A stretch of 64,000 nucleotides of DNA, taken from contig JACPFQ010000001.1 in assembly GCA_016182875.1 (NCBI GenBank), positions 85,680-149,679 of the forward strand, read 5' to 3'. Position 1 is the first letter of the stretch; each line of letters opens with the position of its first letter. The stretch comes from Candidatus Doudnabacteria bacterium. Its GTDB lineage: Bacteria > Patescibacteriota > Doudnabacteria > UBA920 > O2-02-FULL-48-8. The notes below the pieces were generated by a model. It was not told the DNA's origin, did not search any database, and was given only the letters and a program-made list of their open reading frames with translations. This document shows, piece after piece, positions 1-64,000 of this stretch. Made by a program: the position numbers and the translations under genes.

Positions 1-1213
1 GTTCGACGAGCGCAGCTCCATAGATATTCTGACTGTAGCCAACAAATTGGATGAAGGAAGCTCATTGGAAAAAATCGGGGGACTCACCTACCTCACAACC
101 CTGGTCAATTCCGTACCCTCAGCCGCCCACGTGATTCATTACGCCAACATCGTCAGGAGAAAAGGCACTTTGCGCCGCCTGATTTCGCAGGCAGGCGAAA
201 TCATCAGCCTGGGGTATCAGGAAAATGAAGATTTGGATTACATCCTTGACCAAGCGGAGCAGAAGTTGTTTTCCGTCTCCCAGAAATACCTTAAGCAAAA
301 CTTTGTTCCACTCAGCGAGATTTTGCACGAAACCTTTGACCGGCTGGACGAGCTCCACCGCGAAAAAGGGAAACTGCGAGGCCTGTCCAGCAGTTTCAAC
401 GACCTCGACGCCAAACTGGGAGGTCTGCAGAAATCCGACCTGATAATTTTGGCAGCAAGACCGTCTATGGGCAAAACGTCTCTAGCTTTGGATATGGTGC
501 GGCATACTTCCGTGACCCAAAAAAAGCCAGTGGCCATCTTTTCTTTGGAAATGAGCAAAGACCAGCTGGTCGACCGCTTGCTGGCCGCAGAAGCCGACGT
601 TGATTTGTGGAAGATGAGAACCGGCAAGCTTTCCGACATCGGGCCAAACAACGACTTCGAAAGAATCGGGCATGCCTTGGGCCGTCTCTCCGAAGCGCCG
701 ATTTATATCGATGATTCCGGCTCCCTAAATATCATGGAATTGCGAACCAAGGCCAGAAGGCTGGCTGCCGAACACGAAGTCGAGCTAATCGTGCTCGACT
801 ATTTGCAGCTGATGCAGGGGCATAATCAGGAAAACCGCGTGCAGGAAGTTTCGGAAATCTCAAGATCGCTTAAATCTTTGGCCAAAGAACTAAACGTGCC
901 GGTCCTAGCGCTCTCTCAGCTCTCTCGCGCTGTCGAACAGCGCGGCGGCGACAAAAAGCCCCAGCTTTCCGATTTGCGGGAATCAGGCTCTATTGAGCAG
1001 GATGCTGACGTGGTTATGTTCATCTACCGCGACGAAATGTACACTGGCAAAGAATCGCGCAGGCCTCACGTTGCTGATATCTTAATTCGCAAGCACAGAA
1101 ACGGCCCGACTGGCGAAATTGAACTGTTCTTCGACGCCGAAAAAACTTCTTTCAAGAACCTAGCCAAAGCCCCATCAGCCGAAGACGTCATGATGGAGCA
1201 AATCATGGAATAA
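1..1213 (+). CDS. dnaB: Replicative DNA helicase DnaB, C-terminal ~400 aa; the gene starts upstream of the window
   Basis: Walker A 'ARPSMGKTSLALDM', a RecA-like helicase core with 'LIVLDYLQLM' and 'SQLSRAVEQR', and a typical DnaB N-terminal linker. The ORF enters the window already open. Confidence 0.93.
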   Translation, partial: FDERSSIDILTVANKLDEGSSLEKIGGLTYLTTLVNSVPSAAHVIHYANIVRRKGTLRRLISQAGEIISLGYQENEDLDYILDQAEQKLFSVSQKYLKQNFVPLSEILHETFDRLDELHREKGKLRGLSSSFNDLDAKLGGLQKSDLIILAARPSMGKTSLALDMVRHTSVTQKKPVAIFSLEMSKDQLVDRLLAAEADVDLWKMRTGKLSDIGPNNDFERIGHALGRLSEAPIYIDDSGSLNIMELRTKARRLAAEHEVELIVLDYLQLMQGHNQENRVQEVSEISRSLKSLAKELNVPVLALSQLSRAVEQRGGDKKPQLSDLRESGSIEQDADVVMFIYRDEMYTGKESRRPHVADILIRKHRNGPTGEIELFFDAEKTSFKNLAKAPSAEDVMMEQIME

Positions 1214-1233
1214 ACTATCACATCTTAGAATTT

Positions 1234-1271
1234 CCCTCCCCTCCCAGGGGAGGGATTAAGGGTGGGGTGGG
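1234..1271. repeat. GC-rich hairpin CCCTCCCC-TCCCA-GGGGAGGG followed by GGGTGGGGTGGG. A related composite element lies at 34031-34120.
   Basis: Perfect 8-bp stem seen directly in the sequence. The same stem with a different loop occurs at 34100-34120, and GGGTGGGGTGGG recurs there as its reverse complement. Confidence 0.7.
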
Positions 1272-1273
1272 TA

Positions 1274-1654
1274 ATGAAAATAAAACCGAAATTGCTTATA
1301 AAGTCAAAGGAGTTAAGAAAGGCTCAAACTCCTTGGGAAAATAAGCTATGGTACCATTTAAGAGCAAAGAATTTTTACGGTTATCGATTCAGAAGACAGT
1401 TTGTAGTCGGACCGTATATAGTAGATTTTTGTTGCTTTGAGAAAAAACTCATCATCGAAATTGATGGCGGTCGGCATAATAAACAAACAAACAAGATCAA
1501 AGACCTTAAAAGATCAGAATATTTAGCTGAGTCTGGTTTTAAGATTCTTAGATTCTGGAACAGCGAAATAGACGAAAACCTGGAAGGTGTTTTGCAAGTA
1601 ATCTCTAACCACCTCTCCCCCGACCCCTCTCCTGGGAGGAGAGGGGAGATTTAA
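1274..1654 (+). CDS. DUF559 (Vsr/endonuclease-like) domain protein
   Basis: 'YIVDFCCFEKKLIIEIDGGRHNK...FKILRFWNSEI' matches the DUF559 fold. The C-terminal 'SPDPSPGRRGEI' is encoded by the palindromic repeat at 1624-1646. ATG at 1274. Confidence 0.75.
   Translation: MKIKPKLLIKSKELRKAQTPWENKLWYHLRAKNFYGYRFRRQFVVGPYIVDFCCFEKKLIIEIDGGRHNKQTNKIKDLKRSEYLAESGFKILRFWNSEIDENLEGVLQVISNHLSPDPSPGRRGEI
1624..1646. repeat. GC-rich hairpin CCCCTCTCC-TGGGA-GGAGAGGGG at the 3' end of the DUF559 gene
   Basis: Perfect 9-bp stem. The same stem with loop TATCA recurs at 34031-34053. Confidence 0.7.
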
Positions 1655-1916
1655 TTTGTAGATAAAACAAATAAAAAAATGCGCCGCGGGCGGGACCAGA
1701 CGATGTCCGGCCCGTTTATTATCAGAGTGACCAGGCTTCGCGGCAGCCGGAGCTCGGAAAGAGCGAAGCATCGGAACTCCTGCCCGTCGGAAATCAGCCG
1801 TCCGGAGAAGCGCAAGATCGATGCTTGCAGGGTCATTCCTACCGGCAGCGACTCTAGGCGTGTGCCTGGCTCGAGGAAGACAGCAAACGTACCAGTAAGC
1901 TCTGCAGGTGGCATGC

Positions 1917-2240
1917 TCACCTCTTGCGCGCGCGCTTCTTGCGCGGAGCTATCGAATGCTGTTCGACGAAGGCTTTTGCGTGAGCAATCAGGCTTCTGAT
2001 GCCTTCACAGGCCTGTTCCGGTATGACCTCATCGTTCCACACGCGGCTGACCAGTTTATCAACCGAGAGTTTAATCGGTCGGTCGGAAGTGCACACGCGC
2101 TTAAAATTGGCCTCCAGATCAGCGACGAACAGCTTGAAGATCATCAGTTCGTGGACGCTGAAACTGTTATTCTTCCGCAGCCTCCGCAGAAGTATAAGGC
2201 CATCTTCCAGGCGGCTTTCGGGAGTTACTGGTTCAAGCAT
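1917..2240 (-). CDS. Hypothetical 107-aa protein with a basic C-terminus (PRKKRARKR), in a GC-rich mini-island
   Basis: Strong SD on the minus strand (AGGAGGATTCAC-ATG). Local GC is about 58%, well above the neighbours. No recognisable domain. Confidence 0.4.
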   Translation of the reverse strand: MLEPVTPESRLEDGLILLRRLRKNNSFSVHELMIFKLFVADLEANFKRVCTSDRPIKLSVDKLVSRVWNDEVIPEQACEGIRSLIAHAKAFVEQHSIAPRKKRARKR

Positions 2241-2334
2241 GTGAATCCTCCTACTTTGGGGTCAGTGAATCCCGCGATGTAAAATTGATTATACCTTGTT
2301 TTTAGCTTTATGACTAGGGTAGAATAAATAAGCA

Positions 2335-2952
2335 ATGGCACTACTTCCGAAGTCGATTCAAAACCTGATCAATGAACTGTCCAAGCTTCCGGGCATCGGG
2401 CAAAAAACCGCCCAGCGGCTGACTTTCTACCTGCTCAAACAGCCGCAAATCGAGCGGCAGGGGTTTTCCAAAGCCGTGGAAAGTTTGGGCAAAGACATTA
2501 TCTATTGCTCCATCTGCCATAACATGGCAGATGCCGACCCATGCAAGATTTGTTCAGACGTAAAAAGAGATAAAAGCATCATTTGCGTCCTCGAAGATCC
2601 GTTGGATGTCGTGGCCATGGACCAGCTCGCGGACTTCAGAGGCGTTTACCATGTGCTGGGCGGCGCCATTTCGCCGCTCGAAGGCATTGGACCGGAAAAT
2701 CTCAAAATCTCAGAATTGCTCAAAAGGCTCTCGGAAAACCAAGAGCCTAAAGAAATTATTTTGGCCACCAATCCGTCCATGGAAGGCGAAGCCACAGCCA
2801 TGTATATAGCAAAACAAATCAAAATTCAAAATTCAAAATTCAAAAATATAAAAGTCACCCGCATCGGCCGCGGCCTGCCTATGGGCGGCGACCTTGAGTA
2901 CGCGGATGAGTATACGCTCTCTAAGGCACTCGAAGGACGGCGAGAGTATTAG
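2335..2952 (+). CDS. recR: Recombination protein RecR
   Basis: HhH '[12 protein letters not shown]', C4 zinc finger '[18 protein letters not shown]', and a Toprim domain with '[15 protein letters not shown]'. Contains an in-frame (CAAAATT)3 heptamer repeat at 2820-2840. Confidence 0.93.
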
Positions 2953-2989
2953 TAATTAGTAAGGAGTAATAAGTAGTTAGAATAAAACA

Positions 2990-3016
2990 AAACTGCAGGA
3001 TAATTTCTGCAGTTTT
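2990..3016. terminator. Bidirectional rho-independent terminator between convergent recR and rplU
   Basis: AAAACTGCAG-gataattt-CTGCAGTTTT: an 8-bp stem with A-run and T-run flanks, embedded in a larger palindrome spanning 2955-3040. Confidence 0.6.
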
Positions 3017-3044
3017 CTAATTACTATTTACTTATTACTATTTC

Positions 3045-3359
3045 CTAACTTATTGACTCAATCTGCACCACAGTTTGCTGCTGCCGGTGCCCGTACTTTC
3101 TTCGATACCTGGACTTAGCACGATATTTAAAAACCACAAGCTTATCAGCTTTATTTTGGTCAATGACTTTGCCTATTACTTTAGCGCCGGAAACATAAGG
3201 CTTGCCTAAATCAAATTTACCTTCATCAGAAACCAGCAGTACCTTATCAAAAGTAACGCTGTCCCCTGCTTTGCCGGGAAGCTTTTCGATTATCAACTTT
3301 TCATTTGGAGAAACCAGGTATTGTTTGCCGCCGGTTTCAATCACTGCCTGTTTTGCCAT
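3045..3359 (-). CDS. rplU: 50S ribosomal protein L21
   Basis: 'MAKQAVIETGGKQYLVSPNEKLIIEKL...VVFKYRAKSRYRRKYGHRQ' is the L21 signature. Start taken at the MAKQ methionine. Confidence 0.9.
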   Translation of the reverse strand: MAKQAVIETGGKQYLVSPNEKLIIEKLPGKAGDSVTFDKVLLVSDEGKFDLGKPYVSGAKVIGKVIDQNKADKLVVFKYRAKSRYRRKYGHRQQQTVVQIESIS

Positions 3360-3416
3360 ACCGTGATATGTTAGCATAAAAATAGCTTTCGGGTCAATCT
3401 TGCGAAATATCCGCCT

Positions 3417-3445
3417 AAAAGCCCCGGCACTTACCCGGGGCTTTT
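3417..3445. terminator. Hairpin AAAAGCCCCGG-cacttac-CCGGGGCTTTT in the rplU upstream region; terminator or attenuator-like
   Basis: 9-bp GC stem flanked by A and T runs on both strands. Function unknown. Confidence 0.4.
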
Positions 3446-3665
3446 AGCAAACGTGGTGCTTTTCCATATTGTGTTTTTCCCTCGATTAGGCTAACCGCCT
3501 TATGGCTTTCCACAAATTTTTTTGGAAAAGCATACGTGCGTTACGGCCTGTCGCATCTTTATATCTCTCCTTTCGCCACAATTTTAACGCTTCTGCCGCG
3601 GATTGTAAATAAAAATTCCGTTTTTCTTTGAATTTCAGCAAAATAGGGCCAAATTCAGGTAATAA

Positions 3666-3696
3666 AATGACGACGGGAATGTCGTTGTTTTATTAA
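3666..3696 (+). repeat. Hairpin repeat AAAATGACGAC-N7-TCGTTGTTTT, copy 1
   Basis: Near-identical element at 4957-4988. Stem GACGAC/GTCGTT followed by a T-run. Confidence 0.5.
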
Positions 3697-3794
3697 CGAA
3701 AAGTCGTTGAAAAAGGCGGCTAATTTGAATTTGTCCTCGATTCCAGTTGCTCATTTCAACACAGGTGCTATACAAAAGTCAGAAAGGAGTGGTT

Positions 3795-4004
3795 ATGAGA
3801 GAAATCACTCGAAAACTTAAAAGGATTATCGAGTCGGGAGATGCAAGAATGATTCTATTGGAAGATGACCAAGGTCGCGTTCTATTGGAAATTTCTCCAG
3901 ACCTTAGTTTTCTTAAATCAACGCTAAATCTCGTAAAAGGAATTACGAAAACCGTCAAAAATTGCAAATTGATTGTCACAAAAAAACAATTATTATTCAA
4001 CTAA
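3795..4004 (+). CDS. Hypothetical small protein (70 aa)
   Basis: Good SD AAAGGAGTGGTT-ATG. No recognisable domain. Confidence 0.45.
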   Translation: MREITRKLKRIIESGDARMILLEDDQGRVLLEISPDLSFLKSTLNLVKGITKTVKNCKLIVTKKQLLFN

Positions 4005-4038
4005 ACATTTCGCGATATGCTATCATTATCCTATCGAT

Positions 4039-4776
4039 ATGCATATCTCGACTGTCATCGAACAACTGGGCTACCCGCCCAGCGAGGTCAGACTTTATCT
4101 GGCAGCTTTGGACATTGGCGAAAGCACAATTACTGATTTAGCCAACAAAGTCGGCATGCCCAGAACCAGTGTTCAAAGCGTGATTGAAGATATGCAAAAC
4201 AGGGGTTTGATGCACAGTTACATCAAACGCAAACGCAGGTACTGGGTGGCTGAAAATCCGGAAAAACTCATGATCTTACTCAAAGAACGCGAGGCCGCGC
4301 TCAAAAGCATCATGCCGGAACTGCAGGCCAAGCGCTTCACCCATGGCGGGCGGTTTGTGGTCCAGATTTACAATGGGCCAACTCAAATTAAACTAATCAT
4401 GGATGATATAATCGATACCAAACATCATATCTCCGCCATTGTTTCTTGGGACGAATGGAAAACGTTTTTGGGCTCCGATTTTGTCAAAGACTTCATCGAA
4501 CGCCGCGTTCAGCATTTTCTTAGGGTGCGTCTGTTGACGGCCCAAACCCCGTCGTCGGTTGAGCTTAAAAAACTGGACGAGCAAAGCTTGCGGCACACCA
4601 AATTCTTGCCTGACAACGCAGGTATCAACAATTCCATCTTTATCTACGGCAACAAGCTCGCCATTATTTCCATCAATAAGCGGCAACCCATGGGGATCGT
4701 CATTGACGATTTGGACATTGCGCACTCAGCTGAAATATTATTTGAAGCTTTATGGAACCAATGTTTGGAGCATTAA
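4039..4776 (+). CDS. TrmB-family transcriptional regulator (N-terminal wHTH)
   Basis: 'LGYPPSEVRLYLAALDIGESTITDLANKVGMPRTSVQSVIEDMQNRGLM' fits the TrmB HTH pattern. The ORF track gives a TTG start at 3973 overlapping the upstream ORF; the ATG at 4039 is preferred. Confidence 0.65.
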   Translation: MHISTVIEQLGYPPSEVRLYLAALDIGESTITDLANKVGMPRTSVQSVIEDMQNRGLMHSYIKRKRRYWVAENPEKLMILLKEREAALKSIMPELQAKRFTHGGRFVVQIYNGPTQIKLIMDDIIDTKHHISAIVSWDEWKTFLGSDFVKDFIERRVQHFLRVRLLTAQTPSSVELKKLDEQSLRHTKFLPDNAGINNSIFIYGNKLAIISINKRQPMGIVIDDLDIAHSAEILFEALWNQCLEH

Positions 4777-4810
4777 TGCTATAATTAAATCAAACTGGAA
4801 AGGACAAAAT

Positions 4811-4939
4811 ATGATGGGCTACGATGGTTGGGGAATGATGGGTTACGGAAGCGGGATTGGCTGGATAACTATCCTGCTGGTCTGGACAACACTGGGCTTT
4901 TGCATTGCCGCTCTTTGGAAGTACACCAGCAAGAAGTAA
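4811..4939 (+). CDS. Putative small Gly-rich membrane peptide (42 aa)
   Basis: 'MMGYDGWGMMGYGSGIGWITILLVWTTLGFCIAALW', one TM helix, SD GGAAAGGAC, followed by the terminator at 4957-4988. Confidence 0.35.
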   Translation: MMGYDGWGMMGYGSGIGWITILLVWTTLGFCIAALWKYTSKK

Positions 4940-4956
4940 CTTACTAGTTTTTTAAA

Positions 4957-4988
4957 AAATGACGACAATTTAGTCGTTGTTTTTTTGT
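4957..4988 (+). terminator. Rho-independent terminator; copy 2 of the hairpin repeat at 3666-3696
   Basis: GACGAC-aatttag-GTCGTT followed by TTTTTTTG. Confidence 0.55.
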
Positions 4989-5135
4989 TGTTTTTTCAAT
5001 GATTTATATGCAGTTTGATATATTTTCAGTGCTGGTCGTTGCAAATAAAAAACACGGTAGTAAAATTAGATTGACAAAGCCATCGAGTTAACAAAGGTCG
5101 TCGACAGGCAAGCAAGGTAACGAATTTCAATTAAT

Positions 5136-5759
5136 ATGAAAATAAGACATGTCACCACTCAAGAAGCCAGGCTTGTGGGACAGGAAATTGGCATCGACTG
5201 GAACGAAGTCGACTTGGAGCAATTCCGCCGGGGAATGGAAGTCGAATTTGAGCATGGGCTTATTGACGAACAGACGAATATAACCAACGATAACCCCCTG
5301 CTGACCGGCAAAATCGCCTTAGCTCACCTAAAAGAACTGCCGGATTATTACACTCGACTCGAAAAGATGGAACAAAATCAAGAAGAGTATCAGGAAGCCG
5401 GAAAACCGCATTATTACGGCAATACCATCCGGAAGCTTTTTCTCGTTTCAGCCTTGATAATGGTTATTTCGCTTCCGTTTGCCCAGACCTCACTCAACCT
5501 TCCAGTCTCAATATCAATCGTGGCAATCCTCATTTTGGCCGCTTTTGCGGGAATAATTAGTCCGAGGCTGTTCGCAACAGTTGAGATTGATACGGTCGTG
5601 GCGGCTTTAGGATTTCTGACGTTCGAGTATTTTGGCGTTAAATCATACTCCGAGCACAATGCCTTCTTCTTCGTCATAAACCAAATTCTCGCCGCATTGT
5701 TTTTGTTTGCGGCATACTTTGGAGTAAAAAACTGGCGAGGCATGCTCACCGCCAGATAG
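5136..5759 (+). CDS. Hypothetical membrane protein: soluble N-terminal domain plus about 4 TM helices
   Basis: The N-terminus 'GQEIGIDWNEVDLEQFRRGMEVEFEHG...KIALAHLKELPDYYTRLEKME' resembles a conserved DUF (possibly DUF5661; from memory only). The C-terminal half is hydrophobic. Confidence 0.55.
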   Translation: MKIRHVTTQEARLVGQEIGIDWNEVDLEQFRRGMEVEFEHGLIDEQTNITNDNPLLTGKIALAHLKELPDYYTRLEKMEQNQEEYQEAGKPHYYGNTIRKLFLVSALIMVISLPFAQTSLNLPVSISIVAILILAAFAGIISPRLFATVEIDTVVAALGFLTFEYFGVKSYSEHNAFFFVINQILAALFLFAAYFGVKNWRGMLTAR

Positions 5760-6212
5760 TTACGGTTGCAGTTTCATCACTTCGCCGATTTGGATGTGGT
5801 TTTTTTTAATCCAGCCGGCGTTAACTTCAAGCACGGAGTCGATTTCGACTGTTGGCTGGTAAAGCTTCAACTGATAATCTTCTCTGCCGGGTTCGGGCTC
5901 GAGGTTGGAGCTTATATCCACCACATGGCTATCTCGAATCCAAATGATATCTATACCGAATTTCATGTTTTTCATCCAAAAACCAGGCCTGCTCGGTTCA
6001 TCAAAGACAAACAACATGCCCTGATTTTCATTTAACTCCTCTCTGCCGGATAGACCGACCGCTCTTTCATCTTGCGTATCTGCCAGCTCGATGTTTAATT
6101 TTTTTCCGGCCAGCTCCACAGTCCCGTCATTGTAGCTTGAGCCGGTTTCCTGCAAATTGCATGCCGCGGCCGCAAAGGCAACTGAAAACAGAAGGATAAT
6201 AACTTTATTCAT
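5760..6212 (-). CDS. DUF192 (COG1430) lipoprotein
   Basis: Lipobox 'AAAACN'. 'GLSGREELNENQGMLFVFDEPSRPGFWMKNMKFGIDIIWI' is the DUF192 core. Confidence 0.7.
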   Translation of the reverse strand: MNKVIILLFSVAFAAAACNLQETGSSYNDGTVELAGKKLNIELADTQDERAVGLSGREELNENQGMLFVFDEPSRPGFWMKNMKFGIDIIWIRDSHVVDISSNLEPEPGREDYQLKLYQPTVEIDSVLEVNAGWIKKNHIQIGEVMKLQP

Positions 6213-7254
6213 TGAGCTTTCTTTTGACCTTGTAAATGATAAACACTGTAGCCACCAAAGCAGCCATAACGGAGAGCAAAATTAGAAGCAGAACGAGCTT
6301 GCCCATTGATTGCAGAAACAAGGCTGACGCGCCAAAAATCCCGCTCAAGGCATAAAGGAGCAATACGGCCTGCGGCTCCGAAAGCCCGATATCCAACAGC
6401 CGGAAGTGCAGATGCTTCCGATCTCCTTTAAAGGGATTTTGTCTGTTGAAAACTCGCTGCAAAACCACCCAAAACGCATCCATCACCGGAATGCCGAGCA
6501 CCAGGACGGCAGTCGCTATTTTGCCTCCTGAGACTATGGCCAAGATGGCCAGAATAAAGCCGGCAAAAGTGCTGCCCCCTTCTCCCAAAAAAATCCTCGC
6601 GGGATGAAAATTCAAAATAAGGAATCCCAGAAGCGCTCCAGCGAAAGTGATGGAAAGAAGCGCTGTCTGGGGCTGCATGACTTCCGGCGTGAGCGACAGT
6701 CCAAACAAAACTAAAGCTGAAATGGCGGAAATCCCCGTCGTCAGGCCGTCCATGCCATCCAAAACCTTGGTGGTAAAGGTCATGGTTAGAATCCAAATAA
6801 AAACTATGACCGATGACCATAACGATGACAAAAGAATAACTCCGCCAGTTAAGGGATTATGAATGCTCACTGCCGAAATGCCGGAAGAAACCACGACCAA
6901 AGCCGCAAGAATGGGAAAAATTACCGAGTACTGGGGAGCCAGGCGGTATTTGTCGTCCAGATATCCGCCAATCATAAGGATAGCGCCTCCGGCCCAAATC
7001 GCGGCAAGAATTTTAAGCGGTATGTTGCCACCAATCAAATATCCCAAAAGCACGCCTACGGTAAAGGTGACCAGAAAAAAGCTTCCGAAAATTGCCAAGC
7101 CGCCCATGGTCGGGACCGGATGCTTATGCAGCCTCCGCTCGTTATCCGGAATGTCCAGAATCTTTCTTCTTACGGCGATTCGAGCGACCAGGAAAGTTCC
7201 GATAAATGAAATAAGGAATGCCAGCGCGAAGGAAATGAAGTAAATAGAATTCAT
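6205..7254 (-). CDS. Glycosyltransferase family 4 (WecA/TagO/MraY-like polyprenyl-phosphate sugar-1-P transferase)
   Basis: 'KHPVPTMGGLAIFGSF', 'LDDKYRL', 'KVLDGMDGLTTG', and a multi-TM topology. The start is taken at MNSIYF; the longer ORF overlaps the upstream gene. Confidence 0.85.
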   Translation of the reverse strand: MNSIYFISFALAFLISFIGTFLVARIAVRRKILDIPDNERRLHKHPVPTMGGLAIFGSFFLVTFTVGVLLGYLIGGNIPLKILAAIWAGGAILMIGGYLDDKYRLAPQYSVIFPILAALVVVSSGISAVSIHNPLTGGVILLSSLWSSVIVFIWILTMTFTTKVLDGMDGLTTGISAISALVLFGLSLTPEVMQPQTALLSITFAGALLGFLILNFHPARIFLGEGGSTFAGFILAILAIVSGGKIATAVLVLGIPVMDAFWVVLQRVFNRQNPFKGDRKHLHFRLLDIGLSEPQAVLLLYALSGIFGASALFLQSMGKLVLLLILLSVMAALVATVFIIYKVKRKLNE

Positions 7255-7258
7255 ACGG

Positions 7259-8647
7259 TCATTTAACCCGGGCTTCTTCCAGCTGTTCCAGCGAGAGCGG
7301 GTGTTTGCGGTGCTTGGGCGTGATGAAAAATTCCATGTACTTTCCAAACATCAGCCTGGTTTGGGCGTCGATCGCAGGCGCTGAACCGAAGACAGATGCG
7401 ACCAGCGGGCTGAACACCCATTGAAAAATCATGGAGAAGTATTTCCAGCGGCTGTATTCTTTGGGCTTGGGCGGCAGCAGCACCAAATTCACGTATACGG
7501 AAAAAATCAGGAAGAAAGTCGCCACACTCATAATTATCCTGGTCATGAATGGCAGGTTGACTGCCAGCACGGTTTGTCCGAACCTGTCTCCGCCCAAAAT
7601 CAGCGGCAGCCAGCCCAAGATGGCAATCATAATCGAGGCCGTGGCCCAGAAATAATGCCCTTCAATGAGCCTTTCCGCGTACAACAGCCGCTTCCAAAGC
7701 GGAATTCTATTGTTTTTCACAAACTCCGGAATGACCAAGGATAGCTCGGTCACGCCCCAAGCCCACCTCCTTTTTTGCTTATATTGGGCAACCAGGGTTT
7801 CCCAGTAGGTTTTTCCCAAAACCGCGTCCATGGAAACCGTGGTGAATAAAGGCTGGGTGCTGTAGTCGCCGTTGAAATGCAGGAAGCACTGCCAGAAGAT
7901 GTGCGAGTCATCCGGGATAATGTCTACGCGCCAAAACCCAACGTCGACCAGGGTCCTAAAGCTCATGGCGTGGGAAGAAAAAGTTATCAAACGGTCCGGA
8001 CGCGAGGCTTCCACCAGCTGCCAAAAAGATGAGGAAGTCGCGATTACCCGCGCAATCGCCGGCGTGTCCCAAATATTGTTATGGAACATCGGCATTGGCT
8101 GATAGCTCATCTGAAAAGGTTTTTGCGCCGTCAGAAAATAAAAGGCCAATTGGGCAAAGTAGCTGTATGAGACGGTGGTGTCCGCGTCGAATGCCGAAAC
8201 AATCACGTCCTCATATGGGATTCGCAGCTCATCAATGAGTTTCTGCGCTTGCTTCGCGGCATAAGTTATATTGGCGCCCTTGACCCTGGCTTCTCCTGCG
8301 ACATGGTCTGGATGAATGGTGGCCAAGAATTTAAAAAACTTATCTGAATATTTGGCTTTCAAATATTCTATTTTCGGCCGAGCAGACTCTCTTTCCCGCT
8401 CTTCAGTTGCCAAAACAAGAATTATCCGCTCCTTGGGATAATCGGCGGATAAACAAGATTCGATGGAAGAAGAAAGCACCGACACGTCTTCGGTGACTGT
8501 CGGCAGAATAATCAAATGGTAAATTCTTTTCCAGTCAAGATTGCGCCGCAGCGGAATTTGGTTGATTCGGGAAAGCTGGTCTTGATAAAATACCTTCCAT
8601 TTCTTATTTTGAGCTTTGTCATATTCCACCGACAACTCAAACCTCAA
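7259..8647 (-). CDS. Processive family-2 glycosyltransferase (cellulose/chitin-synthase-like, QxxRW)
   Basis: 'AFDADTTV' with D,D,D motifs, 'QKRRWAWG' (Q-x-x-R-W), and C-terminal TM helices. Confidence 0.8.
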   Translation of the reverse strand: MRFELSVEYDKAQNKKWKVFYQDQLSRINQIPLRRNLDWKRIYHLIILPTVTEDVSVLSSSIESCLSADYPKERIILVLATEERERESARPKIEYLKAKYSDKFFKFLATIHPDHVAGEARVKGANITYAAKQAQKLIDELRIPYEDVIVSAFDADTTVSYSYFAQLAFYFLTAQKPFQMSYQPMPMFHNNIWDTPAIARVIATSSSFWQLVEASRPDRLITFSSHAMSFRTLVDVGFWRVDIIPDDSHIFWQCFLHFNGDYSTQPLFTTVSMDAVLGKTYWETLVAQYKQKRRWAWGVTELSLVIPEFVKNNRIPLWKRLLYAERLIEGHYFWATASIMIAILGWLPLILGGDRFGQTVLAVNLPFMTRIIMSVATFFLIFSVYVNLVLLPPKPKEYSRWKYFSMIFQWVFSPLVASVFGSAPAIDAQTRLMFGKYMEFFITPKHRKHPLSLEQLEEARVK

Positions 8648-8844
8648 TTCATCGAGTGGATTTTCAGCCGCGCGTATGAATGCATCAGGTGGATTGCGAC
8701 ATTGCCGGCTTTAAGAAACCAGTACAAATCAAAAATAATGATGTAAACAGAAACCCAAACCGGATGAAAATACGCCAGCAAAGGAGAGCCCAATAAAGTC
8801 GCCCAAGTCAAAACACCCGGGAAAATCTCAAAAAATTTAGCCAT
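8644..8844 (-). CDS. Small membrane protein (66 aa), translationally coupled to the GT2 gene
   Basis: Hydrophobic, with a 4-nt overlap onto the downstream gene. No homology recognised. Confidence 0.35.
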   Translation of the reverse strand: MAKFFEIFPGVLTWATLLGSPLLAYFHPVWVSVYIIIFDLYWFLKAGNVAIHLMHSYARLKIHSMN

Positions 8845-9214
8845 TGATGCGGATAAGGTTAATGCTTGCGATTAGAAAAATCAATTGAACGATAACGGTT
8901 GAAAAGTTGATGAAAAATGCGGCCAACTTTTCCCGCTTGAAAAAATAATTTGCCAGCAAAAAATTAATAATCAGAATCAGAAGCGCCGCGGCGGGAATGA
9001 TATAAATCGCATACGCTTTATCAATCAAATCAGCGCCGTATATGACATTATAGTGCAGGACGATGCTACTGGAACTGATTTTTACCTTGCTGGCTAGAAT
9101 CACCCAATGTATAATGTTAAAAAGCAATGCCAGAGCAATTGGTACCAGGTTGAACGGTTCCGAAATAAAAGGTCTTTTGGAAGCTAAAAGTTGATTGAGC
9201 TTGTCAAGAAGCAT
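8837..9214 (-). CDS. Membrane protein (125 aa, 3-4 TM)
   Basis: Hydrophobic. Overlaps the next minus-strand gene by 8 nt (operon-like). Confidence 0.4.
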   Translation of the reverse strand: MLLDKLNQLLASKRPFISEPFNLVPIALALLFNIIHWVILASKVKISSSSIVLHYNVIYGADLIDKAYAIYIIPAAALLILIINFLLANYFFKREKLAAFFINFSTVIVQLIFLIASINLIRING

Positions 9215-10807
9215 CGCCTAGCCATTATACAAAAAATGACCAATTTTATAAAGCCCCATTGGCCCATAATTACCATAATAATTTTGGGGATTTTTTTCCG
9301 GTTTTGGCAGATTTCTCAATTGCCCGGCGGCCTTTTCCCCGACGAAGCGGCCAACGGGTTGGACGTTAATTCAATTTTGGCCGGAGACTATAAGCCTTTT
9401 TATGAACGAGGGAACGGACGCGAGGCTTTGTTTTTTTATTTTCTGGCCATCCCCGTGGCCTTATTCGGGCGCGGAGCGTGGCAGCACCACGTCGTCTCAG
9501 CCGGCATCGGCCTGCTCTCGGTCATCGCCGCCTACTTGCTTGCGAAAAAAATGTTCGGCAAACGCATAGCCTTACTGGCAGGCTTTCTCATGGCGGTTTC
9601 CAGCTACGCGGCCACAATCAGCCGCACCGCCTTCCGCGCCAATACTGTTCCCCTGTTTTCCATCCTCGTTCTTTATTTTTTGATTTGTTTTTTCCAAACC
9701 CGGGAGCCAAAAAAGAAATATTGGTATGCCGCCTTATCGGGGCTGGCGTTCGCCTTGGGATTCTATACCTACATTTCTTTTCGCATGATGCTGCCCCTGC
9801 TCTTTGGCTTCGCTATTCTCCTCGTTTTGTCGCAGAGGCATAAGCTTAAGAGCATCATTCAGCAGTACTGGAAATATAAAACCGTTTTCGCCTTAACCTT
9901 CATCCTGGGCTTCTCCTGGATTGGATATTATTTCCTAACTCATCCGGGAACGTTCATCGGACGGGCCGGACAAGTCTCGATTTTTTCGCCTGATTTAAAC
10001 CAGGGGAATATTCTGGGAACTTTCTGGGAGGTGTTCAAAGCGACAATCCTCAGCTTTTTCAGTGCCGGCGACGTTAATTGGCGGCATAACGTTTCCGGCT
10101 ACCCGTTCTTATCACCCTTGGCTTCCCCATTTTTCGCTTTGGCTCTGATTGTATTCAGCTTTGCGATTTTTAAATTGTTGCGGCAGGTTTGGAGCAGGAA
10201 ATTAAATAAAGAGACAGTTTATCAGTCGTTGGTCGCGGTTTGGTTTTGGTTTATGCTTATTCCCGAATTGACCACGGCCGAAGGAATTCCTCACGGCTTG
10301 CGCCTGATCGGCGTCATTCCACCGATGTTTATTCTCTCTGCCTGGGGCATCGATTGGTTGTGGCAAAGAATCCGAATACGCGAAGCCTATTTTAAAGCCG
10401 GCCTGGCTTCCGTTTTTCTTTTTTCTACTTTTGCCGTTAATTATCACGCCTACTTCGTCGTTGCGGCAGAAAGCCCCGAATACTACTATGCTTTCCGCTC
10501 GGATCTTTCGGTTGTGAGCCAATACCTAAATGCCCGGAACCAAAAAGAGAAGACTTACTTATCACTGGATAAATTTTCGGTCCAGACCGTAGACTACCTG
10601 ACTACCGCCGCGAACCGTCCGTATATTCTTTTGGTTCCGGAAAAAAGCTTTGCCATAAAACTCAACCAAGGCGACCAAGTGGTATTCACCCAGAGCACCA
10701 TTTTTGACAGCATTAAATTCAAACAGCACCACCCAGACAGCAAGCTTGTGCTCGAGAGAAAAAATAAATTTGGCGAAAAAATAATGCTTGTCTACGAACG
10801 ATTATGA
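9191..10807 (+). CDS. PMT/ArnT-family (GT39/GT83) membrane glycosyltransferase
   Basis: 'DEAANGL', about 12 TM helices, and the COG1807 pattern. The true start may be the M at 9236. Confidence 0.8.
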   Translation: MIELVKKHRLAIIQKMTNFIKPHWPIITIIILGIFFRFWQISQLPGGLFPDEAANGLDVNSILAGDYKPFYERGNGREALFFYFLAIPVALFGRGAWQHHVVSAGIGLLSVIAAYLLAKKMFGKRIALLAGFLMAVSSYAATISRTAFRANTVPLFSILVLYFLICFFQTREPKKKYWYAALSGLAFALGFYTYISFRMMLPLLFGFAILLVLSQRHKLKSIIQQYWKYKTVFALTFILGFSWIGYYFLTHPGTFIGRAGQVSIFSPDLNQGNILGTFWEVFKATILSFFSAGDVNWRHNVSGYPFLSPLASPFFALALIVFSFAIFKLLRQVWSRKLNKETVYQSLVAVWFWFMLIPELTTAEGIPHGLRLIGVIPPMFILSAWGIDWLWQRIRIREAYFKAGLASVFLFSTFAVNYHAYFVVAAESPEYYYAFRSDLSVVSQYLNARNQKEKTYLSLDKFSVQTVDYLTTAANRPYILLVPEKSFAIKLNQGDQVVFTQSTIFDSIKFKQHHPDSKLVLERKNKFGEKIMLVYERL

Positions 10808-12255
10808 AAAATTTCAAGCTGATTGGAATATTGATTCTTGCGGGTTTGCTGCGCCTTTATCACAACACGTCAGTGGCGCTATGGCATGACGAAGCTTTTT
10901 CGGCCCTCTATACCCGCGACTACTCCTGGACCGAAATGATGCATCGGATTGGACTGGACGTCCATCCGCCGCTTTATTATATTCTTCTCAAACTTTGGAC
11001 CTATGTCTTTGGACATTCTTTAATCTCTCTCCGGGGTGTTTCTACTATATTTGGCGTGCTTACGGCCTGGGCCGGCTACTTGTTGGTCAAAAAAATAACC
11101 AAAAGCGACAAAATCGCCTTGTTTGCCGGGTTGCTTCTGGCCATCAATCCTTTTCAAATTCAATATTCCCTGGAAGCGCGGATGTACACGCTTGGCACAT
11201 TCTTAGTGCTGCTGTCCAGCTACCTGCTCCTGCGGGCGCTTGAGACCAATGAAAGGAAGTTCTGGCTCGGCTACGCGGCCGCGGCAGCCGCTTGTTTGTA
11301 CACCCACTACTTTTTGTTCTTTTCAGTGGCCGCCCAAGTGCTATATTTGTGCTATATCCTGCTTAAAGCAAAAAAATGGCCGCTTATGCTAAATGCTGTC
11401 ATGGCCGCAGCTGCCATTTTGGTATTATACATTCCTTGGATCGGAAGTTTTCTCGTCCAAAATCAGCGGGTGGCTGCTGCGTATTGGATTCCGGCCATGG
11501 ACCGCTGGTCTGTACCAGGAACCGTATGGAAAATGGCATTTGGCGGGCAGTGGACAAGCCACTCCTTGCTCGTGATAGCCGCGATTGTCGGCCTCTTTCT
11601 GCTTTACTATTATTTCAAGAAAATCAAAGATGACTCGAAAATTTTGGTACTCCTCGGATTGCTCTTTCCCTTCATCGCCTCAATCGCTTTCTCGCTCAGA
11701 TCTTCTATTTATCTAGACCGCTATTTCGTATTCGCCGCTTTGTTTCTCATTATCATAGCCGCGGTTTCAATTATGCAAATCCAAAGATACGCCGTAAGAA
11801 GAACTCTAATCTCGCTCGTCGTCGTCGTTTCCCTGATAGCTTTTTTCAAAAACTGGAAAGAGCTCGACATCAGCCGAAAGCCAGGCATGGCCAAGGCCTC
11901 CGAGGCAGTCAACGAACAATTCACGAAGGACGATAAAATTTATGTCGGCTCCCCGTTCGTGTTCTTCACCTTCAAATACTATAACCGGACTGGCATCGCA
12001 CCCAAGCTTTACTCCGCAGGCAGTTTGGAAACCATCCCGCACTTTTCCGGGACAGCCCTGCTCACCAATGGCGACTTAATCCTCGACTTCAAAGAAGCCA
12101 AAAAAAATGACAATGTTTGGCTGATTTGGACCAACGGCTTTGGTTCAAGCAAGCCCAATGTCCCCGGCAGCTGGAGTATCATTTCGGAGCGGGAATACGA
12201 AGACGCCCCTGATTTTAAGGGAAAAATCGTCATCACGCGGTATCATGTGAACTAG
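10804..12255 (+). CDS. Second PMT/ArnT-family (GT39/GT83) glycosyltransferase
   Basis: 'WHDEAFS', 'HPPLYYILL', multi-TM. Overlaps the upstream paralog by 4 nt. Confidence 0.8.
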   Translation: MKNFKLIGILILAGLLRLYHNTSVALWHDEAFSALYTRDYSWTEMMHRIGLDVHPPLYYILLKLWTYVFGHSLISLRGVSTIFGVLTAWAGYLLVKKITKSDKIALFAGLLLAINPFQIQYSLEARMYTLGTFLVLLSSYLLLRALETNERKFWLGYAAAAAACLYTHYFLFFSVAAQVLYLCYILLKAKKWPLMLNAVMAAAAILVLYIPWIGSFLVQNQRVAAAYWIPAMDRWSVPGTVWKMAFGGQWTSHSLLVIAAIVGLFLLYYYFKKIKDDSKILVLLGLLFPFIASIAFSLRSSIYLDRYFVFAALFLIIIAAVSIMQIQRYAVRRTLISLVVVVSLIAFFKNWKELDISRKPGMAKASEAVNEQFTKDDKIYVGSPFVFFTFKYYNRTGIAPKLYSAGSLETIPHFSGTALLTNGDLILDFKEAKKNDNVWLIWTNGFGSSKPNVPGSWSIISEREYEDAPDFKGKIVITRYHVN

Positions 12256-12289
12256 CACTATGTAGCGTGCCGATTCATCGGCTCAAGCT

Positions 12290-12324
12290 GATAAATCAGC
12301 GCGCTACAATCACAGTGCCCTTGA
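12290..12324. repeat. Palindromic element GCTGATAAATCAGC with conserved flanks (family also at 49504-49540)
   Basis: ATTCATCG..GCTGATAAATCAGC..GCTACA is shared by both loci. Overlaps the 3' end of the UMP kinase coding region. Confidence 0.5.
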
Positions 12325-12979
12325 ATTTCTTGCCGGACAAATAATCCTTAAGATTTTTCAAATTTCGGCCGTTTATGATTACGACCTCAATCCCTGATTT
12401 TTCGGCGAGCTTGGCAATTGAGGGGTCAAACGGTTTGTGCTGGCCGGGTTTTCGGGAAGCTCCAAATTGAGCGCGAAATTGCCTCCAGGTCATAAAAGGG
12501 ATCAACTTCGCATTCTTAAACTTACGCGGGTCGCGGTCAAAAACCCCGTCAACATTGGTCAGGTTTATGACCGTCTTTATGTTAAGCTTTCGGGCATAAT
12601 TAATACTGCTCGAATCAGACGAGCCGCCGGGTTTGATGCCGCCGAGGGCAACCATTAGTGGCTCTTTATGCCATGCGAAATTTTTGTATGTCATCACCGG
12701 TTCGTGTTTTTTTGCGCCCAAAATCCAGCGGACGAACTGCGCGTGGAACCAGTTGGTCTCAATGCCAATCCAATCCAGCCCGGCATCGGAGACATTAGCG
12801 GCTTTTCTTGCCGCTGACTGATAGTTTCTGGCTGTGGCCCCGCCGCCCGGCAGGATCAGAAACTTCTTGCCTGTTTTTGCCTGATCCCTAACCACTTTCC
12901 TGAAATTTTTCAAAAATTTAATGTCAATCTTATCCGGCACGATGATCGAGCCCCCCAGCGATATAATGTAGCGTTTCAT
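12296..12979 (-). CDS. pyrH: Archaeal-type UMP kinase (amino-acid-kinase fold); internal ATG with its own SD, and in frame with the upstream FtsQ-like ORF
   Basis: 'ISLGGSIIVP', 'ILPGGGATARNY', 'VALGGIKPGGSSDSS', 'VINLTNVDGVF'. SD GGAGA 6 nt upstream of the internal ATG. Confidence 0.75.
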   Translation of the reverse strand: MKRYIISLGGSIIVPDKIDIKFLKNFRKVVRDQAKTGKKFLILPGGGATARNYQSAARKAANVSDAGLDWIGIETNWFHAQFVRWILGAKKHEPVMTYKNFAWHKEPLMVALGGIKPGGSSDSSSINYARKLNIKTVINLTNVDGVFDRDPRKFKNAKLIPFMTWRQFRAQFGASRKPGQHKPFDPSIAKLAEKSGIEVVIINGRNLKNLKDYLSGKKFKGTVIVAR

Positions 12980-13870
12980 TTTTGTTCTCCAATAAACCCA
13001 TTTTTCCGAGCGCATGTCGATATAGGCCAGGTTGCTCTTGTCTTTGGCCGGAATGTGCTTATTAATCATAAGCGACAAACCGGCCAGCTGAACCGCTACC
13101 GGCCTACTGACGTCAAAGAACACGCTCCAGCCGGCCTCCGAAGTAAACTGGGATTCAAAGCTATTCTTGGAAGTAATTTTAATCGAACTGATCCTCGAAT
13201 CTATTTTGGACGGCCAGGCCCGGTGCATCGACTGGATGAACGCGACCAGCTTCGGATTGCTTAAAATCTCCCCCAACACCACGTCCTGGTCTTGGTTTTC
13301 ATTTACCACCAAAGGCAGGCCTTTTTCGTCCGTGACCTCTTTCAAGACCAAACCCTCTTCATCGACCAAAAATTTTCTCTCCTTCATACTCAGGACAAAG
13401 CCAGGGTTGCGCTCCGATATTTCAATCTCAATTTTGTTTGGCCAAGATCTATTGACCTTTGTTACTTCCCGCACTTCTGGTACGGTTTTGGTCATTAATC
13501 TATTCAGCCGGCCGCGCGTCATAAGAAAAAAATGATTCCTGGGGATTAAGAACAGCCGGCTGTTGGAAGCGGCGTCCAAAACCTCTTTTACCTGTTCATA
13601 TGAAACTTGGCCCCCACCCTTCACCGCAACTTCGGTAATCAAGAGTTTGCCTGAAACCACCGAATAATAAAAGACCAGGATAAAAGCCGCGGCGCTGATA
13701 AACTTAATTCTTCGGCGGCTGAAAGGCGGCAAAAGAGGCACTCTGAAGCGATACTTCGGCATGTTAAACGTCCGCTTATAGGCGGCGGCTTGTCTGAGGC
13801 GGGAGCGGAAAGTGGGCGAGCCGAATCTCCTTCGGGGTTCCAGTTTTCTTCTGTGCTTCGAGAATATCAT
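12980..13870 (-). CDS. ftsQ: FtsQ/DivIB-like cell-division protein (TM helix plus POTRA), with no stop before the UMP kinase
   Basis: Basic N-tail, TM 'FISAAAFILVFYYSVV', and POTRA 'LITEVAVKGGGQVSYEQVKEVL...WPNKIEIEISERNPGFV'. Part of a continuous 524-codon ORF, 12296-13870. Confidence 0.65.
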
Positions 13871-13970
13871 AAGGTATCGATACTAATCAACGAATGAATA
13901 CTAATTATACGAATAATTAATGCTTAAGTTTTATTAGTATCATTAGTAAATTAGTATATTCGCATCGATG

Positions 13971-15086
13971 CTATTTAATAAGCATATTAGCAAAATCCTT
14001 CTTGACTTTCGACATTATTCTCGGTTTCTTAGCAACAACTATCATATCCTCAATCCTGACCCCAAACCTGCCCGGCAGATAAATTCCAGGCTCCACTGTG
14101 ACGACGAAATTGCTTTTCAGCACATCTTCCGAAGCGGGTGAAAAATTCGGCCCGCCTCGCCTCGCTCCGCTCGTCGGGGCGAGGCTGGGCAGTTCATGAA
14201 TTTCCAAACCTACGCCATGACCGGTATTATGCGTAAAGTATTTTCCAAAGTTTTTTTTGGCAATAAATTTGCGAGCGGTCTGGTCTACCAGCGAGGCTTT
14301 ATTGCCCAGCTTGACCTGCTCAATCGCCCTCAGTTGCGCTTGCAAAACTGTTTCGTAGACTTTTACCTGCAAACGATTCGGCTTGCCAATAAATAACGTA
14401 CGCGTGAAATCCGAATGATAGCCTTTCACTTTAAACCCAAAATCGAGAAGCAAAAAATTATTTCTGCCGATCCGGGCGCTGCTTGAAAAATGATGCGGGC
14501 TCGCCGCGTTTGGGCCAAATGCCACAATCGGGTCAAATGCCAGGCCGTCTGCGCCCAAGCGCTTCCCTTCTTTTTCTATTAAGTAGGCAATGTCTGCTTC
14601 AGTCACGCCCCTTTTTCCCATTATTCCCTTTACCCCCCTTATCTCCCTTTTTACCCTTTCAAAAACTTTATCGATAATCCTGCTCCCTTTCTCAATCGCC
14701 GCAAGCTCGGTTTTCGCTTTCTCGCTTCTAAGCTTCTCTATCACGTTTGTCGTTTGTGTCCAACCCATGCCGCGCTTAATTTTTTTAAGCTGGGCAAGCT
14801 CCCTTAAAGTTATCCGATCCTCAACTCCGATTTTTTTATGCTTAACTTCTGTTAAGTATGTGCTTAACTTTTTTAAGTCCCTAACTGGCAAATCGCTTTC
14901 TCTCTTCGCGCGAAGAGTGTAGCGGCTGTCCACGAAGAGCATGGCGGACTTGCGCATGACTGCCAAAACGCCGGCAGAGCCGGTAAAGCCGGACAGATAC
15001 TCCCGATTGATTTTGGTCATCACCAAAAAAGCATCCAGTTTTTCGTCTTTCAGAAATTGCTGCAGTGCTTTAATGGCGATGCTCAT
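13971..15086 (-). CDS. pepP: M24B Xaa-Pro aminopeptidase/prolidase
   Basis: 'HGVGLEIHELP', 'VEPGIYLPGRFGVRIEDMIVV', and a creatinase-like N-terminal domain. Confidence 0.85.
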   Translation of the reverse strand: MSIAIKALQQFLKDEKLDAFLVMTKINREYLSGFTGSAGVLAVMRKSAMLFVDSRYTLRAKRESDLPVRDLKKLSTYLTEVKHKKIGVEDRITLRELAQLKKIKRGMGWTQTTNVIEKLRSEKAKTELAAIEKGSRIIDKVFERVKREIRGVKGIMGKRGVTEADIAYLIEKEGKRLGADGLAFDPIVAFGPNAASPHHFSSSARIGRNNFLLLDFGFKVKGYHSDFTRTLFIGKPNRLQVKVYETVLQAQLRAIEQVKLGNKASLVDQTARKFIAKKNFGKYFTHNTGHGVGLEIHELPSLAPTSGARRGGPNFSPASEDVLKSNFVVTVEPGIYLPGRFGVRIEDMIVVAKKPRIMSKVKKDFANMLIK

Positions 15087-15511
15087 TATGCGTTTAGTGT
15101 CTGCGGGTTTAATTTGAGGAAAAATTCCAAATCTTGCCTGGTCTTGTCCGTCAAATCGTAGTCAAAAACCTCATCCAGCGGCACCCAGTCAAAATCAGCG
15201 CCCTCGCCCAAAGTCATTTTCGATTTATCCAAATCGCTTTTGACATAAAATACATGGCGCCAGGTTCCTCGTTTCTCATTCAGGTAATCACAAACCGGAA
15301 GAATATTTTCTTCCATCAGATTAATCCCCAATTCTTCTTTTACTTCTCTGGTAAAACATTGCTTCGGCGTTTCACTGCCCTCGCTTGACCCTCCAAAAAA
15401 TCCCCATTTATTCGGGTGAACTGGCGCTTTATCATCCCTTAAATGCAAAAGAACAGACTTAGTTTTGGGATTATACAAAAATCCTCCGGCAAAAAATTTA
15501 GCGTTTTCCAT
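15086..15511 (-). CDS. NUDIX hydrolase
   Basis: Nudix box 'GFFGGSSEGSETPKQCFTREVKEELGI'. Confidence 0.75.
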   Translation of the reverse strand: MENAKFFAGGFLYNPKTKSVLLHLRDDKAPVHPNKWGFFGGSSEGSETPKQCFTREVKEELGINLMEENILPVCDYLNEKRGTWRHVFYVKSDLDKSKMTLGEGADFDWVPLDEVFDYDLTDKTRQDLEFFLKLNPQTLNA

Positions 15512-16554
15512 TAATCTTTCTGTAATGCCAGTTTAATTAAAATATCCAAAAGCTGGGGGTAAGAAATACCGGCAGCGGCAGCGGATTTGGGAACCAACGA
15601 GGTCGGAGTAAGCCCGGGGATGGTGTTGATTTCCAGGAAATAAAGTTCGCCTTTTTTGTTCATAATGAAGTCAGACCGTGTAAGACCGCGGCAGCCCATA
15701 GCCAAATGAATCTGCAGGGCCAGGGTTTGGACTTCTCTCCGGGCCTTGTCAGAGATTCTTGCGGGTACAATTTCATCAGTGCCTCCCACTGCGTATTTGG
15801 CTTTGTAATCAAAAAAATTCGAGATAAGAGGAACAATCTCTATGACCGGCAGGGCCTGCGGCCGGGTGTTGCCAAGCACCGGCACAGTCAATTCGGTTCC
15901 TTCAATGAATTTTTCCACCAAAACTTCGCTGTCATGCCTAAAAGCCTTTTTTATAGCTCTATCCACCGCGGCCTTGCCGGAAACGATGAAGGTTCCCAGG
16001 GATGAGCCCATGCGATTGGGCTTGACCACGACCTTGCCGCGAATTTGCTTGAAATAATGTTTCTTTTCGGAAGCATAGTCGTGCTTGTAAACCAAAACCG
16101 CGTGTGCCACCTTGATGCCAAGTCTTGTTACAAAGACTTTCGTCCTGATTTTGTCCATAGCCAGGGCTGAGGCAAGCACGCTGGAACAGGTGTAAGGAAT
16201 TTTTAAAAGCTCAAGCATGCCCTGAATAGTGCCGTCCTCGCCTCCTGGCCCATGCAAAGCTAAAAGAGCCACGTCGGGCTTGCCCCTTTCGTCTTTGCGA
16301 GTGATTAGCGAAGCAATCTCTTTTTGGGATTGCTTCGTCGCTCCGCTCCTCGCAATGACGGAGCGTGAGATCTGCCTAATTGTGCCGGAAGAGGTCAGCC
16401 ATTTGCCCTGCTTCGAAATCTCAATCGGAATCACGTCGTACTTTCTGGGGTCCAGATTCTGGGCCATGGTGGCGCCCGTGCTCAAAGAGACTTCCCGCTC
16501 TTGCGAAGTCCCCCCAAAAATCAGCGCTACTTTCAGTTTCTTTTGTTTAGGCAT
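15511..16554 (-). CDS. ddl: D-alanine--D-alanine ligase
   Basis: ATP-grasp signature 'ALIFGGTSQEREVSLSTG', 'LHGPGGEDGTIQG', and an 'ELYFLEINTIPG'-type segment. Confidence 0.9.
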   Translation of the reverse strand: MPKQKKLKVALIFGGTSQEREVSLSTGATMAQNLDPRKYDVIPIEISKQGKWLTSSGTIRQISRSVIARSGATKQSQKEIASLITRKDERGKPDVALLALHGPGGEDGTIQGMLELLKIPYTCSSVLASALAMDKIRTKVFVTRLGIKVAHAVLVYKHDYASEKKHYFKQIRGKVVVKPNRMGSSLGTFIVSGKAAVDRAIKKAFRHDSEVLVEKFIEGTELTVPVLGNTRPQALPVIEIVPLISNFFDYKAKYAVGGTDEIVPARISDKARREVQTLALQIHLAMGCRGLTRSDFIMNKKGELYFLEINTIPGLTPTSLVPKSAAAAGISYPQLLDILIKLALQKD

Positions 16555-16663
16555 ATTTTAAGTCTACGCTATGCGACGGGTGACGCGATTTGGGGACCCC
16601 GACGGCGCGCAACGATAGTGAGCACCGGCGGGGTAAGGAGCAAGCAGGACCCGTCGCCCTAAG

Positions 16664-17791
16664 CTATTTAACCAACACTCTCGGAATTGTCGGGTTAATC
16701 CTGGTCACGATCTCATAACTGATAGTTCCTACAACATTCGCCAGCTCGTCAACAAAAATCTCCTCTTTTCCCTGTTTGCCGATTAATACTGCTTCATCGC
16801 CGGCTTTGATGTTTTTAACGTCAGTCACATCCACGCTCAGCAAATTCATATAGACTCGGCCCCTGATCTTGCATCGTTTGCCGCCAACCAAAACTTCGCC
16901 AAGATTGGAAAGCTTGCGGTCGTAGCCTTCGTTATATCCTACAGGCAAGGTGGCTAACTTGGTTTTGCGCGGCGTCCTGTAGCTTCGGCCGTAGCCGACG
17001 TAGGCCCCGGCGGGCAAATCCTTGACTGCCAAAATTTTGGTCTTCCAGGTTAAGACGCGCCTTAAATTAAATCCCGGATTAATTTTGGTTACCAGCGAAT
17101 GGATTGACTTATATGATTCCAAACCGTAAATCCCAATCCCGATTCTTGCCAAGTCATAGCGGCTTTCCGGAAAAGCTAAAGCCGAGGAAGTGCAGGCGAT
17201 GTGCTTGAGGGGAATAAAAATTAAATTGTTCTCTAAGTCTTCTATGATATTGCGGAAATGACCCAACTGCAGTTCAGTGAAGGTCGGGTCATCTTCGGAA
17301 GAGGCAAAGTGGCTGAAGAGTCCCTTAATCTCTATATTTGGAAGTCTGCCGACTTTCTTTATAAAACTTATGGCGTCGCGGGCGTAAATCCCCAATCTCG
17401 AAAGCCCGGTGCCGACCTTCACGTGAATTTTTGCCTTCTTCTTAAGCTTCTTCGCCGCTTTCGAAATGGCCCGCGCTTGGCTTAAATCGTAAACGACAAG
17501 CGCAACATTGCGTGCAACCAATGACTCTACTTGAACCAAATCATAGTAATTGAGAACCAAAATCGGTTTTTTGATACCCGACGTGCGCAGTGCCAGAGCC
17601 TCAGTGCCGTTAGCTGTGCCAAACCAATCCACCGATGATTCCAAGGTTTCGCTCACGGCAAAAGAGCCGTGTCCATAAGCATTGCTTTTGACCACGGCCA
17701 TAAGTTTCGTTTGCTTAAGCACTTTGCGGAATTGCTTTGCGTTGTGCAAAAGCGCCGATTGGCTGACTTCTATCCAGGTGAGTGGAGTCAT
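16664..17791 (-). CDS. alr: Alanine racemase
   Basis: PLP site 'AVVKSNAYGHGS' and a C-terminal beta domain. Confidence 0.9.
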   Translation of the reverse strand: MTPLTWIEVSQSALLHNAKQFRKVLKQTKLMAVVKSNAYGHGSFAVSETLESSVDWFGTANGTEALALRTSGIKKPILVLNYYDLVQVESLVARNVALVVYDLSQARAISKAAKKLKKKAKIHVKVGTGLSRLGIYARDAISFIKKVGRLPNIEIKGLFSHFASSEDDPTFTELQLGHFRNIIEDLENNLIFIPLKHIACTSSALAFPESRYDLARIGIGIYGLESYKSIHSLVTKINPGFNLRRVLTWKTKILAVKDLPAGAYVGYGRSYRTPRKTKLATLPVGYNEGYDRKLSNLGEVLVGGKRCKIRGRVYMNLLSVDVTDVKNIKAGDEAVLIGKQGKEEIFVDELANVVGTISYEIVTRINPTIPRVLVK

Positions 17792-17793
17792 CG

Positions 17794-19101
17794 TTATTTT
17801 TTGATGTCCTTGAATCCGGTAAATTCCTGCAAAACTTTGGGTACGGCGATCGAACCGTCCTTCTGCTGGTAATTTTCCATGACGGCAATCGGAATCCGCG
17901 ACATGGCTACGGCTGTGGCATCGTTGGTATGTACAAGCTCGGTCGTCCCATCCGGTTTGCGGACTTTGATGTTCAAGCGCCTGGCCTGGTAATCAGTCAT
18001 CATGTCTGCGGTGTGAGTTTCGCGGTATTCGCCCTGTCCAGGAAGCCAAGAGTTCAGGTCCACCCCTCGCGCGTTGGGGTTGCCGATGTCTGCCGTGCAT
18101 TTAAGAAATTTTTGATACGGAATTTCCAAAGCCTGTAAGATATACTCTTCAACCGCAATCAAGAATTGATGCTCTTTGAAGGAGTCGGCGGCTGTGGTGA
18201 ACGATTCCATCTCCAGTTTGTCGAACTGATGCAGTCTCAGCATGCCTTTGACATCTTTGCCGTATGAGCCGGCCTCGCGGCGAAAGCAAGTGGAAAAGCC
18301 CAAATACCGCAGAGGAAGCTGTTTGATATCCAAAACCTCGTCAGCATGCATAGAAACCAGGGTATGCTCCGCACTGCCAATAAGATAAATATCATCCTGC
18401 TGCAAATAATAGCGCTCGTTTTTGTCTTCTTCGGAAAGTCGCGCTGTTTTTCGGTACATATCCGGCTTAATCATCACAGGCGGGATTACGGGTATGAATG
18501 ATTTGGCGCTGTAGCCTTTCTCCACGGAGTCGGCAATTTTCTTCAAAGTCTCTTCCGAGGTTAAGATTCTGAGCACGAATTGGACTAAAGCAAATTCCAA
18601 AGCGGCCATGCCGCCCTTCCAGTAGCCGAATCTGCTTCCCGCGACCTTGGACGCCCGCTTCATATCAATCACATCCAAAGCTTCGCCGAGCGCTAAATGA
18701 TCTTTGGATTTGAAAGCAAATTTCTTGGGTTTCCCCCATTCTGCCACAACTTTATTCTCTGTTTCACCCGCTCCCACTGGCACGTCTTCCCACGGAATAT
18801 TGGGAATTTCATACATGGCTTCAAGCCACCGATCTTCAACTTCTTTGAGCTCAAGTTCCAGCTTTGAAAGCTTGTCTTTGAGCTGTTTGCTTTCAGCCAC
18901 CAAAGCGTCATCTTTGCCTTTCTTAAATTTGTCGGCTATCTCGTTCCTTCTCGAGCGCAAGGCTTCGGTTTCGATAATCAGCCGGCGTCTGGTATCGTCC
19001 AGGCTCAAAACCTCAGCCAAAGCCTCGGGATTGGTGCCTTTGTCTTTGATTGCCTTCGCAACCACGTCTTGGTTTTCTCTGATGAATTTTATGTCGAGCA
19101 T
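17794..19101 (-). CDS. serS: Seryl-tRNA synthetase
   Basis: N-terminal coiled coil and class II motifs 'FRREAGSYGKDVKGMLRLHQFDKLEM'. Confidence 0.93.
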   Translation of the reverse strand: MLDIKFIRENQDVVAKAIKDKGTNPEALAEVLSLDDTRRRLIIETEALRSRRNEIADKFKKGKDDALVAESKQLKDKLSKLELELKEVEDRWLEAMYEIPNIPWEDVPVGAGETENKVVAEWGKPKKFAFKSKDHLALGEALDVIDMKRASKVAGSRFGYWKGGMAALEFALVQFVLRILTSEETLKKIADSVEKGYSAKSFIPVIPPVMIKPDMYRKTARLSEEDKNERYYLQQDDIYLIGSAEHTLVSMHADEVLDIKQLPLRYLGFSTCFRREAGSYGKDVKGMLRLHQFDKLEMESFTTAADSFKEHQFLIAVEEYILQALEIPYQKFLKCTADIGNPNARGVDLNSWLPGQGEYRETHTADMMTDYQARRLNIKVRKPDGTTELVHTNDATAVAMSRIPIAVMENYQQKDGSIAVPKVLQEFTGFKDIKK

Positions 19102-19102
19102 A

Positions 19103-19699
19103 TTATTTGGTTAATTCTTTGAATACGTCTTCCAATTTCTCCAGCGCGTGCTTGCGGTGGTCCATAATCGTTGACTCTTCCTCGTTAAGCTCGCACCAGT
19201 ATTTTTTGTAATTCGGCAGGTAAGTCACCGACCGGTAAGGATAATGCGGGATGATTTTTTCTGACGGCTTTTCGGCGATCACTCCTTCAATCCCGCCGTG
19301 AGAGGTGAAAATGCCGAATGGCGTAGCCAATGCCAGCACTATCGAAAATTTGCAGGCTCTTTGCTCAGCCGGTACGTCCTTCATTCTTTTCATGACTTCC
19401 GAGATTATTTCATCATCACTCATCGTGCGGCCCAGCCAGCGGTGGCTCTTAATTCCCGGCTCTCCGCCCAAAGCTTCTATTTCCATGCCGCCGTCGTCAA
19501 CCAGTGTGGGGACACCTGATTTCTCAAAATAGTATTTCGCTTTATTAATGGCTTCTTCTTCAAAAGTATTGCCTTTTTCTTCGGGAGCCGGAATATTCAA
19601 ATCTTTGGCGGAAACAATCTCAAGGTTGTAGTTTTTGAGCATCGTTTTGTAGCTGTTCACTTTGGACGGATTTCCGGTTCCTATAAGAAGTTTTTTCAT
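19103..19699 (-). CDS. rdgB: Non-canonical purine NTP pyrophosphatase (Ham1/RdgB/ITPase)
   Basis: 'LLIGTGNPSKV', 'DDGGMEIEALGGEPGIKSHRW'. Start at MKKLL; the longer ORF is an N-terminal extension. Confidence 0.8.
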   Translation of the reverse strand: MKKLLIGTGNPSKVNSYKTMLKNYNLEIVSAKDLNIPAPEEKGNTFEEEAINKAKYYFEKSGVPTLVDDGGMEIEALGGEPGIKSHRWLGRTMSDDEIISEVMKRMKDVPAEQRACKFSIVLALATPFGIFTSHGGIEGVIAEKPSEKIIPHYPYRSVTYLPNYKKYWCELNEEESTIMDHRKHALEKLEDVFKELTK

Positions 19700-19736
19700 A
19701 ATAGTCTTAGGCGAGGCGCCAATAGCGCCGAGCATA

Positions 19737-20162
19737 TCACGCGTCAAAAAAATTCTTTCCGGTCTTTAGGGCTTCTATCGCGCTGTGAATGGTCGGATAA
19801 AGCGGGTTTGGCAAGTGGTCGAAATCGTACCAATCCCAGCTTTCGCAGCTGTCCGGCTCCATGACTTTCGGCTCGCCGCTCACCCAATCCGCTGTGACCG
19901 CGATGTTAATGTAGTGGTAATCCGGATGTTTCTGATTCCAGAGCCGCAAAAATCTAACATTGGCAATTTCCAGTCCGGTTTCTTCTTTGACCTCTCTAAT
20001 AGCGCAGTGCTCGAACGATTCCATGTACTCCAGGTGTCCGCCGGGTGAAGCGTATTCACCGTCGCCTATCGAGCCCTTTCTTTTGCCGAGCAAAACTTTG
20101 CCGTCCTTGACTATGTATATTCCCATGCCCACCTTCGGCATCTGTTTTTGCTCTTGGTTCAT
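19737..20162 (-). CDS. NUDIX hydrolase
   Basis: Nudix box 'GGHLEYMESFEHCAIREVKEETGL'. Confidence 0.75.
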   Translation of the reverse strand: MNQEQKQMPKVGMGIYIVKDGKVLLGKRKGSIGDGEYASPGGHLEYMESFEHCAIREVKEETGLEIANVRFLRLWNQKHPDYHYINIAVTADWVSGEPKVMEPDSCESWDWYDFDHLPNPLYPTIHSAIEALKTGKNFFDA

Positions 20163-20395
20163 GTTGGAGGCCTTTTTGATTCAAGCCAAGCCGCCGCTTG
20201 GTTGCCATTGCTCAAATCCCCCTTAAAAGCAACTGTCCATTTTCCGGTCTGGCCGCTGAAGCCAATAACAGTGTCTATATCCAATTCCGGGAAAGTTGAA
20301 TGAAACTCTTTTGATAAAGCCTCCGCTTCTTCGCGACTGCCCAGGACTATCTCCGGACCAAAATGTAAATTGCCCTTTTCACTAAACTCACTCAT
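20159..20395 (-). CDS. Hypothetical small protein (78 aa)
   Basis: ORF tightly coupled between lysS and the Nudix gene. No recognisable domain. Confidence 0.4.
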   Translation of the reverse strand: MSEFSEKGNLHFGPEIVLGSREEAEALSKEFHSTFPELDIDTVIGFSGQTGKWTVAFKGDLSNGNQAAAWLESKRPPT

Positions 20396-20396
20396 A

Positions 20397-21854
20397 TTAC
20401 TGCTCCTTCATCGGCGGGAAAATTACGGTTTCGCGCATGGACTTGTTCATAAGCACGGCAAACAGCCGCTCGCTCACACCAAAGCCCACTGCCGGCGGCA
20501 TGCCGTATTCCATAGCTTCCACATAATCCTCGTCCATCATTTGAGCTTCCTTGTCGCCCGCTTCGCGCAGCTTCATCTGTTGTTCAAATCTTTTACGCTG
20601 GTCCAGCGGATCGTTCAATTCTGCCCAGGCATTGCCAAGCTCCGTGCCCGCAGCCAGAATTTGAAAACGCAAAACTTTTTTGGGATTTTTGGGATCAAGC
20701 TTGGCCAAAGGAGAAATCGCCAAAGGGTGGCCAACCAAAAAACTGGGTTGAATCAGCTTTGGCCGGACATTTTTTTTGTAAATCGCATCAATCAATCTAC
20801 CGGCGTTGGCCGATACATCCACGTCTGCTCCGAGTTCTTTGGCTTTCGACCGCAGCTGGTCATCGGTGACCTTGTTCAAATCAAGGCCAGAAGCTTCTTT
20901 GAAGGCTTTAAAGTAATCCACCTTCGGCCACTTGTTGGCCCAATTGATCCTGTGACCCTCGTACTCGGTTTCCATAGTGCCGCAGACTTTTTTGACAACT
21001 TCCTTAAATAACTTCTCGGCCAATTTCATGCCATCCTTGTCATCGGCGTAGGCCCAGTAAAATTCCATGTCATCGTACTCCTGCAAATGCTCGCGATCAA
21101 TGCCTTCGTTGCGAAACAACCGTCCGATTTCAAAAACCTTATCAAATCCTCCCACCAGCAACCTCTTCAGAGGCAGCTCCAATGAGATGCGCAGATAAAA
21201 ATCACGGTCCAAGGCGTTGTGGTGGGTCACAAAGGGGTTGGCGTCCGCTCCTCCTGGGATGTTTTCCAAAACCGGCGTCCAAACTTCAAGGAAGCCTTGC
21301 TTAATCATGAAGTTGCGGACAGTCTGCCAAAAAATCGTTTTTTTGCGGAACAACTCCCGGGTTTCCGGATTCGCGAGCAAATCGAGATAGCGTTTGCGCA
21401 GCCTGGTTTCTATATCCTTAAGCCCATAAAACTCAGATGGGATCGGCCGGATGGATTTGGCTAGCAGTTTATAGCTTTTAGCTTCCAGACTTTTTTCGCC
21501 TGTCTTGGATAATGCCAGGGTTCCGCTCACTTCCAAAAAATCGCCGATATCCAGAAGTTCCAGCTGTTTGAACCGCTCCGCCCCCAGTACATCTTCTCGG
21601 AAGAGCAGTTGAATGCTCCCGCTTTCGTCTTCCAAGTTGGCAAAGGTCAGCTTGCCGTGGGCGCGCAGAGCCTTTATTCGGCCCGTCAATGTTATCTGTT
21701 TTTTGCTGTCTGATATCTGGCTAAATTTTAAAACCGCCTCACCAATGCTGTGAGTACGGCTGGTAGAAACCGGATACGGGTCAACCCCAAGCTTTCGCAG
21801 TTGTTCCAATTTTTGTATCCGAACTTTGCGTAATTCTTCTATCTTTTCCGACAT
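20397..21854 (-). CDS. lysS: Lysyl-tRNA synthetase (class II)
   Basis: N-terminal OB anticodon-binding domain and class II core 'FEIGRLFRNEGID', 'GGFGVSERL'. Start at MSEKIEE. Confidence 0.93.
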   Translation of the reverse strand: MSEKIEELRKVRIQKLEQLRKLGVDPYPVSTSRTHSIGEAVLKFSQISDSKKQITLTGRIKALRAHGKLTFANLEDESGSIQLLFREDVLGAERFKQLELLDIGDFLEVSGTLALSKTGEKSLEAKSYKLLAKSIRPIPSEFYGLKDIETRLRKRYLDLLANPETRELFRKKTIFWQTVRNFMIKQGFLEVWTPVLENIPGGADANPFVTHHNALDRDFYLRISLELPLKRLLVGGFDKVFEIGRLFRNEGIDREHLQEYDDMEFYWAYADDKDGMKLAEKLFKEVVKKVCGTMETEYEGHRINWANKWPKVDYFKAFKEASGLDLNKVTDDQLRSKAKELGADVDVSANAGRLIDAIYKKNVRPKLIQPSFLVGHPLAISPLAKLDPKNPKKVLRFQILAAGTELGNAWAELNDPLDQRKRFEQQMKLREAGDKEAQMMDEDYVEAMEYGMPPAVGFGVSERLFAVLMNKSMRETVIFPPMKEQ

Positions 21855-21908
21855 AAATAAAAACCTTTGAGGCTTGATTATACCACAAATCGCTGACGAA
21901 CGCCACAA

Positions 21909-22094
21909 TTACTTAAGCTTATAGCCAGAGTAAGACAGATAGCTCGCAACAACCAAAGCGGCCCAGCTGGCCCACAATGGAATTTCACTGCCGGCGATGC
22001 TTATGTCCCAGCCTTTCCAAATCCTGATGAGATGGACGACAGCAATGACCAAGAACAAAAACGGCGTAATCGTAAGATATGTTTTTTGTTTCAT
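21909..22094 (-). CDS. Small membrane protein (61 aa, 2 TM)
   Basis: Hydrophobic. No homology recognised. Confidence 0.35.
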   Translation of the reverse strand: MKQKTYLTITPFLFLVIAVVHLIRIWKGWDISIAGSEIPLWASWAALVVASYLSYSGYKLK

Positions 22095-22133
22095 GCCGAG
22101 TATTAATTGTTTTTTATATTATAGCACAAAATA

Positions 22134-22541
22134 TTATTTACTCTGCAACTTGGCCATATCCATGTAAATGACCTCCCACAGATGCCCGTCCAAATCCTCA
22201 AAGCTGCGGCCATACATCCAGCCGTGGTCTTCGGATGGCCGCGATTCCCGCCCGCCGGCGGCAACCACTTTGTCTATCATCCAATCAACCTGCTCGCGGC
22301 TATCGACAGAAAAGGCATTGATGACTTCCGTGCTGGCTTTGGGTTCGACCATCTCTTTTTCCGTAAACCTCTTCATGAACTGCTCGGTCAAAAGCATGGC
22401 AAAGGCGCTATCATTGATAATCATGCACGTGGCATTCTCATCCGTGAACTGCGGATTGAATCTAAACCCAAGCTTAGTGAAAAAGTCAATGGATTTATTG
22501 AGATCCTTCACTGCCAAATTCACAAACATCTGTTTGGCCAT
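22134..22541 (-). CDS. VOC-family (glyoxalase/bleomycin-resistance fold) protein
   Basis: 'FVNLAVKDLNKSIDFFTKLGF' and a paired beta-alpha-beta-beta-beta pattern. Confidence 0.7.
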   Translation of the reverse strand: MAKQMFVNLAVKDLNKSIDFFTKLGFRFNPQFTDENATCMIINDSAFAMLLTEQFMKRFTEKEMVEPKASTEVINAFSVDSREQVDWMIDKVVAAGGRESRPSEDHGWMYGRSFEDLDGHLWEVIYMDMAKLQSK

Positions 22542-22562
22542 AAATTGCTATGTTTTAATGCC

Positions 22563-23150
22563 TTAGAAGTTAGCTCCAAAATCTAGTTTTGGTTGCTCTG
22601 CATCCATATCATCGTACAGAGCCAAAAGTTCGTCAACAGACATTTGTTCTTCTGCAAATTTGCCCGAGCTGATTTCTTTGGAATCATTAACACTGCAAAT
22701 AATCCCATCGCCTGGAAGAATGCCTTTATCGCGAAGCTCACGCATCATATCACGGCAATCCTGGCAAGGGTGTAGCGCATCGTGTGCCCGGGTTTTGTCG
22801 CCCGTATGCTTTTCGCTTGCAACAGTGACCATAGCAGGGATCAAGGTAGCTCCTTTTTCCAGCGCCGCCTCAAAAACATTTCTCTCTGCGCAACGTTTAT
22901 CCCTGCCTCTCCGCTTTACCGGTGTCGGAGTGAAATTGTACCCAGTGTATACGGCATATTCGCCATCCGGAAGTCCCGGCTCAATACTCATAGCCGCAGC
23001 GCCAACTTGAAACGGCGGTTCCCGGTGGGAGATACCGTGCCGTTTGGCCATTGCCGCTGCCCGGATAAGCGCAGCTTTGTATTTTAGAAAGTCTCGTCGG
23101 TAGTCTCGATTATGGAACCGTTCACGGCGAGATTCTGGGCCTGAATTCAT
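22563..23150 (-). CDS. Cytidine/deoxycytidylate-deaminase-like zinc-binding protein with an N-terminal extension
   Basis: 'CAERNVFEAA' and 'HPCQDCRDMM' match the CDA zinc-ligand motifs (C/H-A-E ... P-C-x-x-C). Confidence 0.5.
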   Translation of the reverse strand: MNSGPESRRERFHNRDYRRDFLKYKAALIRAAAMAKRHGISHREPPFQVGAAAMSIEPGLPDGEYAVYTGYNFTPTPVKRRGRDKRCAERNVFEAALEKGATLIPAMVTVASEKHTGDKTRAHDALHPCQDCRDMMRELRDKGILPGDGIICSVNDSKEISSGKFAEEQMSVDELLALYDDMDAEQPKLDFGANF

Positions 23151-23198
23151 ATCTTTAAATGCTGATTAAAAAAATTTAATGTCCTCTTAACGCTCGCA

Positions 23199-23501
23199 TT
23201 AAAACTTCATCTTAGATTTAATAAGATCCCAAACGGCCACCCGGGGGTTCTTCTCAGGTGCTTTGGACCACCAGGATTTCAGGATTGGCAATGAAAAAGT
23301 CGAAAACAAATAGCCAACGGCCGGCACGAATGCCTTGAGCCAGGAATAAGCTTCATGAATCAAAACCAGCCAAACCCCAGCAATGATATAGATGACAGCA
23401 GTAATGAACAACCGCCTGGTCCAGCTGATCTCCCACGCCTTGTCAGCTTCAACTTTTCTGTTGCGCTCCTTAATCAATCCTATTTCTTTTTCTATGTCCA
23501 T
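23199..23501 (-). CDS. Hypothetical 2-TM membrane protein
   Basis: Hydrophobicity only. Confidence 0.4.
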   Translation of the reverse strand: MDIEKEIGLIKERNRKVEADKAWEISWTRRLFITAVIYIIAGVWLVLIHEAYSWLKAFVPAVGYLFSTFSLPILKSWWSKAPEKNPRVAVWDLIKSKMKF

Positions 23502-23523
23502 AACTTACATTAGAGATTTGCCT

Positions 23524-24018
23524 TCAAAAAATTAGCTCCATCTGAAGCTGGTCTGTGTATTCCTCTCCGATTTTCATTTCATGTTTAGCCAGGCCAGCTT
23601 GAACAAATCCGATTTGTTCGTACATCTTGATCGCCGCGTCTTGAGTGGTGTTAACGCTTAATCTGACTTTGGTTATCTTGGGGTTGCGGCGCAGGTCATC
23701 GAGCAGTCTTTGCACCAGGCTTTTACCGATGCCTTGGCCGCGATGTGCGGGATCCACGTACACTCCTACTATAGTTGCCATATGCTGAAAGTATTTTTTA
23801 TCCGTAAACAACACGCCAGCCATCCCCACCAATTTGCCATCTGCTTCCGCGCCGTAGATTGTCTTATGTCCTGACAACCTGCCCTTCCATTCTTCTTCCG
23901 TGAAATCAACTTCCTCTTCATAAGCCTTACCGAAAGCCCTGGGATCTTGCCGCAGTCCCTGCAGTCTCAGCTGTTTATATTTTTCCCAATTCTCAGGACC
24001 AAGAATTCTTATATCCAT
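23524..24018 (-). CDS. GNAT-family N-acetyltransferase
   Basis: 'VGVYVDPAHRGQGIGKSLV' (acetyl-CoA binding motif A). Confidence 0.8.
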   Translation of the reverse strand: MDIRILGPENWEKYKQLRLQGLRQDPRAFGKAYEEEVDFTEEEWKGRLSGHKTIYGAEADGKLVGMAGVLFTDKKYFQHMATIVGVYVDPAHRGQGIGKSLVQRLLDDLRRNPKITKVRLSVNTTQDAAIKMYEQIGFVQAGLAKHEMKIGEEYTDQLQMELIF

Positions 24019-24092
24019 ATTGTCTCCTTATTTCACAAATGATGCAAAAAAAAAGCGGAAAAAATTGCATAAATTACCCAGGTCATAGTTGT

Positions 24093-24118
24093 TATTCTCC
24101 TATTCGCGCGAATTAGAG
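24093..24118. promoter_or_regulatory. Palindromic operator-like repeat ATTCTCCTATTCGCGCGAATTAGAGA, copy 1 (upstream of the GNAT gene, overlapping the 3' end of arsR-1)
   Basis: Perfect 12-bp palindrome ATTCGCGCGAAT. Three copies, at 24093, 24391 and 24734. Confidence 0.5.
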
Positions 24119-24373
24119 ATCGATGAGAAGTGATTTTACGAACGGGCGAAGCTTGGAATTGATACTGTAAAAAACATTTAAATTCCTCTGCTCTCGTTCC
24201 AATAGGTCAGCTCGCGCCAGAATGTTCAAGTGTTTAGAGGTGGCCTTAAAAGAAAGTCTTATTGCTCTGGCAACTTCCTGTACTGAAGCCTCTCTTTCTA
24301 TTTTAAGAAACTGTAATATGTACAGTCGTCGCCGATTAGCCAAGGCTTTAAGAATATTCTCTAATTCTTTCAT
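24113..24373 (-). CDS. ArsR/SmtB-family transcriptional regulator
   Basis: 'ANRRRLYILQFL...VQEVARAIRLSFKATSKHLNIL' is a wHTH. Confidence 0.8.
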   Translation of the reverse strand: MKELENILKALANRRRLYILQFLKIEREASVQEVARAIRLSFKATSKHLNILARADLLEREQRNLNVFYSINSKLRPFVKSLLIDL

Positions 24374-24390
24374 GATACCATTATACTACT

Positions 24391-24416
24391 ATTCTCCTAT
24401 TCGCGCGAATTAGAGA
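24391..24416. promoter_or_regulatory. Operator-like palindrome copy 2, immediately upstream of arsR-1
   Basis: Identical 26-mer. This position is consistent with autoregulation. Confidence 0.5.
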
Positions 24417-24426
24417 AGGTTAACTA

Positions 24427-24729
24427 CTAAGGTTTTATCTCCAACAAAAGACTTACGGTATCGCCGGCTAAGATGTGTTCTTTTTTCCGTACCTCTGCTT
24501 TGAGCGGCAAAAGGTATGCTCCGGCTTTTTTATCGAAAAAAATAGACGTGTTCCAGATTGTTTGTTCGAGTCTAACAATAACTGGAAGCGAACTCCAACC
24601 TCTATGCGCAACAGCGAACAGTTGCTTGATTTTGCCCGACTGATTCTTGAGTAAAGTCACCATATGCCAGGCAGCTATCCCAGGATAAAGCCAGACCCTG
24701 GCCCGCATTTTATAAACCGTTCCTGTCAT
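24427..24729 (-). CDS. DUF1905-domain protein (paralog 1)
   Basis: 'WLYPGIAAWHMVTL...GWSSLPVIVRL...YLLPLKAEVRKKEHILAGDTVSL'. Confidence 0.6.
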   Translation of the reverse strand: MTGTVYKMRARVWLYPGIAAWHMVTLLKNQSGKIKQLFAVAHRGWSSLPVIVRLEQTIWNTSIFFDKKAGAYLLPLKAEVRKKEHILAGDTVSLLLEIKP

Positions 24730-24733
24730 AACT

Positions 24734-24789
24734 ATTCGCTTATTCGCGCGCCTGCCCGCCGAAGCTTTAGCGAAGGCGGGAATTAGAGA
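24734..24789. promoter_or_regulatory. Operator-like palindrome copy 3, split by a 30-bp GC-rich hairpin insertion (CCTGCCCGCCGAAGCTTTAGCGAAGGCGGG)
   Basis: ATTCGCGCG | insertion | AATTAGAGA. The inserted hairpin has stem GCCCGCC/GGCGGGC. Confidence 0.5.
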
Positions 24790-24797
24790 TGGTTAGC

Positions 24798-25109
24798 TCA
24801 GGGTTTAATTTCTAAAACGAGACTGATCGTCTGACCGCCGGTGACTTTTTCTTTCTTGCGTACTTCTGCTTTCAGAGGCAGGACATATGCTGCGGATTTT
24901 TTGTCATAGAAAATTGATGTCTTCCAACTGGTCCGGCCGAGCCTGACGATAACGGGCAAAGAACTCCATCCTCGGTGCATATCCGAAAACAACTCCTTGA
25001 TCTTGTCTGACTGCTTGCGGGGCAGAGTCACCATATGCCACGCCGCCATTCCTGGCCAAATCCAAACCTTGGTTTTGATTTTATACCGACTCCTTGGTAA
25101 CATTCTCAT
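24798..25109 (-). CDS. DUF1905-domain protein (paralog 2)
   Basis: Same pattern as paralog 1, about 60% identical by eye. Confidence 0.6.
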   Translation of the reverse strand: MRMLPRSRYKIKTKVWIWPGMAAWHMVTLPRKQSDKIKELFSDMHRGWSSLPVIVRLGRTSWKTSIFYDKKSAAYVLPLKAEVRKKEKVTGGQTISLVLEIKP

Positions 25110-25132
25110 ATTCTTAAGAATATTGGAATATC
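25100..25132. promoter_or_regulatory. 31-bp repeat ATTCTCA(C/T)ATTCT(C/T)AAGAATATTGGAAT(G/A)TC, copy 1 (promoter region of DUF1905 paralog 2)
   Basis: Four copies, at 25100, 25440, 26907 and 27041. Nested palindromes CATTC..GAATG and AATATT. Confidence 0.5.
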
Positions 25133-25436
25133 AAAACTGCGAAAGGATCTTCTTGAATCTTTCACCATAAGGCGAAAGCTGGTGTTCAACCTTCCGCCCT
25201 TTGTAAGCCTTATTAACCAATCCCGCCTGTACCAGGCGGCGAGTATGCTCAGAGATAGTCTTAAAGTTGCAACGAAGCACATCCGCGATCTGTTCTAGAT
25301 TAATCCCCGGCTGCCTGGCTATCAGCAATAAAATATCGATCCGCCGATGGTTGGCTATCCCCTTAAAATGTCTTTCAAGTTGTTTCGCTGTTTTCATTTC
25401 TTTTTCGCTTCGGACTCTATAAAACCAGTCTATCAC
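25131..25436 (-). CDS. ArsR-family transcriptional regulator (paralog 2)
   Basis: 'HRRIDILLLIARQPGINLEQIADVLRCNFKTISEHTRRLVQAGLV'. Confidence 0.8.
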   Translation of the reverse strand: MIDWFYRVRSEKEMKTAKQLERHFKGIANHRRIDILLLIARQPGINLEQIADVLRCNFKTISEHTRRLVQAGLVNKAYKGRKVEHQLSPYGERFKKILSQF

Positions 25437-25439
25437 AAC

Positions 25440-25470
25440 ATTCTCACATTCTCAAGAATATTGGAATGTC
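25440..25470. promoter_or_regulatory. 31-bp repeat copy 2, immediately upstream of arsR-2
   Basis: Near-identical to the other copies. Confidence 0.5.
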
Positions 25471-25498
25471 TTAACGCCCCAGACCCCGTGTGGGACGT

Positions 25499-25831
25499 TT
25501 ATTTCTTAAGATAAGTCACGCTTCTGCCGGTTCGGCCGATTTGGCGCAATTTGCCTTGCTTTTCCAACTCATCCAGATATCGCTCGGCTGAGGTGTTGGA
25601 GACTCCAAGCATTTTTTCAACCATGTCATTGGTAATTTCATCATTCGCTCCAAAGCTAGCAAGAATCCGATCCAAATTTTTCCGGTGCTCTTCGGCCCGC
25701 ATCAGGTTCACTTCATTTTCGTCCCTGCCTACTTTGCCATTCTGGGGAAGAATCTGATTTTTGCCGAACCAAAATTTGGCAAAAATAACGCCAATGAGGA
25801 AGCCAATGGATATCATCAAAAAATCTCTCAT
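25499..25831 (-). CDS. Membrane-anchored protein with a C-terminal wHTH-like domain (110 aa)
   Basis: N-terminal TM 'ISIGFLIGVIFAKFWF', C-terminal 'ERYLDELEKQGKLRQIGRTGRSVTYL'. Truncated copies of its 5' end lie at 26332-26403 and 27045-27107. Confidence 0.5.
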   Translation of the reverse strand: MRDFLMISIGFLIGVIFAKFWFGKNQILPQNGKVGRDENEVNLMRAEEHRKNLDRILASFGANDEITNDMVEKMLGVSNTSAERYLDELEKQGKLRQIGRTGRSVTYLKK

Positions 25832-25844
25832 AAAATTTTAATTA

Positions 25845-26003
25845 ATATTTATCCATAATGGCAGTTGCATCGTAACCATACTCTTCGGCTTGTTTCAAGA
25901 TTTCTTTCAACTCACCTTTCTTTATAAGAATAAACCCTGATTTTCTCAGGGCCTTAAGGATTCTCGACTGCGAGACATCAGACGGTAACTTAGGTGGTAA
26001 CAT
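25845..26003 (-). pseudogene. HicA-like toxin remnant (52 aa, lacks the central GSH segment)
   Basis: 'MLPPKLPSDVSQSRILKALRKSGFILIKKGE..LKEILKQAEEYG' matches the HicA N- and C-terminal segments but not the catalytic core. Overlaps the upstream gene by 14 nt. Confidence 0.35.
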
Positions 26004-26328
26004 GAACTAATTGATTTTGTTTCTCAAACAGGTCACCTTTGATATTGATTAAGGCAGGGTGGCAGAACCGCGCCGGAACTTCAAACGCTGTAAAAATAGC
26101 ATCTTTGATATTGTGCTCTAATTCCTCTATTGTGGCCCCACTGGTGATTATAGTACCTCGAGTGTAGTCAACAGAGCGGGCAACGAAGTATGATTGTCCG
26201 TCTTCTTCAACTTTCTCAAATCGAAAATTAATACCTCTACCCCTTAACTCAACAAGCATATCTTCTAGATTATCATGAGCTTGATTTTTTGTAGCAGTAT
26301 ATGATTGTATTCTTTGTAGTAATCTCAT
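25990..26328 (-). CDS. HicB/UPF0150-like antitoxin-fold protein
   Basis: 'FRFEKVEEDGQSYFVARSVDYTRGTIITSGATIEELEHNIKDAIFTAFE'. Confidence 0.5.
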   Translation of the reverse strand: MRLLQRIQSYTATKNQAHDNLEDMLVELRGRGINFRFEKVEEDGQSYFVARSVDYTRGTIITSGATIEELEHNIKDAIFTAFEVPARFCHPALINIKGDLFEKQNQLVHVTT

Positions 26329-26331
26329 GAT

Positions 26332-26403
26332 TTAATTATAGTCTAATCGTTTTAGGTGGTCAATAAACAAAAACCCAACAGCCACCATCAAAAAATCTCT
26401 CAT
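26332..26403 (-). pseudogene. Truncated duplicate of the 5' end of gene 25499-25831 (MRDFLMVAVGFLFIDHLKRLDYN*)
   Basis: ATGAGAGATTTTTTGATG plus a conserved upstream 'TTAATTAAA' are identical to the intact gene start. Confidence 0.5.
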
Positions 26404-26441
26404 AAATTATTTAATTAAATTCCAAGAATTCAGATTTTTAC

Positions 26442-26850
26442 CTACTGAACCATAATAGTATAGTTTAGAGTAATAACACCAGTTTTTAATTTATGAAATA
26501 CAAAAAGATACGCAGGTTTGTTCCGCTGATTTTTCTTAATCTTTAATTTCCTACTAACCTGGTCCAATAACTTTATTGGTAAGATAATAAATTCGTTGAT
26601 TCCCGTTTCACGGGTACGCGCTACTAGCACAGTAAAAACTCTTGACTCAACAAACTGAAAAGTGCCCAGTCTTATTCCAATGCTTTGTCTTGACCTGAAT
26701 AAGATAAGTCCTTGCTTCTTTTATTGCAGCAATATCCACACCATAATCAACCGGCAAAATATTTGCATTAAACCCCCGAAACAAAAGCTCGCTCATAACA
26801 GCAGCTTCTCCGCCTTTACCAGTAAAGATATTGATTGATCTCTTGTCCAT
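26442..26850 (-). other. Two small ORFs (62 and 67 aa); the 67-aa ORF has a PD-(D/E)xK-like signature (VDYGVDIAAIKEARTYLIQVK), possibly nuclease gene remnants
   Basis: ORFs at 26442-26630 and 26647-26850, in a region full of gene fragments. Confidence 0.3.
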
Positions 26851-26906
26851 AGATAAAGTCTACCACAAAAGAAAAAGCGTCTTTAGCCAACGTCAACCTT
26901 TATGAT

Positions 26907-26937
26907 ATTCTCACATTCTCAAGAATATTGGAATGTC
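26907..26937. promoter_or_regulatory. 31-bp repeat copy 3
   Basis: Identical core. Confidence 0.45.
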
Positions 26938-27040
26938 AATTCCGTTTTCGACACATTTGTACCAATATCCGAATTGCACCTGCCCAGCCGTCTGGCGGGG
27001 TAATTAAGCAAATCAAGGTTCGATCATGAAGAGTTCTAAT

Positions 27041-27071
27041 ATTCTCACATTCTCAAGAATGTCGGAATGTC
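27041..27071. promoter_or_regulatory. 31-bp repeat copy 4 (variant ..AAGAATGTCGGAATGTC)
   Basis: Truncates the gene-start fragment at 27045-27107. Confidence 0.45.
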
Positions 27072-27107
27072 TAAGAACCCGACAGCAACCAATAAAAAAT
27101 CTCTCAT
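27045..27107 (-). pseudogene. Second truncated duplicate of the 25499-25831 gene start (MRDFLLVAVGFLDIPTFLRM*)
   Basis: Same ATGAGAGATTTTTT start. The reading frame runs into the 31-bp repeat. Confidence 0.45.
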
Positions 27108-27877
27108 AGTGGAATGGATGTAAATGACTGTCGAGAATTTCTTTCAAATTGCCTTAGTTCTTCTTCGCGGATAATCGAATAACGAGAATCATTAAGCCTC
27201 TCCAACGGACAGAAAAATAACCGCGCGGGTTTTTTGGGACTGCCTCCCACTCCGATTACCACAAAAACAGACATCCCCTGTTTTCTACCATATTCTCTAT
27301 AATTTTCTCCCTTCCTTTTGTCCCAGTCTATGCCGCCCTTAAAAAAATATGAGCGATACTTACACTCAACCGCCAATATCTTTCCTGTCCCAATATGCCG
27401 GAAGGTAAAATCAGGATTAGAGTCGGATTCCACTGTCCGTTTAAGAATCTTTGAAAAATCCCTGGTCTTATCAACAACAACCCAGATATCTCTTGGAAAA
27501 AGAGAGGCTACATGGCTTTCGAACTTATAACCTTTTCCGAAGGTGTCATAATAAAGCCAAAGGAAAACCCCGAACACAATCGCGACTACTAAATCTAACA
27601 CCTGCCAAATCTTAGCGTTATGCAGATAAATTGGGACAACCGGATTGAAGAGTATAACTGCTCCAATAAATCCCAGGATCCAGTAAATTTTTCTGCTCCG
27701 GTAAGCAATAAAACTAAGAACAATACCAGCCAAGCTAACAAGCCATCGCAATATGCCAAAGTCGCCTCGATACAAACCCGCCGCTGCGACTAGTAGTGTG
27801 ATGATAACTATCCAGATTAAAATACGCGTTATAACTTCCGGATTCATAAATTTATACCTTTTGCTTAAGTTTACCAC
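27104..27877 (-). CDS. Membrane-anchored NERD (nuclease-related domain) protein
   Basis: 3-4 N-terminal TM helices, then C-terminal 'GKGYKFESHVASLF...DFTFRHIGTGKILAVECKYRS...SVFVVIG', the NERD/PD-(D/E)xK pattern. Confidence 0.6.
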   Translation of the reverse strand: MVNLSKRYKFMNPEVITRILIWIVIITLLVAAAGLYRGDFGILRWLVSLAGIVLSFIAYRSRKIYWILGFIGAVILFNPVVPIYLHNAKIWQVLDLVVAIVFGVFLWLYYDTFGKGYKFESHVASLFPRDIWVVVDKTRDFSKILKRTVESDSNPDFTFRHIGTGKILAVECKYRSYFFKGGIDWDKRKGENYREYGRKQGMSVFVVIGVGGSPKKPARLFFCPLERLNDSRYSIIREEELRQFERNSRQSFTSIPL

Positions 27878-28035
27878 AAAACAAAAACTATCGTCATTTG
27901 ACGTCGTCTAATAATAATTAGTATTCAGGTTATTGACTAATTTACTTCCGAATAATAAAATTAAGGTATGGTGGAGGCGCGAGAGACACCAAAACCACGA
28001 AAGGTCGAAAATAATTAATTTAAAGGACCAATAAA

Positions 28036-28257
28036 ATGGCCAATCAGCATATTGTTTACCGAGGGCACAATGAATGGGCGGTTAGACGCGAAAAAGCTAG
28101 CCGAGATACAATCGTTGTAGACAATCAGCAAGAAGCTTTTGATATTGCAAGAGATATTGCTGAAAATCAAGGTGGCGAAGTGTTTATTCACGGCAGAGAC
28201 GGTAAAATCCGTGAACGGAATACTTACAAGGATGACCCCTATCCGCCAAAGGGTTAA
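28036..28257 (+). CDS. DUF2188-domain protein
   Basis: '...GGEVFIHGRDGKIRERNTYKDDPYPPKG' (DUF2188 C-terminal signature). Confidence 0.65.
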   Translation: MANQHIVYRGHNEWAVRREKASRDTIVVDNQQEAFDIARDIAENQGGEVFIHGRDGKIRERNTYKDDPYPPKG

Positions 28258-28288
28258 TTAATAACCTGAAAATGAAAACAAAAAATTA

Positions 28289-28317
28289 AAAACCGCCAGA
28301 ACTACTGGCGGTTTTTG
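28289..28317. terminator. Bidirectional terminator between the convergent DUF2188 genes
   Basis: AAAACCGCCAG-aacta-CTGGCGGTTTTT. Confidence 0.65.
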
Positions 28318-28323
28318 CTTTAT

Positions 28324-28620
28324 CTAATTTTTAGGTGGATATGGATCAGAAGAATAAAACCTGGTTTCAATAAGGCCATTTCTATTGTGAATAAAGATCT
28401 CTCCCCCATTTTGGCCAGTGTCTTCCCTAGCCTTTGATAAGGCTTCATCACGAGTACTATATCTTTTTTCTTCCCTAGCTCCAATTCTTTTTACTTTCCA
28501 TTCTCCATCTTTTGGAAAAATATGAACATTTCTCTGCCCACGCTTAATAGCCTCAGTATATGATCTTATCTGGGGATTATTCTTATTATTTCTTTTCAAT
28601 GGTATTTCTTTAGGTGCCAT
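28324..28620 (-). CDS. DUF2188-domain protein (paralog)
   Basis: '...NGGEIFIHNRNGLIETRFYSSDPYPPKN'. Confidence 0.65.
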   Translation of the reverse strand: MAPKEIPLKRNNKNNPQIRSYTEAIKRGQRNVHIFPKDGEWKVKRIGAREEKRYSTRDEALSKAREDTGQNGGEIFIHNRNGLIETRFYSSDPYPPKN

Positions 28621-28624
28621 ATGT

Positions 28625-29221
28625 CTATTCTGAAACCAATTTGATTATATCATCTTTAGTATATTGATTTTCTCTTAAATAGGCAAGCAAATCACCTCTA
28701 GTTTCAAATTTTAACTCGGTAAAACTCAAATCTTCCCCTAAATAAGCGTTCTTGATAAGTTTGATCTCTACGTGAGGATAGTTTTCTGCTATCCAAAGCA
28801 AGGTCTTCCTTGCTGAGGAATGTTTTTCATAAAAGTATCTGTCACTAAATTTTCTGTCCCGGTTAAGAAATGCAACGAAGGCTTGTTTGAAATCTTGGGG
28901 CCAAACGGCATGAATTTCTATCTTTTTCTTAGATTTACTAATTCTTCCTATTTTAATTCCTGCGCCTTTTTCGGTTGGAAGTATACCGTCTAGGACGATT
29001 AAATCTTGCTTATCTAAATATTCTGAAAAATATTCGGTTTTTCCAGATGCAGGTCCACCAGACAATAAAACGACCTTTTCAAATTTAGATGTTTTAATTG
29101 TCTCGTAAAGCTTTGCGTCGGCTAACTTAGCAGATTCACTATGAAATTCCTCAGATCGTTCTGGCGAGTATCCTGGTAAATCCTTTTTAATATCATCAGC
29201 AGAAATCAATATCGAAGTCAT
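28625..29221 (-). CDS. P-loop kinase, zeta-toxin/AAA_33-like
   Basis: Walker A 'LSGGPASGKTEYF', about 200 aa, nucleotide-kinase-like. The family assignment is tentative. Confidence 0.45.
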   Translation of the reverse strand: MTSILISADDIKKDLPGYSPERSEEFHSESAKLADAKLYETIKTSKFEKVVLLSGGPASGKTEYFSEYLDKQDLIVLDGILPTEKGAGIKIGRISKSKKKIEIHAVWPQDFKQAFVAFLNRDRKFSDRYFYEKHSSARKTLLWIAENYPHVEIKLIKNAYLGEDLSFTELKFETRGDLLAYLRENQYTKDDIIKLVSE

Positions 29222-29326
29222 TTATATAAATTTATTCATTTTCTTCAATTTCAAATCCTAGTTTGTTTTGCAGTTCTTTCGGTTGTAATAATAAGGTAAA
29301 ATAACCTAAAACTCCTTCAATCCGTA

Positions 29327-29644
29327 TTAATAAAATTCTCTATCAACATAAATTTCTGAAGAATAAATCTTACGTTCTGGGCCGCTCATTACTAATCGTG
29401 GCTTAATTTCTGATTGAGGTATTGTAAAGTCATGTAAATCTTCTCCAGATGCTACAGCTAGCTCTTTTATGCAATCATTAAACTCATTAGCATATTTCCC
29501 TTGTACATGAGATTTAGGCAAATTATTTTTTAACGCTGTCAATTTAGATAACGATCTGGCGAGTTGCTTATCCATAATTGAAGGATTCTTATATTTTAGA
29601 AAAACCAAAATCTTTTCCGACAGGTTTAAGTTCTTGATTATCAA
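29327..29644 (-). CDS. Hypothetical 105-aa protein, translationally coupled to the upstream EVE-nuclease gene
   Basis: ATGA overlap with the 29641-30693 gene. No recognisable domain. Confidence 0.4.
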   Translation of the reverse strand: MIIKNLNLSEKILVFLKYKNPSIMDKQLARSLSKLTALKNNLPKSHVQGKYANEFNDCIKELAVASGEDLHDFTIPQSEIKPRLVMSGPERKIYSSEIYVDREFY

Positions 29645-30693
29645 CAGTGTTCTAAATAATTAATAAAATCAATATATTTTTTATCGGTTGGTTCCCGTGA
29701 TGGGACTAAAATCCTGTATTGGTCCTCAAAAGTTATATTCTTTTCTTTTTTGAATTTATTGATCTCAAAATAATCATATTCATATAGTTGCACTATTCCT
29801 TTTCGTGCTTGGACTTTAAAATTTCTGTTTTCTGTACTTTTTACTTCAAAGAGAAATGAACGCTTACCGTCATGCGCAAACAAATCAACATACTCATTAG
29901 AAAGCGTAGCATATCCCTTCTTTCTAAATATGCTTATCAGTTGTTCAAGGACAGAATGATGAGATGCTTCTGCTCGAGCCAGAATATCATTATCTCGCTC
30001 GACTATAGAATAAGGTTTAATTATTAATCGCTTCTTGATTGATTCTAAAAATCTCAAGGAAGCTGCGTGTCTTAGAGTTTCAGTTGCATTATGAACTTCA
30101 ACTAAATCTGATGCCTTCTGTTCAATCGCGGGACCACGAGTTGAGTGTCCGGTATATAAATGTAATGGCCTATTTTGAAATAAAATTTGTTGAGCAACTT
30201 CGGGCCGTACCGTGGAAAAACTACCCATTTGTGGGAAACCCTTAATTTCTGAAATTGGGATTCGATTTCCAACCAGTTGACTAATCAGTGGAACCGTAGC
30301 AACATCATTGGCTGGTGTGGGTGATTCCCAATTTGCAGGATTAGGTAATTCGCCGAATAAATATATTTCAGTTAACGGAACTAATAATGGCCAACGGTTT
30401 ACATTGTTTTTTATTTCATAATGCCATAAATAGTTATTTTTTATCGAAAAATCAAAACCAACTACTCCAATTCCGATTATGCCGGATTTAGCTACGCCCG
30501 GGAAAGCTGAAGTATCTCCTGATGAACTATGAATAAAAAATATATCGCCTGTTTGCAATTTTTCCCAATCTTTTCTATTTTTGTCTTTAGCTTCAAGTCC
30601 CCAAGTAAAATATTTAATAGCGGTCAACCAGTGCTCAGGCGGACCAGTAAACTTAAAAAACTGTTTTTGATTTAGAGCCGAAGAAAGATCCAT
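29641..30693 (-). CDS. EVE (PUA-like) domain fused to a PD-(D/E)xK nuclease (DUF3883-like); putative modification-dependent restriction endonuclease
   Basis: N-terminus 'KQFFKFTGPPEHWLTAIKYFTWGLE...LQTGDIFFIHSSSG...GIIGIGVV' is EVE-like. C-terminus 'VDLFAHDGKRSFLFEVKSTENRNFKVQARKGIVQLYEY' carries D...E-x-K. Confidence 0.55.
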   Translation of the reverse strand: MDLSSALNQKQFFKFTGPPEHWLTAIKYFTWGLEAKDKNRKDWEKLQTGDIFFIHSSSGDTSAFPGVAKSGIIGIGVVGFDFSIKNNYLWHYEIKNNVNRWPLLVPLTEIYLFGELPNPANWESPTPANDVATVPLISQLVGNRIPISEIKGFPQMGSFSTVRPEVAQQILFQNRPLHLYTGHSTRGPAIEQKASDLVEVHNATETLRHAASLRFLESIKKRLIIKPYSIVERDNDILARAEASHHSVLEQLISIFRKKGYATLSNEYVDLFAHDGKRSFLFEVKSTENRNFKVQARKGIVQLYEYDYFEINKFKKEKNITFEDQYRILVPSREPTDKKYIDFINYLEHC

Positions 30694-31040
30694 TATAATT
30701 TATTGTACTTAGTATGTTTCCCTTTGGCTTTGTCTACTGGGTATTTCTTCTCGTTCTGTTCCATTTTTTTATGAAAAGCTTCAATTATATCAACACCAAT
30801 ATCATTACTGATAAGCAATACCCAATAAAGGACGTCGGACAATTCTTCAGCTACTTCTTCTTTATGATCTTTCACATACGCTTCCATTTCTTCTTTGTTT
30901 TTCCATTGAAAATGCTCAGCCACTTCCGCAGCTTCTAACATCAAGGACAAGGCTAAGTCTTTAGGATTATGAAACTGCTTCCACTCTCTATCATCTCTGT
31001 ATTTAATTATTCTGTCAGTTAAATCTTTTATATCCGACAT
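30693..31040 (-). CDS. MazG-like nucleoside-triphosphate pyrophosphohydrolase (all-alpha dUTPase/dCTPase-like)
   Basis: 'EWKQFHNPKDLALSLMLEAAEVAEHFQWK...ELSDVLYWVLLISNDIGVDI'. Its stop overlaps the start of the EVE gene. Confidence 0.7.
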   Translation of the reverse strand: MSDIKDLTDRIIKYRDDREWKQFHNPKDLALSLMLEAAEVAEHFQWKNKEEMEAYVKDHKEEVAEELSDVLYWVLLISNDIGVDIIEAFHKKMEQNEKKYPVDKAKGKHTKYNKL

Positions 31041-31221
31041 AAAAAATTATCCAAATTACTTGGCTTAATAATGCCACGAATTGCTTGGAAAATCAATCAA
31101 CATCTCAGACGGGTGTGGGGTGTTAGATTAAGGTTATAGGTTTTAGGTGATAGGTTATAGAAATCAAAAACGGGCCTTGAAGCCGCTTTAAATATATTAG
31201 CTTTCGCTTGGGTCAAATTTG

Positions 31222-31250
31222 TTGACGAGTTTATACTTAAAACCTAAAAT
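31222..31250 (+). promoter_or_regulatory. Near-consensus sigma70 promoter (TTGACG, 17-nt spacer, TAAAAT)
   Basis: -35 at 31222-31227, 17-nt spacer, -10 at 31245-31250. Confidence 0.45.
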
Positions 31251-31256
31251 CTTTGT

Positions 31257-31394
31257 ACCGTCAGATTTTGGGGAAAGCAGGACGAAAACCCTGCCAGAGA
31301 CACCTGGTCAAAACCTCCACTTGGGTTCGGAGGGGCTTCGAGGGCACCAGGCACCTGTTGAGGTGAGGACTCCTCCAATTCTGACGGCTTTTTC
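31257..31394 (+). ncRNA. Candidate small structured RNA (~135 nt) closed by a long-range stem ACCGUCAGA...UCUGACGGC plus UUUUUC
   Basis: Transcript predicted from the promoter above. Ends pair over 9-10 bp, and the internal hairpins GCAGG..CCUGC, ACCUGG..CCAGGU and CCUCC..GGAGG are followed by a T-run. Class not identified. Confidence 0.35.
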
Positions 31395-31442
31395 TTATGA
31401 AAAAAATCAGCTGGCAAGATTTGCTCCTGCCAGCCTTAACTC

Positions 31443-31692
31443 TCAGACCCGCCGGAAGTCTCGGCCTTCGGACGGTTGGTACAACCCAAGCTTGCGGTTG
31501 CTGCGGTTGGGGAAGACCGGGATGGTGCCTGCGATGAACCTGCCGAGGTCTGTAACCTCGCGGTCATAGCGTTTGGCCCGCACCCAATCTTCTCTCTTGA
31601 CGGCCCGGCCACGAAGTTTCTCGTAGCGCTTCTTGAGGAACTCGGCTGCCGCCAGTTCATTCATGTACTTGATTTGCTCCAACCCGTGCATA
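31443..31692 (-). CDS. Hypothetical 82-aa ORF downstream of the DUF62 gene
   Basis: Starts at MHGLEQ and overlaps the 3' end of the DUF62 gene by about 35 nt. Sits in the GC-rich island. Weak support. Confidence 0.3.
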
Positions 31693-32481
31693 CTCACCTC
31701 CTGCTTCATGAACGGCCAGTAAATCACCGACCTTAAGTCCCAATCTTGCCGCTGCCGACCCGCCCTTGACCACGATTTCGAGGAACCGCGTATTAGCAAG
31801 CCCCGAACTGCCGATGACCACGGCCAACTCGCCTTCCGGCACGTCACAGAGCCGCGGGTAAACCGGCAGATGTCCCAGATATTGCCGGTACCGCCGGTCA
31901 GACAAGCCAACCACATCCTCGGTCGTCAGCGTGGTCTTGAGATTACCAAAGCAATCAACATACCAGACGACCTCCTCTGTCCACGGCTCAATTTCTTGCG
32001 GCGGACCCCCGTGAAAACCGACTGACTCGAACTCCGCAACAAGCAAAGGCAGAAAATCAAAGCTGCGGAATTGCGAACTTTCGATCTGCAGCCGCTCGTG
32101 GTCGTCGATAACCTGGGCGTAAACCAGCTGCTGCAGCGTGCGCGCGACATCAATCGGGTAGCAGGAACGAATGCCGACCTTGGGCAGCAGTCCCAGGGTG
32201 TTGACCGTCGTTACAACGAACGGGCCATCTTTGCATTCCACCTGTACGAACGGCGGGCCATTGGTACCTGACGTCTGCTCGTTCCGAGGTGCGACATTGC
32301 ACAGAATCCAGCCCGGTGCGTTCCCAGCCGCATCCAGCGCGTCGATCAGGCAGCCGGCGGCTTCGTACTCGTTGACCACAGGCATGGTGGTCACCGGACA
32401 ATTAAGCCAAGCAGCTGCTCTAGTAGACAGCCTCCCCAAAGCATTGGCATCGGAGCAGTCGTTGATTATGGTCACAAACAT
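31657..32481 (-). CDS. DUF62 family protein (SAM hydroxide adenosyltransferase / SAM-dependent halogenase (fluorinase/chlorinase) family)
   Basis: N-terminus 'MFVTIINDCSDANALGRL...', 'NVAPRNEQTSG', C-terminal 'LEIVVKGGSAAARLGLKVGDLLAV'. Perfect SD AAGGAGG. Coding GC is about 62%. Confidence 0.6.
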   Translation of the reverse strand: MFVTIINDCSDANALGRLSTRAAAWLNCPVTTMPVVNEYEAAGCLIDALDAAGNAPGWILCNVAPRNEQTSGTNGPPFVQVECKDGPFVVTTVNTLGLLPKVGIRSCYPIDVARTLQQLVYAQVIDDHERLQIESSQFRSFDFLPLLVAEFESVGFHGGPPQEIEPWTEEVVWYVDCFGNLKTTLTTEDVVGLSDRRYRQYLGHLPVYPRLCDVPEGELAVVIGSSGLANTRFLEIVVKGGSAAARLGLKVGDLLAVHEAGGEYARVGANQVHE

Positions 32482-32544
32482 CTTTGGCCTCCTTAGTGAT
32501 TCCGACGCTGCGGTCGGAATGATTTTACTTCGTAAAATCAAAAA

Positions 32545-32700
32545 GCCTCTTTCTTCATGAAAGAGGCTTGCCTAAGTACTTTTGGTGTCAAACCCGTCTA
32601 ACGGGTTAAATGCCCAAACAGGCCTCTTCCATGGAAAGAAGCCATCATCATAGCGCCCGAGCAGGTTCGATATAGGAATTTCATTAAGATTATCTTAAGC
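32545..32700 (-). promoter_or_regulatory. Riboswitch-like 5' leader of the DUF62 gene, with mutually exclusive terminator and antiterminator hairpins
   Basis: Minus-strand RNA has hairpin GGCUUCUUUCC-AUG-GAAGAGGCC, hairpin ACCCGU-UAG-ACGGGU, then terminator AAGCCUCUUUC-AUGAA-GAAAGAGGCUU plus UUUUGAUUUU 40 nt before the SD. The 3' half of the first hairpin can pair with the 5' half of the terminator. A GAUGAUGG k-turn-like element is present. Ligand class unassigned. Confidence 0.4.
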
Positions 32701-32724
32701 TTGAGTAAATAAAAAGTCAAATAA

Positions 32725-32758
32725 AAACCGGAGCGGACCGCGGGGTCTGCTCCGTTGG
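32725..32758 (-). terminator. Rho-independent terminator of gene 32801-33127
   Basis: On the minus strand: GGAGCAGACCC-cgc-GGTCCGCTCC followed by GGTTTTTATTT. Confidence 0.6.
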
Positions 32759-32800
32759 AATGCACAAACGGCCTGGGCGGCCGGCGATGGAATCAGGGAA

Positions 32801-33127
32801 TCACTGGTCGCCTGGAATACCAGTCCCCCTCGTGCTGGCAAAGAACACCGGAACCGCAACGCTTGCTGCCAGCATAACGACGCAGGTAGCAAACAGCCAG
32901 AACACTTCCTTGTAGAAGCTTGCGGCTCCAATGAGCGCGTATGTGGTCCGCGTCGCCCAGTGAGGCTTGCCCACAAGGAAGACGCAGAGGTAGAACACGA
33001 CATCGCGCAGCCCGTTGACCGGGCCGGTGTTGATCCTGGGTCTCGGAGTCGGCGGCAGAGACGCGTAGTCCTCGCCGCTATAGTGCCCGGTCTCACCGCG
33101 CATAAGAGCCTCCTTCCCATTGGACAT
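32801..33127 (-). CDS. Hypothetical small membrane protein (108 aa), in the GC-rich island
   Basis: Two TM helices, GC about 62%. A longer alternative ORF 32695-33165 overlaps. No homology recognised. Confidence 0.4.
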   Translation of the reverse strand: MSNGKEALMRGETGHYSGEDYASLPPTPRPRINTGPVNGLRDVVFYLCVFLVGKPHWATRTTYALIGAASFYKEVFWLFATCVVMLAASVAVPVFFASTRGTGIPGDQ

Positions 33128-33143
33128 GTGGCATATAGTTTAG

Positions 33144-33176
33144 CAAAAACCGCCACTTTGTTCAATGGCGGTTTTT
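33144..33176. terminator. Hairpin AAAAACCGCCA-ttgaacaaagt-TGGCGGTTTTTT at the island boundary
   Basis: 7-bp stem with A and T runs on both sides. Confidence 0.55.
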
Positions 33177-33545
33177 TCGTTTGAGCTCGGCTTCGTGGAC
33201 TTCTTCTTCATCCATGCCGAAGTGGTGGGCGATTTCGTGCCAGACCGTGTTTTTGATAATTTCCTTCATGTCTTCCAGATCCCTGGCAACTCGTTCGATG
33301 GGCTCTTGAAAAATCGTAATTTTGTCCGGCAAAACGCCGCCGTAATACGGGCCGCGCTTGTTCTGCGGCACGCCTTCGTAAAGCCCAAACAAGGTCCAGC
33401 CGTGCCGCAGGCGCAGTTTATGCGCCTGCTCCGGGGTCGGATGGTCTTCGACAACAATGGCGACATTATTCAAAAGTTCCAAAAATTTCGCCGGAATGGC
33501 TTCGATGCCCTGACTTACCAACTGCTCAAACTCTTCCTTAATCAT
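33162..33545 (-). CDS. Zincin_1/DUF1025 (COG3824) minimal metallopeptidase-like protein
   Basis: 'HEIAHHFGMDEEEV'. Confidence 0.65.
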   Translation of the reverse strand: MIKEEFEQLVSQGIEAIPAKFLELLNNVAIVVEDHPTPEQAHKLRLRHGWTLFGLYEGVPQNKRGPYYGGVLPDKITIFQEPIERVARDLEDMKEIIKNTVWHEIAHHFGMDEEEVHEAELKRKNRH

Positions 33546-34006
33546 TCTATGGATGCAACCAGATATTCGGTTTTGCCGGCCGGGGATTCGACCACAACCT
33601 TGCTGCCAAGCTTGGCGCCCAACAAGGCCCTGCCGACCAGCGATTCGTTGGAAATCTTGCCGGCCGCCGGGTTGGCTTCGCTGGCACCCACAATGGTGTA
33701 TTTGACTTCTTTGCCATTGGTCCCAAGCGTCACGGTACAGCCAATGCTGACGACATTGCGATCGCCGTTGCTTTTAATCAATTCGGCATTCTTGACCATA
33801 TCTTCCAGCTCGAGAATCCGGCCCTCGATGAACGCCTGCTCTTCTTTGGCCTGAGCGTAGTCGGCGTTCTCCGAAAGGTCGCCGTGCGAAATGGCTTCCT
33901 GAATTCGCTCAATGATTTCTTTTCTTCGGTCTTCCTTGAGGACCTTGAGCTCGTCCTGGAGCTTCTTTAGTCCTTCCTGCGTGAGTAGAACTTTTCTGGT
34001 TGGCAT
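33542..34006 (-). CDS. greA: Transcription elongation factor GreA
   Basis: N-terminal coiled coil 'LTQEGLKKLQDELKVLK...', 'GDLSENADYAQAKEEQAFIEGRILELE', and a C-terminal FKBP-like domain. Confidence 0.9.
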   Translation of the reverse strand: MPTRKVLLTQEGLKKLQDELKVLKEDRRKEIIERIQEAISHGDLSENADYAQAKEEQAFIEGRILELEDMVKNAELIKSNGDRNVVSIGCTVTLGTNGKEVKYTIVGASEANPAAGKISNESLVGRALLGAKLGSKVVVESPAGKTEYLVASIE

Positions 34007-34030
34007 ATGGTCTATCTACAAATTAGAACT

Positions 34031-34120
34031 CCCCTCTCCTATCAGGAGAGGGGACGAGGGTGAGGTGGCTTGAGATGCTTTAGCCACCCCACCCTTAGTC
34101 CCTCCCCTGGAAGGGGAGGG
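34031..34120. repeat. Composite GC-rich hairpin element (three adjacent hairpins); the same modules flank the DUF559 gene at 1234-1271 and 1624-1646
   Basis: CCCCTCTCC-TATCA-GGAGAGGGG; GGGTGAGGTGGC..GCCACCCCACCC; CCCTCCCC-TGGAA-GGGGAGGG. Confidence 0.7.
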
Positions 34121-34218
34121 AAATCCTAATTTGAAAAATTAATACCTGCCAAATATATACGATGCGCTTGTTTTTGTCAACGTTTGGGTATATATTTAAT
34201 TTGATTAAGTTAAAAGCT

Positions 34219-34758
34219 ATGAATTTGAACCCGCTAAAGGACTTCATGGATGGCTGGACCGAGAGCCAGGAAGACCTGAAGAAACGAAAACAAATATTCA
34301 AAAGCTTCAAAGCCAAAGCTGACGTCAAGCGTTCGGAATCCGAAAAGCTGGCAGATTCGATGACGGCCTACTTTGGCAGCATGCGGTTTTTGCTTCTAAA
34401 TCTCATTTGGTTCGCGGCCTGGATTCTGATCAACACCAACTCGATTCCGGGTGTTAAGGCATTCGATCCTTATCCTTTCAACTTCCTGACCATGGTCGTG
34501 TCGTTGGAAGCAATAGTTCTGGCAACCTTTGTCCTTATTTCCCAGAACCGGGCGGCGAGAATAGATGACTTGCGCGAAGAGTTGGATCTGCAAATCAACC
34601 TCATCTCCGAACGGGAAGTTACCAAGGTCATCAAATTACTATCTTTGCTTTTGGAGAGGCAAGGAATCGATCTTTCGCAGGATCCGGAGCTTAAAAAAAT
34701 GCTCCGGCCCACCAGCGCTTCGGAAATCGAAAAACACTTAGAGAAGGAAATAAAATAA
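34219..34758 (+). CDS. DUF1003-domain membrane protein
   Basis: 'FDPYPFNFLTMVVSLEAIVLATFVLISQNRAARIDDLREELDLQINLISEREV'. Confidence 0.7.
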   Translation: MNLNPLKDFMDGWTESQEDLKKRKQIFKSFKAKADVKRSESEKLADSMTAYFGSMRFLLLNLIWFAAWILINTNSIPGVKAFDPYPFNFLTMVVSLEAIVLATFVLISQNRAARIDDLREELDLQINLISEREVTKVIKLLSLLLERQGIDLSQDPELKKMLRPTSASEIEKHLEKEIK

Positions 34759-34761
34759 GTT

Positions 34762-34866
34762 CAAAAATCAAAGAGCAAAAATCAAAATGTAATTAAAAAT
34801 GCAAAAAGAATAATTTTTAATTTTGCTTTATCATTTTGCATTTTGACTTTTGAATTTTAAATTCTC
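34762..34866. repeat. ~105-bp AT-rich palindromic intergenic repeat, copy A (family also at 45413-45522 inverted and 61623-61733)
   Basis: CAAAAATCAAAG(A/C)(G/T)CAAAAATCAAAATGTAATTAAAAATGCAAA...TTTGCATTTTGACTTTTGAATT. Lies between convergent genes. Confidence 0.7.
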
Positions 34867-34873
34867 ATTAGCC

Positions 34874-36784
34874 CTATCTATGCTCTGCCCACCATTCGTA
34901 AACCTGCCTAGCCACAGGCACGGCAACGGAACTCCCCTCGCCCCCGGATTCAACAAGAATCGTTAGGGCGATTTTTGGATCCTCGAACGGAGCGTAAGAG
35001 GTGAACCAGGCGTGCGTGCGGCTGGGATTCCTGGCGTCAAACTGGGCCGTGCCTGTTTTTCCGGCGATGGAAATGGACAAACTATCAAGCGACCGCGCGC
35101 TTCCGGCCGTGACTGCCTGCCGCATGCCATCCTGCACGACTCTCACCCACTTGCTGTCCAAAAAATTTTCTTTAAGCACTACTGGCGTCTTTTTTTCCAC
35201 TCCTTCGATCTCATCGACGATATAAGGCCGCATGAGTTTGCCACCGTTGGCAATCGTGGCCGTCCAGCTGTTGACCTGAAGCGGCGTGACCAGCAAATCC
35301 CCCTGGCCAATGGAATAGTGGTAGGTGTTGCCCAAGTACCACTGTTCGTTTCGCGTCTTTAATTTCCACTCGGGGTCAGGCACCAAGCCGCCTTTTTCGT
35401 TCTGCAAATCAATGCCTAAGGGCTGCCCCAGGCCGAATTTCCGATACCACTCGGCAAGTTTTTCCGGCCCAAGCCCCCTGATGCTTGTTTTGGCATTGCC
35501 GCCGCCAACCGTGTAGAAGTAAATGTCCGAAGAGCGGGCGATCGCCGAGTAAATATCCATCAAGCCCAAACCCGAACGGTCGTAGCCATAAAAAGTGAAG
35601 TTGCCCACATGTATCACGCCGTCATCCAAAATTTTGGTTTCCGGAGTGACTACCCCTTCGGTCAGCGCCGCTACTGCGAGCATGGGTTTGACCGTGGACC
35701 CTGGCGGGTAAGCGCCGGCGATGACGCGATTAAGTAAGGGAATATTTTTATCATTGATTAAGCTTTCGTATTCGGAAGTAGAGATCCCCCGGGCAAACCA
35801 GTTGTTATCGAAGCTCGGCAGCGAGATGTAAGCCAAAACTTTCCCCGTGGCCGGCTCTGTGGCAATAGCCGCGGCTTTTTTGGCTGAGCCGCGTTTCATG
35901 ATGTCTGTCAACGCCTCATATAAAACCGTTTCAAGTTCATAATCAAGATTGAGCTTGAGGTTGCTGCCGGCCACGGCCGGCACTTCCGGCAGGGTTTTTC
36001 TGAAGCTGCCCCGGGCATCGATTTCTATCTGCTTTCGGCCCGGGATGCCTCGCAAAAACCGCTCATAGTAAATTTCCAGGCCGGTTTTGCCGATGTTGTC
36101 GTTGAGCAGATAATTTTCGCCTGCATGCTCCTCGAGCTCTCCGCGCGTGATTTTACCCGTATAGCCGACCAGGTGGGAAAAAACAAGCGGGTCCTTATAC
36201 TCGCGAATCGGATTGTTTTCGACCACAAAACCTTCGAAGCTGTCTTGCCTGCTCATAAGAATCAATGCTTGTTCCTTGCTGATGTTCTGAGCAATGGTCA
36301 AAAAACCTAAATTATCTTGCCTGCTTGAAGCAATGATTTTTTCGATTTCTGCCGGGTCCTCATTTATAATTGCGGCAACCTCGCTGATATTCGACTTAAG
36401 CTCGGCCTCGTCTTTGGGAAAACCCGAAGGATTGGCTACCAGCTCAAAGCTTGGAATGTTGCCGGCAATTACTTTTCCCGTTTTATCAAGGATCAGGCCC
36501 CGCGGAGCGATGACATAATTGGTTCTAAGTTTATTGCCTTCGGCCAAATTTCTAAATTCCTCACCCCTAACCGCTTGAAGAAAGTAAATCCTTCCCAGAA
36601 TCAAACCAAAGCACAAAATCAAGATTAAACCCAAAAGATTCAAATTCGGACGATACCGCTCGTCATCCATGACTTCCGGCTCCGCCACCTGCGAGTCCAA
36701 AAAAGATTCTTCAAAGCTTAAGTCTTTTGTCTTTCTAATCTTTTTGCTTGTCGGTTTAAATTCAAATGGATTTTTCGCCGGCAT
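34874..36784 (-). CDS. mrdA: Penicillin-binding protein 2 (peptidoglycan D,D-transpeptidase) in the mre operon
   Basis: N-terminal TM anchor, dimerisation domain, and transpeptidase motifs 'GSTVKP', 'SIGQGD', 'KTGTAQ'. Confidence 0.88.
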   Translation of the reverse strand: MPAKNPFEFKPTSKKIRKTKDLSFEESFLDSQVAEPEVMDDERYRPNLNLLGLILILCFGLILGRIYFLQAVRGEEFRNLAEGNKLRTNYVIAPRGLILDKTGKVIAGNIPSFELVANPSGFPKDEAELKSNISEVAAIINEDPAEIEKIIASSRQDNLGFLTIAQNISKEQALILMSRQDSFEGFVVENNPIREYKDPLVFSHLVGYTGKITRGELEEHAGENYLLNDNIGKTGLEIYYERFLRGIPGRKQIEIDARGSFRKTLPEVPAVAGSNLKLNLDYELETVLYEALTDIMKRGSAKKAAAIATEPATGKVLAYISLPSFDNNWFARGISTSEYESLINDKNIPLLNRVIAGAYPPGSTVKPMLAVAALTEGVVTPETKILDDGVIHVGNFTFYGYDRSGLGLMDIYSAIARSSDIYFYTVGGGNAKTSIRGLGPEKLAEWYRKFGLGQPLGIDLQNEKGGLVPDPEWKLKTRNEQWYLGNTYHYSIGQGDLLVTPLQVNSWTATIANGGKLMRPYIVDEIEGVEKKTPVVLKENFLDSKWVRVVQDGMRQAVTAGSARSLDSLSISIAGKTGTAQFDARNPSRTHAWFTSYAPFEDPKIALTILVESGGEGSSVAVPVARQVYEWWAEHR

Positions 36785-37286
36785 ATCTAAGCATGAGTTT
36801 GGACACTAAAAGATAATAAAGATAAACCGGATACAGCACTATCAAATCCAATATCGCCTCAAGCCAGATTTTTTTTAAGCTGTCAACAAGACTAAAGGAA
36901 GCGCCAAGCCCCAATCGGGCAAAAATCTCCGATACGAAAAACGCTAAAAAATAATAAGCCACAACTGCCGCAAGCATGACCCCGGCCTGCGCCAAAAAGT
37001 TTTCTTTTTTTTCGGAAAACAGTCTTCCCGCAAGCCTAATGGCCATGACCAAGATAAGAAAACTAATGGTCATCACTCCGTCAGGAAGCGCGGAAACAAA
37101 GTCCGCGAGCATGCCGGCAAGAAGCGCTGCAGCCAGGGCCTCATGGAAAGAAGCGTAAATGGAAACAATCACCAAAAGCATGAGCATGAAATTGGGAAAG
37201 ACCTGGTTAATCGAAAAATTTTGAGCCAGGGCCGTCTGGACGACTGTTAAGATAAAAATCCCAATGCCAAGAATTAGATACTTCAT
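36762..37286 (-). CDS. mreD: Rod shape-determining protein MreD
   Basis: 174-aa polytopic membrane protein immediately downstream of mreC. Confidence 0.7.
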   Translation of the reverse strand: MKYLILGIGIFILTVVQTALAQNFSINQVFPNFMLMLLVIVSIYASFHEALAAALLAGMLADFVSALPDGVMTISFLILVMAIRLAGRLFSEKKENFLAQAGVMLAAVVAYYFLAFFVSEIFARLGLGASFSLVDSLKKIWLEAILDLIVLYPVYLYYLLVSKLMLRYAGEKSI

Positions 37287-38086
37287 TGCTTGATCACGAA
37301 CAAGAACCTTAGATTTCTTAAATCGGCTGACGGGCTGACATAGGCTTTTTGAAACAAGTCCGAAGAAGACGAACTGACGGAGCTGACCTCCCCCACCAGC
37401 AAGCCGCGCGGGAAGTCGCCGGAAAGTCCGGAAGTGACTAACTGGTCGCCGGTCTTTATAAGTTCGTTGTGAGTGATTAAATTAAACTTAAGGCTCAAGC
37501 CATGCTCGCCGGAAAGCAGTCCCAACGCTCCGGACTCCGCAACGAAAGCGTTGACGGTTAAGCTTGGATCGGTAATCAGCGTCACTTCCGAGGTCGTGGA
37601 ATAAACGCGGGTTACCTTTCCCACGAGCAGGCCGGGAGAGGCAATGACGCTGCTGCCCTCGGTTATCTGGCTGCTGCGCCCCTTATCGACGACAATGGTT
37701 TGGGTAAAACCGGTGGGATCGGAAATCTTTACCGCTACCGGAATAAGGTCAAAACTTGATTCCTGTTCAAAGTTCAAAGCCCTGCGCAAGGCTGCGTTTT
37801 CCTGCTTTGCCGCTTTGAGCCGGGCGTTTTCAAATGAAAGCTCGTCAACTTTCTGAGTCAGCTGATCGTTCTCGCTCGAGAGTTTTTTGATTAGAAAGAG
37901 GGTCTTGAATGTGGTTTTAATTCCGCTGCCCGCGTCCGATATAGTAGAGACCGAAGCGCCGTAAGCCTTCAGAATCCCGCTTTTGACCGGGTTTAGAAAA
38001 CCGGTGAGGCTTGCTATGATGAATAGCGAGACGAGCGCGAAAATGGCAAAGCTACGCTGAAAAGCTTTTGTGTAGATAAAACGCAT
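37283..38086 (-). CDS. mreC: Rod shape-determining protein MreC
   Basis: N-terminal TM, coiled coil 'SENDQLTQKVDELSFENARLKAAKQENAALRRAL', and C-terminal beta domains. Confidence 0.8.
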   Translation of the reverse strand: MRFIYTKAFQRSFAIFALVSLFIIASLTGFLNPVKSGILKAYGASVSTISDAGSGIKTTFKTLFLIKKLSSENDQLTQKVDELSFENARLKAAKQENAALRRALNFEQESSFDLIPVAVKISDPTGFTQTIVVDKGRSSQITEGSSVIASPGLLVGKVTRVYSTTSEVTLITDPSLTVNAFVAESGALGLLSGEHGLSLKFNLITHNELIKTGDQLVTSGLSGDFPRGLLVGEVSSVSSSSSDLFQKAYVSPSADLRNLRFLFVIKQ

Positions 38087-38153
38087 AGTAGAAAGTTAGA
38101 AACAAGAGATAAGAAATTAGACTCTCTTGTTTCTATTTACTTGTTTCTTGTTA

Positions 38154-39206
38154 CTACCTCGGGATTTGCTCAAACTGCGTGACCATCAAGACGTCCTTCA
38201 GGCCTTCCAAATCCTCGAGCACGATCCCCGCTCCGCGCACGACCGCTGTCAGCGGGTCGTCCGCGAGGGTTACCGGCATTTGCGTTTCCGAGGCCACGAG
38301 CCTGTCCAGTCCGCGCAAAAGCGCGCCGCCGCCGGCCAGCGTAATGCCGCGCTCCATTATGTCCGCCACCAGCTCTGGCGGAGTTTCTTCCACCGCGGTT
38401 TTGATGTTGTTGACGATGACCCGCACCGAGCGCTGCAAGGCCGCCCTGATCTGGTCGTCCGTGACTGTCACCTCTTTGGGCAGGCCGGTCACCAAATCTC
38501 TTCCCCGGATCTGGGTTTTCATTTTCTCCTTAAGCGCGTAGGCGGAGCCGATTTTGATTTTGACCTCTTCCGCCGTCCGCTCGCCTAAAAGCAAATTAAA
38601 TTCATCGCGGGCGAATTGAATGATGTTTTCGTTCATTTCGTCTCCGGCCACGCGGATGCTGCGGGAAATTACGATTCCACCCAGGGAAATCACGGCAATC
38701 TCAGCCGTTCCCCCGCCGATGTCCACAATCATGGAGCCGGTGGCGTCCTGCACCGGAAGCCTGGCTCCGATAGCCGCGGCCATCGGCTCTTCCACTAGGA
38801 GCGCCATCCGGGCTCCGGCGTTAAGCGTGGCGTCCTGGACTGCCCTTTTTTCCACTTCGGTCACTCCCGACGGTATCCCCACCACCACCCGCGGCCGGTT
38901 AAGAAAGCTAAAAGCCGTATGATTGACTTTTTCAATGAAATATCGAAGCATCTGCTCTGTCACTTCGAAATCGGAAATTACCCCATCGACCAGAGGCCTA
39001 TGAGCCACGATGTGGGCCGGGGTCCTGCCGACCATGCGCTTGGCTTCTTCGCCAATGGCCAAAATCTGCTTGGTCTTCTGGTTTATGGCCACGACCGAGG
39101 GCTCATTAATAACAATACCCTTGCCTTTGACATATACAAGGGTATTGGCAGTGCCTAAGTCAATTCCGATATCTTTGCTGAATCTATTGTAAATGGGATC
39201 GAGCAT
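38154..39206 (-). CDS. mreB: Rod shape-determining protein MreB
   Basis: '[14 protein letters not shown]', 'DIGGGTAEIAVISLGGIV' (actin fold). Confidence 0.93.
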   Translation of the reverse strand: MLDPIYNRFSKDIGIDLGTANTLVYVKGKGIVINEPSVVAINQKTKQILAIGEEAKRMVGRTPAHIVAHRPLVDGVISDFEVTEQMLRYFIEKVNHTAFSFLNRPRVVVGIPSGVTEVEKRAVQDATLNAGARMALLVEEPMAAAIGARLPVQDATGSMIVDIGGGTAEIAVISLGGIVISRSIRVAGDEMNENIIQFARDEFNLLLGERTAEEVKIKIGSAYALKEKMKTQIRGRDLVTGLPKEVTVTDDQIRAALQRSVRVIVNNIKTAVEETPPELVADIMERGITLAGGGALLRGLDRLVASETQMPVTLADDPLTAVVRGAGIVLEDLEGLKDVLMVTQFEQIPR

Positions 39207-40434
39207 TTGCCATCATGTCTTTAATAGCAATTAATTTTGTTTTTGATTCGTTTCTAGATTTTAGCTCGACGCTGTCTTCTTTCAGGGTTTTGTCTGAGAC
39301 TAAAGCCCGCTTTGGGATACCGAGCAGGTCGCTGTCCGTAAGCTTAACGCCTACCGAGACGTCTCTTTGGTCATATAGTACCGAAATGCCGCTTAACTGT
39401 AAAGCTTTGTACAATTTATCGGCTTGCGCAGTATTTTCAGCAATGTTTATCAAATGAACGTCAAATGGCGACACTGCTCGCGGCCAGATAATTCCCTTCT
39501 CGTCATGGAATTTTTCCACAATCACGCCGAGCAGTCGGGAAATGCCAATGCCGTAAGAACCCAAAATCACGGGTCTCTGAGCCCCGCTCTCGTCTTTGAA
39601 GTACAAGCCCAACTGTTCGGATTTAGTCGAGCCAAAACTGAAGATATTTCCAACCTCAGACCCTTTTACTTCTTCAAGCTCCGACCGCTTGACTCCCAAT
39701 TGGGCCATTACCTCGTCAGTCAGGACTTCCTTGTTAATGGCAAGTTTTTTGCCGCGGTGCAAGTAAATCACGTCTTCCCCCGTTTCCGAAAGAGTTTGAA
39801 ATTCGTGGCTGAATTGGGTAAATGCCCCGCCTGAGGCAAAGGTTAAGAAAGTGCTGTCGCCCAAGCCCGTCCGTTCAAAAACTTTGTGATACGCCTGAAT
39901 GGCTTTGTTATAAAATTCTTCGTGAGCTTCTTTACTAATACTGTAAGAATACAAATCCTTCATCAAAAACTCGCGGCCGCGCAGAATGCCGCTTTTGGCC
40001 CTCAGCTCGTTTCGAAGTTTAGTCTGGAATTGATATATGTATACCGGCAGGTCGCGGTAGCTGTTGATGTAAGCAGTCATCATTTCGGTAATCGGCTCTT
40101 CGTGCGACCAGGCCAGGCCGACTTCGTTGCCGTTTTTAAGCTGCGACTTAAACCAAATATCCACCTTTTTATCATCCCACCGGTCAGTTCGCTCCCAAAG
40201 CTCTTTGCGCTGCAAGCTGGTCATGAGCAGCTCCTGGCCGCCAATCGCATTCATCTCTTCGCGCACTATATTTTTGATTTTTTCGATGACCTTAAGCCCC
40301 AAAGGCAAATAGGCATAGGCGCCGGCCATTTGCTTGTGAATGTAGCCTGCGCGGATGAGAAGCTGGGCATTGACCGACTGCTCGTCCTTCGGCGCTGTTC
40401 TCAAAGTTTTGGTAAACAATTCTGATTGAAGCAT
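39184..40434 (-). CDS. proS: Prolyl-tRNA synthetase (short bacterial form lacking the large editing insertion)
   Basis: 'LFTKTLRTAPKDEQSVNAQLLIRAGYI...LPLGLKVIEKIKNIVREEM', class II core, and a C-terminal anticodon-binding domain. Confidence 0.9.
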   Translation of the reverse strand: MLQSELFTKTLRTAPKDEQSVNAQLLIRAGYIHKQMAGAYAYLPLGLKVIEKIKNIVREEMNAIGGQELLMTSLQRKELWERTDRWDDKKVDIWFKSQLKNGNEVGLAWSHEEPITEMMTAYINSYRDLPVYIYQFQTKLRNELRAKSGILRGREFLMKDLYSYSISKEAHEEFYNKAIQAYHKVFERTGLGDSTFLTFASGGAFTQFSHEFQTLSETGEDVIYLHRGKKLAINKEVLTDEVMAQLGVKRSELEEVKGSEVGNIFSFGSTKSEQLGLYFKDESGAQRPVILGSYGIGISRLLGVIVEKFHDEKGIIWPRAVSPFDVHLINIAENTAQADKLYKALQLSGISVLYDQRDVSVGVKLTDSDLLGIPKRALVSDKTLKEDSVELKSRNESKTKLIAIKDMMANARSHLQ

Positions 40435-40447
40435 GGATATTAGCGCA

Positions 40448-40503
40448 ACCCTGAACTTGTTTCAGGGTCTCGTCCTGAGATGCTGAATTAAATTCAGCAT
40501 TAC
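40448..40503. repeat. Double-hairpin repeat containing TGAGATGCTGAAT-taa-ATTCAGCATT (family also at 59080-59134)
   Basis: Hairpin CCCTGAAC..GTTTCAGGG, then the conserved GAGATGCTGAAT/ATTCAGCAT palindrome, then the (A/G)CG..TTTATTA tail. Confidence 0.55.
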
Positions 40504-40601
40504 GTATTTATTAAGCCCTTGAATTATATCAGTTGCTAAAAGCATTGACAAAAGCTCCAAAAAAGAGTGTAATTATATATCACTAACCAAGGAGGTATCC
40601 G

Positions 40602-40802
40602 ATGATGAGCGCGAAGATTGCCCACGTGATTTTCACTAGGCTCAACGCCTACGCCGCCCGGCACGACTTGACCCTGCCCGAGCTTCCGAACGTGGTCAGG
40701 GACCTGGCCGACGGCGTCGAGGAAGTCATCGCAGAGGAGGCGCAAGCCCGGCCCGCCGGCGACGCGGCAATGGGACTGGCCTCGGACGAACACCGAGGCT
40801 GA
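40602..40802 (+). CDS. Hypothetical 66-aa protein, the first ORF of the GC-rich cassette-like island
   Basis: SD AAGGAGG 7 nt upstream. GC about 62%. Confidence 0.45.
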   Translation: MMSAKIAHVIFTRLNAYAARHDLTLPELPNVVRDLADGVEEVIAEEAQARPAGDAAMGLASDEHRG

Positions 40803-40824
40803 TGGACACTGGCCCGACACAAAT

Positions 40825-40869
40825 ACGCGAGGAGTGCAGGAAACAGACACCCTAATGCACTCCCCGCGT
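40825..40869 (+). terminator. Island hairpin type H, copy 1: ACGCGAGGAGTGCA...TGCACTCCCCGCGT
   Basis: 13-bp imperfect stem followed by TTCTAATTTTTCC. Homologous hairpins at 42428-42468 and 43545-43608. Confidence 0.55.
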
Positions 40870-40893
40870 TCTAATTTTTCCGCATTAGCAAAA

Positions 40894-40969
40894 ATCTAAC
40901 CATTTCGAGCGCGAAGCGCGAGAAATCGCTCTTATGAGGGATCTCTCCCGTTGGTCGAGATGGTTACAT
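40894..40969. repeat. attC-like imperfect inverted repeat ATCTAACCATTTCGAG...TCGAGATGGTTACAT
   Basis: Outer 7-mers ATCTAAC (= RYYYAAC) and GTTACAT (one mismatch to GTTRRRY), with inner 9-bp inverted repeats. Preceded by the shared motif TTTTTCCGCATTAGCAAA, also found at 42780-42797. Confidence 0.3.
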
Positions 40970-40997
40970 TCTTGGTGCTGCGAAAACTTGTTAGGAG

Positions 40998-41926
40998 GAA
41001 ACAACATGACCCTCAACCCTTATCTCATTACCAGCATGCGAGGAAAGAGAGATGGGATTGCGGGTCATTCAGAAAGAAGACTCGCAATTGTTTTGCCAAG
41101 CGGTCTGTTTGCCGGCTACCTTGGCGGTGCCGCATGTTGGGCGCTGCACAAGCTGGGCTTCGCAAATGTACCGACTACCATCGTGGGTTTTTCGGCGGGA
41201 GCGCTCACCGGCGCTTTCTGGGTTTCGGGTCAGCTTAATGACCACGTCATGAACCTGGCCCTGACCTACCACGACCGCAATCGCGACGTGGTCCGGCCCT
41301 GGCGGATCGGCAAGATCTTTGACGTTGACCGAGTCATCGACTCGATCGCCCAGGATTTCGATCTTGCCACTTTCATGGCTTCCCCGATCAACTTGTTGGT
41401 CGGGGTTGCGACAGAGGGTGGACACGGCGAACTCCTTGATGTCAAAACGGCCAAACCCGGCCCATTCGATGCGCTTAAGGCAGCGATCGCTATGCCCTGG
41501 CCCATGTTCAATCGCCACATCGAGGTCAACGGCCACCTCTATGGCGACCAGATCTTCGATCCTCTGCCGATTGAAGACATCATCAAGGCGACCAATCCCA
41601 CGGACGTCTTGATAATTGCTAATCAACCAAAGCGACCGATCGACGAATGGCGATTGAGCGGTGCCGATCTGGCGCTGGCAGCCCTGCGTCTCACCGCTCC
41701 CGAGGTGGCGATGAAAATGCTCGGGCGCAAAGCCAGACTTCGCAAAGCACTGCGTTTCTGCGAAGAGTGTCCCGACATCAACATCGGCGTCCTCTATCCG
41801 CCAAGTTCATCGCGCGGACTGACTAGAGATGCCGAATCACTTCGCCACGCCATCATCGAAACTGCCAAGGCGACAGCCGAGGCATTCGGTGAACAACTCA
41901 ACATCTCGCAAGTAGTGAGGGGATGA
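40998..41926 (+). CDS. Patatin-like phospholipase
   Basis: Oxyanion-like 'LPSGLFAGYLGG', nucleophile elbow 'GFSAGA' (G-x-S-x-G), SD AGGAGG. The ORF track start at 40934 lies inside the inverted repeat; the ATG at 40998 is preferred. Confidence 0.6.
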
Positions 41927-42414
41927 TAATGACCGACATGCTGTACCCAAGGCTCATCTTCGCGATTCACTTCACGCTTGCGGATTACGCTGCATGGCAA
42001 AAAATCACCCTGTCGGATATGACTAAGCTCGTGGAGCGTCTGGCAAGTACTCTCGAGCAGAGCTACAACGGGGCGACCAAGAAGCCTCCGAAGAACGCCA
42101 AAGCCACGATCAAACGTGTGCTCGTAGAATACACTTTGAGAGACACCTGCCGCGCCCAGACTCGAAGGCGAGCGAGGATGGGTGCAGGTCGGCGCAAGCG
42201 TGCGTTGACTGGCGGGGCAAGCAGAATCAACCTGCCGGAAATGACTACGCTTGTAGAAAGTCTTACAGGCGCTGTCGACAAGGTCTACGCACTGGAGGCA
42301 GGGACACACAGCAAAGTCGAACGGCCCGCTGCTCGAGAGGCCAAAAGTCTAAGTGGCCTCAGTGCTGCTGACATTCTCGCACACCTTGACTTTGTGCACA
42401 CGTACTTCGACTGA
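41923..42414 (+). CDS. Hypothetical 163-aa protein, coupled to the patatin gene by an ATGA overlap
   Basis: GC-rich ORF with no recognisable domain. Confidence 0.45.
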   Translation: MIMTDMLYPRLIFAIHFTLADYAAWQKITLSDMTKLVERLASTLEQSYNGATKKPPKNAKATIKRVLVEYTLRDTCRAQTRRRARMGAGRRKRALTGGASRINLPEMTTLVESLTGAVDKVYALEAGTHSKVERPAAREAKSLSGLSAADILAHLDFVHTYFD

Positions 42415-42427
42415 GCTGGGTCTTCAG

Positions 42428-42468
42428 GCGCGCGGAGTGGAAGGCTTACACAGCTTCCCTCCCCGCGT
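42428..42468 (+). repeat. Island hairpin type H, copy 2: GCGCGCGGAGTGGAAGGCT..AGCTTCCCTCCCCGCGT
   Basis: Same arm sequences as copy 1. Followed directly by SD AAAGGAGGA. Confidence 0.5.
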
Positions 42469-42493
42469 CCCAAAGCCAAAGGAGGAACCCTAA

Positions 42494-42757
42494 GTGAGCA
42501 CGATTGCAGAGGTCGTCGACTTTGTACTTCAGGCGCAGGCACGGATGAATACGGCCAAATGCGATTCGGCGTTCCGGCTCGAGTTTCATCGACGGCTAGG
42601 AGCGCTCGTCGATGATGTTCGGCGGGTCTACCACCTCAACACCCAGCCGCTGCTTAAGATGGATCGGACAAGGCAACTGCCTGACTCGTCGCAGGTCATC
42701 TTTGATCAACTCAAACAGCAGCTCGCAACCGTCCCAAACAACCCCCGTACTGAGTGA
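42494..42757 (+). CDS. Hypothetical 87-aa protein (GTG start)
   Basis: SD AAGGAGGA 7 nt upstream of GTG. Confidence 0.4.
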   Translation: MSTIAEVVDFVLQAQARMNTAKCDSAFRLEFHRRLGALVDDVRRVYHLNTQPLLKMDRTRQLPDSSQVIFDQLKQQLATVPNNPRTE

Positions 42758-42870
42758 AAGCGTCAGTACGGGGACCCGTTTTTCAGCATTAGCAAATGGT
42801 CACTGATCCCGCCTTCGCCAAGGCTTCGGCGGGCAGGCACGGATTACGGATCACAGATCACTTGGTACTG
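42743..42870. repeat. Hairpin CCCCGTACTGA..TCAGTACGGGG, motif TTTTTCAGCATTAGCAAA, and a second attC-like structured inverted repeat
   Basis: Parallels the 40825-40969 architecture: hairpin, then GCATTAGCAAA motif, then inverted repeat TGGTCACTGATCC...GGATCACAGATCAC with an inner CCCGCC..GGCGGG hairpin. Confidence 0.35.
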
Positions 42871-42923
42871 CGGAGCGAAAACCGCAACCTTTCCGCCCAC
42901 CCAGGGCGATGTTTGGAGGATCA

Positions 42924-43274
42924 ATGGAATCGTTCATGGTTACTCAGACGGCTCTGGCTGGCGTCAGTTTTATCGTCGCTGCGTTCTATCCCTACCGCTC
43001 AGGGCCCGCTTACGCGATGCTGTGGCTCACAGGCTTCGTCGCGGTCCTCGGAGTACTACTTGCCGTGGGCGTTTACTTCGATGCCCATGTTTTCTACCCC
43101 GAAGCGCTGAATGACGGCCCGCTCGGCGTGGGTATGTTCGTCGACCTGCCGGACGCGGTAGAATGGCAGATTCTGAGGGACCTGGCACTCAGCCTCAGCT
43201 TCTACTTGGCGCCTGTCACCACATTCGGGCTCGGCCGCCTGGCCCGCCGCCGCATCGGCCGTCTGACAAGCTAA
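42924..43274 (+). CDS. Hypothetical membrane protein (about 117 aa, 3 TM)
   Basis: SD GGAGGATCA-ATG. Confidence 0.4.
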   Translation: MESFMVTQTALAGVSFIVAAFYPYRSGPAYAMLWLTGFVAVLGVLLAVGVYFDAHVFYPEALNDGPLGVGMFVDLPDAVEWQILRDLALSLSFYLAPVTTFGLGRLARRRIGRLTS

Positions 43275-43301
43275 CGCAATTCAAAACGCGAGGAGTCATT
43301 C

Positions 43302-43535
43302 ATGATTTGCGACGTGACCGAAGCGGTGCAGATACTCCGCCGACTGGCGGAGAAGCTGGAAAGGGGGGACGGATTTTCGGACGATGACGGGGTCGAGCTT
43401 GGCCGGGCGAGCGAGGCAGGCACGTGCAGAAGCCCCGGCAGAACGCCGCCCAAAGACTTCGTGGGAGCGTTCAACCACGGATATTACCGCTCTCGAGATA
43501 GGCGCAACGGCCGTACGCCCGGTCCAGCCGACTGA
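43302..43535 (+). CDS. Hypothetical 77-aa protein
   Basis: SD within the half-copy of hairpin H (AAAACGCGAGGAGTCATTC-ATG). Confidence 0.4.
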   Translation: MICDVTEAVQILRRLAEKLERGDGFSDDDGVELGRASEAGTCRSPGRTPPKDFVGAFNHGYYRSRDRRNGRTPGPAD

Positions 43536-43544
43536 GAAAGCCGC

Positions 43545-43608
43545 ACGATCTAAAACGCGCGGAGTGCAGCGGACTTGAAACCCAAGCCCCGAAGCACTCC
43601 CCGCGTAT
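43545..43608 (+). terminator. Island hairpin type H, copy 3, with a T8 tract: a strong rho-independent terminator closing the island
   Basis: ACGCGCGGAGTGC...GCACTCCCCGCGT-ATTTTTTTT. Confidence 0.7.
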
Positions 43609-43632
43609 TTTTTTTATATCCTTAAGACAGGT

Positions 43633-43674
43633 CATTAGTTAACAATTTATGCGATAGCAGATTTTGTTAACAGC
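43633..43674. repeat. 42-bp direct repeat (copy 1) at the 3' boundary of gene 43674-44267, with internal inverted repeat GTTAACAA..TTGTTAAC
   Basis: CATTAGTTAACAATTTATGCGATAGCAGATTTTGTTAACAGC, about 85% identical to 44240-44281. Confidence 0.6.
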
Positions 43675-44267
43675 TAAAGACCAAACTGTTTAATCAGGTC
43701 CTTCTGGATATCGATGCTTTTGACAAGCATTATTCGAACAAATGGACGAACTTCATAAAGCTCGCTGATAAAATCAATTTCGTCTTCGCATGCATATGGG
43801 TAAACCCACACACTCTTCTGCAAGCGATAAAATCCCAGCTCTCTTAATTTTGCCCGCATAGATTCTCTCCCTTGCTTGTACTTCTCCGGAATATCAAAGA
43901 TCACAGCCCGCCACAGCTTATCCCACTTTGCAGGCTTTTTGATATGCAATTCTTCAAGTTTATATTTTAAAAACTTGTTCTGACCGTTTTTTGTCAACCG
44001 GACCACAGTCTTGCCGTCTTCCTTGGAGATACCAATAAGCTTCCTCTGTTCCAAATTTCTTAAAGAGAGGTAAACCTTACGTCGATGCCACTTCGGAATG
44101 TTTAATTCTTCAGCAATAGCCATTAAGATCAATGGACCAGCAACTGGAATTGCTATAACTCCAGCCGCTGCAATACAACCCAAAATAACCTTGGCAATTT
44201 CAGATCTTTTGCTTTTATTTTCGCTTAAATCATTCATACCGTTAGTTAACAACTTAGGCGATAGCAT
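43674..44267 (-). CDS. PaaX-like protein: N-terminal TM segment, wHTH, and a Cas2/PaaX_C-like C-terminal domain
   Basis: 'LSLRNLEQRKLIGISKEDGKTVVRLTKNGQ' (wHTH) and 'WRAVIFDIPEKYKQGRESMRAKLRELGFYRLQKSVWVYPY' (Cas2/PaaX_C fold pattern). AT-rich, unlike the adjacent island. Confidence 0.5.
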   Translation of the reverse strand: MLSPKLLTNGMNDLSENKSKRSEIAKVILGCIAAAGVIAIPVAGPLILMAIAEELNIPKWHRRKVYLSLRNLEQRKLIGISKEDGKTVVRLTKNGQNKFLKYKLEELHIKKPAKWDKLWRAVIFDIPEKYKQGRESMRAKLRELGFYRLQKSVWVYPYACEDEIDFISELYEVRPFVRIMLVKSIDIQKDLIKQFGL

Positions 44268-44281
44268 AAGTTGTTAACATC
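44240..44281. repeat. 42-bp direct repeat (copy 2) containing the start codon of gene 43674-44267
   Basis: CGTTAGTTAACAACTTAGGCGATAGCATAAGTTGTTAACATC encodes MLSPKLLTN on the minus strand. Confidence 0.6.
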
Positions 44282-44291
44282 AAGATTTAAA

Positions 44292-45410
44292 TCAGAAAAT
44301 CCGTTCGAATAAATTTTTAAACCCCTCGCTGTAGCGGCTGACGTCCTTCACCGTCACGAACACCATCAGAAGCAGAAGCAAGCTGAAGCCCACGGTGTTG
44401 GCTACCTGCTCGGCTTTGATAGGCATTTTTCTCCCGCGGATTTTCTCGATGAACAGAAATAGAATCCGGCCGCCGTCGAGGGCCGGGAACGGCACGGCAT
44501 TGATGATGGCCAGATTAACGGAAAGCAGGGCCGTAAATTGCATTAAATAATTAAACCCCAGCCGCGTCGCGTCGCGGGTCAAGACCGCAATGCCCACCGG
44601 CCCTGCCAAGGCCCCCGAGACCGACTGGCCGCTGAGCCACTGGCCGATTATCTGGCCAAACACCGAAAGAGTGCCCCAAACCAGATTGATCGTCCCGACC
44701 AGCCCCCGGAACGGAGCCTCGTACCAAGGATAAGAAATCTCGGCTATCTGCGATGGCGCAATTCCCAGAGGACCTTTGCCTTCCGGCGGGTTTACTCTTG
44801 GAGTCAGTGTTTTGCTAAAGCTTTCGCTTCCGCGCTTGAATTCATAAACGGTTTCTTTGCCCGCGTTTTGCTTGGTCAGAACTATTAATTCCTCAATGGA
44901 ATCTATGGGTTCGCCGTTGACGGCAAGGATGCTGTCACCCGGCTTGATGCCGGCAGCAGCTGCCGGAGAATCAGGCGAAACAGCCACCAGGCCAATCTGA
45001 ACGTTTCTTACCTGAGCAGACTTGGGCAGCTGCTCGAATTCATCCACTATTGCCGGCAAGCCGATGGCCAAACCTATCGAAACTAACACCCAGGCCAGCA
45101 CGACATTCATGGAAACCCCGGCGACCAAGACCGAAAACTTTTGTAAGAAGGGTTTGTTGACGAAACTTTGCGGATCGTCAGTTGCCTCGCCGTCTTCGCC
45201 GGAAATTTTGACAAAACCGCCTAAGGGAATCCAGTTGATGGAATAAATGGTTTCGCCTTTTCTGATGCCGAACATCCTCGGCGGAAACCCGAATCCGAAT
45301 TCTTCCACGCGCATGCCGCTGCGCTTGGCCATGATGAAATGCCCGAGTTCATGGACGAACACGAGCAGGCCTAGGATGAGGATAAAAATGAGAATTGTGA
45401 GTAGAATCAT
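44292..45410 (-). CDS. rseP: RIP metalloprotease RseP (site-2 protease, M50)
   Basis: 'HELGHFIMAK', a PDZ domain, and C-terminal TM helices. ATG start preferred over the TTG at 45428. Confidence 0.88.
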   Translation of the reverse strand: MILLTILIFILILGLLVFVHELGHFIMAKRSGMRVEEFGFGFPPRMFGIRKGETIYSINWIPLGGFVKISGEDGEATDDPQSFVNKPFLQKFSVLVAGVSMNVVLAWVLVSIGLAIGLPAIVDEFEQLPKSAQVRNVQIGLVAVSPDSPAAAAGIKPGDSILAVNGEPIDSIEELIVLTKQNAGKETVYEFKRGSESFSKTLTPRVNPPEGKGPLGIAPSQIAEISYPWYEAPFRGLVGTINLVWGTLSVFGQIIGQWLSGQSVSGALAGPVGIAVLTRDATRLGFNYLMQFTALLSVNLAIINAVPFPALDGGRILFLFIEKIRGRKMPIKAEQVANTVGFSLLLLLMVFVTVKDVSRYSEGFKNLFERIF

Positions 45411-45412
45411 GA

Positions 45413-45522
45413 AGAATTCAAAATGCAAAAGTCAAAATGCAAAATGACAAAGCAAAATTAAAAATTATTCTCTTTGCATTTTTAATTACATTTTGATTTT
45501 TGAGCTTTGATTTTTGCATTTA
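45413..45522. repeat. ~110-bp AT-rich palindromic repeat, copy B (inverted orientation)
   Basis: Reverse complement matches copies A and C nearly base for base. Confidence 0.7.
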
Positions 45523-46074
45523 AATAGTTAAAACCTCGGCTTCTTTGGCATCGGCCAGCTTCTTAATTTCCTCGTTATGTTTGTCCACGATTTTCTGCAA
45601 ATCCTCTTTGGCTCCGATTTTGTCATCTTCCGAAATCTCCCCTTGTTTTTCCTCTCTTTGTATTTCCTTCCAGATTTCCTCGCGGACGTTGCGGATGGCC
45701 ACCCGAGCTTTTTCAGTCATTTGCGAAACGACCTTCACCAATTCTTTCCGGCGCTCTTCTGTCATGGGCGGGATGTTTAAACGAATGTAGTTGCCGTCAT
45801 TAATCGGGTTAATCCCAAGATTGGAAATCTGCACGGCTTTCTCAATATCCTTGAGGGCATTTTTATCGTAGGGCTGAATCGTAATGCTTCTCGGCTCGGG
45901 CACGGCAATCTGGGCGATTTGAATCAAGGGAGTCTTGGCGCCGTAATATTCAACCTCAAGATGCTCCACTAACTGCGCCGAAGCCCGGCCGGTCCGCAAG
46001 GTTTTGAGCTCGGACTTAAGATGTTCAACCGCTTTTGCGAACTCAGCTTCTTTTTTTGTCAGATCAATGGCCAT
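45520..46074 (-). CDS. frr: Ribosome recycling factor
   Basis: 'RTGRASAQLVEHLEVEYYGAKTPLIQIAQI...LNIPPMTEERRKELVK'. Confidence 0.93.
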   Translation of the reverse strand: MAIDLTKKEAEFAKAVEHLKSELKTLRTGRASAQLVEHLEVEYYGAKTPLIQIAQIAVPEPRSITIQPYDKNALKDIEKAVQISNLGINPINDGNYIRLNIPPMTEERRKELVKVVSQMTEKARVAIRNVREEIWKEIQREEKQGEISEDDKIGAKEDLQKIVDKHNEEIKKLADAKEAEVLTI

Positions 46075-47123
46075 TATTTACGTTCTCCGAGCCCTAAATA
46101 TACTATGTTCGCACTTTCAGGGTCAATTGCTATAAGTCTTACCGGCTGCTCGGTCCGCAGCCCCTTGGTTTCCCAGGTCAATCCGCCGTTTAGGCTTTTG
46201 AGCATGGTTGACCCGACGCTGAGCAGTATGTTGTTGGAATTGGACGGGTTGACGGCTAAGGCCGAGACCTTGAGAGCCTTATCCTTGAGCGGCAGGCCTA
46301 GAATATTCCAATTCTGCCCATCGTTGACAGTCCGATACAACCCTTCTTCAGCGGCAAGATAAATCACGCCCGGCAGGCGCGAATCCAGCGAAAAATCATG
46401 GAACACGCTTACGGCCGGCACGGTCGTGTTGTTAAAAACATTGTCCCTGGTTAAAACCTCGCTAATCTTAGTCCAAGTGTGGCCAGAGTCAACGCTTTTA
46501 AATATTCCCGCAGTTCGGGTGAGGACGTAGGCCGTGTTGTTTGAATCAAATCGGATTTTGATTATTCGATCCTGTAAATCCTGGCCTGCCTGCCAGGTGC
46601 TGCCGCCGTCGAACGACCGGATGATTTCTCCCGTCGAAAGCCCCGCAATAACCAGCGACGAGGAAGAGACGGCCATGCTCATGACCGGATTGGATTTGGA
46701 AGGTTCGGTATAAATTTCCGACCAATTATTGCCGTCGTCCAGGCTTTTGATAATCTTGCCGTTATTGCCCGAAACCCCCGCGGCATAAATGGTGCTCGGG
46801 TTGTTCGGGCTAATTGCCAGGTCAGCCACAGCAATCCTGGTAAGGATATAAGTCCAATTTTTTGCGCCATCCTCGGTTTTATAAATGCCCGAACTGCCGG
46901 CTAAATACATGACTTCCGAGTTGCCTGGTTCGAATGCCAAGGCGTTTACCGAAACATTGTTGATATTGCCTTTTCCCAAGCTATTTGCGGAATGAAAGCT
47001 TTCGCCCCCGTCTTCGGATTTAAAAACCCCGCGCGCGCCCGTGGTGATGTTTAACGGGTCGGAAATATTACAGCTTGCAGCCGCAAACACGACCCCCATG
47101 AGCAATATTATAAATTTAGGCAT
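46074..47123 (-). CDS. BNR/Asp-box repeat beta-propeller lipoprotein (Ycf48/sialidase-like fold)
   Basis: Lipobox 'AAASC' and seven S-x-D-G-G-x-T/S-W repeats (e.g. KSEDGGESF, RSFDGGSTW). Confidence 0.6.
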   Translation of the reverse strand: MPKFIILLMGVVFAAASCNISDPLNITTGARGVFKSEDGGESFHSANSLGKGNINNVSVNALAFEPGNSEVMYLAGSSGIYKTEDGAKNWTYILTRIAVADLAISPNNPSTIYAAGVSGNNGKIIKSLDDGNNWSEIYTEPSKSNPVMSMAVSSSSLVIAGLSTGEIIRSFDGGSTWQAGQDLQDRIIKIRFDSNNTAYVLTRTAGIFKSVDSGHTWTKISEVLTRDNVFNNTTVPAVSVFHDFSLDSRLPGVIYLAAEEGLYRTVNDGQNWNILGLPLKDKALKVSALAVNPSNSNNILLSVGSTMLKSLNGGLTWETKGLRTEQPVRLIAIDPESANIVYLGLGERK

Positions 47124-48009
47124 AATCGGCTTGAAGCATTAAATTTACCAGCACCAGTTTGGCGTTCAGGTTTTGCCTGACCAGACTTTGGCTTTCGCCA
47201 AGCAGAGCTATCCGGTCTGCTAGTTTTTTATGCGGGTTCTTTCTAAGCTCCGACTCCAGCCGGTTTTGCCACAGGTCGAGGGTCAATAATAACTCCGCTG
47301 TTTCGCTTTCAGAAAGTTGGTTCACCAAAAGCAGCCTTTTTGACTTGTCTTCGGACAAAAAATCATCAAGCTGTTTTTCTGTGTTGGCAAGCATTGACAA
47401 GAATTCCTCGTCCATGGCTATCTTGAGGGCTAGGCCCGGCTTCTGGGATGCAAAATTTTGGATTAAAGCTTTCTGCGCCGTTGAAAGTTTCAGCGGCAGA
47501 AGGTATTTGTACCCATCATAATCAACCACGCCGAAATTTATTTTTTGGGCGCGGGAGAGGATGGTTTTTTTAAGCCGGTCCGGCGAAGAGGTAATAAGGA
47601 TGACTATCGTATAAGGCTTCGGCTCTTCGATGCTTTTCAGAAGGGCGTTCTGCGCCTCCTCGGTCATATTTTCGGCGGCATCAATCACGGCAACCTTATA
47701 CTGGGCCAAATAAGGCTTCAGCGAGAGCTTGTAAATCAAATCCCTTATCTGCTCAATCTTTATGGCTTCGCTGCCGCCCAGCTCAATGAAGTCGGCGTTA
47801 TTTTTCAAGACAAAGCTTTTGCATTGCTTGCAGGAATTGCAGGCCTGGTTGTTTTCGCAAATCAAAATCTGGGCAAGCTTATGGGCGACCATCCGTTTGC
47901 CAACTCCTTGAGGGCCGGCGAAGACATAAGCATGGGCCAGCCGCCCCCGTTTGATTGTCTGCTCCAAAAACTCCAGCTGTTTTTTGTGTCCCGCAACTTG
48001 CCAATCCAT
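47116..48009 (-). CDS. holB: DNA polymerase III delta-prime subunit
   Basis: Degenerate P-loop 'GPQGVGKRMVA', zinc module 'CNSCKQCKSF', and an AAA+ clamp-loader fold. Confidence 0.8.
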   Translation of the reverse strand: MDWQVAGHKKQLEFLEQTIKRGRLAHAYVFAGPQGVGKRMVAHKLAQILICENNQACNSCKQCKSFVLKNNADFIELGGSEAIKIEQIRDLIYKLSLKPYLAQYKVAVIDAAENMTEEAQNALLKSIEEPKPYTIVILITSSPDRLKKTILSRAQKINFGVVDYDGYKYLLPLKLSTAQKALIQNFASQKPGLALKIAMDEEFLSMLANTEKQLDDFLSEDKSKRLLLVNQLSESETAELLLTLDLWQNRLESELRKNPHKKLADRIALLGESQSLVRQNLNAKLVLVNLMLQADYA

Positions 48010-48634
48010 GGCCTAATTCTAGCATTTTTGCCCTCTAAACAAAAACAGCAACCGTTCTGGCCAATTCTGCACTCTTAGTGCGAAGTTTTGGCCCAAGGCC
48101 GCTGATTTTTGTTTGTTACAAAGCTTTGTTAGGCTTAACCTCAAATATTTTTGCAAAAGCAAAATTTTGAGTCAATGTTGTTATGTGGAAAATCTGTTGA
48201 GATTTTTTGTGTACAAAAAATTCACCGCTAGGGTGAATCTTTTGATTAAAGATCGGTGTGGTACCGGTTCTGTTAACTGAGTCCTTACGAACTTTCGCTA
48301 ACCGGGGAAAAGGTCCAAGAGGTTACCCTTACTTGTTTGACACCGAAGGCATTTCTCCTTCAGCGTACCTTCTCAGAAACCAGTATCTCTTGATCAGTCG
48401 ATCCCGCTTTTCAGCGGAACCTGCTTCGCAAGAGTTGCCCCTTACGAAGACCATGGTATAGCTATTCTAGATTAGGTAAAATTTGAGGTCAAATTATTTT
48501 AAAGCAACAAAAAACAGCCGGTTTTAAAGGCTTTTTTGTGAGGTGTGAATAAATTGTTCTTAAAGAGTGGAAAATCTGTAGAATTGACAAAAATTTACTA
48601 AAAAAGGATAATTAATATATCAATGGATAGGGCC

Positions 48635-48663
48635 TTGACTTTGAGACTAAATAGGCTTATAAT
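48635..48663 (+). promoter_or_regulatory. Consensus sigma70 promoter TTGACT, 17-nt spacer, TATAAT inside the gene desert
   Basis: -35 at 48635-48640, 17-nt spacer, -10 at 48658-48663. Confidence 0.45.
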
Positions 48664-49503
48664 TTAGAGCCAATGAATAAAAACAAGACAAAAGGATATA
48701 ATAGATTTAGATAATCTGATAATATCTTTTTGCCTGTTTTTTTCTTACGATACTTGTAGATTTGTTGCTAAAGCCAGCGGTTGTAAGAGAGTTTAATACT
48801 TAGATAACAGTTGTAGTTTTATAACTGTTTAGAGCTAAAAAGTTCTAGATGTATTACTTACGTCTAGGCTTTTTAGTATGTGGAGGGAACCGGAACCACT
48901 TCCCTTTGGCGATGATTAACCGGCCGTTCCGGTAAACTGCATTGCAGTACCAGAAACCATCATCACCAAGGAAGCACTGTTGGTGAACTGTTGAGGGTTG
49001 TTGTGTCTGTTCTGTCATAAAGGCGGCTTTCCTGTGTTGGCTTGCTCTCTTACAACCACCTACAACCGCTAGTTCTAGAAACAAATTCTTATTTTGAAGG
49101 TACAAATAAAATCGCCTCACGAGCCAGCACTCTGGGGTTTAACTTTCGTTAATCCCCAAGATTTGAGCGCCTGGGGGAATTTGATTTTCCCCAGAGCACT
49201 AGCTCTTAAAGCGATTTTGCCCTAGTGAGTATCGGACTTGCTGGCTTCTCCGGGCGCTCAACTCGGAGAAAGTTGTAGATTTTTAAAGTGCTTATATCTT
49301 AAAGGATTTTATTTAGGCTGTCAAACGCGGCCTTTTCCTATCCTCACTTATTATAGCAATACCGGTTTACAAAGTCCATATTATGTCTTGAGGGGAGAGG
49401 TGTTAACTGTTGAGACTGCATACGCGAAGCATTATTCGCATTCGCGAGCGAGGAGCTGGTGTACTTTGAGGAGAGCGTGGCGATCTACTTTCTAGCCCGT
49501 TAA

Positions 49504-49580
49504 TTCATCGATGCTGATAAATCAGCAGGCTACACTCGGGTTAGATTGCTTCGTCGCTACACTCCTCGCAAATGCGCAGA
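49504..49580. repeat. Two small palindromic repeat elements overlapping the 3' end of mreB-2: GCTGATAAATCAGC (also at 12299) and TTAGATTGCTTCGTCGC..CTCCTCGCAAATGCG (also at 52925-52965)
   Basis: Shared 35-40-nt segments at both loci. Confidence 0.5.
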
Positions 49581-49591
49581 CAGACAGTTTC

Positions 49592-50599
49592 TTACCTTGC
49601 CGCCAGGATGCTGCGCTTATAGCTTTCCAAGTTCTCCAGGGCGACGCCGGTGCCTTGGGCTACGCAAAGAATCGCGTCATCCGCCACATAGGCAGGCACC
49701 CCAGTGGACTGGCCGATTAGCTTGTCCACATTCCTAAGCAGGGCGGTGCCACCGGTCATAATCATGCCCTTGTCTATAATATCGGCTGCCAGCTCCGGCG
49801 GCGTTTCCTGCAATACCGAGCGCACCGCCTTGATTATTTCGCGGAGCTCCTCCTGAATCGCCTCAACTACTTCGTTCGTGGAAATCTGGACTGTTTTGGG
49901 CAGCCCTTGAATCAAATCGCGGCCGCGAATCTCAATCACCCCTTCCTTTTCGACGGGCAAGGCCGAACCGATTTTAATTTTAATTTCTTCCGCGGTGCGG
50001 TCTCCTATGGCCAAACCGTATTTTCGCCGGACGTATTCGGCAATCGCGGCATCCAGCTTATTGCCGGCTACCCGCACCGAAGTCTGGGTCACTATTCCTC
50101 CCAAAGACAGCACAGCCACGTCTGTGGTGCCCCCGCCGATATCAATAATCATATTGCCGGAGGGGTGAGCAATATCAATGCCGGCGCCGATTGCCGCGGC
50201 TACCGTTTCCTTGATGACGTAGGCGGCTTTGGCGCCAGCAGCGGTAGCGGCATCCACGACGGCGCGCCTTTCCGTGGAGGTAATGCCTCCAGGCACCGAA
50301 ATCATGACCTCTGGCCGGAAAAATCGGATATTGCCCGCGGCTTTGTTGATGAAGTACCTAAGCATGGCTTCGGTCACGCGGTAATCGGCAATCACGCCGT
50401 CCTTCATGGGCCGGTGCGCGACAATCGTATCAGGAGTGCGGCCAAGCATCTCCTTGGCTTCCGATCCTACGGCCAAAACCTGGTTGTCGACAATGGAAAT
50501 AGCCACCACAGTCGGTTCATTTATGATAATGCCTTTGTTCGGCACGAAAACCAAAGTGTTGGCTGTGCCCAGGTCTATGCCTATTCTCTTTAAAAACAT
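49592..50599 (-). CDS. MreB/Mbl-family actin homolog (second paralog)
   Basis: '[14 protein letters not shown]', '[18 protein letters not shown]'. Confidence 0.9.
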
Positions 50600-50733
50600 A
50601 GCTTAACTTATTCTTTTAGAAATATGTCGAAATAAGCTCGCTTCGCTCGCGAAATTTATAGAAATTGGCTAGCAACAGAATATTTCTATTTATTTCGCAG
50701 CCGAAGGCTGTATATTTCTATATATTTCTCTTG

Positions 50734-51999
50734 TTAATCAATTCTTTTAATCTCAGCGCCCAACTTTTGCAATCTCTGCTCTATCTTCTCGTATCCTCTG
50801 TCAATATGTTCGATGCCATCGATCTCCGACTGGCCCTCGGCAACCAAGCCGGCAAGCACCAAAGTCATACCCATCCGAATATCATAACTGACAAGCTTGG
50901 CCCCGTAAAGCCTGGCTGGGCCGGTTATTTTGACCCGGTGAGGGTCAAGGATTTGGGCTTTGGCCCCCATTTTATTCAATTCAGAAGCATATCCCAAACG
51001 GTTTTCATACATCCATTCATAGATTACGGTTTCTCCTGCCGCTTGGGTTGCCAATACAGCCAGCGCCGGAGTGTCGTCGCTTGCAAGCTTTGGATAAAGC
51101 CCGACCTGCAATTTATTTACGGCGCGGTAGGCGGCTTTGGGCGGATGGACGCGGACAAAATCTTTGCCAACCTCAAAATTTACGCCGAACTGCTTCATTT
51201 TCAGCAGAAAGTCATCAAGAAACCCGGGATCAAGATGAGTAATTTTAATATCCCCTTTGACGGCGGCGGCAAGGGTGATGAATGTCGCGGCTTGATTGGA
51301 GTCGGGAATTACTTCGGCCTGTCCGCCCTTCAAGCTGGAAACGCCTTGGATAACCAGTGTTGGACTGCCTTTCCCTGAGATTTTGGCGCCCATGCCGTTC
51401 AAAAAGTCGATCAACTGCCCAACGTGCGGCTCCATGGCCGCAAGCTTAATCGTAGTAATGCCGTTTGCCAGCGCCGATGCCATCAGCAAATTTTCCGTGG
51501 CTGTCACAGACGTTTCTTCCATTACTATAGTTGCGCCCGAAAGCCCGTTGGGCGCGGAAAAACTGTAGCCGCCGTCTGTCTCAACCTTGGCCCCTAGGCT
51601 TACGAAACCTGCAATATGCGGCTCAATCGTCCGAACCCCTATTTTGTCCCCGCCGCTGGTTTTTAAATCAGCTTGCTTCATTCGAATAAGCAAGGGCCCG
51701 GCCAATAAAATCGACGCCCGTAATTTGGATGTCAGCTCCGGATTTGGAGCGGATCGGTTCAGTTCTTTCGGGTCGATAACCAGCTTCCCGGCTGAGCGGT
51801 CGTAATCCACTTTTGCTCCCAAACCGGTAATCAGCTTAATCATCACTTCCACATCCTCAATGAGTGGGACATTGGTCAAAACACTTTTTTCTTTCGATAA
51901 AAGACTGGCCACCATTAAAGCCAGAACCGAGTTCTTGGAGCCGGAAACCGGAATTTCACCGCTTAACTTTTTGCCGCCGTTTATGATAAACCTAGCCAT
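50734..51999 (-). CDS. murA: UDP-N-acetylglucosamine 1-carboxyvinyltransferase
   Basis: 'ARFIINGGKKLSGEIPVSGSKNS', EPSP-synthase fold, 421 aa. Confidence 0.93.
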   Translation of the reverse strand: MARFIINGGKKLSGEIPVSGSKNSVLALMVASLLSKEKSVLTNVPLIEDVEVMIKLITGLGAKVDYDRSAGKLVIDPKELNRSAPNPELTSKLRASILLAGPLLIRMKQADLKTSGGDKIGVRTIEPHIAGFVSLGAKVETDGGYSFSAPNGLSGATIVMEETSVTATENLLMASALANGITTIKLAAMEPHVGQLIDFLNGMGAKISGKGSPTLVIQGVSSLKGGQAEVIPDSNQAATFITLAAAVKGDIKITHLDPGFLDDFLLKMKQFGVNFEVGKDFVRVHPPKAAYRAVNKLQVGLYPKLASDDTPALAVLATQAAGETVIYEWMYENRLGYASELNKMGAKAQILDPHRVKITGPARLYGAKLVSYDIRMGMTLVLAGLVAEGQSEIDGIEHIDRGYEKIEQRLQKLGAEIKRID

Positions 52000-52029
52000 A
52001 GCCTTGATATTTTAGCAAAAAACCCTAAA

Positions 52030-52869
52030 ATGATAAATGCTATGCGCTTACGAAACCGTTTGCTTATCGTCGCCCTAGGCGTGATAATCTTCCTGATTGT
52101 AACCCCCATACTGATACTTTTTGCCCGGGGGTTTAAAGTCGATACCAAAAACTGGCAAATAGTCAAAACCGGGATTCTGGTAGCTAAAACCGAACCGGAC
52201 GAAGCTTCGGTTTTTATTGAAAATAAGCTTCAAAAAAAGCTTACCCCGGCGACAATCAGATTCTTGCTTCCAAGTGATTACAATATCCGCATCGAAAAAG
52301 AAGGCTATTTGTCCTGGACCAAAAGATTGCCCATCAAAAGCCAGTTCGTGACCTGGGCCACTGCCAACCGCGAATTCATCGCGCTGTTCCTAGAGCATCC
52401 AGAACTGCAGCCGCAATCGGCGATTCCCGAAAATAAAACCACAGCGGTTTCCGAAGGCCTGGTTCAAGCAGATAATCTTAAGTTCGTCCTTAAGGATTCA
52501 ATTCTCTACAGGGAAAACCTATCATTGGAAAAAGTTTACGAACCCGTCACAGAGGCTTATTGGGATGACGAAGCCAAAAAACTTGTTTTATCCAACAATA
52601 ACGAAATGTTACTGCTCGAGCCTTTGTCCGAAAGTCCGGATTTGATATTAAGAAGCATTTCGGAACTCAAAAATACCAAGCTCAATTGGCACACAGGTTA
52701 TATGTTCTTCCAAAATGAAGGCAAAATAAAGGCCGTCGAACTCGACGGCCGGGACCATCGCAATATTTATACTTTAATGGACGCGATGGATGACTTTCTC
52801 GTCTCCAAAGACGGCAAGACGCTCTATGTGCTTAATCAGCAAGAAACAAAGATTTACGTGATTAGGTAG
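52030..52869 (+). CDS. Membrane-anchored PEGA-domain protein
   Basis: N-terminal TM, then 'EPDEASVFIENKLQKKLTPATIRFLLPSDYNIRIEKEGYLSW' (PEGA). Confidence 0.55.
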   Translation: MINAMRLRNRLLIVALGVIIFLIVTPILILFARGFKVDTKNWQIVKTGILVAKTEPDEASVFIENKLQKKLTPATIRFLLPSDYNIRIEKEGYLSWTKRLPIKSQFVTWATANREFIALFLEHPELQPQSAIPENKTTAVSEGLVQADNLKFVLKDSILYRENLSLEKVYEPVTEAYWDDEAKKLVLSNNNEMLLLEPLSESPDLILRSISELKNTKLNWHTGYMFFQNEGKIKAVELDGRDHRNIYTLMDAMDDFLVSKDGKTLYVLNQQETKIYVIR

Positions 52870-52924
52870 CGAACTTACGCATCTGCGAGCGACCGCAGGT
52901 CGCGTGGCAGTCTATTCTTTTGGA

Positions 52925-52965
52925 TTAGATTGCTTCGTCGCCGTTCGGCTCCTCGCAAATGCGAA
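52925..52965. repeat. Repeat TTAGATTGCTTCGTCGC..CTCCTCGCAAATGCG, copy 2
   Basis: Matches 49541-49580. Confidence 0.5.
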
Positions 52966-52976
52966 AAGTCAAACAA

Positions 52977-53387
52977 TCAAAACTCTGCCTTATCCAAAGC
53001 CTCGTTAACTAGCTTATCCGCTAGTTTGTTTTTTTCCCGGCCAACATGCTTGAATTCCACGCGCAGGAACTTATTTGAAATCTTAAAAACTTCAGCGGCT
53101 AAATTTTTCAGCTCCGGTTCTTTGACTTTATACTTGCCGGTAAGCTGGCGCACCACAAGCTCGGAATCCAAAAAACAAAGCGCTTCTTTGGCGCCCAGCG
53201 CCGCCGCTTCCGTAAGCCCGCGAATCAAGGCTTTGTACTCAGCTTGATTGTTGGTGCCGCTGCCAATATACTCGCCAATTTGCCGCAACGGCCTTTCGCC
53301 CGCGCCATAAATCACCGCGCCAATCGCCGCCGGCCCAGGGTTCCCTCTAGCACCCCCATCGGTGTAAATAACTAATTTTTCAGGCAT
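52977..53387 (-). CDS. rnhA: Ribonuclease HI
   Basis: 'IYTDGGARGNPGPAAIG', 'NNQAEYKAL', 'KHVGREKNKLADKL' (DEDD catalytic residues). Confidence 0.85.
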   Translation of the reverse strand: MPEKLVIYTDGGARGNPGPAAIGAVIYGAGERPLRQIGEYIGSGTNNQAEYKALIRGLTEAAALGAKEALCFLDSELVVRQLTGKYKVKEPELKNLAAEVFKISNKFLRVEFKHVGREKNKLADKLVNEALDKAEF

Positions 53388-53925
53388 TAATTTTAAGATT
53401 AGTGATGAATTCTAATAATTCTGAAACATGTATGAAAGACTTAAATGTCCAGGATTCATCTTTGCTTGCATCTAATTTTTTAAGTAGTTCCAAAGCAACC
53501 CATTTTACCTCGTCCATTTCTTCTTTTTCAAAGCTTAGGCTGTCGACGTCTCCGTCCCAAAAAAATATATAAACATAAATGAACTCTTTGTTTTTATCTT
53601 CATAATAGTGCTTAACCACTTTCCATAGCTTTAAGTCCGGCTCCTCGGCTCTAAGGCCCAATTCTTCGTGCAATTCCATAATCGCTCCTTGGACTGGACT
53701 AATTCCCACAAGAATATGCCCGCCAAAAAAGGCTTCCCACAGGCCGGGGTTATGATCTTTCGAAACCGACCGCTTATTGCACAAGACCTCGTTTTTAGAA
53801 TTCAAGACCCAAACATGGGCGTTGCGATGCCAGACGCCTTCGCTGTGGGCGCGATGCCGCTCCACCGGCTCAATCGGCTGGTTATTTTCATCAACCGCAA
53901 ACAGCAATTCGTTCTTATTTATCAT
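53380..53925 (-). CDS. NUDIX hydrolase (IDI/Nudix-like)
   Basis: Nudix-box-like 'GGHILVGISPVQGAIMELHEELGL'. Confidence 0.6.
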   Translation of the reverse strand: MINKNELLFAVDENNQPIEPVERHRAHSEGVWHRNAHVWVLNSKNEVLCNKRSVSKDHNPGLWEAFFGGHILVGISPVQGAIMELHEELGLRAEEPDLKLWKVVKHYYEDKNKEFIYVYIFFWDGDVDSLSFEKEEMDEVKWVALELLKKLDASKDESWTFKSFIHVSELLEFITNLKINA

Positions 53926-55581
53926 GCTTTCTTAAGTCAATAATTTTTAATTCCAAGCTTTTGCTGCCGTTCCAGGAATTTTCTTCCAGTTCATAGACCG
54001 CATCTATTTTCGTTCCGGGTGGCAGCTTCTCAGACAAAAAACCCTGGCCAAAGGCAATGGCGCCAAAAAATTTATTTCCCATCTTGAGTCTTAGTTTAAG
54101 GTGCTTGTTGCCGTTGCCTACACTCCGCGCTTCCGTGATTTCCATACCGTAGGAAACAAATTTTGGCTTGGGATTCCCCACGCCAAATGGAGCGATGCGC
54201 TGGATATATTCAAAATTATCGAAATTTATATCAGACTCATTAAGCTCCAAATCGACCTCAAGCACAGGCGGCTCAAACTCCATGCTTAGCGTCTCAACAT
54301 AGTCCAAAAGCTTCTGATGAAAGCTCGAAAGATGCTCTGAGGGCAAGGTAAAGCCTGCCGCTTGCATATGCCCTCCATACCGAACCAGTAGTTCCTTGCT
54401 TGAGTTAAGGGCCGCGACCAGGTCAAAATTGCCCACTGACCGGCCAGAACCGGTGGCCAACAGCTCTTCTTTGCGCAAAATCAGGACCGGACGGCCGTAT
54501 TCTTCGGCGAGTCGGCCCGCAACAAGTCCGACCACGCCTTTGGGCCAGTCAGCGCCATACGCCAGCAGAACCTTTTTATCAGAGGCCAGTTCGAGTTGAG
54601 ACCGGGCTTCGCTCAAAACCTGCTCCGTCAACTTTTGGCGGTGCTGGTTTAAATCATTAAGCTCCAAAGCCAAATTTTTGGCTTCAGCTTCATCCTCGGT
54701 AACCAAAAGCTTGAAAGCCAAATCCGCGTGTTTGATTCGGCCGGCGGCATTGATGCGGGGAGCCAAAATAAATCCCAAGGCGTAAGTATCGAGGGCTTTG
54801 CCCTCAAGGCCGGCCAGGGTCATCAATTTTTTCAGGCCAAGCCAGCGCGTCTTGGCCAAAACCTTAAGGCCGAAGCTTACCAAGATTCTGTTTTCACCTA
54901 CGAGATTTTGGCAATCAGCAACTGTGCCAATGGCTAGTAAATCCAAACGCCATTTCTCCCAGCCATTTGGAAATTGGAAATTAGATTAAAGGCCACTCCC
55001 ACTCCAGTCAAAAACGGAAACGAGTAATTGTCATGCGGATTTTTGGGATTGATGACCGCAAGCGCCTCTGGAAGCTCTCCAGTCACCTCGTGATGGTCAG
55101 TCACGATCACGTCCATCCCAAGCTCTTTTGCCAAAGCGACTTCTTCCACGGCATTAGTGCCGCAGTCAACGGTAATCACAAGCTGTCCGCCTCTTTCAGC
55201 GATTAGTTTGATTGCGTCAGCGTTAACGCCGTAGCCTTCGGAAAACCGGTCAGGAATGTAGTAATCAACCACTGCCCCCAGCTTCTTAAGAGCCAAATAA
55301 ACCACTGCCGCGGCAGTGATGGCGTCCGCGTCATAATCCGCGTAAATAAAAATTTTTTCTTTCCGCTCTAAGGCCTGCAAAATCCGCTCAACTGCCATCA
55401 GCATGTCGGCAAACAAAAAAGGATCGTGCAGTTTGCCGAAGTCCGGATTTAAAAAATCGCGTATCGCTTCGGGCTCAGTAAACCCCCGCAACGCTAAAAG
55501 CCTGATAACCAACGGAGGGTATTCCGGCAAAACTTCGGGATTTTTTATTTCCAGGGTTTTAACCCGCCACTGTTTGGACAT
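53915..55581 (-). pseudogene. recJ: Single-stranded-DNA exonuclease RecJ, split by a frameshift into a DHH ORF (54934-55581) and a DHHA1-OB ORF (53915-54946)
   Basis: N-part 'IYADYDADAITAAAV', 'VITVDCG', 'VIVTDHH'. C-part 'LDLLAIGTVADCQNL', 'GGHMQAAGF'. Frames overlap at a (GGAAATT)2 heptamer repeat at 54969-54982, next to a T3/A3 run. Confidence 0.85.
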
Positions 55582-55582
55582 T

Positions 55583-56056
55583 TTACCTAAAAATCTTATT
55601 CGCCCAGGTTAGAAATTCTGCAAGGTTGAAGACAAGTATGCGTTTTTCAGGTGAATCTTGCTCAATATACTTTCTAGTGGCCACGGCGTTTCTCAGCCAT
55701 TGTATGGCTCCTTTTTTGAATCCCGGACCGTCGATAACAATAATCATGTCGTCCTCGGGCACTTGCAAGGCGTTTAGATACAGATAGGCCAGTTTTTCAT
55801 CAACTGAACCTGACCTTTGTTGCCATTTACATTCTATGCGTACCGAAAGCTTATATTTTTTTGATTTCAACAAATATTCAGTATAACCGCCATGTTCATA
55901 AATTGTTCTATACGGCACATGCATTAAAAGCAATTCTGAACCATATTTCTTAGAATTTTTTGCCCAGTCTCTATAAGCAACAACAGTAAAACCCTTGCTT
56001 TCAAGAGTGCCTCGAACTGTTTGCTCAAGAGTTGACCCGCTGGATGTTGTTGTCAT
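55583..56056 (-). CDS. Putative small restriction endonuclease (PD-(D/E)xK-like), partner of the Dam-like methyltransferase
   Basis: 157 aa, 'TEYLL...VRIECKWQQ' is a candidate (D/E)-x-K. Immediately downstream of the MTase in the same orientation (gap 14 nt). Confidence 0.35.
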   Translation of the reverse strand: MTTTSSGSTLEQTVRGTLESKGFTVVAYRDWAKNSKKYGSELLLMHVPYRTIYEHGGYTEYLLKSKKYKLSVRIECKWQQRSGSVDEKLAYLYLNALQVPEDDMIIVIDGPGFKKGAIQWLRNAVATRKYIEQDSPEKRILVFNLAEFLTWANKIFR

Positions 56057-56070
56057 ACGCCGCCTAAATA

Positions 56071-56928
56071 CTAATAATTAGTTATAATTACTTCCTTGAC
56101 TTTACCTCTGCCTTCGCTCTTACAGTTTATCGCTCGGTTTGCATCAACTTCTTTAATTAACTTAGCATATTTGGCATAAAGTCGAAATATCAAAGGCGTG
56201 TGGGAATTTGATACCATAAAATAAACCCCTTTTTCGCTCAACCTGTCGCATAGATCTCTTAGATCAACTTGCATTTTCAAATCGAAATCGTCTTTAAAAT
56301 ATTTTGTGAAAGATGTTCTGTTCAAAGGTATGTAGGGGGGATCAAAATAAATGAAGTCTCCTTTTCTGGCATCCTTTTCGACATCTAAGAAAGACTGGCA
56401 CTTAATTACAATATTGCGTAGCGCCTCATTGGAAGCTCTTAAATTATGTTCATCTATAATATTTGGATTTTGATAGTTGCCGTAAGGAACATTAAAATAA
56501 CCCTTAGAATTGACTCGATAGAGTCCATTGTAGCAAGTTTTGTTTAAATAAATAAATCTTGCAGCTTTTTGCACATTATTCCATTTATTATAGTCCAAAT
56601 TTCTATCAGCATTTCGAATTTTATAAAAATCTTGCTCGGTATTCTTTAGTTTCTTTAGTTCAATAATTAGATCATCAACCTGATCTTTAATAATTTGATA
56701 TACGTTCATCAACTCTGGGTTTATATCAGAGATTGTGCTGAGCTTTGGCTGCAATCTGAAAAACAAAGCCCCGCCCCCAACAAAGGGCTCAAAGTACCTA
56801 TTAAACCATTTGGGAGCATATCTTACCAATTCATCTAAAAGCTGGCGTTTGCCGCCTGCCCACTTCACAAAAGGCTGTACTTTTATTTTAGCGTCTATTT
56901 TCAATGCGAGTTGTTTAATATTATACAC
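56071..56928 (-). CDS. Dam-family N6-adenine DNA methyltransferase
   Basis: 'VKWAGGKRQLL', 'EPFVGGGALFF', and the catalytic 'DPPY'. Confidence 0.85.
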   Translation of the reverse strand: MYNIKQLALKIDAKIKVQPFVKWAGGKRQLLDELVRYAPKWFNRYFEPFVGGGALFFRLQPKLSTISDINPELMNVYQIIKDQVDDLIIELKKLKNTEQDFYKIRNADRNLDYNKWNNVQKAARFIYLNKTCYNGLYRVNSKGYFNVPYGNYQNPNIIDEHNLRASNEALRNIVIKCQSFLDVEKDARKGDFIYFDPPYIPLNRTSFTKYFKDDFDLKMQVDLRDLCDRLSEKGVYFMVSNSHTPLIFRLYAKYAKLIKEVDANRAINCKSEGRGKVKEVIITNY

Positions 56929-57049
56929 CTTTATTTTGACAAATTATTTATTAAAAATCAAAAAAAGCGGCTTTTAAGCCGCCTTTACTTTATAAGATAT
57001 TCACATTATGCATTAATTATATTCCCTTTTTGAAAAAAGTCAATTCTTT

Positions 57050-57487
57050 TCAAATCGTGGTCACGCCCGGCCGATCGTCTTCGTCGGGCTTTACTGAGAG
57101 CGGCCCGTGCGGCTTATCGTCCAGCAGTTCTTTGACTTTAGCCAGGATGTCGTTGGGGCCGTCATAACCTTTGACCATGAAATAAGTTTCCATAAGCTTC
57201 CCGGCTTTCTCCCTGTCCTCGTCGCGTCCTAAGTGGGAAAAAATAATCACCGGCGTTAATGCAGTGGCCGGATTGTTCTTCAGATTTTTTATTAGTTCAA
57301 ATCCATCCATGCGCGGCATGTCAATGCCAGTAAACACCAGGTCAGGACGGTCTGCTGGAGAAATTTTCTGCCAAGCATCCAGGCCGTCAGCAGCGGGTAT
57401 GACCTCAAAGCCGTTACTTCGAAACAGCTCAACGTAAAGGTCTCTTTGTTCTAAATCGTCATCGACGACAAGTATTTTTTTCATCAA
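57050..57487 (-). CDS. Single-domain response regulator (CheY-like receiver)
   Basis: 'ILVVDDD...', phospho-acceptor context 'VFTGIDMPRMDGFELI'. 4-nt overlap with gpmI. Confidence 0.8.
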   Translation of the reverse strand: MMKKILVVDDDLEQRDLYVELFRSNGFEVIPAADGLDAWQKISPADRPDLVFTGIDMPRMDGFELIKNLKNNPATALTPVIIFSHLGRDEDREKAGKLMETYFMVKGYDGPNDILAKVKELLDDKPHGPLSVKPDEDDRPGVTTI

Positions 57488-59070
57488 ATTTGTTTAACCA
57501 ATTGAGGAAGCAGGCTTATGCCTGTCATTTCTTTGGGATTTGGAATTCCCATTAATTCTAGCATGCTTGGAGAGACGTCCGAAAGCACGCCAACAGGGAC
57601 GACACCGGCCAAGGACAGCACACCTCCTTCTTTGGGCGTTTTGCGCTTAAATTGATTCGCCACCAAAATAAACGGGACAGGGTTGGTCGAGTGCTCTTTG
57701 TCTATTCCGCCTGACCGGATGTCCAGCAGCTCCTCAATGTTGCCGTGATCCGCGGTTATGAGAAGGCAAATATCCTCCGCCAAACAAGCATCCGATATTT
57801 TTTTTAGACATTCGTCGATGACTTTGACGGCCAAGATAGACGCCGAGATGTTGCCGGTGTGACCGACCATGTCGGGGTTGGCATAAAAACTGTAGTTGGC
57901 CCGCAGCTGCGAAATAAGCGTATCAGTGACCTTGCGCGCGGACATCTCTGGCACGTCCTGATAATTCTGGTAATTGGAAATCGGCGACGTGACAATCTCG
58001 CGCTCTTCACCAGGGAAAGGATGAATGACGCCGCCATTGAAAAACACCGAGACGTGGGCGTATTTCTCCGATTCAGCTACGTGAAACTGCCGCAAACCCT
58101 GCTTGCTTATCAGCTCGGCAAAGCCATTGTTAATTTCCTGCGGTGGAAACGCAACCTTAACGTTCAAGTCGCGGGAGTATTCGGTCATGGTCACGAACAG
58201 TAAATTTTTAATTTGTTTAATGGGAAATTTGTTGAATCCGGTTTCGGTAAAAGCCCTTGTAATCTGCAAAGCTCGGTCAGGCCGGAAATTAAAATGAATA
58301 ATCGCGTCATTGTCGGAAATCACGGCAGGGGTGTCCGAATTTTTGGCAATTACGGTCGGAGGAATCATTTCGTCAAAAATATGATGAGCATAATTGTCCG
58401 CGACTGCCTGCTGGGCCGATGCCGCTTTCCTGCCTTCGCCAAAAACCATGGCCTTATAAGCTGCCTCGGTCAGATTCCAATGTTCAGCCCGGTCCATGCC
58501 ATAGAATCTGCCGCTGATGGTGGCAATCTTGCCTAAATTGAGATTGACCAGTCTTTTCGCCAGCTTTTCCAGGGTATCCAGCGCGATTTGCGGCGGCGTG
58601 TCGCGTCCGTCGGTAAACATGTGAATATAAACGTTTTTAAGCTTATGCTCGGCCATAAGCCCAAGCAAGGCATAAAGATGCTCATCATAGCTATGCACGC
58701 CGCCCGGACTGACCAATCCCATGAAGTGCAGGTTGGAACTATACTTTTTTGCATGCGCTGCAGCCGCGAGAAATGCTTCGTTCCTAAAAAAACTGCGGTC
58801 CTCGATCGCCAGAGTAATCCGGGAAAGGTCCTGGCCGACAATTCTTCCCGCACCCAGGTTCAAATGGCCCACTTCCGAATTCCCCATTTCGCCCCAGGGC
58901 AAGCCCACGGCCGGACCCGAGGCTTGAAGGGTGGTTGCCGGAAAGTTGTCGATTAGATAATTGATTGTTGCGGGTGCGGCCAGAGTCACCGCGTTGCCGT
59001 GGGAAGCAGTGGCAATGCCAAAACCATCGAGGACCACCAGAAGCAATTTTTTATATGGAGTAAATTGCAT
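57484..59070 (-). CDS. gpmI: 2,3-bisphosphoglycerate-independent phosphoglycerate mutase
   Basis: 'LLLVVLDGFGI', metal-site 'TADHGN', 528 aa. Confidence 0.92.
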   Translation of the reverse strand: MQFTPYKKLLLVVLDGFGIATASHGNAVTLAAPATINYLIDNFPATTLQASGPAVGLPWGEMGNSEVGHLNLGAGRIVGQDLSRITLAIEDRSFFRNEAFLAAAAHAKKYSSNLHFMGLVSPGGVHSYDEHLYALLGLMAEHKLKNVYIHMFTDGRDTPPQIALDTLEKLAKRLVNLNLGKIATISGRFYGMDRAEHWNLTEAAYKAMVFGEGRKAASAQQAVADNYAHHIFDEMIPPTVIAKNSDTPAVISDNDAIIHFNFRPDRALQITRAFTETGFNKFPIKQIKNLLFVTMTEYSRDLNVKVAFPPQEINNGFAELISKQGLRQFHVAESEKYAHVSVFFNGGVIHPFPGEEREIVTSPISNYQNYQDVPEMSARKVTDTLISQLRANYSFYANPDMVGHTGNISASILAVKVIDECLKKISDACLAEDICLLITADHGNIEELLDIRSGGIDKEHSTNPVPFILVANQFKRKTPKEGGVLSLAGVVPVGVLSDVSPSMLELMGIPNPKEMTGISLLPQLVKQI

Positions 59071-59079
59071 TTTGTTCGC

Positions 59080-59134
59080 AATCCTGACGAAAGTCAGGAT
59101 CTCTTCTTGAGATGCTGAATCAAGTTCAGCATTG
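59080..59134. repeat. Double-hairpin repeat with TGAGATGCTGAAT-caag-TTCAGCATT, copy 2
   Basis: ATCCTGAC-gaaa-GTCAGGAT, then the conserved palindrome, then GCGCGATTTATTATTA tail. Compare 40448-40503. Confidence 0.55.
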
Positions 59135-59146
59135 CGCGATTTATTA

Positions 59147-60391
59147 TTAAATTAATTCTTCTTCTATCTTCAGCAGTCGATTCCACTTCGCCACTCGTTC
59201 ACCCCGGGCCACAGATCCGGCTTTAATAAAATCAGCCCCAACCCCCACGGCAAAGTCAGCGATAAAGTCATCGTTGGTTTCTCCGGAGCGATGCGAACAA
59301 ACAATCTTGTAATTATTCTTTTGCGCAAGCACAACCGTGTTCATCGTTTCCGTAATCGTACCAACTTGATTTGGCTTTATGATAATGGCGTTGGCAACTC
59401 CAAGCTCAATCCCCTTTTTCAATCTTTTGGCTTGAGTGACAAATAAGTCATCGCCAACCAGCATGATTTTATCTCCCAGCCGCTTCTGCATGGCCGACCA
59501 CCCTTCCCAGTCGTCCTCATTCAGGCCGTCTTCAATCGAAATAATCGGATATTTCTCTGCCCAATGTCTGTAAAGAGAAACCATCCTTTCGGCGTTTAAG
59601 GCCGTATGGTCGGCGTTTAATATATATTCCTTGTCGCGGCTGTTGAAGAATTGGTTGGCCGCAGCATCCAAGGCCAGCTCCATTTGGGAAGCATGCCGCG
59701 TTTGGCTGACAGCTTCCGCGATCAACCGAAGGGGCTGCTCATTGGACTCCCAGTTGGGAGAATAGCCCCCTTCGTTGCCTAAATCAGTATCAAGTCTATG
59801 AAGCTTGAGCGTCTTTCTCAGGGCCTGGAAGACTTCGCTGGCCGTTTCCAGGTTTTCAGAAAAACTTTGGCCACTTGGCACGAGCATGAATTCCTGGATG
59901 TTGAGGTTGGTATCGCCATGCACGCCGCCGTTTATGACATTAAACATGGGCCGGGGCAATTTATATTTTTTGTTCCTGCGCAAAGAAGCGACATATTCAT
60001 ATACCTCTATGCCTTTGGAGGCGGCCGCAGCTTTACAAACAGCGCCGGACACTCCTATCAAAGCATTGCCTCCCAAATTACTCTTATCCAAAGCGCCGTC
60101 CAGTTCCAAAAGCATTTCATCGACTTTCTTTTGATTGGCAACGTCTGTTCCCTTTAACTTCTTTCCGATTATTTCATTGACGTTTTTAATCGCTTTGGTT
60201 ACTCCTAAGCCAAAAAATTTATCACCGCCGTCACGCAGTTCCACTGCTTCAGCTCTTCCGGTGGAAGCGCCGGACGGCACGCCGAACACTCCGATTCCTT
60301 TCGCAGTCTCTACCACCACTTCCAAAGTCGGGTAGCCTCTCGAGTCCAAAATCTGGCGGGCTTCAACTTTTTTGATGGGGACTCTAGGCAT
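59147..60391 (-). CDS. eno: Enolase
   Basis: 'VPIKKVEARQILDSRGYPTLEVVV'. Start at MPRVPI; the longer ORF with a 61-aa extension is rejected. 8-nt overlap with pgk. Confidence 0.93.
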   Translation of the reverse strand: MPRVPIKKVEARQILDSRGYPTLEVVVETAKGIGVFGVPSGASTGRAEAVELRDGGDKFFGLGVTKAIKNVNEIIGKKLKGTDVANQKKVDEMLLELDGALDKSNLGGNALIGVSGAVCKAAAASKGIEVYEYVASLRRNKKYKLPRPMFNVINGGVHGDTNLNIQEFMLVPSGQSFSENLETASEVFQALRKTLKLHRLDTDLGNEGGYSPNWESNEQPLRLIAEAVSQTRHASQMELALDAAANQFFNSRDKEYILNADHTALNAERMVSLYRHWAEKYPIISIEDGLNEDDWEGWSAMQKRLGDKIMLVGDDLFVTQAKRLKKGIELGVANAIIIKPNQVGTITETMNTVVLAQKNNYKIVCSHRSGETNDDFIADFAVGVGADFIKAGSVARGERVAKWNRLLKIEEELI

Positions 60392-61619
60392 GTGAAATCT
60401 CCAATGCTTTAATCGCAGGCAATTTTTTTCCGGCCAAAAATTCAAGCATGGCCCCGCCGCCGGTGGAAACATGGTCCAAAAATTCCGAAACCTTGGCCTG
60501 ATCCAAAACCTCGACGGTTTCACCGCCGCCGGCAACGCCATAAGCCTTGCCGCGGGCTTGGGAAGCAAAAACATAGGCCAGGCTCCTGCTGCCGAATGAA
60601 AACTTGGGATACTCTATTAAACCCAAAGGCCCGTTCCAAATCAGAGTTTTGGCGGACTTAAGGTATGTTGCGAACTGCCGGATTGTTTCCGGCCCGATAT
60701 CGAGAATCATCTGATTCGACCTGACTTTGGAAACGGGGAGAGCTTCCGCCTGGTCGTTTGGAGATTTCGCGACCACGACATCAACCGGCAGGATGATTTT
60801 TTCCTTGTAATTGCGCTCCAATTCCTTAGCCACCGCGAGGTTGTCAAACTTCGATAAACCAATGTTAAATCCGCGCGCTTTAAGAAAAGAATTGGCCAAT
60901 TCTCCCCCGACCAAAATATAAGAGGCGTGCTGAGCCAGGTTGTGGATCGTTCCGACTTTGTCGGAAATTTTGGCCCCGCCCATCAAAATTACCAGGGGCT
61001 TTTCGGGGTTTCTTAAAACCTTGCTTAAGGAGCTGATTTCTTTGAGGAAGGAAATGCCGGCGTAACTTTTAAGCTTAAGCGCTAGGCCATAGGTTGAAGC
61101 TTCCATTCTGTGACTCATCGAAAACGCTTCGTTTACGAATATCTCGCCGAATGAGGCCAGGGTTTTCACAAACTGCTCGTCATTGTTTTCTTCTCCCGCG
61201 TAGAATCGAATATTTTCCAAAAACAAGATATCACTTGGCTTTATTTTTTTGCTTAAGTCCGAGTAATCTTTTTGCGTGATATCAGTGTCCAAAAAATAAA
61301 TGTGCGGAACATTATAATCCGGAAGTTCGTCAGAAACTTTGACTGTTTTCATGCCCAATAGTTCTCCAAGTTTCTCTGCTGCCGGCCAGAGCGATTTGTC
61401 CATCTGCCAGCCCTCCGGACGATTCAGATGGGAAACAATCACCACTTTTGCGCCCTCTCGAATCAAATGCCTGATCGTCTGTAATGCGTCACGGATTCGT
61501 GCGTCATCAGCCACTTCCAATTTTTCCGTATGGATGTTTTTTTTCAAAGGCACATCAAAACCGACGCGCACAATCACGCGCCGGCCGGAAACTTTTACGC
61601 TTGTTATCGGCTTTATCAT
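60384..61619 (-). CDS. pgk: Phosphoglycerate kinase
   Basis: 'GRRVIVRVGFDVPL', 'VSHLNRPEG', and a C-terminal ATP domain. ATG at 61619 preferred over the TTG at 61640 inside the repeat. Confidence 0.92.
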   Translation of the reverse strand: MIKPITSVKVSGRRVIVRVGFDVPLKKNIHTEKLEVADDARIRDALQTIRHLIREGAKVVIVSHLNRPEGWQMDKSLWPAAEKLGELLGMKTVKVSDELPDYNVPHIYFLDTDITQKDYSDLSKKIKPSDILFLENIRFYAGEENNDEQFVKTLASFGEIFVNEAFSMSHRMEASTYGLALKLKSYAGISFLKEISSLSKVLRNPEKPLVILMGGAKISDKVGTIHNLAQHASYILVGGELANSFLKARGFNIGLSKFDNLAVAKELERNYKEKIILPVDVVVAKSPNDQAEALPVSKVRSNQMILDIGPETIRQFATYLKSAKTLIWNGPLGLIEYPKFSFGSRSLAYVFASQARGKAYGVAGGGETVEVLDQAKVSEFLDHVSTGGGAMLEFLAGKKLPAIKALEISHA

Positions 61620-61622
61620 AAT

Positions 61623-61733
61623 GCAAAAATCAAAGCTCAAAAATCAAAATGTAATTAAAAATGCAAAGAGAATAAAGATACTTTTTTAATTTTACTCTGT
61701 CATTTTGCATTTTGACTTTTGACTTTTGAATTC
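61623..61733. repeat. ~110-bp AT-rich palindromic repeat, copy C, between gap and pgk
   Basis: Near-identical to 34762-34866. Confidence 0.7.
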
Positions 61734-61734
61734 T

Positions 61735-62787
61735 CTATTGCTTGCCTATAAGTATCGCCTGCTCCACAAACCGGTTCGCGTACCCAAATTCATTGTCATA
61801 CCAAGCCACAACCTTGACCAAGTCACCATCTACGACTTGGGTGAGCGACAAATCCACGATGGCGGAATGCGGGTTGCCTATGATGTCCGAAGAAACTATT
61901 GGGTCGATAGTTACCTGCAAAATATTTTGCCACATTGGATGCTTGGCTGCCTCTATAAATGCCTTGTTTATTTCATCCACAGTAACTTTCCTATTTAGAA
62001 GAGCCGTAAAATCCGACAACGAGCCGCAAGAAACAGGCACACGATAAGAAGCGCCGCCGAACTCTCCTTTCAGCTCTGGAATTACTTCGGTCGCCGCGAT
62101 TGAAGCTCCTGTAGATGTTGGGATGATGTTTGCCGCAGCTGCGCGGGCCCGCCGTAAATCGCCCGACTTGCCGCCCGGCGGCGGGCCGTCTACCAAATTC
62201 TGCTCAGCGGTATAGGCGTGAATGGTGGACATCATCATTTTCTTGATCCCAAACTTGGAATGCAGAATTGCCGCGACCGGAGTGATGCAATTCGTGGTGC
62301 AGGAGGCATTCGAAATAATTTGCTGTTTGCCATATTTGTCGTGGTTTACACCGATAATAAATGTGGGTGTATCGTCATGAGCGGGAGCGGAAATAATTAC
62401 TTTTTTGGCGCCGGCGCGAAGATGTGCGCCTGCTTTTTCCGAATCAGTAAATCTCCCCGTGGATTCCAGGACGACATCAACATCCAAGTCCTTCCAGGGC
62501 AAGGCCGCCGGGTCTTTCTCCGCGAACACCGGCACTTTAGTTTTTTCGGCGATCAAAGTTCCGACCGTATAAGAAGATGGGTTAACTTTTTCGTGCTTAT
62601 CTTCAAATGAAACTTTCTTGTCATAAATCCCGTAAACTGAATCATACCGAAGCAGGTGAGCCAACACTTGTGGCTCGGTTAGGTCGTTAATAGCTACGAC
62701 TTCAAGCTCAGGCTTAGTCAGGGCGATTTTAAAAGCCTGCCTCCCGATGCGGCCAAATCCATTGATTGCGACTCGAATCTTATCCAT
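61735..62787 (-). CDS. gap: Glyceraldehyde-3-phosphate dehydrogenase
   Basis: 'RVAINGFGRIGR', active site 'SCTTNC'. Confidence 0.93.
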   Translation of the reverse strand: MDKIRVAINGFGRIGRQAFKIALTKPELEVVAINDLTEPQVLAHLLRYDSVYGIYDKKVSFEDKHEKVNPSSYTVGTLIAEKTKVPVFAEKDPAALPWKDLDVDVVLESTGRFTDSEKAGAHLRAGAKKVIISAPAHDDTPTFIIGVNHDKYGKQQIISNASCTTNCITPVAAILHSKFGIKKMMMSTIHAYTAEQNLVDGPPPGGKSGDLRRARAAAANIIPTSTGASIAATEVIPELKGEFGGASYRVPVSCGSLSDFTALLNRKVTVDEINKAFIEAAKHPMWQNILQVTIDPIVSSDIIGNPHSAIVDLSLTQVVDGDLVKVVAWYDNEFGYANRFVEQAILIGKQ

Positions 62788-62942
62788 TAAACGTAATTAG
62801 AAAACAGGATGGCGACAAACAGCGCCCAAACCAGAAAAATCAAGTATTCTTTTTCGTTTTTGAAATTGAAGCGGCTCAAAAGCCATCCTTCCAAATCGTA
62901 TTTTTTGTGTAGCCAATGTTTTGTCATTTTTCTTCCTTTGTT

Positions 62943-63830
62943 TTATTTCCGACCTTTGTTATTTGCTTTCAGCAGTTTTATTTTCTTTTCGGCCATCATT
63001 TGCAGGGCAAGTGTTGCCGGAGTCAAAATTTTTCTAGGGTCGTAGATTTGCGGGTGCTTCTTCAGATTCTGCCGAAGCGCGGTATTGAACGCCACTCTCA
63101 AATCAGTGTCGATATTGAATACCGCGACTCCTGCCTTGATTGCGGCTTTTATCTCTGTATCGGTTACCCCGGAAGCACCATGCAATACTAAGGGAATTTT
63201 AACTTTTTTTTTGATTGCTTTCAAACGCGGCAAGTCAATGTGTTCTTTGAGCGTCCTCAATATCCGCTTAATTTTTGGATTCACGGGAATCCCGTGAACC
63301 GAACCGACCGCCACCGCCAGGGTATCGACCTGGGTTTCAGCCGCAAACTCCGCGGCCTGCGCGGGTTCTGTCATCAAATCTTTGCCGCTTCTGACCTTCT
63401 GCCAGTCTTCATTGCCCAGAATCCTTCCTATTTCGGCCTGGACCCAAACTCCTCGCTTATGCGCGTATGAAACCACAGTTCTGGTCAACCTGATGTTTTC
63501 GCGATATGGCAAATGCGAGGCGTCAATCATGACTGACGAATAACCCAAATTGATTAATTTTTTAATCAGTGAAAAATCATGGCAATGGTCCTGGTGCAGG
63601 GCAACCGGCACTTTGGCGCGCCGCGCTTCGGTCTTGATAATGCCCACGAGCTCTTCGATTCCTGCATACTCCAAAGCGCCAACCGAGGTCTGAATAATCA
63701 CCGGCGCTTTCTGCTTTTCCGCGGCCCTGACAATGCCCTGGGTGGTTTCCAAATCCTGAGTGTTGAAAGCCGGTATGGCATACTTGCCGATTATTTTTTT
63801 ATTTACGATTCGTCCGATATGTACCAGCAT
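62943..63830 (-). CDS. fba: Class II fructose-bisphosphate (ketose-bisphosphate) aldolase
   Basis: 'AIPAFNTQDLETTQGIVRAAEKQKAPVIIQ', 'HQDHC', 'GIPVNPK', 'HGASG'. Confidence 0.88.
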   Translation of the reverse strand: MLVHIGRIVNKKIIGKYAIPAFNTQDLETTQGIVRAAEKQKAPVIIQTSVGALEYAGIEELVGIIKTEARRAKVPVALHQDHCHDFSLIKKLINLGYSSVMIDASHLPYRENIRLTRTVVSYAHKRGVWVQAEIGRILGNEDWQKVRSGKDLMTEPAQAAEFAAETQVDTLAVAVGSVHGIPVNPKIKRILRTLKEHIDLPRLKAIKKKVKIPLVLHGASGVTDTEIKAAIKAGVAVFNIDTDLRVAFNTALRQNLKKHPQIYDPRKILTPATLALQMMAEKKIKLLKANNKGRK

Positions 63831-64000
63831 GATGCTAATATGCGAATTTGTGCGAATGATGCGAATTGCGAATCATTCGGCTGAACCGGAGTTTAATATT
63901 CTTTTCGGTTTAATAAATTTATCTCTAAAATTTACAATTATACCAAGTTTTTTGTTTAATGCACTTAGATATCTTCTTACTTGATAGTAGTCTTCTTTTG

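What the first reader, a model, noticed from the sequence alone, without database searches (positions are those of the whole stretch)
43633..44281. PaaX/Cas2-fold gene bracketed exactly by 42-bp direct repeats that duplicate its own 5' end
The gene 43674-44267 (TM, wHTH, Cas2/PaaX_C-like domain) starts inside repeat copy 2 and stops at the edge of copy 1. Copy 1 is therefore a displaced duplicate of the gene start, and each copy contains an internal inverted repeat GTTAACAA..TTGTTAAC. The geometry fits attL/attR-type junctions of a small excisable cassette or a tandem-duplication scar. It sits at the end of the GC-rich island but is itself AT-rich and points the opposite way.
Basis: seen in the sequence. 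Interest (0 to 1): 0.55.

Follow-up and report, generated by a model that had tools for sequence, protein, structure and literature searches.

The report
Palindrome-bracketed PaaX-like regulator gene module
A small membrane-anchored DNA-binding protein gene in a Candidatus Doudnabacteria genome is flanked on both sides by copies of its own private ~36-bp palindrome. This same layout recurs across a large, undescribed family in Patescibacteria, where the palindromes look like the protein's binding sites and also mark where the unit is duplicated or lost.

Summary
The repeat is real: 38 nt at 43635-43672 and 44242-44279, 87% identical, each an imperfect palindrome, with no other copy in 64 kb. 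The gene encodes a hydrophobic helix, a winged helix and a PaaX_M/Cas2-like domain. Its real start is almost certainly ATG 44237, outside the repeat, so the repeat does not duplicate coding sequence.

The layout is the rule for the family (1,176 clusters at E<=1e-30). Of 79 homologous loci, 56 have an upstream palindrome, 49 a downstream one and 42 both. Upstream and downstream copies in one locus are 86% identical, against 46% between loci. Symmetry is bipartite (core GCATATGC-like plus outer arms). There is no RNA wobble bias. The upstream copy often overlaps the -35 box, and extra or orphan copies lie in intergenic DNA.

Best reading: these are paired cognate operators of an autoregulated PaaX-type protein. 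The cassette idea is partly right on evolutionary time. A sister lineage keeps one solo palindrome where the gene is missing, and one MAG holds two 97%-identical 784-bp copies that end at the palindromes. No excision variant appears in public assemblies of this organism. The "GC-rich island" is mostly core genes.

The parts
44242..44279 (.). Upstream (U) repeat copy. It holds the imperfect palindrome 44245-44278, which reads GTTAACAACTTATGCTATCGCCTAAGTTGTTAAC on the gene strand. It lies 12 nt after the rseP stop and 4-7 nt before ATG 44237. Proposed primary operator.
   Evidence: family-wide upstream palindromes; -10-like hexamers enriched at +31..+35
43674..44237 (-). Gene for a 187-aa PaaX-like protein, probable start ATG 44237 (the longest ORF runs to 44267). 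It has a hydrophobic N-terminal helix, a winged helix and a Cas2-like ferredoxin-fold domain (PaaX_M). There is no PaaX_C domain.
44118..44228 (-). Codons for residues 4-40 (187-aa numbering). This is a 26-residue uncharged hydrophobic segment (VILGCIAAAGVIAIPVAGPLILMAIA) with a conserved Pro, flanked by basic residues on both sides. Putative membrane anchor; topology undetermined.
   Evidence: no dedicated TM predictor was run; inference
43953..44105 (-). Codons for residues 45-95: the winged helix-turn-helix (helix 49-64, beta-hairpin wing 68-81, helix 83-95).
   Evidence: AF2 model, pLDDT 87.7. Fold matches to PaaX 8A39, Rv0674 3KFW, PadR-like proteins and AspA; weak profile hits.
43677..43925 (-). 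Codons for residues 105-187: the beta-alpha-beta-beta-alpha-beta Cas2-like domain. Invariant residues are W105, D106, D115, S142, P147 and C150, and the motif PYxCEDE is near-invariant.
43635..43672 (.). Downstream (D) repeat copy. It holds the degenerate palindrome 43638-43671, which reads GTTAACAAAATCTGCTATCGCATAAATTGTTAAC on the gene strand and abuts the stop codon. Proposed second, promoter-less operator. Its centre lies 607 nt from the centre of U.
   Evidence: family downstream palindromes 16-91 nt after the stop; no -10 enrichment
43551..43615 (+). Adjacent context, not part of the module. A GC-rich hairpin plus T-run (ACGCGCGGAGTGC...GCACTCCCCGCG TATTTTTTTT) that ends the convergent + strand genes. 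It is conserved next to the D palindrome in orthologous loci.

Best explanation
The two repeats are copies of one ~34-36-bp dyad-symmetric DNA site. It is the cognate binding site of the protein encoded between them, a small PaaX-type protein probably tethered to the membrane. The winged helices of a dimer, held together by the Cas2-like domain, would contact the outer arms and the central core of the palindrome.

The upstream copy sits on or against the gene's promoter and gives autorepression. In this window it fills the 25-nt gap between rseP and the start codon, so it must also block or gate read-through from rseP. The downstream copy carries no promoter. It is a second operator that cooperates with the first, by looping or by acting as a roadblock or insulator against convergent transcription.

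Palindrome-gene-palindrome is the standard module of a large Patescibacteria family, and every paralogue has private arms. Because the module is bounded by near-identical palindromic repeats, it is also duplicated and deleted as a block, with breakpoints in the palindromes.

Shown: the architecture, its specificity, DNA-level symmetry, promoter overlap in part of the family, and block duplication and loss. Inferred: that the encoded protein is the binder, the role of the downstream copy, and membrane anchoring.
For: (1) Homology and fold. PaaX_M scores 74 bits. The AF2 model's best PDB match is E. coli PaaX 8A39, followed by Rv0674 and Cas2 chains. PaaX is an autorepressor that binds the widely spaced inverted repeat TGATTC-N27-GAATCA (PMC9493321). 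The site here is GTTAACAA-N18-TTGTTAAC.

(2) Family-wide bracket. At the stricter threshold, 47 of 79 loci have an upstream palindrome, 39 a downstream one and 32 both, against 40 such palindromes in the other ~447 kb, about 30-fold enrichment. At the relaxed threshold the counts are 56, 49 and 42.

(3) Cognate specificity. U and D in the same locus are 0.86 identical, against 0.46 between loci. A paralogue in the same organism has a different private pair. Orthologues at the same site change arms in concert in U and D: GTTAACA in the window, L087 and L088, and TTGAC in L007. L106 shows a third arm type, GCGAACA, but only its U copy lies within the contig.

(4) DNA-level, protein-like recognition. 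The symmetry is bipartite: positions 1-4 and 10-18 are 81-98% symmetric, 5-9 are 63-76%, and beyond 18 symmetry is near the level expected by chance. G:T and A:C mismatches are equal, 51 v 48.

(5) Promoter overlap. -10-like hexamers are enriched 4.4-fold at +31..+35, only downstream of U copies (17 of 56). This places the arm TTGACx at -35.

(6) Trans-acting behaviour. Twelve extra cognate copies are all intergenic. A palindrome-first metagenome search gave 7 of 10 sites next to a family gene and 3 orphans.

(7) In the window, an intrinsic terminator follows D, so D is not needed for termination.
Against: No binding experiment exists, and the link between protein and site rests on co-occurrence.

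An attempt to show that the recognition helix co-varies with the site beyond phylogeny was inconclusive.

The downstream copy has no demonstrated role. U-D distances show no helical phasing.

For the window's own orthologue group, no convincing promoter was found at the upstream copy.

Near-perfect palindromy over the full 36 bp in some loci exceeds what most operators need.

The hydrophobic N-terminus could be a secretion signal. Flank charges are equal, +3.0 on each side. A secreted protein would be incompatible with a cytoplasmic DNA binder.

Solo palindromes that stay symmetric without an adjacent gene (L101, L105) and block duplication fit a mobile-element reading at least as well.
Confidence: 0.6

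Rival explanations
1. The module is a minimal mobile cassette. The terminal palindromes are recombination or cleavage sites, and the encoded winged-helix/Cas2-like protein recognises and cuts or joins them. Alternatively it recruits a host enzyme. Either way the unit inserts, excises and copies itself.
For: The duplicate in JAQTLF01 is 784 nt at 97% identity, ends at the palindromes, and has unrelated flanks. L101 and L105 carry a solo palindrome at the orthologous rseP site. The gene's presence at that site is patchy: 5 loci have it and 6 lack it. The bracket does not depend on neighbour orientation, with 19 co-directional and 19 convergent neighbours. Variable DNA sits next to the D copy. 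Genomes carry several paralogues. The Cas2-type Asp and the acidic PYxCEDE motif are invariant.
Against: Orthologue identity tracks host protein identity: 80/75/64% for this protein v 78/65/67% for Frr+RseP. That indicates vertical descent with losses. No transposase, integrase or HUH domain was found. The window holds only 2 copies. Public assemblies show no empty-site variant. Only 1 hit came from 2.9 million viral contigs. Arms change in concert in U and D, which target-site duplication would not give. No target-site duplication is visible in L026/L030. Palindromes are generic hot spots for illegitimate recombination, so breakpoints there need no dedicated enzyme.
Confidence: 0.17
2. The protein is a non-transcriptional DNA-to-membrane tether or centromere-like binder. 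Each paralogue would anchor its own chromosomal locus to the membrane through sites that flank its gene.
For: A hydrophobic N-terminal anchor is conserved across the family. The winged helix resembles the centromere binders AspA and TubR as much as it resembles repressors. Some loci have arrays of 3-4 cognate sites. The D copy lacks a promoter.
Against: The fold similarities are generic to winged helices (E about 0.02-0.1). Overlap of the upstream copy with the promoter argues for at least a transcriptional role. No partner ATPase is present in the loci examined.
Confidence: 0.1
3. The palindromes act as RNA hairpins in the gene's transcript, as 5'/3' stabilisers, terminators or processing sites for the Cas2-like domain.
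For: The stems are long, up to 18 bp, at both ends of the coding region. Cas2 and VapD relatives have reported RNase activity (my own background knowledge). In the window the upstream copy must be transcribed if the gene is read through from rseP.
Against: G:T and A:C mismatches are equal on the sense strand (51 v 48), so there is no wobble signature. The loop tetranucleotides are themselves palindromic. Symmetry is bipartite rather than uniform along a stem. In about 30% of loci the upstream copy lies at -35, upstream of the transcript. The stems are 33% GC and only 24% are followed by a T-run, no more than the control sides. No Rfam family matches.
Confidence: 0.06
4. The repeats are a chance similarity or a one-off tandem-duplication scar peculiar to this genome.
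For: None beyond the geometry.
Against: 0 of 100 shuffles give any match. The same bracket, with other sequences, is found in most of 79 homologous loci and in orthologues at the same site.
Confidence: 0.01

Closest known systems
PaaX repressor of phenylacetate catabolism (E. coli, Pseudomonas; PDB 8A39, 3L09, 3KFW) and its operators
   Same: Both have an N-terminal winged helix followed by a Cas2-like middle domain (PF20803). PaaX is the best fold match. Both use a long inverted-repeat operator with widely spaced half-sites, TGATTC-N27-GAATCA v GTTAACAA-N18-TTGTTAAC. PaaX represses its own promoter (PMC9493321).
   Different: This protein has no PaaX_C ligand-binding domain and no paa genes nearby. 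It scores 27.9 bits against the 264.55 cut-off of the PaaX equivalog model. It has a hydrophobic N-terminal anchor. It retains the Cas2-like Asp. A second operator copy sits after the stop codon. It is restricted to Patescibacteria and has several paralogues per genome.
Cas2 (CRISPR adaptation nuclease) and VapD-type ferredoxin-fold nucleases
   Same: The C-terminal domain has the same fold and shows weak sequence matches over beta1-alpha1, including the Asp of the 'FDIP' strand. The gene is flanked by ~36-bp partly palindromic repeats, which superficially resembles repeat-spacer-repeat geometry.
   Different: It falls below the Cas2 thresholds (18.2 v 23.8 bits and 22.6 v 24.5 bits). There is no cas1 and no CRISPR array in the window. 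The 'spacer' here is a 570-bp gene. The protein is fused to a winged helix and a membrane anchor.
REP-associated tyrosine transposases (RAYT) flanked by REP palindromes, and IS200/IS605
   Same: In both cases a single-copy gene is flanked by its own cognate palindromes, each family has private palindromes, and the catalytic domain has a ferredoxin-like fold.
   Different: There is no HUH or Y1 motif and no Pfam hit to a Y1 transposase. The palindromes are not dispersed in tens to hundreds of copies: 2 in 64 kb, and 12 extra cognate copies in all, confined to 6 of the 63 loci scanned.
Integron gene cassettes with attC sites
   Same: Both are short units bounded by imperfect palindromes. Both are gained and lost as blocks, and a single site remains at an empty position.
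   Different: No IntI integrase is present. The arms do not follow RYYYAAC/GTTRRRY and they vary between loci. The module has its own promoter. It does not form long cassette arrays. Orthologues are inherited vertically.
Multi-operator repressors with an auxiliary operator in or beyond the gene (lac O1/O2, gal OE/OI, deo O1/O2 about 600 bp apart)
   Same: Two near-identical dyad-symmetric sites lie about 600-800 bp apart around the regulated gene, and only one of them is at the promoter.
   Different: Looping is not shown here, and distances have no helical phasing. That the second site brackets the regulator's own gene as a family rule is not a described feature of those systems, to my knowledge.

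Membership tests
PaaX family transcriptional regulators | PaaX_M (Cas2-like middle domain, PF20803) above Pfam's gathering score | tested here: met
   74.1 bits v 24 cut-off, residues 113-186. All 57 homologues carry PF20803.
PaaX family transcriptional regulators | C-terminal helical PaaX_C domain (inducer-binding region) and a full-length match to the PaaX equivalog model | tested here: not met
   No PaaX_C hit. The protein ends at residue 187/197. TIGR02277 scores 27.9 bits v the 264.55 cut-off.
PaaX family transcriptional regulators | Overall fold: winged helix plus ferredoxin-like middle domain, as in PDB 8A39, 3L09 and 3KFW | tested here: met
   Foldseek's top hit is 8A39 (E 3.9e-4), followed by 3KFW and 3L09. 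The model has pLDDT 87.7.
PaaX family transcriptional regulators | Binds a long inverted-repeat operator at its own and target promoters | tested here: inconclusive
   Cognate palindromes with widely spaced arms sit at the gene's promoter in about 30% of loci, with extra intergenic copies.
PaaX family transcriptional regulators | Genomic association with paa (phenylacetate) catabolic genes and response to phenylacetyl-CoA | tested here: not met
   The neighbours are frr, rseP, proS and mreBCD. Ligand response is not testable.
Cas2 (CRISPR-associated) | Match to Cas2 models above the curated cut-off | tested here: not met
   PF09827 scores 18.2 v 23.8. TIGR01573 scores 22.6 v 24.5. PADLOC Cas2 gives 2.3e-5 over beta1-alpha1 only.
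Cas2 (CRISPR-associated) | Adjacent cas1 and a CRISPR array | tested here: not met
   Pfam on the neighbours shows no Cas1. No CRISPR-like repeated 20-mers occur in the window.
Integron cassette / attC | attC with RYYYAAC...GTTRRRY core sites and a nearby IntI tyrosine recombinase | tested here: not met
   The window arms GTTAACA/TGTTAAC do not fit RRRY, and arms differ between loci, for example TTAGTCAA and TGCTCGTAAT. No integrase was found among the called neighbours.
REP/RAYT or IS200/IS605 | HUH-Y1 transposase domain, with palindromes dispersed in many copies | tested here: not met
   No Y1_Tnp hit and no conserved His-hydrophobic-His motif among the invariant columns. There are 2 copies in 64 kb.
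Intrinsic (rho-independent) terminator | GC-rich stem followed by a T-run on the transcribed strand | tested here: not met
   The palindromes are 33% GC. At least 5 T in the next 8 nt occurs in 24% of D copies, against 16-25% on the control sides. The scan finds none at the repeats.
Prophage or excisable island attL/attR | Direct repeats flanking an element that encodes a recombinase, with empty-site or circular junctions in the population | tested here: not met
   No recombinase is present. The six contigs that carry the gene are 100% identical to the window across both repeats. All contigs with this exact RseP carry the gene. Raw reads could not be searched.

The most novel reading that the evidence does not exclude
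The palindrome-gene-palindrome unit is an autonomous minimal mobile element of Patescibacteria. Its winged-helix/Cas2-like protein would recognise its own terminal palindromes and catalyse or direct their cleavage and rejoining. That would be a new class of self-mobilising cassette, and a free-living relative of Cas2 that already pairs a Cas2 fold with ~36-bp palindromic repeats.
Probability: 0.12. Interest if true: 0.9.

Novelty: new variant of a known kind. Interest (0 to 1): 0.6.

Why it matters
Patescibacteria (CPR) have few recognisable transcription factors, and almost nothing is known about how they regulate genes. This analysis defines a very large family (1,176 50%-identity clusters at E<=1e-30) found almost only in CPR in the loci examined. 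Its members are short, probably membrane-anchored PaaX/Cas2-fold proteins, each with private, easily recognised ~36-bp palindromes that bracket its own gene.

If the palindromes are the binding sites, this gives hundreds of natural, orthogonal protein-operator pairs. It would also give a way to read local regulons directly from uncultured genomes. Several regulon candidates encode secreted or membrane proteins.

If instead the unit moves by itself, it would be a new minimal mobile element built on a Cas2 fold, which bears on how Cas2 came to work with palindromic repeats. Either outcome can be tested with a purified 150-residue domain and two oligonucleotides.

Tried and rejected
(1) Co-variation between the recognition helix and the half-site, controlling for the rest of the protein. 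All regions correlate with DNA distance (rho 0.33-0.44). The partial rho for the helix is 0.23 and for the Cas2 domain 0.31, so the result is inconclusive.

(2) Helical phasing of the U-D distance. None found (Rayleigh p 0.5-0.99).

(3) Downstream copy as the next gene's operator. Rejected as a general rule: the neighbours split 19 co-directional and 19 convergent, and D copies show no -10 enrichment.

(4) Intrinsic terminator and RNA hairpin. Rejected.

(5) A metagenome scan for the window-type palindrome found no hits.

(6) Paralogues or further repeat copies in the window. None found.

(7) Literature searches on PaaX with Cas2-like, Patescibacteria or PF20803 found nothing relevant.

(8) A sequence search of the Cas2-like domain alone against the PDB gave no useful alignment, so the match of D115 to the Cas2 catalytic Asp rests only on the Pfam, NCBIfam and PADLOC match ranges.

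(9) A sigma-70 promoter at the window's upstream copy. The scan found nothing, and by eye only an 8-of-12 candidate exists, which is not conserved in the orthologues.

(10) Membrane topology by the positive-inside rule is ambiguous, at +3.0 v +3.0.

(11) The L040/L065/L074 rearrangements around the cassette are suggestive of movement but too complex to interpret.
Full report
**Observation.** The window holds two direct copies of a 38-nt sequence, at 43635-43672 and 44242-44279. They are 87% identical and start 607 nt apart. Each contains the inverted repeat GTTAACAA-N18-TTGTTAAC. None of 100 dinucleotide-preserving shuffles gave a match. No third copy exists in 64 kb, even with three mismatches allowed. 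Between the copies lies ORF 43674-44267 on the minus strand. The repeat and the ORF are therefore real and far beyond chance.

**The gene.** The product matches PaaX_M, the Cas2-like middle domain of PaaX, at 74 bits. It gives sub-threshold matches to Cas2 models over beta1-alpha1. It has no PaaX_C domain and misses the PaaX equivalog cut-off by a wide margin.
- An AlphaFold2 model built on 53 homologues has pLDDT 87.7. It shows an N-terminal helix, a winged helix and a beta-alpha-beta-beta-alpha-beta domain.
- The best PDB match is E. coli PaaX (8A39), followed by Rv0674, 3L09, PadR-like and AspA winged helices, and Cas2 chains.
- The N-terminus carries a 26-residue uncharged segment with basic residues on both sides. 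Topology cannot be decided from charge.
- Invariant residues are W105, D106, D115 (in 'FDIP'), S142, P147 and C150. The motif PYxCEDE is near-invariant.
- The source is a Candidatus Doudnabacteria MAG.

**Start codon.** NCBI annotates a 187-aa product that starts at ATG 44237, and homologues all begin near that point. In orthologue L087 the ATG inside the palindrome is out of frame. L088 has no such ATG. L106 begins 'MNKTD...' 8 nt after its palindrome. The repeat therefore lies just upstream of the coding region and does not duplicate the gene's 5' end.

**The bracket is a family rule.** A genome scan returned 428 confirmed relatives. Nearly all of the 80 kept are titled as Patescibacteria-group MAGs, and several genomes carry multiple paralogues. 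An exhaustive profile search found 1,176 50%-identity clusters at E<=1e-30, typically 180-195 aa long.
- At the stricter threshold, 47 of 79 loci have an 18-nt-arm palindrome within 150 nt upstream, 39 have one downstream and 32 have both. Only 40 such palindromes occur in the remaining ~447 kb.
- At the relaxed threshold the counts are 56, 49 and 42.
- The sites share one architecture. The core is GCATATGC in 49 cases, GCGATCGC in 13 and GCAATTGC in 8. The window's asymmetric core, GCTATCGC, also occurs. Around the core is an A/T-rich spacer and then outer arms, often TTGAC-like.
- U and D copies of one locus are 86% identical, against 46% between loci.
- A paralogue from the same organism (L099) has its own private pair, 642 nt apart.
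- The D centre lies 16-91 nt after the stop codon. U-D distances range from 591 to 795 nt.

**What kind of site is it?**
- Symmetry is bipartite. Positions 1-4 and 10-18 from the centre are 81-98% symmetric, positions 5-9 are only 63-76%, and symmetry falls to near the level expected by chance beyond position 18. This pattern suggests two protein contacts about one helical turn apart rather than a uniform stem.
- On the sense strand, G:T and A:C mismatches are equally frequent (51 v 48). There is therefore no RNA wobble signature.
- The palindromes are 33% GC and are not preferentially followed by T-runs. No Rfam family matches.
- -10-like hexamers are enriched 4.4-fold at +31..+35 from the centre, but only downstream of U copies (17 of 56). 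That places the promoter-proximal arm at -35, often with the ATG only a few nucleotides after the -10 box. D copies show no such signal.
- The gene that follows D is co-directional in 19 loci and convergent in 19. D is therefore a feature of the module, not the next gene's operator.
- Twelve extra cognate copies in six loci are all intergenic. Some precede genes for secreted or membrane proteins, and some are stacked upstream of the family gene.
- A palindrome-first metagenome search (TTAGTCAA-N6-GCATATGC-N6-TTGACTAA) gave ten loci. Seven lie next to a family gene and three are orphans.
- E. coli PaaX autorepresses and binds TGATTC-N27-GAATCA (PMC9493321), a comparable geometry.
- Orthologues at one chromosomal site change their arms in concert in both copies: GTTAACA in the window, L087 and L088, and TTGAC in L007. 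L106 has a third arm type, GCGAACA, but only its U copy is within the contig. The asymmetric core, CTGCTATCGCCTAA, keeps the same orientation in this GTTAACA/GCGAACA group. Target-site duplication would not produce this pattern. A common binding partner would.

**Context.**
- The window, L087, L088 and L007 share the order holB, a BNR protein, frr, rseP, the PaaX-like gene, a variable segment, proS, mreBCD, PBP2. All of these are on the gene's strand.
- Only about 40.5-43.63 kb is variable. It is 56.7% GC, sits on the plus strand, and includes a patatin-like gene.
- In the window the U copy fills the gap between the rseP stop (44292) and the start codon. No independent promoter was found there.
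- An intrinsic terminator (43551-43615) follows D. D is therefore not needed for termination.

**Is it a cassette?** The evidence is mixed.
- Against current excision: the six contigs that carry this exact gene are 100% identical to the window across both repeats. Every contig with this exact RseP also carries the gene.
- Against recent transfer: orthologue identity (80/75/64%) tracks Frr+RseP identity (78/65/67%), which indicates vertical descent.
- For block loss: at the same site, six other Doudnabacteria lack the gene. One of them, L101, is sister to the gene-bearing L088. It has exactly one palindrome, TTGAGCATTCTATGCTATCGCCTCAAATGCTCAA, 15 nt after the rseP stop, followed by the same GC hairpin as in L088. 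That is the structure expected if the gene and one repeat were removed. L105 also has a solo family-type palindrome.
- For block duplication: in MAG JAQTLF01, two contigs of similar coverage share 97.1% identity over exactly 784 nt, from 14 nt before U to 4 nt after D, with unrelated flanks. Eleven of 15 coding differences fall in third codon positions, and one copy has a nonsense codon.
- The module is thus duplicated and deleted as a block, with breakpoints at the palindromes.
- Whether this is passive (recombination or slippage at near-identical palindromic repeats) or catalysed cannot be decided. No recombinase domain is present, and only one relative was found in 2.9 million viral contigs.

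**Synthesis.** I favour, at about 0.6, the reading that U and D are paired cognate operators of an autoregulated, probably membrane-tethered PaaX-type protein. On this reading the module's repeat-bounded structure makes it prone to block duplication and loss. The main rival, at about 0.17, is that the unit is a self-mobilising cassette that uses the Cas2-like domain. A tethering or centromere-like role (about 0.1) and an RNA-level role (about 0.06) are less likely. Chance or a one-off scar is excluded.

I found no description of this family or of its palindromes in the searchable literature. I therefore class it as a new variant of a known kind: PaaX-type winged-helix regulators with long inverted-repeat operators.

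**Limits.**
- There is no binding or expression data.
- Gene starts in the homologous loci were set heuristically.
- The palindrome sets were selected for symmetry, which inflates absolute symmetry values though not the positional profile.
- The presence/absence tree is a neighbour-joining tree of two proteins from nine loci.
- The block duplication rests on a single MAG.

Noticed in passing
window 40821-40878, 42427-42468, 43551-43615 (+ strand); also L088 2443-2483, L087 about 5060-5150, L007 about 3640-3720, L101 about 5225-5265: A GC-rich terminator-like hairpin, ACGCG(A/C)GGAGTG-loop-C(A)CTCCCCGCGT plus a T-run, recurs three times inside the 3-kb variable segment. Copies 1 and 3 are direct repeats that bracket about 2.7 kb, including a patatin-like gene. 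The same hairpin sits next to the D palindrome in orthologous loci with different cargo. The L088 copy is 95% identical over 42 nt to the window's middle copy. The segment looks like stacked modules that each end with this hairpin.
   Followed up: partly
window 40435-43634, compared with L087 4990-5600, L088 2420-3750, L007 3615-4004, L101 5120-6115, L104 5123-6831: The gap between rseP (or the D palindrome) and proS is a hot spot of variable genes that are mostly convergent with the core genes. GC in the measured segments runs from 46% to 56%. Content ranges from nothing (a 6-nt gap in L107) to four or five small ORFs. The segments share no homology apart from the hairpin.
   Followed up: partly
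window 25100-27060 (20-mer ATTCTCACATTCTCAAGAAT at 25439, 26906, 27040; related palindrome centred at 25115): Another repeated, partly palindromic motif occurs three to four times inside or next to the AT-rich stretch at 26-31 kb (36% GC).
   Followed up: no
L026 2819-3602 and L030 2819-3602 (MAG JAQTLF01, contigs 2 and 29): Two copies of a palindrome-gene-palindrome unit are 97.1% identical over 784 nt with unrelated flanks. The first 346 nt are identical, and all 23 differences fall in the remaining 438 nt, which suggests partial gene conversion. The L030 copy has a CAA-to-TAA nonsense codon at residue 118.
   Followed up: yes
L034 2531, 2657, 2836 and 3724; L038 353, 492, 622 and 1502; L090 1008 and 1108: Some loci stack two or three cognate palindromes 100-180 nt apart upstream of the family gene. 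L024 and L073 place cognate copies before neighbouring genes for small secreted proteins and for an ~800-aa secreted protein of unassigned function.
   Followed up: partly
L017, L032, L084, L026/L030 and others (upstream regions): In many loci the -10-like hexamer lies only about 6 nt before the annotated ATG. This implies leaderless or near-leaderless mRNAs for this family in Patescibacteria.
   Followed up: no
L040, L065, L070, L074 (related Moraniibacteriota-type contigs): The cassette sits at different positions relative to shared flanking blocks: W-X-cas-A in L040, W-A-cas-B in L074 and X-cas-...-B in L065. Cassette divergence is similar to flank divergence. This could reflect rearrangement or movement around the module.
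   Followed up: partly
window 40540-40802: A strong consensus promoter (TTGACA-17-TAATTAT) and an AAGGAGG ribosome-binding site drive a 66-aa ORF on the plus strand (40603-40802).
   Followed up: no

What the first reader, a model, noticed from the sequence alone, without database searches (positions are those of the whole stretch)
48010..49591. 1.6-kb gene desert between holB and mreB-2 with a consensus promoter and extensive stem structure
A noncoding stretch this long is conspicuous in a genome where genes overlap by 4-8 nt. The left half is AT-rich and carries a textbook TTGACT-17-TATAAT promoter (48635-48663). The right half (48860-49500) is GC-richer and dense in nested stems. Only weak ORFs are present, the best being a possible 54-aa protein at 48854-49018 on the minus strand. 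I could not place conserved RNase P, SRP, tmRNA, rRNA or tRNA motifs. It could be a large structured RNA (for example a GOLLD, ROOL or HEARO-class RNA or something new), a decayed gene, or a remnant of another GC-rich cassette.
Basis: seen in the sequence. Interest (0 to 1): 0.55.

Follow-up and report, generated by a model that had tools for sequence, protein, structure and literature searches.

The report
Small-RNA gene cluster plus unconserved insert
The 1.6-kb "gene desert" in this Candidatus Doudnabacteria genome is not one giant RNA: its left third carries two conserved, previously uncatalogued structured small-RNA genes on the minus strand, and the stem-rich right two-thirds is a lineage-specific insert with no detectable relative anywhere.

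Summary
48010-49591 is the largest ORF-free gap in the window. The consensus promoter is present, and the stems exceed chance (z about -8).

The organism is a Candidatus Doudnabacteria (CPR), and murA-mreB-[gap]-holB-BNR-frr is syntenic in at least 10 relatives.

- **RNA1** (about 48457->48213, about 245 nt) has its own promoter and terminator. On 11 sequences, 82 pairs are 95.8% paired and 44 show compensatory changes. Its 5'-terminal octamer stays self-complementary through compensatory variants.
- **RNA2** (about 48141->48037) has an invariant 5' AGGUUAAGCCUA and a covarying 3' hairpin that ends in the terminator.

Neither RNA matches any Rfam 15 family. holB has its own extended -10 and looks leaderless.

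The stem-rich right part (about 48585-49591) has no homologue in any relative, phage, plasmid or viral contig. Its six-frame translation finds no protein. Its 54-aa ORF has non-coding codon usage. It sits in a slot that is nearly empty in some relatives and holds unrelated structured inserts or MITE-like elements in others.

GOLLD, ROOL, HEARO, RNase P, tmRNA, SRP, pseudogene and oriC readings are rejected. The functions of RNA1 and RNA2 are unknown.

The parts
48213..48457 (-). RNA1: a conserved, independently transcribed structured ncRNA of about 245 nt. Its elements are a 5'-terminal palindrome ACCAUGGU, the P1 hairpin (GNRA loop), the P2 hairpin, and a long-range P3/P4 domain enclosing P5-P8. 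P7 is CAAGUAAGGGUAACCUCUUG in the window; its loop N position is U here, C in most relatives and A in L107 and L118. The RNA ends in an intrinsic terminator (hairpin 48220-48238 plus U-run).
   Evidence: The minus strand folds at -81.4 kcal/mol (z -3.9), against z +0.8 for the plus strand. In the 11-sequence alignment A5, 82 pairs are 95.8% paired, 44 pairs show compensatory change, and 0 of 500 shuffles reach this; slid controls give <=51.5% paired and <=17 pairs. Model R1 scores 234.8 bits here and finds a single copy in the window. There is no Rfam hit.
48464..48492 (-). RNA1 promoter, TTGACC-17-TAGAAT. The -35 TTGAC and the -10 TA..AT are invariant in 11 relatives.
   Evidence: Promoter scan and alignment A7.
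48475..48579 (-). Block upstream of RNA1 that is conserved in all relatives. It holds DnaA-box-like / CACAG-N7-CACAG motifs (for example TTATTCACA at 48544-48552) and a small hairpin plus U-run (48510-48537).
   Evidence: Alignment A7, BLAST between spacers, and 4-fold motif enrichment.
48037..48141 (-). RNA2: a conserved sRNA of about 105 nt. It has an invariant 5' AGGUUAAGCCUA, a small variable palindromic hairpin, and a structured 3' hairpin that ends as an intrinsic terminator (stem 48046-48104, U-run 48037-48045).
   Evidence: nhmmer hits lie downstream of RNA1 in the relatives. In alignment A6, 30 pairs are 87% paired with 14 compensatory; slid controls give <=46% and <=5. The minus strand folds at -41.9 (z -5.9), against -36.9 for the plus strand.
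48147..48175 (-). RNA2 promoter, TTGACT-17-AAAAAT with an upstream TG. A DnaA-box-like TTTTCCACA lies just upstream at 48184-48192.
48016..48024 (-). holB's own extended -10 (TGCTAGAAT), 6 nt before the ATG at 48009. The holB mRNA is therefore probably leaderless, and RNA2 is not a holB leader.
   Evidence: Read directly from the sequence. The same TGnTAnAAT-then-ATG arrangement occurs in L104, L107, L115 and L103.
48585..49591 (.). Lineage-specific insert of about 1 kb between the mreB stop codon and the conserved block upstream of RNA1. No homologue was found anywhere.
   Evidence: No similarity in any syntenic relative, in phages or plasmids, or in viral contigs. The six-frame translation has no protein homologue. 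In L118, L107, L108 and L095 this slot is only 126-176 nt long.
49095..49289 (-). Candidate lineage-specific sRNA ('RNA-X'): a hairpin at 49245-49270, then a long near-perfect hairpin at 49108-49218 followed by UUUUAUUUGU. Two promoter-like sites lie upstream, TGGACT-17-TATAAT (49378->49350) and TTGACA-17-TAAGAT (49324->49296).
   Evidence: For the long hairpin, the minus strand gives -59.6 (z -8.3) and the plus strand -46.0 (z -5.2). Three G-U pairs on the minus strand are A-C mismatches on the plus strand. There is no comparative support.
48854..49018 (-). 54-aa ORF, with an AGGAAAG sequence 9 nt upstream. It is not supported as a gene.
   Evidence: No homologue among 5.8 billion proteins. 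It is not called as a gene on any contig. There is no Pfam hit. Its codon score is -0.17, against +0.27 +/- 0.12 for real genes, and no real-gene window scores as low.
48760..49086 (.). Unit bounded by imperfect inverted repeats. The arms are 48760-48796 and 49050-49086 (37 nt, 76% complementary; core GGTTGTAAGAGAG / CTCTCTTACAACC is a perfect 13 nt). The unit encloses the 54-aa ORF and a hairpin at 48844-48868.
48690..48744 (.). AT-rich hairpin with a T-run on both strands. It looks like a bidirectional terminator and separates the insert from the RNA1 control region.
   Evidence: Sequence and folds.
48584..48663 (+). They point into the insert and are unconserved.
49503..49576 (.). Two short dispersed REP-like repeats directly after mreB. 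Other copies lie at gene ends at 12273-12311, 16328-16355 and 52922-52963.

Best explanation
The desert is a composite intergenic region, not a single element.

**Shown: two conserved sRNA genes.** The holB-proximal 470 nt carries two tandem sRNA genes on the minus strand, co-directional with mreB and holB. Each has its own sigma-70-type promoter and intrinsic terminator.
- RNA1 (about 245 nt) folds into a multi-helix body that is strongly supported by covariation. It has three GNRA tetraloops.
- RNA2 (about 105 nt) has an invariant 12-nt 5' motif and a covarying 3' hairpin that ends in the terminator.
- Both sit in the same syntenic position (mreB - RNA1 - RNA2 - holB) in a clade of Candidatus Doudnabacteria. 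They are absent from the mreB neighbourhoods of other CPR lineages and match no Rfam 15 family.

**Shown: an unconserved insert.** The mreB-proximal ~1 kb is an insertion peculiar to this lineage. It lies in a variable slot between the mreB terminator and the RNA1 control region.

**Inferred: how the RNAs act.**
- RNA1 most likely acts as a folded particle, either a protein-binding scaffold or an RNA-only dimer. The reason is that its 5'-terminal octamer ACCAUGGU stays self-complementary through compensatory variants (ACGAUCGU, ACUAUAGU).
- RNA2 looks like a classical trans-acting base-pairing sRNA whose invariant 5' motif is the seed.
- The conserved DnaA-box-like / direct-repeat motif upstream of RNA1 probably puts RNA1 under a DNA-binding regulator.

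**Inferred: what the insert is.** It is most likely neutral or selfish hairpin-rich DNA (REP-like units, a unit bounded by inverted repeats, a long hairpin). It possibly includes one orphan minus-strand sRNA. It is not a conserved large RNA.
For: **Synteny and gap sizes.**
- MreB is 89% identical to that of Ca. Doudnabacteria MFEY01000007.1.
- murA-mreB-gap-holB-BNR-frr is conserved.
- Gap lengths range from 277 to 2915 nt, against 1582 nt in the window.

**RNA1.**
- It aligns over its full length with L011 (63% identity over 257 nt, E 1e-17).
- A motif search found it in 14 metagenome loci, 9 of them distinct sequences.
- L118 and L125 were reached independently through HolB homologues and also carry it.
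- Covariation: 82 pairs are 95.8% paired, 44 show changes on both sides, and 0 of 500 shuffles reach this. Slid controls give <=51.5% paired and <=17 pairs.
- Strand asymmetry: z -3.9 on the minus strand against +0.8 on the plus strand.
- Model R1 finds it only in loci whose MreB is about 85% or more identical, and not in about 30 other CPR mreB loci.
- In the palindrome helix, 4 of 4 pairs are 100% kept, with a CG->GC and a CG->UA change at the third pair.

**RNA2.**

**Promoters and terminators.**

**No known family.**

**The insert is unique.**

**The slot is variable.**
- It is 126-176 nt long in L107, L108, L095 and L118.
- It is 600-900 nt long, holding other structured units with their own promoter and terminator, in L104, L115, L094, L102, L093 and L125.
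- A MITE-like element with terminal inverted repeats CAGTAWTACAACTTCGAT occurs in this intergenic region in relatives.
Against: - There are no expression data, so transcription start sites, 3' ends and even transcription itself are inferred from sequence.
- Most RNA1 homologues were recruited with an exact 19-nt pattern from helix P7. The invariance of P7 is therefore partly circular, and the family may be wider or narrower than seen.
- The 11 sequences are related, so shuffle-based covariation statistics overstate significance. The slid-partner control is the fairer one, and the structure passes it.
- The dimerisation idea rests on only two compensatory variants (ACGAUCGU, ACUAUAGU) plus one G-U wobble variant (AUCAUGGU), and on one variable pair. 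A palindromic protein operator at the transcription start is not excluded.
- L124 has RNA2 but no RNA1, so RNA1 is dispensable in at least one lineage.
- The insert is identical in all available contigs of this population. It contains a hairpin with clear minus-strand preference and promoter-like sites, so part of it may be functional despite the lack of conservation.
Confidence: 0.75

Rival explanations
1. The right half (about 48700-49500) is one large structured ncRNA, either a GOLLD, ROOL or HEARO-class RNA or a new large RNA.
For: The folding z-scores are very low, -7.5 and -8.3. There are nested long-range inverted repeats. Promoter-like and terminator-like sites lie at both ends.
Against: - There is no Rfam hit, even at E<=10.
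- No homologue exists in any of more than 10 syntenic relatives or in other collections.
- The two strands fold equally well overall (-154.7 against -154.8). Every conserved RNA in this locus, by contrast, shows strong sense-strand preference.
- The structure breaks into separate local hairpins with terminator-like U-runs inside it. The central 48840-49095 segment is barely structured (z -1.6 and -2.3).
Confidence: 0.06
2. The insert is a small mobile or selfish DNA composite: REP-like units, a MITE-like unit bounded by inverted repeats, and a long palindromic hairpin. It landed in a permissive intergenic slot and has no cellular function.
For: - It is present only in this lineage.
- REP-like repeats with other copies in the window lie at its mreB end.
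- It contains a 327-bp unit with 37-nt imperfect terminal inverted repeats.
- A real MITE-like family inserts in the same intergenic region in relatives, even inside RNA2.
- Both strands fold equally well, as expected for DNA palindromes.
- De Bruijn contigs from several samples break inside it at 49133 and 49201-49230.
Against: - No second copy of any part of 48585-49500 exists in the 64-kb window.
- No target-site duplication was seen at the junctions.
- The relatives' MITE family is absent from the window.
- The long hairpin prefers the minus strand as RNA.
Confidence: 0.35
3. The insert is a functional lineage-specific module. It would consist of an orphan minus-strand sRNA (49289->49095), a small protein gene (the 54-aa ORF) and antisense + strand promoters. 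One possibility is a type I toxin-antitoxin-like or defence cassette.
For: - Minus-strand promoter-like sites are followed by a hairpin with strong minus-strand preference and a U-run.
- The ORF has a plausible Shine-Dalgarno sequence and ends in a hairpin terminator.
- A consensus + strand promoter faces the ORF.
- The 5' and 3' flanks of the ORF can pair over a long range, as in hok-type mRNAs.
Against: - The ORF's codon usage is like off-frame sequence (-0.17; no real-gene window scores as low).
- There is no homologue and no gene call.
- The peptide is not hydrophobic, unlike type I toxins.
- Nothing is conserved.
Confidence: 0.12
4. The desert is a decayed protein-coding gene (a pseudogene).
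For: Relatives sometimes carry real ORFs elsewhere in this gap. In L011 and L095 a 154-aa and a 127-aa ORF lie between RNA1 and RNA2. In L118 a 121-aa gene lies before holB.
Against: The six-frame translation of 48580-49595 found nothing at E<=0.01 among 5.8 billion proteins. No relative has an intact gene at the homologous position between mreB and RNA1. The left part is fully accounted for by the two RNAs.
Confidence: 0.03
5. The region is the chromosomal replication origin or another DnaA-box cluster with an AT-rich unwinding element.
For: DnaA-box-like TTATTCACA and TTTTCCACA flank RNA1, are conserved in position in relatives, and are 4-fold enriched. A 29%-GC stretch lies at 48500-48800. 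A replication gene, holB, is adjacent.
Against: - Only 2 strict boxes are present; the window total of 7 is about what chance gives (6.1).
- GC skew is monotonically negative across the whole window, with no inflection.
- Genes on both sides are on the same strand.
- The AT-rich stretch belongs to the unconserved insert.
Confidence: 0.03

Closest known systems
Orphan structured bacterial ncRNAs found by comparative genomics (raiA motif RNA, OLE RNA and similar Breaker-lab classes)
   Same: RNA1 is an independently transcribed, covariation-supported multi-helix RNA of a few hundred nucleotides. It has GNRA tetraloops, is restricted to one bacterial lineage, sits in a conserved genomic neighbourhood, and has no known function.
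   Different: It has no sequence or structure match to any of these classes in Rfam 15. It is smaller than OLE, GOLLD or ROOL. It is found in CPR bacteria, whereas (from my own knowledge) those classes are mostly in Bacillota and Actinomycetota.
GOLLD, ROOL and HEARO large RNAs
   Same: They share only the general idea of a long non-coding stretch with many stems.
   Different: The covariance models do not match. The stem-rich 1 kb is unconserved. The conserved RNAs are about 245 and about 105 nt, not 400-800 nt. No IscB, HNH or phage context is present.
RNA homodimers formed through a palindromic sequence (the HIV-1 dimerisation initiation site; OLE RNA dimers seen by cryo-EM, bioRxiv 10.1101/2024.12.08.627333, abstract only as listed; the OLE dimer detail is from my own knowledge)
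   Same: RNA1 carries an exposed self-complementary octamer. Its symmetry is kept by compensatory double substitutions.
   Different: In RNA1 the palindrome is at the extreme 5' end rather than in a hairpin loop. Dimerisation is purely inferred. A DNA operator reading is not excluded.
Classical trans-acting base-pairing sRNAs with a 5' seed and a Rho-independent terminator
   Same: RNA2 has its own promoter, an invariant 5' 12-mer, a variable middle and a terminator hairpin. This is the usual seed-plus-terminator layout.
   Different: No target was identified; the complement of the seed is not enriched in the window. The 3' hairpin is unusually elaborate and itself conserved. Whether Doudnabacteria have an RNA chaperone was not examined.
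REP and MITE elements in intergenic hot spots
   Same: The insert begins with dispersed REP-like repeats and contains units bounded by inverted repeats. Relatives carry a real MITE-like family in the same intergenic region.
   Different: No second copy of the main body of the insert was found. No target-site duplication was found either.

Membership tests
GOLLD / ROOL / HEARO (Rfam RF01998, RF03087, RF02033) | Match to the family covariance model at or near the gathering score | tested here: not met
   There was no hit at gathering threshold over the whole window. None of these families appeared even at E<=10 on 47900-49700.
GOLLD / ROOL / HEARO | Conserved large (>400 nt) structure with covariation among homologues | tested here: not met
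   No homologue of 48585-49591 exists in relatives or other collections.
RNase P RNA / tmRNA / SRP RNA / 6S RNA | Match to the Rfam models, or ARAGORN detection for tmRNA | tested here: not met
   on the window. on relatives that carry RNA1, RNA2 and RNA0.
RNase P RNA / tmRNA / SRP RNA / 6S RNA | Universal presence, as expected of an essential housekeeping RNA | tested here: not met
   RNA1 is absent from L124 and from the mreB loci of other CPR lineages. This covers only these loci, not whole genomes.
Conserved structured ncRNA gene (generic criteria, applied to RNA1) | Homologues in several genomes with compensatory base changes that support one fold | tested here: met
   With 11 sequences, 95.8% of cells are paired and 44 of 82 pairs are compensatory. 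Slid controls give <=51.5% paired and <=17 pairs.
Conserved structured ncRNA gene (generic criteria, applied to RNA1) | Own promoter and terminator; evidence of transcription | tested here: inconclusive
   The promoter (-35 and -10 invariant in 11 sequences) and the covarying terminator hairpin are present. Transcription itself cannot be tested with these tools.
Cis-regulatory leader or riboswitch of holB (applied to RNA2) | Fixed position directly upstream of the regulated ORF on the same transcript | tested here: not met
   holB has its own extended -10, 6 nt before the ATG. In L011/L095, L118 and L116 other genes or about 0.9 kb lie between RNA2 and holB.
Type I toxin-antitoxin (applied to the 54-aa ORF plus antisense promoter) | Small hydrophobic, membrane-active peptide | tested here: not met
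   The peptide MTEQTQQPSTVHQQCFLGDDGFWYCNAVYRNGRLIIAKGKWFRFPPHTKKPRRK is polar and basic and has no hydrophobic stretch. Its codon usage is non-coding-like.
Pseudogene | Residual protein similarity in some frame, or an intact orthologue at the same position in relatives | tested here: not met
   The six-frame query found nothing at E<=0.01. No conserved ORF lies in the relatives' mreB-RNA1 spacers.
oriC | Cluster of DnaA boxes, GC-skew inflection and a switch in gene orientation | tested here: not met
   There are 2 strict boxes, a monotonic skew, and genes on the same strand on both flanks.
MITE / REP (applied to the insert) | Multiple dispersed copies, terminal inverted repeats and a target-site duplication | tested here: inconclusive
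   The REP-like end units have 3 other copies in the window. The main body has inverted repeats but no second copy in 64 kb and no target-site duplication. The whole genome was not available.

The most novel reading that the evidence does not exclude
RNA1 is a new class of compact structured RNA confined to Candidatus Doudnabacteria. In this reading it works as a homodimer through its 5'-terminal palindrome and three GNRA tetraloops. It would act together with the neighbouring RNA2, whose invariant seed AGGUU..GCCU is complementary to the invariant P7 loop and 3' strand of RNA1. A DnaA-like or response-regulator-like protein bound at the conserved upstream repeat would control it. The locus would then be a lineage-specific RNA-based regulatory or scaffold module in an ultra-small episymbiotic bacterium. 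Separately, relatives hold a third fast-evolving structured RNA ('RNA0') in the same locus.
Probability: 0.2. Interest if true: 0.65.

Novelty: new member of a known kind. Interest (0 to 1): 0.45.

Why it matters
CPR/Patescibacteria genomes are tiny and tightly packed, so 0.5-3 kb of conserved non-coding DNA at a fixed locus is unusual. My two literature searches on this topic found no description of these RNAs.

RNA1 is a clean candidate for structural and functional work. It is strongly supported by covariation, is of cryo-EM or SHAPE-friendly size, and may self-dimerise. RNA2 is a candidate seed-type regulator in a phylum where RNA-based regulation has not been explored here.

The case is also a useful caution. 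The most eye-catching part of a gene desert, with dense stems and a textbook promoter, was the unconserved part. The real RNA genes were in the unremarkable flank.

Tried and rejected
**Searches that found nothing.**
- Rfam 15 on the window, at gathering threshold and in two E-value runs, and on 9 plus 2 relatives' loci: nothing.
- ARAGORN on the window and on 10 relatives: nothing.
- HolB back-translated patterns in GTDB genomes: no relative found. MreB worked instead.
- The 54-aa ORF: no homologue, not on record as a gene, no viral relative, and a non-coding codon score.
- Six-frame pseudo-protein of the insert: no hit.
- blastn of the insert against phages and plasmids: no match.
- The RNA1 motif in viral contigs: none.

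**Ideas tested and dropped.**
- Is the insert a diverged copy of the relatives' 'RNA0'? Pairwise nhmmer found nothing. A covariance model of the conserved RNA0 3' domain (L104, L125, L094) found nothing in the window, even with filters off; the best score was 10.5 bits, on a terminator-like hairpin.
- Does the relatives' MITE (terminal inverted repeats CAGTAWTACAACTTCGAT) explain the insert? It is absent from the window.
- oriC: rejected on skew, gene orientation and box count.
- RNA2 as a holB leader: rejected, because holB has its own promoter and synteny is interrupted.
- RNA2 seed targets in the window: only the gene itself.
- RNA2-RNA1 pairing: 5+4 bp of complementarity between invariant segments, but no compensatory support. 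The variable loop base of RNA1 (C, U or A) faces an invariant G, and the G/A variation in RNA2 faces an invariant C.
- Reading RNA1's 41-codon ORF (AUG inside the palindrome, UAA inside P7) as a peptide: rejected, because the AUG is lost in L095 and L115 while the palindrome is kept.
- The 11 other metagenome loci that matched the 19-nt pattern match only the 18-24 nt of the pattern and are not RNA1.
Full report
**1. The observation**

holB (47116-48009, minus; DNA_pol3_delta2, 1.7e-48) and mreB (49592-50599, minus; MreB_Mbl, 3.7e-136) flank 1582 nt without a credible ORF. A simple long-ORF map shows this is by far the largest gap in the 64-kb window. The next largest are 775 and 764 nt.

The TTGACT-17-TATAAT site is at 48635-48663 on the + strand. 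It is one of 8 promoter-like sites in the gap, against 2.5 +/- 1.5 in shuffles.

The right part is strongly structured. For 48665-49345 the z-score is -7.5 on the + strand and -8.3 on the - strand.

No known RNA was found. Rfam 15 gave nothing at gathering score in the whole window and only noise in E-value mode. There is no tRNA or tmRNA.

**2. Whose genome, and what is conserved**

Ten Logan contigs that encode the identical MreB or HolB are 100% identical across the region. They give no comparative signal, but they show the sequence is stable in the population.

MreB is 89% identical to that of Candidatus Doudnabacteria bacterium RIFCSPHIGHO2_12_FULL_48_16 (L011). The window's own HolB is annotated in NCBI as Candidatus Doudnabacteria. 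The gene order murA-mreB-[gap]-holB-BNR-frr is kept in L011/L095, L094, L104, L107, L108, L115, L103, L118, L124 and L125.

The length of the mreB-holB gap varies widely:

| Locus | Gap (nt) |
|---|---|
| L124 | 277 |
| L107 | 740 |
| L104 | 1211 |
| L115 | 1335 |
| L125 | 1379 |
| L118 | 1481 |
| window | 1582 |
| L011 | 2451 |
| L094 | 2915 |

Aligning the window's gap with L011 shows only two conserved blocks. The first is window 48471->48216 (63% identity over 257 nt, E 1e-17). The second is 48168->48110. Nothing to the right of about 48580 matches.

**3. RNA1**

*Fold and flanking signals.* The minus strand of 48230-48480 folds at -81.4 kcal/mol (z -3.9). The plus strand gives z +0.8. That asymmetry is the signature of G-U-containing RNA helices. 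The block is preceded by TTGACC-17-TAGAAT (48492->48464). It ends in a hairpin at 48238-48220 followed by a U-run.

*Homologues.* A scan of JGI metagenomes with the most conserved 19-mer gave 25 loci. Fourteen of them (9 distinct sequences) carry a full-length homologue. L118 and L125 were reached independently through HolB homologues and also have it. L118 has a variant of the 19-mer.

*Covariation.* On the 11-sequence alignment A5 the consensus fold has 82 pairs in 11 helices.
- 95.8% of cells are paired.
- 44 pairs show changes on both sides.
- 0 of 500 shuffles reach any of the five measures.
- Sliding the 3' partners by 1-3 columns drops pairing to 35-52% and the number of compensatory pairs to 7-17.

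*Architecture.*
- a 5' tail;
- P1, an 11-bp hairpin with a GNRA loop, 10 of 11 pairs covarying;
- P2, a hairpin;
- the long-range helices P3 and P4, which enclose P5, P6 and P7 (CAAGUAAGGGCAACCUCUUG, GNRA loop), and P8 (GUAA loop);
- the conserved 3' segment CACACCGGUCU;
- the terminator.

*Distribution.* Covariance model R1 scores the window copy at 234.8 bits. It finds one copy in the window and copies only in the Doudnabacteria-like loci. It finds none in about 30 mreB loci of other CPR lineages. Rfam finds nothing in the relatives either.

*The 5' palindrome.* The first 8 nt after the predicted start, ACCAUGGU, are self-complementary. The variants are ACGAUCGU (L095), ACUAUAGU (L115) and AUCAUGGU (L104), and all keep the symmetry. 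A hairpin cannot form from 8 contiguous nucleotides. I therefore read this as an intermolecular (dimerisation) contact. A palindromic DNA operator at the start site remains possible.

*The apparent ORF.* The 41-codon ORF that starts in this palindrome is not conserved. The AUG is lost in L095 and L115.

**4. RNA2**

Downstream of RNA1, a second promoter (TTGACT-17-AAAAAT with TG, 48175->48147) precedes an invariant AGGUUAAGCCUA. After that come a short palindromic hairpin whose sequence varies but whose symmetry is kept (ACAAAGCUUUGU in the window, CUAAACGUUUAG in relatives), an A-rich linker, and an elaborate hairpin that ends in a U-run.

On 7 sequences, 30 pairs are 87% paired and 14 are compensatory. 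Slid controls give <=46% paired and <=5 pairs.

RNA2 follows RNA1 in nearly all relatives. It can, however, be separated from RNA1 by about 1 kb carrying ORFs (L011). It can also occur without RNA1 (L124). The two are therefore independent genes.

RNA2 is not a holB leader. holB has its own extended -10 (TGCTAGAAT, 48024->48016) 6 nt before the ATG, and the same holds in relatives. In L011, L118 and L116 other sequences or genes lie between RNA2 and holB.

**5. The control region**

About 105 nt upstream of the RNA1 promoter is conserved in all relatives. It reads TCACA..TTATCCAAA..CACAG-N7-CACAG, followed by a small hairpin. These are DnaA-box-like motifs. They occur in fixed position and orientation and are 4-fold enriched around RNA1.

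This is not oriC. Only two strict boxes are present, the GC skew is monotonic across the window, and both flanks are on the same strand.

**6. The right ~1 kb (48585-49591)**

*No relative of any kind.*
- It has no counterpart in any relative.
- It has no match in phages or plasmids. Viral contigs were searched only with the 54-aa ORF, and no relative was found.
- Its six-frame translation finds no protein.

*The 54-aa ORF.*
- It has no homologue.
- It is not called as a gene on any contig.
- Its codon score is -0.17, below every 54-codon window of real genes (+0.27 +/- 0.12), and similar to off-frame sequence.

*Folding, block by block.*
- The long hairpin at 49100-49225 prefers the minus strand (-59.6, z -8.3, against -46.0, z -5.2).
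- The ORF segment at 48840-49095 is barely structured.
- The remaining blocks (49380-49591, 48750-49095, 48665-48760, 48480-48665) show either a plus-strand preference in free energy or no clear preference.

*Contents of the insert, from the mreB end.*
- REP-like repeats that are shared with three other gene ends in the window.
- Two minus-strand promoter-like sites.
- The long hairpin with its U-run.
- A 327-bp unit bounded by inverted repeats around the ORF.
- An AT-rich bidirectional terminator-like hairpin.
- The two + strand promoter-like sites.

*What relatives have in the same slot.* In L107, L108, L095 and L118 the slot is only 126-176 nt. In L104, L115, L094, L102, L093 and L125 it holds 330-600 nt of strongly structured RNA-like sequence that prefers the sense strand. 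Each of these has its own TTGACA-17-TAnnnT promoter, which overlaps the mreB terminator, and its own terminator. I call these units RNA0.
- Three of them (L104, L125, L094) share a conserved 3' domain.
- That domain is absent from the window, even with filters off.

A MITE-like element also occurs in this intergenic region in relatives, including inside RNA2. Its terminal inverted repeats are CAGTAWTACAACTTCGAT, and CCTA is duplicated at the insertion site. It is absent from the window.

The slot is therefore a permissive, fast-turnover site.

**7. Mechanism**

*Shown.* There are two conserved, structured RNA genes with their own promoters and terminators. They are minus-strand, restricted to one clade, and uncatalogued. 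There is also an unconserved insert.

*Inferred.*
- RNA1 acts as a folded particle and probably as a homodimer.
- RNA2 acts through its invariant 5' motif as a base-pairing seed.
- A DNA-binding regulator controls RNA1 through the upstream repeat.
- The insert is mostly neutral or selfish hairpin DNA, with at most one orphan sRNA.

An RNA2-RNA1 interaction is possible, since AGGUU/AACCU and GCCU/GGGC are complementary. It has no covariation support.

**8. Novelty and score**

No Rfam 15 family and no paper I could find describes these RNAs. New lineage-specific structured sRNAs are a known kind of discovery, and the function here is unknown, so interest is moderate.

Noticed in passing
window 49503-49576; also 12273-12311, 16328-16355, 52922-52963: Short dispersed REP-like repeats sit at the 3' ends of genes (core GATTGCTTCGTCGC..CTCCTCGCAAATG, plus a second unit GCTGATAAATCAGC). 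In frame they translate to the 'CEE.SDEAI / RRSNL' strings that, as I recall, are typical of spurious ORFs in CPR genomes.
   Followed up: partly
L107:1086-1240, L115 and L102 (inside RNA2); L102:2212-2229; L104:5878-5895: A MITE-like palindromic element of about 190 bp sits inside the RNA2 gene, immediately after its invariant 5' motif, in three relatives. Its terminal inverted repeats are CAGTAWTACAACTTCGAT, and CCTA is duplicated at the insertion site. It also occurs elsewhere in these genomes. It is absent from the window.
   Followed up: partly
L104:9340-9740, L125:2800-3277, L094:4638-5110 (minus): There is a third RNA family ('RNA0') of 330-600 nt between mreB and RNA1 in some relatives. 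Its promoter overlaps the mreB terminator hairpin. It folds much better on the sense strand, has a conserved 3' domain (model R2, 114-132 bits) and has no Rfam match. The inserts at the same place in L102, L115 and L093 are not detectably related.
   Followed up: partly
window 48540-48579 and 48184-48192; alignment A7: A conserved TCACA..TTATCCAAA..CACAG-N7-CACAG block lies about 80-110 nt upstream of RNA1 in all relatives. It is DnaA-box-like and also resembles a reversed Pho box. A further TTTTCCACA lies between RNA1 and RNA2. This is probably a regulator binding site.
   Followed up: partly
window 48007-48024: holB appears to be leaderless. An extended -10, TGCTAGAAT, ends 6 nt before the ATG, and the same layout is seen in four relatives.
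   Followed up: partly
L124:3724-4000: One relative has a mreB-holB gap of only 277 nt. It contains RNA2 but no RNA1, so RNA1 is dispensable or was lost in that lineage.
   Followed up: yes
L011:7590-8400: A GC-rich segment of about 0.8 kb, with minus-strand ORFs (125 aa and others), is inserted between RNA2 and holB in the reference Doudnabacteria genome. L116, L117, L118 and L121 carry other unrelated minus-strand genes at that spot. This is a second variable slot.
   Followed up: no
window 48330-48359 (ends of L003, L009, L010): Logan de Bruijn contigs from three samples break inside RNA1. L010 ends in the invariant core, at the edge of P7 (48335). L003 and L009 meet just 5' of P7, over J6/7 and the 3' strand of P6 (48330-48359). 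This fits k-mers shared with co-occurring Doudnabacteria species, since L118-L120 come from the same samples. Further breaks at 49133 and 49201-49230, in the long hairpin, are unexplained.
   Followed up: partly
window 26329-27103, 60575-61338, 3378-3972: These are other unusually long ORF-free gaps (775, 764 and 595 nt) in the same window. The whole-window Rfam scan found nothing in them, and they were not examined further.
   Followed up: no

What the first reader, a model, noticed from the sequence alone, without database searches (positions are those of the whole stretch)
53915..55581. recJ split by a frameshift located at a (GGAAATT)2 heptanucleotide repeat
The DHH half (54934-55581) and the DHHA1-OB half (53915-54946) of RecJ lie in different frames that overlap for 13 nt. 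The switch point lies in 'ccatttggaaattggaaattag' (54963-54984), which contains two tandem GGAAATT units next to a TTT run. Three heptamer copies would restore one continuous RecJ ORF (..NLISNFQFPNGWEKWRLDLLAIGTVAD..), and so would one extra A/T in the homopolymer. The cause is slipped-strand variation of a short SSR (an ON/OFF switch), a genuine inactivating mutation, or a homopolymer sequencing error.
Basis: seen in the sequence. Interest (0 to 1): 0.5.

Follow-up and report, generated by a model that had tools for sequence, protein, structure and literature searches.

The report
recJ split is private to this assembly
The broken recJ DNA-repair gene in this groundwater bacterium genome is missing 34 bases that are present, giving an intact gene, in independent assemblies of the same population from six sequencing runs, so the split is most likely a local assembly defect or a rare variant and not a genetic on/off switch.

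Summary
On the minus strand recJ is read as two ORFs (55581..54934 and 54946..53915) in different frames, with (GGAAATT)2 at 54969-54982. The interpretation mostly fails. The window is a Candidatus Doudnabacteria MAG. Independent Logan assemblies of raw sequencing runs hold the same population: 23 contigs, identical over 28,954 bp apart from five sites private to the window and one SNP in a single run. They show an intact 566-aa recJ. Relative to them the window lacks 34 nt between 54985 and 54986. Twenty of these lie outside the repeat, and the deletion ends share no microhomology. The window also carries two substitutions 37 and 48 nt away, each replacing a residue conserved in 117 of 118 relatives. 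The true array is AATTTCC-AATTTCT-AATTTCC-AATTTCC, and the window keeps its tail. The cause is therefore neither loss of one heptamer nor a 1-nt homopolymer error, and the gene is not a fixed pseudogene. Most likely (about 0.55) it is a local assembly or scaffolding error at a site where every assembly breaks. A real minority deletion allele comes second (about 0.3). Read mapping would decide. Interest is low.

The parts
54934..55581 (-). recJ N-terminal fragment (215 aa: DHH motifs I-III through GVGVAF). The last ~17 codons are out-of-frame read-through ending at TAG 54936..54934.
   Evidence: ORF list; Pfam DHH 99 bits covering profile positions 1-103 of 125; deposited as MBI2355740.1 'DHH family phosphoesterase', known only from the NCBI MAG.
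53915..54985 (-). recJ C-terminal part in the second frame (rest of DHH including GWEKW..AIGTVAD, then DHHA1 and the RecJ OB domain). The mechanical ORF starts at TTG 54946, but homologous coding sequence runs up to the deletion junction at 54985.
   Evidence: deposited as MBI2355739.1 'hypothetical protein HYV13_00850', NCBI MAG only.
54985..54986 (-). Deletion junction. Minus-strand sequence GCTGGTCCAGGCCCTTTTTTCCAAATTTCCAATT (34 nt) is present here in the six upstream Logan contigs (six sequencing runs) that read through this point, and its 3' end heads all three downstream contigs that begin inside the array. It is absent from the window. Its loss shifts the frame and removes the codons for KLVQALFSKFP(I).
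   Evidence: Zero microhomology on either side. With the 34 nt restored the ORF is 566 aa and scores 568.2 bits on TIGR00644.
54969..54985 (-). In the intact allele the array is AATTTCC-AATTTCT-AATTTCC-AATTTCC and encodes part of the loop KFPISNFQFPN.
54948..54948 (-). Private substitution: window G where the other assemblies have T (minus strand). CGT Arg replaces CTT Leu at a position that is Leu in 117 of 118 relatives.
54937..54937 (-). Private substitution: window C where the other assemblies have G (minus strand). CTA Leu replaces GTA Val at a position that is Val in 117 of 118 relatives.

Best explanation
The organism's recJ is an ordinary intact single gene of 566 aa (DHH, DHHA1 and OB domains; the 5'-3' single-strand DNA exonuclease). 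The split exists only in this deposited MAG consensus. It comes from a 34-nt gap at 54985|54986, at the edge of a short imperfect heptamer array that encodes a variable surface loop, together with two substitutions 37 and 48 nt downstream. I consider it most likely a local assembly or scaffolding defect. The source study assembled Illumina reads with MEGAHIT and then joined contigs with the IDBA-UD scaffolder, and this is a spot where every independent de Bruijn assembly of the population breaks. A contig join at such a spot, with a variant-carrying contig end, would give a deletion without homology plus clustered mismatches. Shown: the intact allele in six runs, the nature of the lesion, its privacy to the MAG, and the contig breaks in the array. 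Inferred: that the lesion arose during assembly and not in cells.
For: (1) The exact proteins of the flanking genes occur on Logan contigs from runs SRR12113384, 385, 419, 420, 422, 424, 430 and 431, while both recJ halves are known only from the NCBI MAG. (2) Twenty-three Logan contigs cover 28,954 bp of the window. The only fixed differences are the 34-nt deletion, SNPs at 54937 and 54948, a 12-nt deletion at 57883 and a SNP at 50949. The chance that 2 of 3 SNPs lie within +-50 nt of the deletion is about 4e-5. (4) Six of six upstream and three of three downstream contigs end inside the array. Same-run pairs overlap by exactly k-1 = 30 nt, so this is an assembly-fragile site. (5) Both MAG-private deletions (34 nt, 12 nt) have zero microhomology, which argues against replication slippage, and both remove family-conserved residues. 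(6) The other MAG-private alleles (iPGM lacking LANF, MurA L351) also appear in no Logan assembly, whereas MurA F351 is on 7 Logan contigs. (7) Methods of the probable source study: MEGAHIT followed by the IDBA-UD scaffolding function (PMC7906910). Chen et al. [quoted passage not shown]
Against: No reads were available, so lack of read support for the window's junction is not shown. De Bruijn assemblers cannot invent k-mers, so if the junction arose in MEGAHIT and not in the scaffolder it must exist in at least 2 reads, which would mean a real (possibly rare) molecule. The MurA L351F difference is neutral to the family models and looks like a true strain SNP, so the MAG may represent a slightly different strain from a sample not among the runs recovered. 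The 12-nt deletion lies where Logan contigs do not break. I could not identify which MAG or sample the window comes from. The link to PRJNA640378 is inferred from accession series, taxon and run numbers. How the IDBA-UD scaffolder joins overlapping contigs is recalled from memory and not verified.
Confidence: 0.55

Rival explanations
1. Real loss-of-function allele. A sub-population or closely related strain, from which the MAG consensus was drawn, carries a genuine 34-nt deletion in recJ, produced by one complex mutational event that also made the two nearby substitutions. In those cells recJ is a very recent pseudogene.
For: The MAG has a neutral private SNP in MurA that looks like true strain variation. 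De Bruijn assembly needs read support for the junction k-mers. Very recent lineages often carry unpurged damaging changes (general knowledge). The study sampled the Ag site on several dates, so strain turnover is possible.
Against: None of the independent assemblies shows any of the MAG-private alleles. Upstream Logan contigs run through the point ...GCCTTTAA|G without a branch in six runs. The strain would carry three changes at invariant RecJ positions plus a 4-residue deletion in the iPGM NFANPDMVGHTG motif while being otherwise identical over 29 kb. The lesion coincides with an assembly break site.
Confidence: 0.3
2. One reading: the heptamer array is a slipped-strand contingency tract that switches recJ ON and OFF by gain or loss of units.
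For: The intact allele holds four tandem heptamer units. All Logan assemblies break inside the array at slightly different positions (CCA / CCAA / CCAAA / ..TAATT), as if several minor length variants coexist. The lesion abuts the array. Repeat-mediated switching of repair genes is documented for mutL in Salmonella (PMC2955026).
Against: The ON/OFF difference actually observed is 34 nt, not a multiple of 7, and 20 nt of it lie outside the array with no microhomology. The tract is short and imperfect (4 units with 1 mismatch; 2 in the window). The loop sequence is not conserved in relatives. Logan contigs also break systematically at hairpins and AT-rich sites that are not repeat tracts. No assembled allele with a different unit number was found.
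Confidence: 0.05
3. Functional recoding or a split protein: a programmed -1 ribosomal frameshift, or two polypeptides that assemble, yields active RecJ from the window's sequence.
For: N-frame to C-frame needs a -1 shift. A GGAG lies 9 nt upstream of the TTG at 54946 (read from the sequence).
Against: There is no X XXY YYZ slippery heptamer in the N-frame within the shift zone (read directly). All 119 listed relatives and the same population encode one ORF. Any product would still lack invariant K199 and Q202, and the split falls inside the DHH fold before the motif-IV Asp. The GGAG is a by-product of the conserved W-E-K codons.
Confidence: 0.02
4. Single-base homopolymer sequencing error in the TTT/AAA run.
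For: One extra A/T restores an ORF.
Against: Comparison with independent assemblies shows a 34-nt difference, not 1 nt. The data are Illumina, and the run is only 3 nt long.
Confidence: 0.01

Closest known systems
Bacterial RecJ, single-stranded-DNA-specific 5'-3' exonuclease (NCBIfam TIGR00644; Pfam DHH + DHHA1 + RecJ_OB)
   Same: The population allele matches the equivalog model end to end (568 bits, cutoff 397) with all three domains and the family-invariant residues around the junction.
   Different: The window's copy lacks 34 nt and is read as two ORFs. Nothing else about the gene is unusual.
Local assembly or scaffolding errors in metagenome-assembled genomes (Chen et al. 2020, Genome Res, PMC7111523)
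   Same: A consensus stretch not reproduced by independent assemblies, in a CPR genome, at a local repeat inside a protein-coding gene, from a pipeline using IDBA-UD scaffolding. That paper reports 13 such errors in one 1.13-Mb CPR genome, one of them in a repeat-containing gene.
   Different: The defining criterion, that no read perfectly supports the consensus, could not be tested here.
Repeat-mediated allele conversion of mismatch-repair genes (6-bp tandem repeats in Salmonella mutL; Chen et al. 2010, PMC2955026)
   Different: In mutL the alleles differ by exactly one repeat unit through slipped-strand mispairing. Here the alleles differ by 34 nt that extend outside the array without homology, and reversibility is not plausible.
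Classical contingency loci with long heptanucleotide tracts, e.g. the 7-bp repeats upstream of Haemophilus influenzae hmw genes (recalled from memory, not checked)
   Same: The unit length is 7 nt.
   Different: Those tracts have many perfect units and vary in unit number among cells. This one has 2-4 units, is imperfect, and no unit-number variant was observed.

Membership tests
RecJ (TIGR00644 equivalog) | Full-length match above the curated cutoff with DHH, DHHA1 and RecJ_OB domains in one polypeptide | tested here: met
   Met for the population allele (568.2 bits against 396.9). For the window sequence as it stands the domains are split over two ORFs.
RecJ (TIGR00644 equivalog) | Family-invariant residues flanking the junction (K199, Q202, W222, L223, D225, V227, G230) | tested here: met
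   All are present in the Logan allele. The window lacks K199 and Q202 and has R223 and L227.
Slipped-strand phase-variable (contingency) locus | ON and OFF alleles differ by whole repeat units | tested here: not met
   The difference is 34 nt plus 2 SNPs, not a multiple of 7, and 20 nt lie outside the array.
Slipped-strand phase-variable (contingency) locus | A long, perfect repeat tract able to slip at high rate | tested here: not met
   Two perfect units in the window and four units with one mismatch in the intact allele.
Slipped-strand phase-variable (contingency) locus | Repeat-number heterogeneity among reads or strains | not testable with these tools
   No reads were available. The indirect sign is that all Logan contigs break within the array at slightly different positions. 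This is inconclusive, because breaks also occur at hairpins and AT-rich sites.
Programmed -1 ribosomal frameshift | X XXY YYZ slippery site in the upstream frame, and the frameshift conserved in relatives | tested here: not met
   No such heptamer exists in the shift zone. All 119 listed relatives and the same population have one ORF.
Fixed pseudogene | Lesion shared by the population or relatives, with further decay | tested here: not met
   The gene is intact in six runs of the same population and in all relatives. Apart from the junction cluster, the rest of the gene matches the intact allele.
Local assembly error of a MAG | Not reproduced by independent assemblies of the same population | tested here: met
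   No Logan assembly carries any of the MAG-private alleles.
Local assembly error of a MAG | Consensus lacks perfect support by any read | not testable with these tools
   This needs read mapping of the source run.

The most novel reading that the evidence does not exclude
The loop-encoding heptamer array of recJ is a genuine hypervariable site in an otherwise almost clonal CPR population. Several length alleles, including frameshifting ones and the 34-nt deletion, would coexist in every sample, so that RecJ activity is heterogeneous among cells, acting as a contingency-like modulation of recombination and repair in an episymbiont. This would explain why no assembly from any run spans the array.
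Probability: 0.06. Interest if true: 0.5.

Novelty: not a real feature. Interest (0 to 1): 0.08.

Why it matters
The main value is as a caution and a correction. The public records MBI2355739.1 ('hypothetical protein') and MBI2355740.1 ('DHH family phosphoesterase') are two pieces of one ordinary RecJ. The organism should not be scored as recJ-deficient, and the repeat should not be listed as a phase-variation locus. The same applies to the iPGM record MBI2355744.1, which lacks four conserved residues. The case also shows a cheap way to vet a frameshift in a MAG: compare it with independent assemblies of the same sequencing runs. If the minority reading (real heterogeneity at the array) were true, it would be a modestly interesting example of repair-gene variation in CPR bacteria.

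Tried and rejected
(1) The search for related loci in genome contigs with the repaired protein was swamped by the generic pattern MDVIVTDH. The best identity was 45%, so it gave nothing on close strains. (2) Two metagenome-contig scans found nothing: a junction pattern with a variable gap, and a degenerate pattern encoding WEKWxLDLxAIGTVADCQNLVGEN. (3) Exact look-ups of the two recJ halves found no contig on record. The lead came from the neighbouring genes instead. (4) A protein search with only the 121 junction residues found no fragment spanning the junction in either allele; the best hit was 77% identical. (5) Other overlapping same-strand ORF pairs were tested as possible split genes. Enolase and PGK are distinct genes and the others had no shared family, so there is no sign of widespread frameshifts. 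(6) Programmed -1 frameshifting was rejected: no slippery site and no conservation. A +1 shift has the wrong direction, and the homopolymers are too short for transcriptional slippage. (7) A zero-copy repair (-14 nt) also restores the frame but deletes the helix, so it was rejected. (8) Quasi-palindrome or template-switch origin of the two SNPs was checked by eye: the window allele is less palindromic than the intact one. (9) I tried to identify the source MAG and sample from the study's supplementary tables. SRR numbers are not in the held files, and five Ag-site Doudnabacteria MAGs have 46-48% GC. (10) The look-up of the response-regulator neighbour failed because the called start differs. 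(11) An Rfam scan of the ORF-free stretch 47900-49700 gave no family.

Full report
OBSERVATION. The gene lies on the minus strand. ORF 55581..54934 (215 aa) carries the first 103 of 125 positions of the Pfam DHH domain. ORF 54946..53915 (343 aa) carries DHHA1 and the RecJ OB domain. The two overlap by 13 nt in different frames. GGAAATT occurs twice in tandem at 54969-54982. Inserting 7 nt or 1 nt gives a single ORF that scores as RecJ (TIGR00644 547.8 bits, cutoff 396.9). A two-copy heptamer is not remarkable here, however: the window has 15 such loci against about 4.6 expected.

WHERE THE FRAME CHANGES. The window comes from a Candidatus Doudnabacteria MAG. The C half is MBI2355739.1 (HYV13_00850, 'hypothetical protein') and the N half is MBI2355740.1. 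All 119 listed relatives are single-ORF RecJ proteins of 487-599 aa, most of them 550-600 aa, and the closest is only 74% identical. In their alignment GVGVAF is read in the N-frame and the near-invariant GWEKW.LDL.A.GTVAD in the C-frame. The lesion must therefore lie in the ~15 nt between them, in a loop whose length varies among relatives.

THE DECISIVE COMPARISON. The two recJ halves are known only from the NCBI MAG. The exact proteins of both flanking genes, in contrast, also occur on Logan contigs, which are independent k=31 assemblies of individual SRA runs. Fetching those contigs showed two things. Six upstream contigs from six runs all end inside a heptamer array within recJ, and three downstream contigs all begin inside it. 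In same-run pairs they overlap by exactly k-1 = 30 nt (SRR12113384 and SRR12113424; 29 nt in SRR12113385). Merged, they give an intact 566-aa recJ reading ...GVGVAFKLVQALFSKFPISNFQFPNGWEKWLLDLVAIGTVAD....

Relative to this allele the window lacks the 34 nt GCTGGTCCAGGCCCTTTTTTCCAAATTTCCAATT between 54985 and 54986. It also differs at 54948 (Arg for Leu) and 54937 (Leu for Val). The true array is AATTTCC-AATTTCT-AATTTCC-AATTTCC. The window keeps only 'TCT' plus the last two units. Twenty of the missing bases lie outside the array, 34 is not a multiple of 7, and the deletion ends share no microhomology.

WHICH ALLELE IS ANCESTRAL. It restores K199 (118 of 118 relatives) and Q202 (117 of 118). 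The 'NLISNF' that I first aligned with the family's KLVQAL helix is really the ISNF of the loop, brought next to AF by the deletion.

HOW PRIVATE THE WINDOW'S ALLELE IS. Twenty-three Logan contigs from about ten runs cover 28,954 bp of the window. Apart from one SNP seen in a single run, the only differences are five sites where the window stands alone:
- the 34-nt deletion in recJ;
- the two adjacent SNPs at 54937 and 54948;
- a 12-nt in-frame deletion at 57883, which removes LANF from the FYLANFANPDMVGHTG motif of phosphoglycerate mutase (TIGR01307 579.6 bits against 592.5 with the 12 nt; also zero microhomology);
- a SNP at 50949 (MurA L351 against F351), which is neutral to the family models.

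The window-type iPGM and MurA proteins are known only from the NCBI MAG, while MurA F351 is on 7 Logan contigs and was confirmed in runs 384, 385, 420, 424 and 430. The chance that two of three SNPs fall within 50 nt of the deletion is about 4e-5, so the junction cluster is one event.

MECHANISM. Shown: the population encodes an intact, ordinary RecJ, and the split is caused by a private 34-nt deletion with two linked substitutions. Inferred: its origin.

I favour a local assembly or scaffolding defect (about 0.55). The probable source study (He et al. 2021, PMC7906910) assembled Illumina reads per filter with MEGAHIT and then scaffolded contigs with the IDBA-UD scaffolding function. [quoted passage not shown] The lesion sits exactly where every independent assembly breaks. 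Homology-free deletions with mismatches clustered at one side are what a mis-measured contig join with a variant-bearing contig end would give.

The main rival (about 0.3) is a real deletion allele in a minority or sample-specific strain. De Bruijn assemblers need read support for their k-mers, and the neutral MurA SNP looks like genuine strain variation. Against it, the strain would combine three hits on invariant RecJ positions with a damaged iPGM motif while being otherwise identical over 29 kb, and no independent assembly shows any of its alleles.

THE SWITCH IDEA AND OTHER RIVALS. A slipped-strand ON/OFF switch (about 0.05) fails the tests that could be run: the alleles do not differ by whole units, the tract is short and imperfect, and the loop is not conserved in relatives. 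The one observation in its favour remains unexplained. No assembly from any run spans the array, and the break point differs slightly among runs (ends at ..CCA..CCAA..CCAAA..TAATT), as if minor length variants were present. Logan contigs from several runs also break at hairpins (near 34113 and 59136) and at an AT-rich site (45491), so this is weak evidence. Programmed -1 frameshifting or a functional split protein (about 0.02) lacks a slippery site and conservation, and its product would still lack invariant residues. A 1-nt homopolymer error (about 0.01) is excluded by the 34-nt difference.

CAVEATS. No single contig spans the array, so the intact allele rests on a 30-nt overlap. Its reading frame, loop length and invariant residues make a simple junction very likely, but extra in-frame 21-nt units cannot be excluded. 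The source MAG and sample could not be identified, and the link to PRJNA640378 is inferred. The window has no N gaps.

COMPARISON AND VERDICT. The gene is a member of the RecJ equivalog family. The lesion resembles documented MAG local assembly errors. It does not meet the tested criteria of a contingency locus such as the mutL 6-bp repeat switch of Salmonella (PMC2955026). The finding is an artefact or a trivial private variant, and interest is low. Read mapping would settle the question.

Noticed in passing
window 57883 (gene 57484..59070, minus strand): The 2,3-bisphosphoglycerate-independent phosphoglycerate mutase in the window lacks 12 nt (CTGGCCAACTTC, residues LANF of FYLANFANPDMVGHTG) that are present in four independent Logan contigs. 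The deletion has zero microhomology, and the family score drops from 592.5 to 579.6 bits. It is a second MAG-private deletion in a conserved motif (deposited as MBI2355744.1).
   Followed up: partly
window 50949 (murA, 50734..51999, minus strand): A private nonsynonymous SNP: L351 in the window against F351 in Logan contigs from five runs, and the F351 protein is recorded on 7 Logan contigs in all. It is neutral to TIGR01072, so it may be a true strain marker.
   Followed up: yes
window 55583..56928 (minus strand): Directly upstream of recJ lie a Dam-family N6-adenine methyltransferase (56071..56928, TIGR00571 305 bits) and a 157-aa PDDEXK_11 nuclease-fold protein (55583..56056). They are probably a type II restriction-modification pair. 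The nuclease-fold protein is deposited under the apparently wrong name '4-diphosphocytidyl-2C-methyl-D-erythritol kinase'.
   Followed up: partly
window 2819, 34832, 45433, 61701, 61710 and others: Two-copy heptamer tandem repeats are about 3-fold over-represented (15 loci against 4.6 expected). TCAAAAT occurs x3.8 at 2819 and TTTTGAC x2.9 at 61710. CATTTTGCATTTTG recurs at 34832 and 61701, with its reverse complement at 45433. At least some of these (e.g. 61701/61710, between two ORFs) lie outside coding sequence and might be a regulatory motif.
   Followed up: no
window ~34113, ~45491, ~59136: Logan contigs from several runs end at the same places: GC-rich hairpins (tccctcccc..ggggaggga near 34113; two stem-loops near 59136) and an AT-rich stretch at 45491. 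These could be genome-wide repeated elements or sites of sequencing difficulty.
   Followed up: no
window ~48080..49590: About 1.5 kb has no ORF of 90 aa or more and no called gene in the Logan loci, and no Rfam family matches at gathering threshold.
   Followed up: partly
window 33302: A single-run SNP (contig L100, SRR12113422) against the window and two other runs. It is the only within-population polymorphism seen among the Logan contigs in 29 kb.
   Followed up: no
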